A DNA stretch of 15,289 bases from Promethearchaeota archaeon (GCA_019894975.1 JAGXNO010000065.1:1-15289); one strand, 5' to 3'. Shown: positions 1 through 15,289, counted from the stretch's first letter. A program made the numbers and translations. The notes: generated from the letters alone by a model not told the origin.

Positions 1-2
1 GC

Positions 3-263
3 CCAAATATGGTTGTACTTTTGACAGATGGGATTCCTACCGACCAGGAGCTATTCTTAAGTGAAGTCAAAAAGTTGTCAGATAACCCTAACGTTGTTAC
101 GTACATAGTTGGTTTAGGAAACCCAGATCGTGAGTTAATGACACGGGCAGCATCTTTATGTGGTGGTGAATATTTTGAGCCAGAAGATGCGGGAGAATTA
201 TTAATTTGGTATTCTAAACGAGCACGGGACCTTACTGTAAAATTAAAATCGCATAAAGAATAG
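3..263 (+). CDS. VWA (von Willebrand factor A) domain protein, C-terminal part; 5'-truncated by the window edge
   Basis: The frame is open from the window start (PNMVVLLTDG...). VVLLTDG is the VWA beta-strand carrying the MIDAS Asp; it is followed by VTYIVGLG and a helix-GGEYF segment typical of VWA C-termini. ATG at 9 is probably internal. Confidence 0.8.
   Translation, partial: PNMVVLLTDGIPTDQELFLSEVKKLSDNPNVVTYIVGLGNPDRELMTRAASLCGGEYFEPEDAGELLIWYSKRARDLTVKLKSHKE
214..263 (+). repeat. Direct repeat copy 1 (last 15 sense codons plus stop of the VWA gene)
   Basis: ctaaacgagcacgggaccttactgtaaaattaaaatcgcataaagaatag matches 1257-1306 at 42/50 nt without gaps. Confidence 0.9.
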
Positions 264-346
264 AATTTAATTAAATTTCATTATATATTATTACTTTTTT
301 ATATTTGATCTAAAACAAAATTCTTCACTTGAGAAGTAATTCTAAT

Positions 347-1096
347 CTATAAACGTCTTAATGAAAAATATAATAAGATAATAATTATAAATCCGATAAG
401 AACAATAAGAACATTTCCAATTTTAGCTAGTGACATCATTGCCAGAAGAAGAATCAATCCAAGGGGATCATCATTTTTAGATTTAAATCTTTTCGATGAT
501 TTTGGTAATTTTACGTGAGTATATTCTCTTCTATATGGTGTTCTTATTATTCTTGGACTAGATGGTATAGATGGTATAGATGTAATATTTTTGAATGCTA
601 TTGTTGTTATTCTCGTGAACATTTTTTCTATATTTTTCCCTGTTTTAATAGAGATTTCCATCGATTTTGATATATTATTCTCTATTTTAAATTTCTTTAT
701 TTGTTCTTTAGATACTTCTCGATTTTGGTTTATATCGGATTTATTTCCTACTAGTAAGAACTGAAAATTATCCATTTTTCCGGGTTTCTTAATATTCTGG
801 AGGGTTTTAGATAAGTAGTTTAAACTATTTGCATTAGAAATATCATACATAAGGATAATTCCGTTTGCACCATTAAGATATGATTTGGTTAGATTAAAAA
901 CCCAGAATGGAGAAGATATCGTCCAGACCATATGTGTTGAAAGAATTCCAAAAGTATTAACTTCTTTTTTTAAAAAATCAACACCAAAAACATGACTATA
1001 TTCTTCAACATATGAAGGATCTATATATTTTGATAATGGTGTTTTACCTACATCCCTATCTGCAAGTAAGCATACTTTGAATAAGTATTCCGACAA
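347..1096 (-). CDS. Rab/Ras-superfamily small GTPase-like protein with degenerate G1/G2/G3 motifs and a C-terminal membrane anchor
   Basis: FKVCLLADRDVGKT (G1 variant), FGVDF (Rab effector-loop-like), YLNGANGIILMYDIS, LLVGNKSD (G4) and EISIKTGKNIEKMF (G5-like). The last ~38 aa are hydrophobic and end in RRL. TTG start with an AT-rich TATA-like element about 25-35 nt upstream. Confidence 0.85.
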   Translation of the reverse strand: MSEYLFKVCLLADRDVGKTPLSKYIDPSYVEEYSHVFGVDFLKKEVNTFGILSTHMVWTISSPFWVFNLTKSYLNGANGIILMYDISNANSLNYLSKTLQNIKKPGKMDNFQFLLVGNKSDINQNREVSKEQIKKFKIENNISKSMEISIKTGKNIEKMFTRITTIAFKNITSIPSIPSSPRIIRTPYRREYTHVKLPKSSKRFKSKNDDPLGLILLLAMMSLAKIGNVLIVLIGFIIIILLYFSLRRL

Positions 1097-1195
1097 ATTG
1101 ACACAACATAGAGTTCTTTATTATATTTTATACAATTTTTCTATTTAAATATTGTGAACATGATAGTTTAGCAATAAATCAATTAATGATATACG

Positions 1196-1306
1196 ATGGA
1201 AGAAGACGTAGAAAAGAAAAAACTTGAATTTGAAGCCCTCCTTCAAAAAAGAATTACTAAACGAGCAGGAGATCTTACTGTCAAATTAAAAGCTCACAAA
1301 GAATAA
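1196..1306 (+). other. 36-codon ORF ending in a copy of the VWA C-terminus (displaced gene end or small peptide)
   Basis: ATG at 1196 reads MEEDVEKKKLEFEALLQKRITKRAGDLTVKLKAHKE*. The last 15 aa match the VWA end (KRARDLTVKLKSHKE) at 13/15, and a T7 tract follows at 1321-1327. Confidence 0.45.
1257..1306 (+). repeat. Direct repeat copy 2 of the VWA gene 3' end
   Basis: ctaaacgagcaggagatcttactgtcaaattaaaagctcacaaagaataa; 42/50 identical to 214-263, and 6 of the 8 mismatches are at third codon positions. Confidence 0.9.
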
Positions 1307-1457
1307 ATTTTTAACCCTAGTTTTTTTCTTATTTCTATTTTCGGCTATTTCAATCTGAAAAGTTCATTAAGATTATTAGTAAGAATTTTGTTAATATTTA
1401 TAAGAAAATTATTTCCATAATGTAATTATTAAAAGAAATAGTGATATAATAAGAAGT

Positions 1458-1865
1458 ATGAAGGATGTAAAAATTATTTCCATAGATAATAGAGGGAGAA
1501 TAGTACTACCGTTGGTGACTAGGAAAAATCTTGGTATAACAACTGATTCACAATTGATGCTTGTAAGCGACTCAGAAACGAAGGAGGTACGGATAACACC
1601 CGTCGGAATTACGAAGGAGGAAAGGCCCATTAAATTTAGGATCACCATGAGTGATGAGCCTGGTTCTTTAGCACAAATTGCATCAACCTTTGGAGATCTT
1701 GGAATTTCTTTGATGTACGGAGAAAGTGTTATAGTAGAAAAATCAAAAACAGCAATTTGGACGGTAATTAGTCCAACTCCGCAAAATATTACTATGGAAG
1801 AATTAAGAGAAGGTCTAATAAAAAACGGAAAAGCACTTAATGTAGATATCATTCCTTTTGATTAA
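1458..1865 (+). CDS. AbrB/MazE/SpoVT-type DNA-binding domain fused to an ACT ligand-binding domain (transcription regulator)
   Basis: N-terminal IDNRGRIVLPLVTRKNLGI fits the AbrB swapped-hairpin signature. C-terminal ITMSDEPGSLAQIASTFGDLGISL fits the ACT signature (D.PG.L..I...F...GI.I). Confidence 0.85.
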   Translation: MKDVKIISIDNRGRIVLPLVTRKNLGITTDSQLMLVSDSETKEVRITPVGITKEERPIKFRITMSDEPGSLAQIASTFGDLGISLMYGESVIVEKSKTAIWTVISPTPQNITMEELREGLIKNGKALNVDIIPFD

Positions 1866-1866
1866 A

Positions 1867-1889
1867 TTCATATATATGAACTTTATTAA
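1867..1889 (+). promoter_or_regulatory. Perfect 14-bp palindrome next to a TATA-like box upstream of the 1907 gene
   Basis: ttcatatatatgaa (1867-1880) is its own reverse complement. TTTATTAA (1882-1889) starts 25 nt before ATG 1907, as expected for a leaderless archaeal promoter. Confidence 0.45.
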
Positions 1890-1906
1890 GTACATAGGTA
1901 TATTCT

Positions 1907-2776
1907 ATGGCTAAGAAAAAGAAAAAAGAGAAGAAAAAGAAGGTAGAAGATGTAGATGAGCTTGAGGATATTCAAAGCTATTCTTTAGATAGTGCTTTGC
2001 ATTCTACAAAATCTACTAAAACAACGTTACAGAGTTTAATGGAAGAAGCGGCTGAAGGAAAAGGGTTTGAACTCCCTAAAACAGAAGGAGATGAAAAAAT
2101 TACACCTCGGTTATCTCATGAATCCAGAAGTAAAATAGCAGAAGCATATGCGTTGGAAGATGTCCCGATAACTCATAGAAAACCTTCACAAAAAAGGGAA
2201 AAATTAATACCTCAAACAGAATCAAAACCAGAACCTTCACCTACTCCTGCAAAAACTCAACCTACACCTTCTCCTGTAAAAATTCAGCCTACACCTCGTC
2301 CAAAAATTAAGGTAGAAGCTTCAATTGTTCCTGCTCCTGGTGAAAAAATAGTCGAGGTCAGAGAAGAACCACCTTCAACACCTTCAGATGAAGGTAAGTC
2401 ATCACCAGTAAAAAAAGGTAATATATATGTTAAATTGACGGAATTTTTTGAAGAATTGTTGATGGGATATAATGAAAGATATGAGCGGTGGGAAAATTCA
2501 ACCTCTAATATTCTCTCAATTTTAAGGAAAATGCGGAAAATTACTAAGAAAAATACGGATGATTTAGTTGTTTCTATAAATAATTTATATAAGAAGATCC
2601 AAGCCGATTTAGAACTGTTTAAAGTTAAACGCGACGAGGTTGAGAAAGTTGCGGAAGTGGATATTGAATCTATGTCTGGAAAATTCAAAAGGGTTTTGGG
2701 GTTACTAGAATTACAAGTTAAGGAATATCAATTGAAAAGAGATACTGATGATTTAATACATGAATTGAGTCATTAA
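1907..2776 (+). CDS. Hypothetical protein: polybasic N-terminus, Pro-rich disordered linker, C-terminal helical/coiled-coil domain
   Basis: 289-aa ORF with MAKKKKKEKKKK, a PEPSPTPAKTQPTPSPVKIQPTPRP linker and ~115 aa of amphipathic helices at the C-terminus. It is closely packed with its neighbours. Confidence 0.85.
   Translation: MAKKKKKEKKKKVEDVDELEDIQSYSLDSALHSTKSTKTTLQSLMEEAAEGKGFELPKTEGDEKITPRLSHESRSKIAEAYALEDVPITHRKPSQKREKLIPQTESKPEPSPTPAKTQPTPSPVKIQPTPRPKIKVEASIVPAPGEKIVEVREEPPSTPSDEGKSSPVKKGNIYVKLTEFFEELLMGYNERYERWENSTSNILSILRKMRKITKKNTDDLVVSINNLYKKIQADLELFKVKRDEVEKVAEVDIESMSGKFKRVLGLLELQVKEYQLKRDTDDLIHELSH
2240..2308 (+). repeat. Intragenic 27-bp tandem repeat (about 2.5 units) encoding the Pro-rich linker
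   Basis: cctactcctgcaaaaactcaacctaca and ccttctcctgtaaaaattcagcctaca (23/27 identical), then a partial cctcgtccaaaaatt; they encode PTPAKTQPT, PSPVKIQPT and PRPKI. Confidence 0.7.
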
Positions 2777-2827
2777 ATATAACTTCTTTTCCATAGGATG
2801 TAAAAAATTAATATATATCAGATAAAA

Positions 2828-4018
2828 ATGTCATCTGAAAATACAAATCAAATACGCCCATTAGTTCTTGATATAGGGAGTAAATTTTTTCGACTAGGAT
2901 GGGCTGGGAGTGACTATCCCGATATAATTGCCCCCAGTCTCTATGTTGACAATAGCGATTATTTATTTTCTTCAGATGTAATTGATGGTCTTGAAGATAT
3001 ATTTATTGGTGAAAAATCCGCAGAAAATCAATTGTTTGGAGATGAGGCATTAAAATATTCTAATATACTTAAAGTACATGAATTTAAAAAAGAAAATAAT
3101 TACAATGTCTTTATGAAATTCTTTTTTCATCACTATCAACAATTGAATATTGCTGAAGAAAATCAATTTAAACAACCAATTATAATCATAACCCCTTTTT
3201 TTATGTCTGAATTAGAGAAAACCAAGTTAAGAGATATTTTCTTTAATGTGTTTGATTTCCCGGGGGTTTTATTTCTATCTGAAAGTCAAGGCATCATCTC
3301 TACATTCCGAAAATCTAGCGGAGTAATCATAAATATGGGGGAGGAGAACACTTATTTCACAACTTTTCTACACGGGTTTTCTAATAACATGGCAAGGGAT
3401 ACATTTCCTATAGCAGGAAAGGATTTAACGACTTATCTCCTAAATCTCCTTTTAACACAAATTGTTCATGGAAAATCGATATTTCTTGATAATATAACTA
3501 CAAAGGAGATAAAAGAGAAGTTTTCATTATGTGTTTTAAATCCTGAAGAGGAAATTAAGCGAATAAAAGATGGATTCACAAAATATAATAGTAATATTGA
3601 TTTACCAGATGGAACTAGTTTAGCGATTAGCTCAGAAAGATTTCTTATTTCAGAACCTCTATTCAATCCAAATTTAATCCATATTGATTATATAGGACTA
3701 CCCGAAGCAATATCTAAAGTTATTCGTGTATGGGATAGGGAGAATTGGCAAGAATTGTTGTCAAATATTATTCTTGCAGGAGGAGGGAGTTTAATTCCTG
3801 GTTTAGAGCAAAGATTAAAATTTGAGATTTCAAAATTCTTCTCAGAGAAGCTGAGAGAGCATATTAATGTATTAGCTGTTTCAGGCAGAGAAAATGTTAG
3901 TTGGGTTGGAGCGAGTGTTTTATGGGCTCAGGGAAAATTGAATAAAGGATGGGAGAACAATCCAAAAATCTCTGAAGTAGAAGAAGAACAGGAAAGTAAT
4001 GAACAATTAACTAAATAA
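2828..4018 (+). CDS. Actin-related protein (divergent Asgard actin-family member)
   Basis: Collinear actin motifs: LVLDIGS...GWAGSDYP (phosphate 1), GVIINMGE (phosphate 2), AGKDLTTYL, KEIKEK, LPDG...ERF..SEPLFNP, NIILAGGGSLIPG..QRL (adenosine) and SWVGASVL. Confidence 0.93.
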   Translation: MSSENTNQIRPLVLDIGSKFFRLGWAGSDYPDIIAPSLYVDNSDYLFSSDVIDGLEDIFIGEKSAENQLFGDEALKYSNILKVHEFKKENNYNVFMKFFFHHYQQLNIAEENQFKQPIIIITPFFMSELEKTKLRDIFFNVFDFPGVLFLSESQGIISTFRKSSGVIINMGEENTYFTTFLHGFSNNMARDTFPIAGKDLTTYLLNLLLTQIVHGKSIFLDNITTKEIKEKFSLCVLNPEEEIKRIKDGFTKYNSNIDLPDGTSLAISSERFLISEPLFNPNLIHIDYIGLPEAISKVIRVWDRENWQELLSNIILAGGGSLIPGLEQRLKFEISKFFSEKLREHINVLAVSGRENVSWVGASVLWAQGKLNKGWENNPKISEVEEEQESNEQLTK

Positions 4019-4038
4019 AAGTAGAGAAAAAAGATCTT

Positions 4039-6630
4039 ATGACTGTAAGTTTGGATATAAAACAGGAATTTCTAGCAAGCTTCCAAAAAAAGATAATTAT
4101 TGCACGTAAATTATTAATTGGTGCTAACCATAAATGGGCTTCTAAATTGCTTGAGAATTTAAGAAGGGATATTGAAAGAAATGAATGGTTAGATATCCAA
4201 AAGAAACATCAATTATTAATGATAATCTCAAATTCATGGTGGATATACTTAAATTCTCTCGTACGACGGGAAGGGGGAGAGGTAAAAGTTGATTTGATAA
4301 GATATATTGATGCTTATAAACGATTTTTCTCTTTCTTAGCTAATTTAGATGACTTTTATTTATTTAACAATTTTGGTATTAATCTCCTGAAACAATTCAT
4401 AAAAATTGAAGATTTATCCCAGCAAGGCATTACGAAGTTCATTAATTCCTTCTCTGTCAAGTTATATAATGAAGATGAATATCAAAAATTATTAGAACTT
4501 CAAATTTTGCTAATGTTTTTAAGAAAGTCTGTAGCTCCTTCTAAATTTTTTAATTTAAGCTTAGAAAAACTAGGTAAAACCGTGTTAAAATTAGAACCGA
4601 GTAAGAGGACGTTATTTATATATATGATTTTAGAAGATGTATGCATCAAATATAATTTAATGGAAGATTCCTCTGATTTTGTGAGAATTATTAATAAGAT
4701 TATAGTTAACCGTCTCCCGCAATATTTAAAAAATGAATTCAGTAGTATTAGTAGAATTTCAATAAATGAAAGAAGTTTTACTACAATCTTAGGAGATCTT
4801 GAAGATCTTATCAATTACTTAAATGATATCGGGGAATATTCTTGGATTATAATTATCATTAGGAATATTTTCTCAAAAATGCAGGAATATCAATCATATG
4901 GGGAAGCAGTTACATATATCAGGAAATTTATTGATTTTTCGATTAATAGAAACCGTTTTGAAATAGCCTTTGAGATTTATGATTTCTTAGAAGATATTTT
5001 TATGTATAAGTCAGACCTTTCTTATGATAATCTATTAATTGAGCTTTGGGTTGAAGCTTGTAAAAAATTTGTTGATATGAAAGAGAAAAAGTATATATTA
5101 CAATCTTTAGAAAAGCTGCATAATCATTTAAAAATACCTCAAACGAGTTCTCAAATTTTTCATTATTTTTATACATATAACATACTTTGGCAATTCAAGT
5201 CAATGTTCTTTTCATTAGAACAGAGAGATTTCTGGAGAATGATGTTTTATCGTGCCCTTTTTGAAGAAGGAAATTTCAATATTGCGCAAAAAATAATTTT
5301 ACATCTTGAACAAGATTTTAGTATGTTAATCAAAGATGTCGTTTCATTAAAAAATGAAGTAGAACATCTTAAAGATCAGATCTATTCATTTAACGGTAAA
5401 GCAACCTCTCCAAATTTAGATTTTGATAGCTTTTCCATTAAAAACATGGCAATCAGGATTAATTCTGATGGAAAAATTTCATATCGTATGATCTCTACAG
5501 ATAATCAAATCATTGATGGTCAAGTCAATAATGAATACTGGAATGATACTCAAATATTAGAAATATATAAAGAACTTTTTTTCGAACCTGAAAATCGAAA
5601 ATTCATGTTTAGTCTTAATGAATTTGGGCAATTACTCTATATTTTTTTACCCAAGTTAATTAGAGATTTTTTCAAATCCTTTAAAATTGAAAGCCTTCAG
5701 ACTATACCACAAATATACTTTATTATGGATAACATGACAATTCCGTTTGATTTAATATATGATAATAATTTCTTCTTGTTGAAATATTCAATTGGATATA
5801 AAATAGGGGAAATCCCCCTAGAAGGTATTTCTTTTGAAAAAAGTGTTTCAGATAAATCTTTACAAGACCCGACAGATGAGAAATACAATGTATTATTATT
5901 TGATGGTATCAATTCCACAAATCCTCTAAAATGGAATGAGGAATTACAAAGAAAGGAACTTATATATCCTTTTGTTGCGGGTGTAAATGAAATAAATTAT
6001 ATTATTAATTTATTCAATAACACGAAAGAAATAGACCAAATTTGTACCCTTATTGGCCCAAATTCCACAAGAGAGAAATTATTGGATCAACTTTCCAGAG
6101 ATTTTTATCATATAATAATTTTTGTAGGAAATATATTCTATTCAAAATGGAGTCCGAAAGACAGCTATTTATTAGCAAATGATAATGAAATCATCACATT
6201 CAAAGAAATAAATAATGCATTAAATCATGTTGGCTCAAGATTGCGACCTCTTTTATTTTTTAATGCTCAAATTTTTAATACTGAAGGTCAGAAGTTAAGG
6301 AACGTACTTAAGACTTTTGGGGAGGTTGTTGCTCAATTCGATCAAACAAAATTCACGGGAATTGTCTCAAGAACATACCCACTTTTCAATGAAGAGACAA
6401 AACAGATTACTTCATTATTTTTTCTTAATTTATTCAATAACAATAGTCAAGGAGTATCACTTCTTAAAGCTCGTCAGCAGTGTATCGCAAGTATGATGGA
6501 AGAAGTTGTAGAACAACAATATCAAAATTCTACAGATAAAATGGGTGCTACAAGAATTGATTTAAGAAGTAGCTTAGCAGTATCAAGTTTTTTACTCTTC
6601 GGAAAACCTTGGAAAAATTTAAGCGATTGA
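4039..6630 (+). CDS. Large helical (TPR/solenoid-like) protein with a C-terminal CHAT (caspase/separase clan) domain, predicted catalytically inactive
   Basis: The C-terminal ~340 aa follow CHAT order: FGQLLY..FLP, IPFDLIYD...FLLKYSIG, E...I..LF, STREKLL..L....YHIIIFVGN (HFxGHG position), LLFFNAQ (LxAC position), FF..LF...SQGVSLLKARQ and SFLLFGKP. The N-terminal ~450 aa are helical. Confidence 0.75.
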   Translation: MTVSLDIKQEFLASFQKKIIIARKLLIGANHKWASKLLENLRRDIERNEWLDIQKKHQLLMIISNSWWIYLNSLVRREGGEVKVDLIRYIDAYKRFFSFLANLDDFYLFNNFGINLLKQFIKIEDLSQQGITKFINSFSVKLYNEDEYQKLLELQILLMFLRKSVAPSKFFNLSLEKLGKTVLKLEPSKRTLFIYMILEDVCIKYNLMEDSSDFVRIINKIIVNRLPQYLKNEFSSISRISINERSFTTILGDLEDLINYLNDIGEYSWIIIIIRNIFSKMQEYQSYGEAVTYIRKFIDFSINRNRFEIAFEIYDFLEDIFMYKSDLSYDNLLIELWVEACKKFVDMKEKKYILQSLEKLHNHLKIPQTSSQIFHYFYTYNILWQFKSMFFSLEQRDFWRMMFYRALFEEGNFNIAQKIILHLEQDFSMLIKDVVSLKNEVEHLKDQIYSFNGKATSPNLDFDSFSIKNMAIRINSDGKISYRMISTDNQIIDGQVNNEYWNDTQILEIYKELFFEPENRKFMFSLNEFGQLLYIFLPKLIRDFFKSFKIESLQTIPQIYFIMDNMTIPFDLIYDNNFFLLKYSIGYKIGEIPLEGISFEKSVSDKSLQDPTDEKYNVLLFDGINSTNPLKWNEELQRKELIYPFVAGVNEINYIINLFNNTKEIDQICTLIGPNSTREKLLDQLSRDFYHIIIFVGNIFYSKWSPKDSYLLANDNEIITFKEINNALNHVGSRLRPLLFFNAQIFNTEGQKLRNVLKTFGEVVAQFDQTKFTGIVSRTYPLFNEETKQITSLFFLNLFNNNSQGVSLLKARQQCIASMMEEVVEQQYQNSTDKMGATRIDLRSSLAVSSFLLFGKPWKNLSD

Positions 6631-6727
6631 AAATTGAACTAATAATATAAAAAAATTTGGAATAATAAATATTTATAAAGATAATTTTAATTAATTTATA
6701 CAAGAATTAAATGATATTTAATTTATT

Positions 6728-7264
6728 ATGTCAGACAGAGTACTTGAATTACGTGTAGAAAATAAGCGTTTGAAACAAGAAATAGCTTCATTAGAGAACA
6801 AAATATTAACATTGGTTGGAATGTTTAATATAGAATCATCTGGAACTCAAGAGACTAAAAATGCTCTTAACGATCAATTGCTAAATTTAATATCTTCCAC
6901 TGAAGATCAAATAAATATAGTTACACCCAAAGTAGATGAGTTTTATGCAGGAGAATTAAAGAAACTTGCACAAAAAGGTATTCCTGTGCTTTTAATAATA
7001 AACGATCGTGCAGATTTATCTAAAACATTTCAATCTATTTATGATGATTTGAAAGGTAGTGAAGGGATAAACATCATTAATAATCCCAATGTAAGATATC
7101 TTTTAGTATTCAATACCGATCAAGCTATTTATTCAGGAGGATCTTTAGATAAAGAAGAATTATCGAAATCCATCCTAATTATTACAACCATACAAGAGAA
7201 AGCAAAATTAAGAAAAATAGCAAAAATATTTTCTTTTATGCTTCCATCATTTATGAGAAAGTAA
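6728..7264 (+). CDS. N-terminal coiled coil plus a degenerate PLD-like (HKD-less) domain
   Basis: Heptad pattern in VLELRVENKRLKQEIASLENKILTL. Then LLNLISSTEDQINIVTP...LKKLAQKGIPVLLII...VRYLLVFNTDQAIYSGGSL follows PLD/Nuc or TrmB effector-domain topology with the HxK4D residues absent. Confidence 0.65.
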   Translation: MSDRVLELRVENKRLKQEIASLENKILTLVGMFNIESSGTQETKNALNDQLLNLISSTEDQINIVTPKVDEFYAGELKKLAQKGIPVLLIINDRADLSKTFQSIYDDLKGSEGINIINNPNVRYLLVFNTDQAIYSGGSLDKEELSKSILIITTIQEKAKLRKIAKIFSFMLPSFMRK

Positions 7265-7271
7265 GAAAATC

Positions 7272-7281
7272 TTTTTTTTTT
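7272..7281 (+). terminator. Oligo-T archaeal terminator closing the co-directional cluster
   Basis: T10 tract beginning 8 nt after the stop at 7264. Confidence 0.55.
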
Positions 7282-7325
7282 ATTATCAACTCTTTTTACA
7301 TTATAGTTATTGGATCATTTGAACG

Positions 7326-9518
7326 ATGGGTATTAATAACAAAATTAATTCCGAAGTAATTGTAAAGAAATTTGGGGTACAATCCGAGATTTATAATGCA
7401 TTTATGAAATTTCTCACAGATAAATCTATTTCAGAAAAACATTTTGAAAAAAACTTTAATCAATGGAAAAAGATATTTAGCAAAATTTATGGAAATGAAA
7501 TCTCTAATGAACTGTTTCTAACGCATACTTATTTTGTCCAGATATTAAATATTATTGTGAGATGTAAGCTGGATTCTATAAGAAATATTAATTCTGAAAA
7601 ACCAATTAGCCTAAGAATCGAAAAACAAATTGAAAACTTGAAGATTTTCGAACTTCACTACTTTTTTTGGACTTCTGTCGGGAATGAACTTCTTAAAATG
7701 GTTGAAAAAGAAATAGAAAATTCGGCAATTGAAAAACAAGACATTTTTAGTCAATTTTATCAACATATCTTTATTTCTAACCTCAGGCATAAAAAAGGAG
7801 AATTTTTTACACCCTCACATCTTGTAGAGGCAATGATCGAAGATTTTTATGAATTTGGGTTAAAAATCTTAGATCCTTCCTGCGGTTCGGGAAATTTTTT
7901 AATTAGAATTATTATTAAGATTCTAGATTCACAAAATTCTCTAATCAATAAGATTAAGGCAATTAACAACGTTTTTGGATTTGATATTAATCCTTTAGCA
8001 ATTATTACTACAAAGGTGAATATTCTTTTATTATTTTTGGAGAATATTATAATTGAAGGAGATCCATTACCTAATATTAATGTTTTTCTTTGTGATTCAT
8101 TATTTCCTCAAGAATATAATTCAATTCTTGAATTTGATAGAAATCACATATTTAATTCATTTGATTTGGTTATAGGGAATCCTCCTTGGTTAACATATAA
8201 AGATTTGTTTGATAAAGAATATCAGATAAAAATTCGCGAATTATCAAATCAACTTGGTATTAAACCTTTAAGTCAATATATTACCCATATAGAACTCGCA
8301 GCAATTTTCTTCTATGCAATACCCTTCTACTTCTTAAAAAAAAAAGGTAAAATTTTTTTTGTTATGCCTAAAAGTGTATTAAATGGTGATCATTGTTATA
8401 AATTTCGAGCTTTTTCTCTATTCAACATAAATCTAGAAATTTGGGATTTCCCAAACAACTATTTTTTCAATGTAGAGCACGTGTGTTTAAAAGCAGAATA
8501 TATTGGAAAAGATTACACAATTTCAATCAAAAAGAAATATCCAATTAAGACGAAAATCTTTAATGATAAATTAAAATTTCAAAAAAATATATTATATTCA
8601 AGTTTAAGTATTGAAAATGATGGTGCGAAATTAATTTTACCCAGTCATGAATTAAAGAAGATTAATAATTTAGATAATAGCCCATATAAAAAGAAATTTT
8701 ATCAGGGAGCTACATTAGTTCCAAGAACACTTGTATTCTTTCAGATTAAAAATAAAAGAGAAAATTATCTTACAATTAATTCTGATACTGATATCTTAAC
8801 ACGAGCAAAGGAAAAGTGGTTACATAAATTTCAGAATAAAGAAATAGAAGATAAATTTCACTTTAAGACATTTTTAAACATTCAACTCCTCCCATTTTAT
8901 TTAAAAGGTCTAAAGGATGTATTTCTGCCAATTACACCCAATTTTATTTTTGATCCTGATTATCTCCAACTTAACCCTAAAGCTCATAGTTTTTATAATG
9001 AAGTAAATCATATTTATCAGACAAATAAGAAAGAAACAAGTAAAATTGAGACCCTTTATGACAATTTAAATTATTGGAATAAACTACAAAAACAAATAGT
9101 GAATAAAGACTTTTTAATTGTATACAATGCAAGTGGTTCCAACCTAAAGGCGGCAGTTATTAATAATGAAGATCAAAAAATCATTGTTGGATCTGAAAAC
9201 TACTACTATTCAACTGATTCAGAAGAAGAAGCTTACTATTTATCAGCAATTTTGAATGCTCCTAAATTATCAAAAATGATAAAACAAATAAAAAGTTCAA
9301 GACACATTCATAAAAGACCATTCCTATTTCCTATACCGATCTTCGATGAAAATAATTCGATTCATAAGATATTAGCAAAAAAGGGAAAAAGTTGTCATAT
9401 TGTGGTTCAAGAAATATTTGTCAATAATCCGAAAATTACTTCTGAGAAAATTAGAGTCTTCATAAATAGAAAATTAAATAAAATAGATGATTTAACCCAA
9501 CAGGTTGTGTTTGAATAA
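7326..9518 (+). CDS. N6-adenine-type DNA methyltransferase (gamma motif order, Type IIG/IIL-like MTase plus target-recognition region)
   Basis: GEFFTP (motif X), ILDPSCGSGNFL (motif I), FGFDINP (motif II) and DLVIGNPPW (motif IV), followed by a long C-terminal TRD-like region. No nuclease domain was recognised. Confidence 0.9.
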   Translation: MGINNKINSEVIVKKFGVQSEIYNAFMKFLTDKSISEKHFEKNFNQWKKIFSKIYGNEISNELFLTHTYFVQILNIIVRCKLDSIRNINSEKPISLRIEKQIENLKIFELHYFFWTSVGNELLKMVEKEIENSAIEKQDIFSQFYQHIFISNLRHKKGEFFTPSHLVEAMIEDFYEFGLKILDPSCGSGNFLIRIIIKILDSQNSLINKIKAINNVFGFDINPLAIITTKVNILLLFLENIIIEGDPLPNINVFLCDSLFPQEYNSILEFDRNHIFNSFDLVIGNPPWLTYKDLFDKEYQIKIRELSNQLGIKPLSQYITHIELAAIFFYAIPFYFLKKKGKIFFVMPKSVLNGDHCYKFRAFSLFNINLEIWDFPNNYFFNVEHVCLKAEYIGKDYTISIKKKYPIKTKIFNDKLKFQKNILYSSLSIENDGAKLILPSHELKKINNLDNSPYKKKFYQGATLVPRTLVFFQIKNKRENYLTINSDTDILTRAKEKWLHKFQNKEIEDKFHFKTFLNIQLLPFYLKGLKDVFLPITPNFIFDPDYLQLNPKAHSFYNEVNHIYQTNKKETSKIETLYDNLNYWNKLQKQIVNKDFLIVYNASGSNLKAAVINNEDQKIIVGSENYYYSTDSEEEAYYLSAILNAPKLSKMIKQIKSSRHIHKRPFLFPIPIFDENNSIHKILAKKGKSCHIVVQEIFVNNPKITSEKIRVFINRKLNKIDDLTQQVVFE

Positions 9519-9529
9519 ACCACATTAAT

Positions 9530-12500
9530 TTACGAAAATTTCTCTTTCCAATTTTCTAATTCTTCAAGAAATTCTTGCCTAACTTCTTCTTCTAATAGAT
9601 CTCTTAGGGATCTCAACTTACTTATCCATTGTCTTAAAGCATTTGCTGCTACTGCTCCATAAGAAGGCAATACAATGTCCGATATATCTTGTAATCCCAT
9701 TGAGAGTTCAGAACCAGTAGATGTGTTTAGTGTTTGAATCAAATTGTTAATTTTTTCATTTATACTATATTCTTCAGTATTTATATTGTCTTCATAATTT
9801 TCTCCTGAATTTTCTATTGATGACCCAAAATCTATTGTTAAGTTTTCTTGATCTGTTTTTGAATATTTTTCCTTCCATTTGAAAAAGGTTAAAACAAAGT
9901 CTTCTTTTATATCGTCATCAAGGGGCTTTCTTATTTTCCGAAGTTTACTTATCCAATCCTTAATTTCTTTTAGTTCCATCGAATAGCCTTCAGTTTCTAG
10001 AATTATATCTACGATATTTTGAATTTTCTTACTAATATCTATTCCGTTTAATTCTGCAAAATTTGTTTCGACTTCATCAAAAATCTCTTTCATTTTCATA
10101 GCTGGGTCAATTTCTTTACCAACAACTTCAGATTCTGAAGAATTTAAGTCATCAGAGTGAAATTGTGATTGTGTTAATCCCGGACTTATGTATTCTTCTG
10201 TGATTTCAGACATATAGTCTTTCTGAGGAAGATTATTAACGGGTTCTTCGGTATTGGTTTTTTCTTTTACTAAATTTGGACCTAAAATACCATTTCTCCA
10301 ATTTAGAAAATCAAATTTTATTTTTTCTTTAAGTGGATCATCTAATATTTTATCTAATTTAGATAAGTTCTTCTTCCACTCCAAAATTTGTGAATATCCT
10401 TGCAACCTTAAAATAACTTCAATGAAATTATCAATCTGGTCCCCTAACTCTACTCCTTTTAAGTCATCTATTTTCTCCAAAAAGAGATCAAAAAGACTAT
10501 TTACTTTTTCAGGATCCAGGGGTTCAACTTCTTTATCTTCAGATTCAAGTGGAAGAATTATTTTTTTTGTTGGAATTTCATCTATAATTGGAGATCTAAA
10601 CTCAGGAGGGTACATTAATTCTAAGGAGGAAAATTCTTTATTTAATTTATTTAGTTCTTCGATTACATACGTTTTCATATCATCTTCTAAAGGATAAGGT
10701 AGTAATTCTAATTTACTAACCAATAGTTTGAATTCTAAAACATTAAGAGAAATTCCGTTCTTTTCAAAAGCTACATCTAGAAGATTCTTTAATTTTCTGG
10801 ATATTTTCTTTCCACTATAATCGTTAATATTTTCAATAATCAGATTAAATCCATTATTGATTTGTAATTCCCTAGTTGGTTTTGCTTCCTTGATAATTTT
10901 TAAAATATTTGGTTGAATCAACTCAATTAAAGGTTTAAAAGATGTAGTAAATCCAGTAACTTCATATTTAGATTCATTTTTAGTTTTTTGACAAATACCA
11001 AAAGCCAAAAATATATCGTCTCCAACAATTGCAGCAACGTTATTATTCTTAAGTGTTAGATATTCAATATTTTTCTTTTTCAAAGCTTTAACATGTTTAT
11101 TGTTATGAGGTTCTGAAGAAATAATTTTTATTTTTAATCCAGTGGATTTCATTTCTGCTTCGATATTTTCTTCAGCATCTAGGTTATCTTCGATTTCTTT
11201 TTCTCCCGTTTGTTCTAGTTTTTCTACTTTCTTAATTTTTAAATAATCAATTTTCCATTTCTCAATATCTTCTAATATTAAATATTGGGTATTCTGATCA
11301 AGGTATTTCCTTATAACTAATAATCTATTTAACCAACCTTGAACATTATCGATAATAAGAGACTCAGGATTAATCTCTGAAACTAGGGCTAAAATATTCG
11401 CAACATCATGGCTCAACTCATATCCTTTGAGATCAGATACTCTTTTTGCTGTCGCACCTATTTTTTCTAGCAATTCTCTTTTTTGTTCTTTATTCATAGA
11501 CGGCTTAGCTTTTGAAGGTACAACCGGTTTCTTTAAAGCTGATGAAGTCTTTTTTGATAACAGTTCGGGTACAGTTTCTTCAGCATATTCTAATTTCAAT
11601 TCCTCTAGGGGTATGAAATCTTCTATTTTTGGAACGATTATTGTTAAAGTTTCTTTAGTGTTTTCTATTAAAAGATGGATCAATTCTTTCATTTTTTCTC
11701 GACTAGAAAGAGGAAGTAATTTGTCAGCTGGAACCTGATTTTTGCTAATATAATCTGTTAATATATTGAACAATGATTTTTCAAATGTATCTAAATTTTT
11801 TAAAGGTAAAGAATTTGGGTTCTGGATAAGTTCAGTACTTCTCTTATCAATTGAATCGCCCAGCTTTCTAATAAATGTTTTGAAGGATTCGACTATAGAA
11901 GGAATATTTGTCGGATCCATTTCATTGATAATGTCTCTAAATTGAATGAACATATTTGAAATAACTTCTTCAGATTCTTCATTTTTCTTAGTTATCGCTC
12001 TCATCACGCGTTCAATATCAATTTCATTTACTATTGATTTGTCTTTTAATTTCGCAATTAATTCATTCACATCAGCTAATAAAACTTGAGAGAATTTTTT
12101 TACATTTTTCTCGACTTCAGATAAAATCTCTGTTGTTTGATTATCATTCGTTTGATTAGAAATTAATTCTATTAAATCTTGGCTAATAAGCTCAATATCT
12201 TGGAGAATACCATCTTGAAATTTCTCGATAGGAGAACCATCATTTTTTATTTCACCTTCTTCTTCCTCTGAAATTGCATTAAAATTAGAAAAAGCATAAA
12301 TTATAGCTGCAAAAGGGGGAAGAAAAAGATAATGAGGTAAAATATCAGAGTTTATTAGCAGAACTAATTTTTTATCTACAAGTTTGTGAATTATTTTCTT
12401 TACTTTAATCTTCGAGGATTTTGGTAAAAACGTTTGAATTTCTGCCAACGTAAGTGGAATTTTACCTAATCCTTCCCGGAAAATTTTAATTCCATCAGCA

Positions 12501-12565
12501 GTAACATTATATTTTTTCAAGAGTTCATTCATTTTTAAGACTCGAGTATTTTTATCTAAATTCAA
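9530..12565 (-). CDS. Large multidomain protein: TrmB-like winged HTH, helical/coiled-coil region, split degenerate PLD-like domain and five ~75-aa helical repeats
   Basis: 1011-aa ORF (TTG start; alternative ATG at 12532). N-terminal PLTLAEI...KVKKIIHKLVDKKLV...YLFLPP resembles the TrmB wHTH. LIHLLIENTKETLTIIVP and LKIKIISS...AAIVGDD look like the two halves of a PLD-like/TrmB effector domain. A repeated module is visible by eye. Confidence 0.8.
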   Translation of the reverse strand: MNLDKNTRVLKMNELLKKYNVTADGIKIFREGLGKIPLTLAEIQTFLPKSSKIKVKKIIHKLVDKKLVLLINSDILPHYLFLPPFAAIIYAFSNFNAISEEEEGEIKNDGSPIEKFQDGILQDIELISQDLIELISNQTNDNQTTEILSEVEKNVKKFSQVLLADVNELIAKLKDKSIVNEIDIERVMRAITKKNEESEEVISNMFIQFRDIINEMDPTNIPSIVESFKTFIRKLGDSIDKRSTELIQNPNSLPLKNLDTFEKSLFNILTDYISKNQVPADKLLPLSSREKMKELIHLLIENTKETLTIIVPKIEDFIPLEELKLEYAEETVPELLSKKTSSALKKPVVPSKAKPSMNKEQKRELLEKIGATAKRVSDLKGYELSHDVANILALVSEINPESLIIDNVQGWLNRLLVIRKYLDQNTQYLILEDIEKWKIDYLKIKKVEKLEQTGEKEIEDNLDAEENIEAEMKSTGLKIKIISSEPHNNKHVKALKKKNIEYLTLKNNNVAAIVGDDIFLAFGICQKTKNESKYEVTGFTTSFKPLIELIQPNILKIIKEAKPTRELQINNGFNLIIENINDYSGKKISRKLKNLLDVAFEKNGISLNVLEFKLLVSKLELLPYPLEDDMKTYVIEELNKLNKEFSSLELMYPPEFRSPIIDEIPTKKIILPLESEDKEVEPLDPEKVNSLFDLFLEKIDDLKGVELGDQIDNFIEVILRLQGYSQILEWKKNLSKLDKILDDPLKEKIKFDFLNWRNGILGPNLVKEKTNTEEPVNNLPQKDYMSEITEEYISPGLTQSQFHSDDLNSSESEVVGKEIDPAMKMKEIFDEVETNFAELNGIDISKKIQNIVDIILETEGYSMELKEIKDWISKLRKIRKPLDDDIKEDFVLTFFKWKEKYSKTDQENLTIDFGSSIENSGENYEDNINTEEYSINEKINNLIQTLNTSTGSELSMGLQDISDIVLPSYGAVAANALRQWISKLRSLRDLLEEEVRQEFLEELENWKEKFS

Positions 12566-12680
12566 TATCGATTTTTCTTTATATAAGATGTTACTCCATG
12601 TTTTTTAATATTCGGAAATCGAAAAATGAGTGATACAATTGCAAGAATTTTCTTAGGGGATGATTGATTGGTATTTTTGA

Positions 12681-12842
12681 ACCACTAGTATAGGTATGGG
12701 AATTGGATTATCTTTAGTAAAGAAAATTATATGAGGATATGATGGTAAAATCTGGATTGAAGATAGAGCCCAAAATGATTATATACTAGGGAGCAATTTT
12801 ATCGTCATGATTCCAAAATCAAACCATAAATTTAAAAATTAG
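12681..12842 (+). pseudogene. Remnant of a sensor histidine kinase HATPase_c C-terminus
   Basis: Translates to TTSIGMGIGLSLVKKII*GYDGKIWIEDRAQNDYILGSNFIVMIPKSNHKFKN*, containing the G2 box (GxGxGL) and the terminal G..F...IP strand. There is an in-frame TGA at 12732-12734, and no upstream kinase domains are visible. Confidence 0.8.
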
Positions 12843-12935
12843 AAATAAATGTAATTATAGAAAGCTTTTTCTTTAAAGAATCATTTTCTTTATTGAAATT
12901 GTGAGTAAAAACGATAAACTTTTTTGTGAAATAAA

Positions 12936-14090
12936 CTGAATTTTAAAGAATTAGGCATTAACGATAAAAACGTTAACGCATTACGGAAATTAAATATACT
13001 TAAACCCACACCTGTTCAAAAACAAGCCATCCCTTTAATTCTAAAGGGTCAAAATATTATGGCTCAAGCTAAAACAGGAAGTGGAAAGACATTAGCTTTT
13101 GTTCTGCCAATAATTGAACGTTTAAAGTATGTTAATAATGAAGCTCTTATTCTAGCTCCAACAAGGGAACTTGCTAAACAAATAAATAGTGTCATAAAAG
13201 AGTTAGGAGATCCAAGAGTTAAATCAATGACGATCTATGGGGGTGTTTCTATCAGCAACCAAATTAGAAAATTGCATGAGGGAGTTAATATTATTATTGG
13301 AACACCCGGTAGAATTATAGACCTTTATAAGAGAAGAGAACTGAAGTTCCATAATATCCGATTCGTCGTGCTTGATGAAGGTGACAGATTATGGGACATG
13401 GGATTTGCTCCAGATGTTCAATACATTCTAAACCAAATAAAAACTGACTATCAGTTTCTACTGTTCTCAGCAACTCTCTATTCAGATATTCGAGAAATGG
13501 TTAAAAAATTTTCAAAGAATAAGTTTGAATTTCTTAATTTAAGTAGAGATAGTATAACGGTAGGAAGTACTAAACAATTTTATTATATGATTGAGCGATT
13601 TGAAGAAAAATTTAAGACTTTTTTAAAGATTCTAAGAAGAGAAAAACCAGAACATACACTAGTGTTTGTTAATACGAAAAAGACGGCAACTTGGTTAAAT
13701 AATAAATTAAGATCAGCAAGGGGAATTAATTTTCGAGTACAAGTTATATCTGGTGATTTATCTCAGGCTCAACGTGAAAAAGTACTTTTAGACTTTAGAA
13801 ATCATAAGATAAATATGCTAATTGCTACGGATGTTGCCGCGAGAGGCTTAGATATTGATAATATCTCTCATGTATTTAATTATGATGTACCTAAATTTCC
13901 AGACGTTTATGTACACCGAATTGGGAGAACATCTCGAATGAGTAAAAAAGGTGTCGCGATAACTCTATGCTTAAAGGATGAATATGAATATTTATGCCAC
14001 ATTGAAGGTTTAATTGATAAGGAAATTAAACAAAAGGAATTATACCAACCTCAACAAGAAGAAGGAAGATATCATAACCCCTTTTATTAA
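12936..14090 (+). CDS. DEAD-box ATP-dependent RNA helicase (core only, ~384 aa; probable CTG start)
   Basis: The Q-motif (NFKELG...PTPVQKQAIP) is in frame upstream of the ORF-track ATG at 13059. Other motifs: AKTGSGKT, APTRELA, GG, TPGR, DEGD, SAT, VFVNT, TDVAARGLD and YVHRIGRTSR. Confidence 0.92.
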   Translation: MNFKELGINDKNVNALRKLNILKPTPVQKQAIPLILKGQNIMAQAKTGSGKTLAFVLPIIERLKYVNNEALILAPTRELAKQINSVIKELGDPRVKSMTIYGGVSISNQIRKLHEGVNIIIGTPGRIIDLYKRRELKFHNIRFVVLDEGDRLWDMGFAPDVQYILNQIKTDYQFLLFSATLYSDIREMVKKFSKNKFEFLNLSRDSITVGSTKQFYYMIERFEEKFKTFLKILRREKPEHTLVFVNTKKTATWLNNKLRSARGINFRVQVISGDLSQAQREKVLLDFRNHKINMLIATDVAARGLDIDNISHVFNYDVPKFPDVYVHRIGRTSRMSKKGVAITLCLKDEYEYLCHIEGLIDKEIKQKELYQPQQEEGRYHNPFY

Positions 14091-14228
14091 ACATAATTCT
14101 TTAATCCCCCATTCTTCAATATTAATTCATTCTATCTCTCATAAGATTATCCTATTGTGTTTCAATTTACATTATCATAATTTCAAAAAGTTATTTTATT
14201 TCAACGTTTTATATTGAATTGACTTGCT

Positions 14229-14747
14229 ATGACGATTGATATTAATAAAGCTGAAAAAATTATTCAAGAATATCTCTTAGACGAAGAAATATTGAGAAAA
14301 AAACTAAAAAATCCCAAAATTGATTTTGGTTTCCAATTTTCATTTCCACCTGGCTCAAAGGGGCATCCTATGTCACTAACAAAACCAAAAGGTAAAGATT
14401 TTCTTCTTATATCAGTTGGAATTCAAATATCTCCACCATATATTAAAGCCCTGGATTCATTAAAAGATAATAAAAAAACCCTTTTTTTCAAGGAACTAAG
14501 GAAGTTTATAATTTTTAAGAATATGTTCTTCCGTATTGACATTCAAAATCATAGATACGAACTTTTTGATCAAATATTTATTAAGAAGGATAGTACTATC
14601 TCAAAAAATTCTTTGTATAAAAGAATTCGTTATTTATTCAACTGTACACAATATAGTAATCTAATGTTAGATGATTTCTGCTCAGGGCAGGTAAAGCATG
14701 AAGATGTTAAGCGTACTATGGGTACAGATTATTCTTTTTATACATAA
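14229..14747 (+). CDS. Conserved archaeal hypothetical protein, DUF2299-like
   Basis: 172-aa ORF. The pattern I.EYL.DE...F.F....PPG...I.ISP....L resembles DUF2299 proteins as I recall them; not verified by search. Confidence 0.55.
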   Translation: MTIDINKAEKIIQEYLLDEEILRKKLKNPKIDFGFQFSFPPGSKGHPMSLTKPKGKDFLLISVGIQISPPYIKALDSLKDNKKTLFFKELRKFIIFKNMFFRIDIQNHRYELFDQIFIKKDSTISKNSLYKRIRYLFNCTQYSNLMLDDFCSGQVKHEDVKRTMGTDYSFYT

Positions 14748-14775
14748 ATAATCTTAAATAGATTTGAATTTCACT

Positions 14776-14804
14776 AAAAAAAAAGATAAAAAAAAAAGAA
14801 AAAA
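14776..14804 (-). terminator. Oligo-T terminator region for the minus-strand gene
   Basis: Plus-strand A9, A10 and A6 runs read as long T tracts on the minus strand, downstream of the incoming gene. Confidence 0.55.
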
Positions 14805-14882
14805 GTCGGTTTTTTAAACGATTATTATCCTTTAAAAAGTCTTTCTAACCGTATAAACAAACTGACAATGAAAACCAATATT

Positions 14883-15287
14883 TCATTGGGAGTTGGGGGA
14901 CTCCGAAAACATTTTTTGTACCAGTATTATCCAGAAGTGGCATCCAGTCCATTGTGTACAGAGGCTGACTGTAACTTTCTTTTCAGTAACTATATCATAA
15001 TTGGAGTTAAAGCAGAATTCATCAGGGATTACAGGCCATTGATTACTTTCTAATTCAATGTCCGTTGCGGTAGTGAAAGTTGCTTCCCAGAAATCGGCAT
15101 AACAAGGTTCATGTCCCATGTAAGCCCAGTTAACATCAATTCTTCCTACTTCAACATCTTGTTGATAAAATTGAATGGAACCGCATTCAGGCGTGTAACC
15201 ACCAGTTACCCGAAGCAGGACAAAATAATCAAGTAAGTCATCGTTAGTGATACATAAAGGTAAGACTTCCCAATCAGGAAGTAATGA
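14883..15287 (-). CDS. C-terminal part of a hypothetical Cys/Trp/acidic beta-rich protein; 5' end lies outside the window
   Basis: The frame of the 78-aa ORF stays open to the window end (...SLLPDWEVLPLCITNDDLLDYFVLLRVTGGYTPECGSIQFYQQDVEVGRIDVNWAYMGHEP...), so ATG 15119 is probably internal. Confidence 0.65.
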   Translation of the reverse strand, partial: SLLPDWEVLPLCITNDDLLDYFVLLRVTGGYTPECGSIQFYQQDVEVGRIDVNWAYMGHEPCYADFWEATFTTATDIELESNQWPVIPDEFCFNSNYDIVTEKKVTVSLCTQWTGCHFWIILVQKMFSESPNSQ

Positions 15288-15289
15288 AT

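Follow-up and report, generated by a model that had tools for sequence, protein, structure and literature searches.

An actin-related protein gene in a conserved Lokiarchaeia cluster that may encode a non-catalytic, scaffold-held assembly

Introduction

To our knowledge, eukaryotic actin-related proteins (Arps) are never solitary and work within Arp2/3, dynactin, and chromatin remodellers. In Arp2/3 and in the dynactin pointed-end complex (Arp11, p62, p25, and p27), a non-polymerising Arp has its pointed end gripped by non-actin subunits, and in the HSA-Arp modules of chromatin remodellers, a helix holds the Arps at the barbed end. Asgard genomes encode several Arps, and we know of none with a known partner or function. 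Candidatus Lokiarchaeum ossiferum has been cultured, and its Lokiactin cytoskeleton is established. One of its Arps, UYP47647.1, has been placed among Asgard and eukaryotic ARPs and found by RT-qPCR to be transcribed, at a level well below that of Lokiactin (Rodrigues-Oliveira et al., 2022, PMC9834061).

UYP47647.1 is an orthologue of the Arp discussed herein and is set in the same four-gene cluster (g1-Arp-g3-g4). That paper handles the protein alone, its neighbours, partners, and function not being described there, and a search for later papers naming it found none. The present analysis concerns a window of 15,289 nucleotides from a Promethearchaeota archaeon (JAGXNO010000065.1), by which is meant the whole stretch of DNA that was analysed. 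The original prediction, whose author knew of no description of this combination of genes, is in accord with our literature search, which likewise found no paper on the cluster. The reading that we favour, with modest confidence, is that the cluster encodes a non-catalytic assembly around the Arp, with g3 on its pointed end, that may act on Lokiactin filaments. Apart from RT-qPCR data published for the L. ossiferum orthologue and a set of metatranscriptome contigs, the evidence is computational throughout.

Such an assembly would resemble dynactin and Arp2/3 in that the pointed end of the Arp is predicted to be held and the barbed-end face left for actin-type contacts, a likeness of mechanism only; it differs in that the partner is a TPR-CHAT pseudo-protease (g3) of folds unrelated to p62/p25/p27 or ARPC1-5, in having a single Arp rather than two, in its archaeal host, and in that the action on filaments is only proposed here. 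Like Csx29 (of the type III-E CRISPR Craspase) and separase, its best full-length structural matches, g3 consists of helical repeats followed by a CHAT caspase-fold domain. Both of these proteins hold a partner by the helical part, as g3 is predicted to do in the co-fold described below; nevertheless, both are active His-Cys proteases, whereas the dyad of g3 is replaced and its context is neither that of CRISPR nor that of cohesin. The product of g4 shares with the TrmB family a coiled coil followed by a phospholipase D (PLD) fold without the HKD motif, and with FAM83 DUF1669 the likely use of that fold as a scaffold rather than an enzyme; unlike TrmB and TrmBL2, it has no winged-helix domain, and its invariant LPSFMR tail was not seen by us in the TrmB/TrmBL2 or FAM83 families.

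Organization and Conservation of the Cluster

The four genes and the elements that flank them are as follows.

1870..1889, + strand: AT-rich, TATA-like stretch, 18-37 nt 5' of the g1 start (sequence reading)
1907..2776, + strand: g1, 289 aa; polybasic N-terminus MAKKKKKEKKKK, helix at ~24-46, linker, and helical domain at ~165-289 (translation)
2828..4018, + strand: g2, actin-related protein of 396 aa with a degenerate nucleotide site (Pfam Actin, 159.9 bits)
4039..6630, + strand: g3, 863 aa; helical solenoid (1-450), small beta unit (467-496), and inactive CHAT domain (500-863)
6728..7264, + strand: g4, 178 aa; coiled coil (2-29), then a PLD-fold domain without HKD
7272..7281, + strand: T10 run, likely an archaeal oligo-T terminator, 8 nt past the g4 stop (sequence reading)

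Four co-directional genes with gaps of 51 nt (g1-g2), 20 nt (g2-g3), and 97 nt (g3-g4) had been claimed from the sequence, and the ORFs reproduce the coordinates and the + strand; the ten-T run said to lie behind the last gene was found as well. The promoter-like element said to lie in front fared less well: an AT-rich stretch is present, but in DNA of ~28% GC it is indistinguishable from background, and the element therefore remains weak. Of 31 orthologous loci, 24 have a run of five or more T residues after g4, vs. one with such a run in the g2-g3 gap. Given that such runs also occur in the g1-g2 gap (19 of the 31 loci) and that the g3-g4 gap is long (~96 nt) and AT-rich, a single four-gene transcript is not required.

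Conserved synteny had been proposed as a check on the cluster, and the outcome is favourable. Gene order and strand are identical in all but one of the ~100 loci examined (the exception being a rearranged locus in genome G170), across three families of one Lokiarchaeia order (here f1, f2, and f3) at 22-42% identity, while the genes flanking the cluster differ from family to family; the arrangement is far beyond chance. Full-length g3 is present in 118 of 134 genomes of f1, seven of 14 of f2, and the single genome of f3, and was found in none of the genomes searched outside this order. The Arp and g3 genes are especially close, with a median gap of 24 nt; they overlap by 4 nt in the homologues from CR_4 and G039 and are 1-5 nt apart in genus g9 of f2.

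The cluster is nevertheless not one indivisible set but two nested modules. In five genomes from two f2 genera, one of them closed, g1 and g4 are adjacent and the Arp and g3 are both absent; the best actin match in these genomes reaches at most 201 bits, vs. 403-642 bits for true Arp orthologues. Because the two genes are missing jointly and g1 and g4 adjoin, the Arp and g3 behave as one unit within an older g1-g4 pair. A further five genomes, from f1 (92-99% complete), lack all four genes, along with the upstream ACT-domain gene and the orthologous methyltransferase; since the absence extends to the entire neighbourhood, it may stem from a gap in the assembly or from a larger deletion, and these genomes were not counted as co-loss.

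The Four Proteins

The second gene encodes a member of the actin family that has lost most of the nucleotide site. It matches PF00022 with 159.9 bits over residues 8-375 (cut-off 27), and among the 60 PDB sequence matches listed, the best are actins (110-129 bits, E 1e-30 to 1e-36) and Arp2 (109 bits), with no other eukaryotic Arp class represented; by PDB sequence score, it is thus not nearer to any one named class (Arp1-Arp11) than to actin. Of the residues that mark an intact ATPase site (Gly15, Asp154/Gly158, His161, and Gln137), only the glutamine is kept: relative to yeast actin, G15 has become K19, D154 has become N169, D157-G158 has become E172-E173, and H161 has become Y176, such that the P2 loop DSGDGVTH reads NMGEENTY, while Q137 is retained as Q154 and the adenosine loop as GGGSLIPG. 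The P2 loop is degenerate in all g2 orthologues, in a lineage-specific manner. The Arp probably does not turn over ATP.

The product of g3 was modelled with AlphaFold2 (pLDDT 85, pTM 0.80), and the model retrieves, at Foldseek probability 1.00, the TPR-CHAT protein Csx29 (E 1.5e-10), DdvA, human, yeast, and worm separase, and SAVED-CHAT proteins. Its membership of the CHAT group is also seen in sequence, PF12770 being matched by six of 12 g3 homologues (best E 3e-6); the g3 of the window alone matches no Pfam family, and when the g3 alignment was run as a profile against PDB sequences, nothing was returned even at E 10. The catalytic dyad was located by a MAFFT alignment of nine g3 sequences with seven canonical Asgard CHAT proteins, as follows.

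6130..6132, + strand: codon for Asn698, in the place of the CHAT catalytic His
6268..6270, + strand: codon for Gln744, in the place of the CHAT catalytic Cys

At the first position, the canonical proteins have GH and the g3 family GN (with Ile in the CR_4 homologue); at the second, the canonical NAC or NSC is replaced in the nine g3 sequences by Q, K, H, V, or R and never retains Cys. A family-specific insertion carries the invariant residues N625, P629, and W632.

The g4 model (AlphaFold2, pLDDT 87) has a PLD fold, with Foldseek matches to NucT (E 9e-9, TM 0.65/0.73), Nuc, TrmBL2, TrmB, Zucchini, PLD1/2/3, and FAM83 DUF1669; in sequence, Pfam PLDc_2 scores 21.5 bits, under its cut-off of 27. 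Where the HxK(x)4D motif would lie, the family has no conserved His or Lys, and the consensus reads NPNVxYLLVFN...YSGGSL. A search for a winged-helix or HTH family gave no match, and the protein begins directly with its coiled coil. The C-terminal tail of the protein is given below.

7241..7258, + strand: g4 C-terminal tail LPSFMR, invariant in an alignment of 25 sequences (L172, P173, F175, M176, and R177)

An idea that this tail acts as a pseudo-substrate, its FMR docking in the dead CHAT pocket, is weakened by the genomes without g3, in which the tail is fully retained.

The product of g1 matches no Pfam family. In the homologue alignment, its Pro- and charge-rich linker is variable (conservation 0.2), while the C-terminal helical domain (~165-289) is conserved at 0.6-0.7 and the short helix at ~24-46 is also conserved; an ESM Atlas structure search with the helical domain returned generic helical hairpins only. 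A WH2/thymosin-like reading was also considered, and no claim is made for it: the N-terminal helix of the f1 proteins has a KKTET-like motif, which is not preserved in f2 homologues.

These results bear out the earlier description of an actin fold with altered catalytic residues, a dead CHAT scaffold, and a dead PLD-coiled-coil protein. The fourth protein is indeed polybasic, Pro-rich, and helical, as had been said, although across homologues conservation is limited to the run of Lys at the N-terminus and the helical domain at the C-terminus.

A Predicted Contact Between g3 and the Pointed End of the Arp

Co-folding was applied to one of the six possible pairs, namely the Arp with half of g3 (residues 1-455). 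Three runs gave ipSAE values of 0.74, 0.74, and 0.75, against 0.28 for the best of three controls, with at least 97% agreement in contacts between runs and partner pLDDT of at least 85. Of 80 solved complexes, 58 reach this ipSAE mark, as do two of 110 mismatched pairs; because our own alignments were used, these counts hold here only roughly. As there is no solved structure of a similar complex, memorisation is unlikely to account for the pass. The confident interfaces that had been put forward as a check are thus predicted for the Arp and g3, the one pair of the six to which the check was applied.

In the co-fold, the g3 solenoid docks on Arp subdomains 2 and 4, on the pointed-end face. The two sides of this predicted contact are given below.

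2951..3010, + strand: Arp residues 42-61, remodelled D-loop region of subdomain 2 and core of the predicted g3 contact
4090..4461, + strand: g3 residues 18-141, predicted Arp-binding face of the solenoid (co-fold contacts)

Arp residues 42-61 align to actin ~35-55 and include the nearly invariant G54 and L55; the g3 contacts include L25, N30, H31, W33, I87, D91, F97, L100, I131, and S137, all invariant or nearly so, and interface residues are more conserved than the remainder (permutation p 0.02). On actin, the interface maps to the D-loop region and to residues ~62-71, ~200-203, and 243-245, which we take, from the structure of F-actin, to be pointed-end longitudinal contacts. A fused form of the two proteins was also sought; a weak search for long proteins with both actin and CHAT domains found none, and an apparent fusion in closed genome G038 (L005) is actually two ORFs, 3 nt apart.

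Proposed Function and Alternatives

Synteny, the Arp-g3 co-fold, and catalytic losses in three folds together support the original suggestion of a non-catalytic, Arp-containing complex in an Asgard archaeon. Its core would be a one-to-one Arp-g3 pair, in which the N-terminal solenoid of g3 would clamp the pointed end of the Arp at two sites, the remodelled D-loop region in subdomain 2 and the subdomain 4 tip. An Arp clamped in this way would be unable to accept a subunit at its pointed end and would probably not turn over ATP; its barbed-end face alone would be free. The pair would be embedded in the older g1 and g4 gene pair, whose products would most likely tether or localise it, and the most likely job of the whole would be that of a pointed-end cap, anchor, or nucleation seed for Lokiactin filaments, by analogy with dynactin and Arp2/3. 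We infer that g1 and g4 belong to the same particle as the Arp and g3 and that the assembly acts on Lokiactin. Both g1 and g4 persist in genomes that lack the other two genes, and their role may be unrelated to actin. In addition, the barbed-end cleft loop of the Arp is two residues shorter than that of actin by alignment, so that docking of the Arp on actin is not assured.

An alternative, which we consider unlikely, is that g3 sequesters the Arp in an inactive state until a signal releases it, in the manner of securin or an anti-sigma factor; the ACT protein encoded upstream, or g4 by way of its PLD-like pocket, could sense such a signal. The predicted contact covers the very face that the Arp would need for incorporation into a filament; g3 has among its structural neighbours separase and DdvA, an anti-sigma factor with a CHAT domain, and bound partners regulate both of these; the PLD fold of g4 is similar to the domain with which TrmB binds its ligand; and directly upstream of the cluster lies an ACT-domain protein (f1 and f3) or, in L. 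ossiferum, proteins of the ArsR and response-regulator types. Nevertheless, the tight translational coupling of the Arp and g3 suggests a constitutive, stoichiometric pair, and as the nucleotide site is degenerate, even a free Arp would be unlikely to polymerise. The resemblance of g4 to the archaeal chromatin protein TrmBL2 and to TrmB regulators can also be read, together with the Lys run that opens g1 and the f1 neighbours (a DNA methyltransferase and, within a genus, a protein TrmB-like at its N-terminus), as the mark of a DNA- or chromatin-associated Arp module with the logic of INO80, SWR1, or BAF, in which g4 and the polybasic head of g1 would bind DNA. This seems improbable: g4 has no TrmB/TrmBL2 winged-helix DNA-binding domain, the cluster has neither a conserved helicase nor a conserved Snf2 ATPase, the methyltransferase adjoins only in f1 (the extra neighbour in f2 being a polytopic membrane protein), and the Arps of remodellers are gripped at the barbed end by a helix, not at the pointed end by a solenoid.

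It may also be asked whether there is a particle at all, as the four genes could be merely co-regulated neighbours with separate functions. Binding is a prediction, some genomes have g1 and g4 but neither the Arp nor g3, and the internal T runs and long g3-g4 gap permit separate transcripts; we nevertheless give this view little credence, since order is kept at 22-42% identity despite reshuffled flanks, the Arp stop and g3 start overlap or abut, the Arp-g3 co-fold exceeded its controls, and none of the four proteins appears from its sequence to have an enzymatic activity able to act alone. Far less plausible still is an anti-virus defence island with CHAT protease and PLD nuclease effectors beside a methyltransferase. 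Domains of the CHAT and PLD types often serve as effectors in defence, and a type IIG-like N6-adenine methyltransferase does lie downstream; nevertheless, both active sites are gone in every homologue, and PADLOC-DB models gave no match for g1, the Arp, or g4 and a single weak one for g3 (PDC-M13A, E 6e-4, residues 457-500), the neighbouring methyltransferase alone matching RM-type models. Furthermore, each of five control genomes that were checked has one copy of the cluster, the neighbouring genes are stable within the family, and the adjacency of the methyltransferase is restricted to f1.

The preferred reading, an assembly around a pointed-end-held Arp, has a bolder form that we advance tentatively and regard as rather doubtful: the first multi-subunit Arp machine outside eukaryotes, in which g3 would hold a non-polymerising Arp by its pointed end, so that the Arp could cap, anchor, or seed Lokiactin filaments, and the particle would be attached to the membrane by a pseudo-PLD dimer and a polybasic adaptor. 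If this were true, the principle of an Arp that works only within a dedicated scaffold would be older than eukaryotes and of Asgard origin, and its subunits there would be unrelated to the ones that make up Arp2/3 or dynactin. More immediately, the cluster supplies an archaeal Arp with three candidate partners and a specific predicted interface, which can be tested in cultured L. ossiferum; it would also be a clear example of an assembly made wholly of pseudo-enzymes and of a separase/Csx29-type architecture reused purely as a scaffold.

Neighbouring Genes and Transcription

Upstream of g1 lies a candidate local regulator outside the core cluster.

1458..1865, + strand: g0c, 135 aa, ACT domain (Pfam ACT E 3.8e-5, under the curated cut-off) with an AbrB-like N-terminus

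In f1 and f3, this gene is co-directional with g1 (median gap, 47 nt), whereas f2 lacks it; its residues 1-50 appear AbrB-like in sequence. The polytopic membrane protein downstream of g4, a conserved extra neighbour in f2 that lies beside the cluster in the L. ossiferum family, was considered as a fifth member and rejected, being limited to f2 and not found in G000, G002, and G026.

With respect to transcription, both RT-qPCR primers for UYP47647.1 match the Arp gene inside the g1-Arp-g3-g4 cluster of the 6,035,313-bp L. ossiferum genome. Metatranscriptome contigs of 95-99% identity bridge the g1-g2 and g2-g3 gaps and cover g3 and g4; such RNA contigs may include DNA carry-over, a single transcript is not provable from them, and gaps in their cover (e.g., 4415-5620) are uninformative. 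An antisense ORF at 1409-1852, which is less conserved, is probably spurious.

Conservation of the four-gene cluster

The window, which is contig C137 of a 3.9-Mb genome (95% complete, GC ~28%), carries four open reading frames (ORFs) exactly where the original prediction had placed a co-directional cluster, with intergenic gaps of 51, 20, and 97 nt and the predicted run of ten T behind them:

1458-1865 (+): ACT-domain protein, 135 aa, kept directly 5' of g1 in families f1 and f3 only
1907-2776 (+): g1, polybasic, Pro-rich helical protein
2828-4018 (+): g2, actin-related protein (Arp)
4039-6630 (+): g3, helical solenoid with an inactive CHAT domain
6728-7264 (+): g4, coiled coil with an inactive PLD domain
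7272-7281: T10 run directly 3' of g4, read from the sequence

Roughly 100 loci around g3 matches were fetched, and wherever a locus extended far enough, the order and strand g1-g2-g3-g4 were constant in all but one, with median gaps of 54, 24, and 96 nt. The comparison of gene neighborhoods that the original prediction had called for thus turned out in its favor: across three families of one Lokiarchaeia order (f1, that of the window; f2, that of Lokiarchaeum ossiferum; and f3), the arrangement holds at just 22-42% protein identity, while the methyltransferase, 1011-aa protein, and helicase flanking the window's cluster are not conserved in the other families. Full-length g3 homologs were found by profile in 118/134 f1, 7/14 f2, and 1/1 f3 genomes; of the 400 genomes of the phylum searched, those outside this order yielded unrelated CHAT proteins only, matching over the CHAT domain only. 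Five f1 genomes lack all four genes, an absence that is uninformative, since these genomes also lack the flanking ACT and methyltransferase genes. In two lineages, the Arp stop and the start of g3 share a 4-nt overlap, and in genus g9 of f2 they are separated by 1-5 nt. T runs of at least 5 follow g4 in 24/31 loci and occur between g1 and g2 in 19/31 and in the Arp-g3 gap in 1/31. Of the predicted promoter, a TATA-like AT-rich stretch is indeed present 5' of g1, but it counts for little in DNA so AT-rich.

Nested modules

In five genomes from two genera of f2, one of them closed (4.36 Mb), clear g1 and g4 homologs are adjacent, the LPSFMR tail of g4 (see below) being intact, and profile searches found neither g3 nor an Arp orthologue; the best actin-profile match there reaches at most 201 bits, versus 403-642 bits for true orthologues in control genomes. 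Arp and g3 thus occur jointly or not at all, and they sit as a unit inside a g1-g4 pair that is able to exist alone. Loss is the simplest explanation for the two-gene form, given that all three families have the four-gene form. Other Lokiarchaeia orders have remoter g4-like proteins that lack a g1 neighbor. In f2, g4 is followed co-directionally by a gene for a polytopic membrane protein (380-405 aa), both in all five loci of sufficient extent and in the closed genome with g1 and g4 only; the protein belongs to no Pfam family, and none was found in genomes of f1 or f3. It has ~10 hydrophobic segments (our own hydropathy count) and was noted at:

L005:11436-12650 (+)
L100:6243-7385 (-)
L125:6047-7261 (-)

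In one genome (G170), the membrane protein lies near g4 on the opposite strand. The cluster of G170 (L101, L135) is rearranged, with a g3 homolog followed by a g1 homolog on one contig and g4 beside the membrane protein, in divergent orientation, on another. In the closed genome G005, of the window's genus, g3 is truncated (784/863 residues align; L018, ~8146-10644) and g4 was not found, which suggests that the 3' end of the cluster is decaying in this lineage.

Component proteins

The original prediction had described an actin fold with altered catalytic residues, a dead CHAT protein, a dead PLD-coiled-coil protein, and a polybasic, Pro-rich, helical fourth protein, and each description was borne out. 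The Arp belongs to the actin family (Pfam, 160 bits), and a PDB sequence search ranked actins best, with Arp2 slightly below. In alignment with yeast actin, Gly15 of phosphate loop 1 is replaced by Lys and phosphate loop 2 reads NMGEENTY rather than DSGDGVTH, a change that removes Asp154, Gly158, and His161; the protein retains Gln137 and the adenosine loop. The second loop is degenerate in every Arp orthologue, in differing manners.

While g3 alone had no match in a Pfam search, 6/12 of its homologs matched CHAT. In its AlphaFold2 model (27 sequences; pLDDT 85, pTM 0.80), residues 1-450 form ~22 helices, and a small beta unit and an alpha/beta domain come next. Foldseek ranked the Csx29 TPR-CHAT protein first and the CHAT anti-sigma factor DdvA second, then separase (human, yeast, and worm) and SAVED-CHAT. 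In an alignment of nine g3 sequences with seven canonical CHAT proteins encoded by other Asgard genomes, Asn698 replaced the catalytic His and Gln744 the catalytic Cys; the eight other g3 homologs have K, H, V, or R at the latter position, and none has Cys.

The g4 model (pLDDT 87) consists of a 28-residue helix and a PLD fold nearest to NucT, Nuc, archaeal TrmBL2 and TrmB, Zucchini, and the pseudo-PLD FAM83; the HKD motif is absent, and the C-terminal residues LPSFMR are invariant. In g1, a Lys run and a short conserved helix precede a Pro/charge-rich linker, which is poorly conserved, and a well-conserved helical domain of ~125 aa. Family and structure searches returned neither a protein family nor an informative structural neighbor for g1.

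Predicted Arp-g3 contact and expression

The pairwise co-folding proposed in the original prediction gave a predicted contact between Arp and g3, for the solenoid part of g3 only. With the complete solenoid (1-455), the whole Arp, and row-matched alignments from 37 loci, three runs gave ipSAE values of 0.74, 0.74, and 0.75, against 0.28 for the best of three controls, with at least 97% of contacts in common and partner pLDDT of at least 85. In calibration, the mark was reached by 58/80 solved complexes and 2/110 mismatched pairs, counts that are only rough here because our own alignments were used. Co-folding thus favors Arp-g3 binding as a prediction, supporting rather than showing it. Residues 18-141 of g3 are predicted to meet Arp residues 42-61, 76-81, 219-221, and 260-262, which by actin alignment correspond to the D-loop region, the neighboring subdomain 2 strand, and the subdomain 4 loops 200-203 and 243-245. 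In F-actin, such D-loop, subdomain 2, and subdomain 4 surfaces contact the next subunit at the pointed end. Many invariant N-terminal residues of g3 (L25, W33, D91, F97, L100, I131, and S137) lie in the interface, which is more conserved than the remainder (p 0.02 for g3 and 0.07 for Arp, by a permutation ignoring burial).

The cluster has a cultured carrier: both published RT-qPCR primers for the ARP UYP47647.1 of Ca. Lokiarchaeum ossiferum (PMC9834061) match the Arp gene within a g1-Arp-g3-g4 cluster in the 6,035,313-bp single-contig genome. This ARP is transcribed, at a far lower level than Lokiactin, and falls among Asgard and eukaryotic ARPs (PMC9834061). Sediment metatranscriptome contigs with 95-99% identity to the window span the g1-g2 gap (2487-2878) and the g2-g3 gap (3557-4239), and parts of g3 and g4 are covered as well. 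This pattern fits expression and transcription across these junctions; a single transcript is not provable from such contigs, and DNA carry-over is possible.

Interpretation

The cluster is best read as encoding a stoichiometric Arp-pseudoprotease pair that is joined to, or localized by, the g1-g4 pair. In such an assembly, g3 would cover the pointed end of the Arp and leave the barbed-end face alone free, and g1-g4 would attach or localize the pair; if dynactin's Arp11 complex and Arp2/3 are taken as analogs, the complex would likely cap, anchor, or seed Lokiactin filaments at their pointed ends. The same predicted contact may instead mark g3 as a regulated inhibitor that sequesters the Arp, the cluster may encode an Arp module linked to DNA, or the four genes may merely be co-regulated neighbors. 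There is little support for a defence island, given the dead active sites and a PADLOC search with just one, weak match, for g3. The original prediction knew of no description of this combination; a full-text literature search (Asgard CHAT, separase, ARP operons, and UYP47647) matched only general reviews and the 2022 paper on L. ossiferum, and the cluster is described in none of them.

Other features of the loci

The first 50 residues of the ACT-domain protein look like an AbrB/SpoVT-type DNA-binding hairpin, and the protein may be a local regulator; a less conserved antisense ORF (1409-1852) overlapping its gene is probably no real gene. Further 5', on the opposite strand, lies a gene (347-1096, -) for a Ras-family small GTPase (Pfam Ras, 92 bits) whose C-terminus is hydrophobic. 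The 730-aa N6-adenine DNA methyltransferase 3' of g4 (7326-9518, +), conserved there in f1 only, matches models of type IIG restriction-methylases, MmeI/Eco57I, and MADS mad2 over the methylase part only and has a paralogue at 38% identity elsewhere in the genome (contig C120).

Two further actin-family genes occur in the window's genome. In one (L002:946-2466, -; contig C55; 507 aa), the C-terminal third of the fold is interrupted by a ~150-aa insertion whose several CxxC pairs resemble zinc ribbons; related genomes have ORFs of comparable length (506-560 aa). In the L. ossiferum Arp frame (L100:10700-11830, -), the first ATG/GTG/TTG lies ~55 residues in and none is near the conserved N-terminus, so that a non-canonical start codon is probably used.

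Lastly, in a few genomes the otherwise compact cluster contains insertions of 1-3.8 kb, located between Arp and g3 (L086:2166-6000, with ORFs mostly on the opposite strand), in the g1-g2 gap (L036 and L060), or in the g3-g4 gap (L084); these may be mobile elements.
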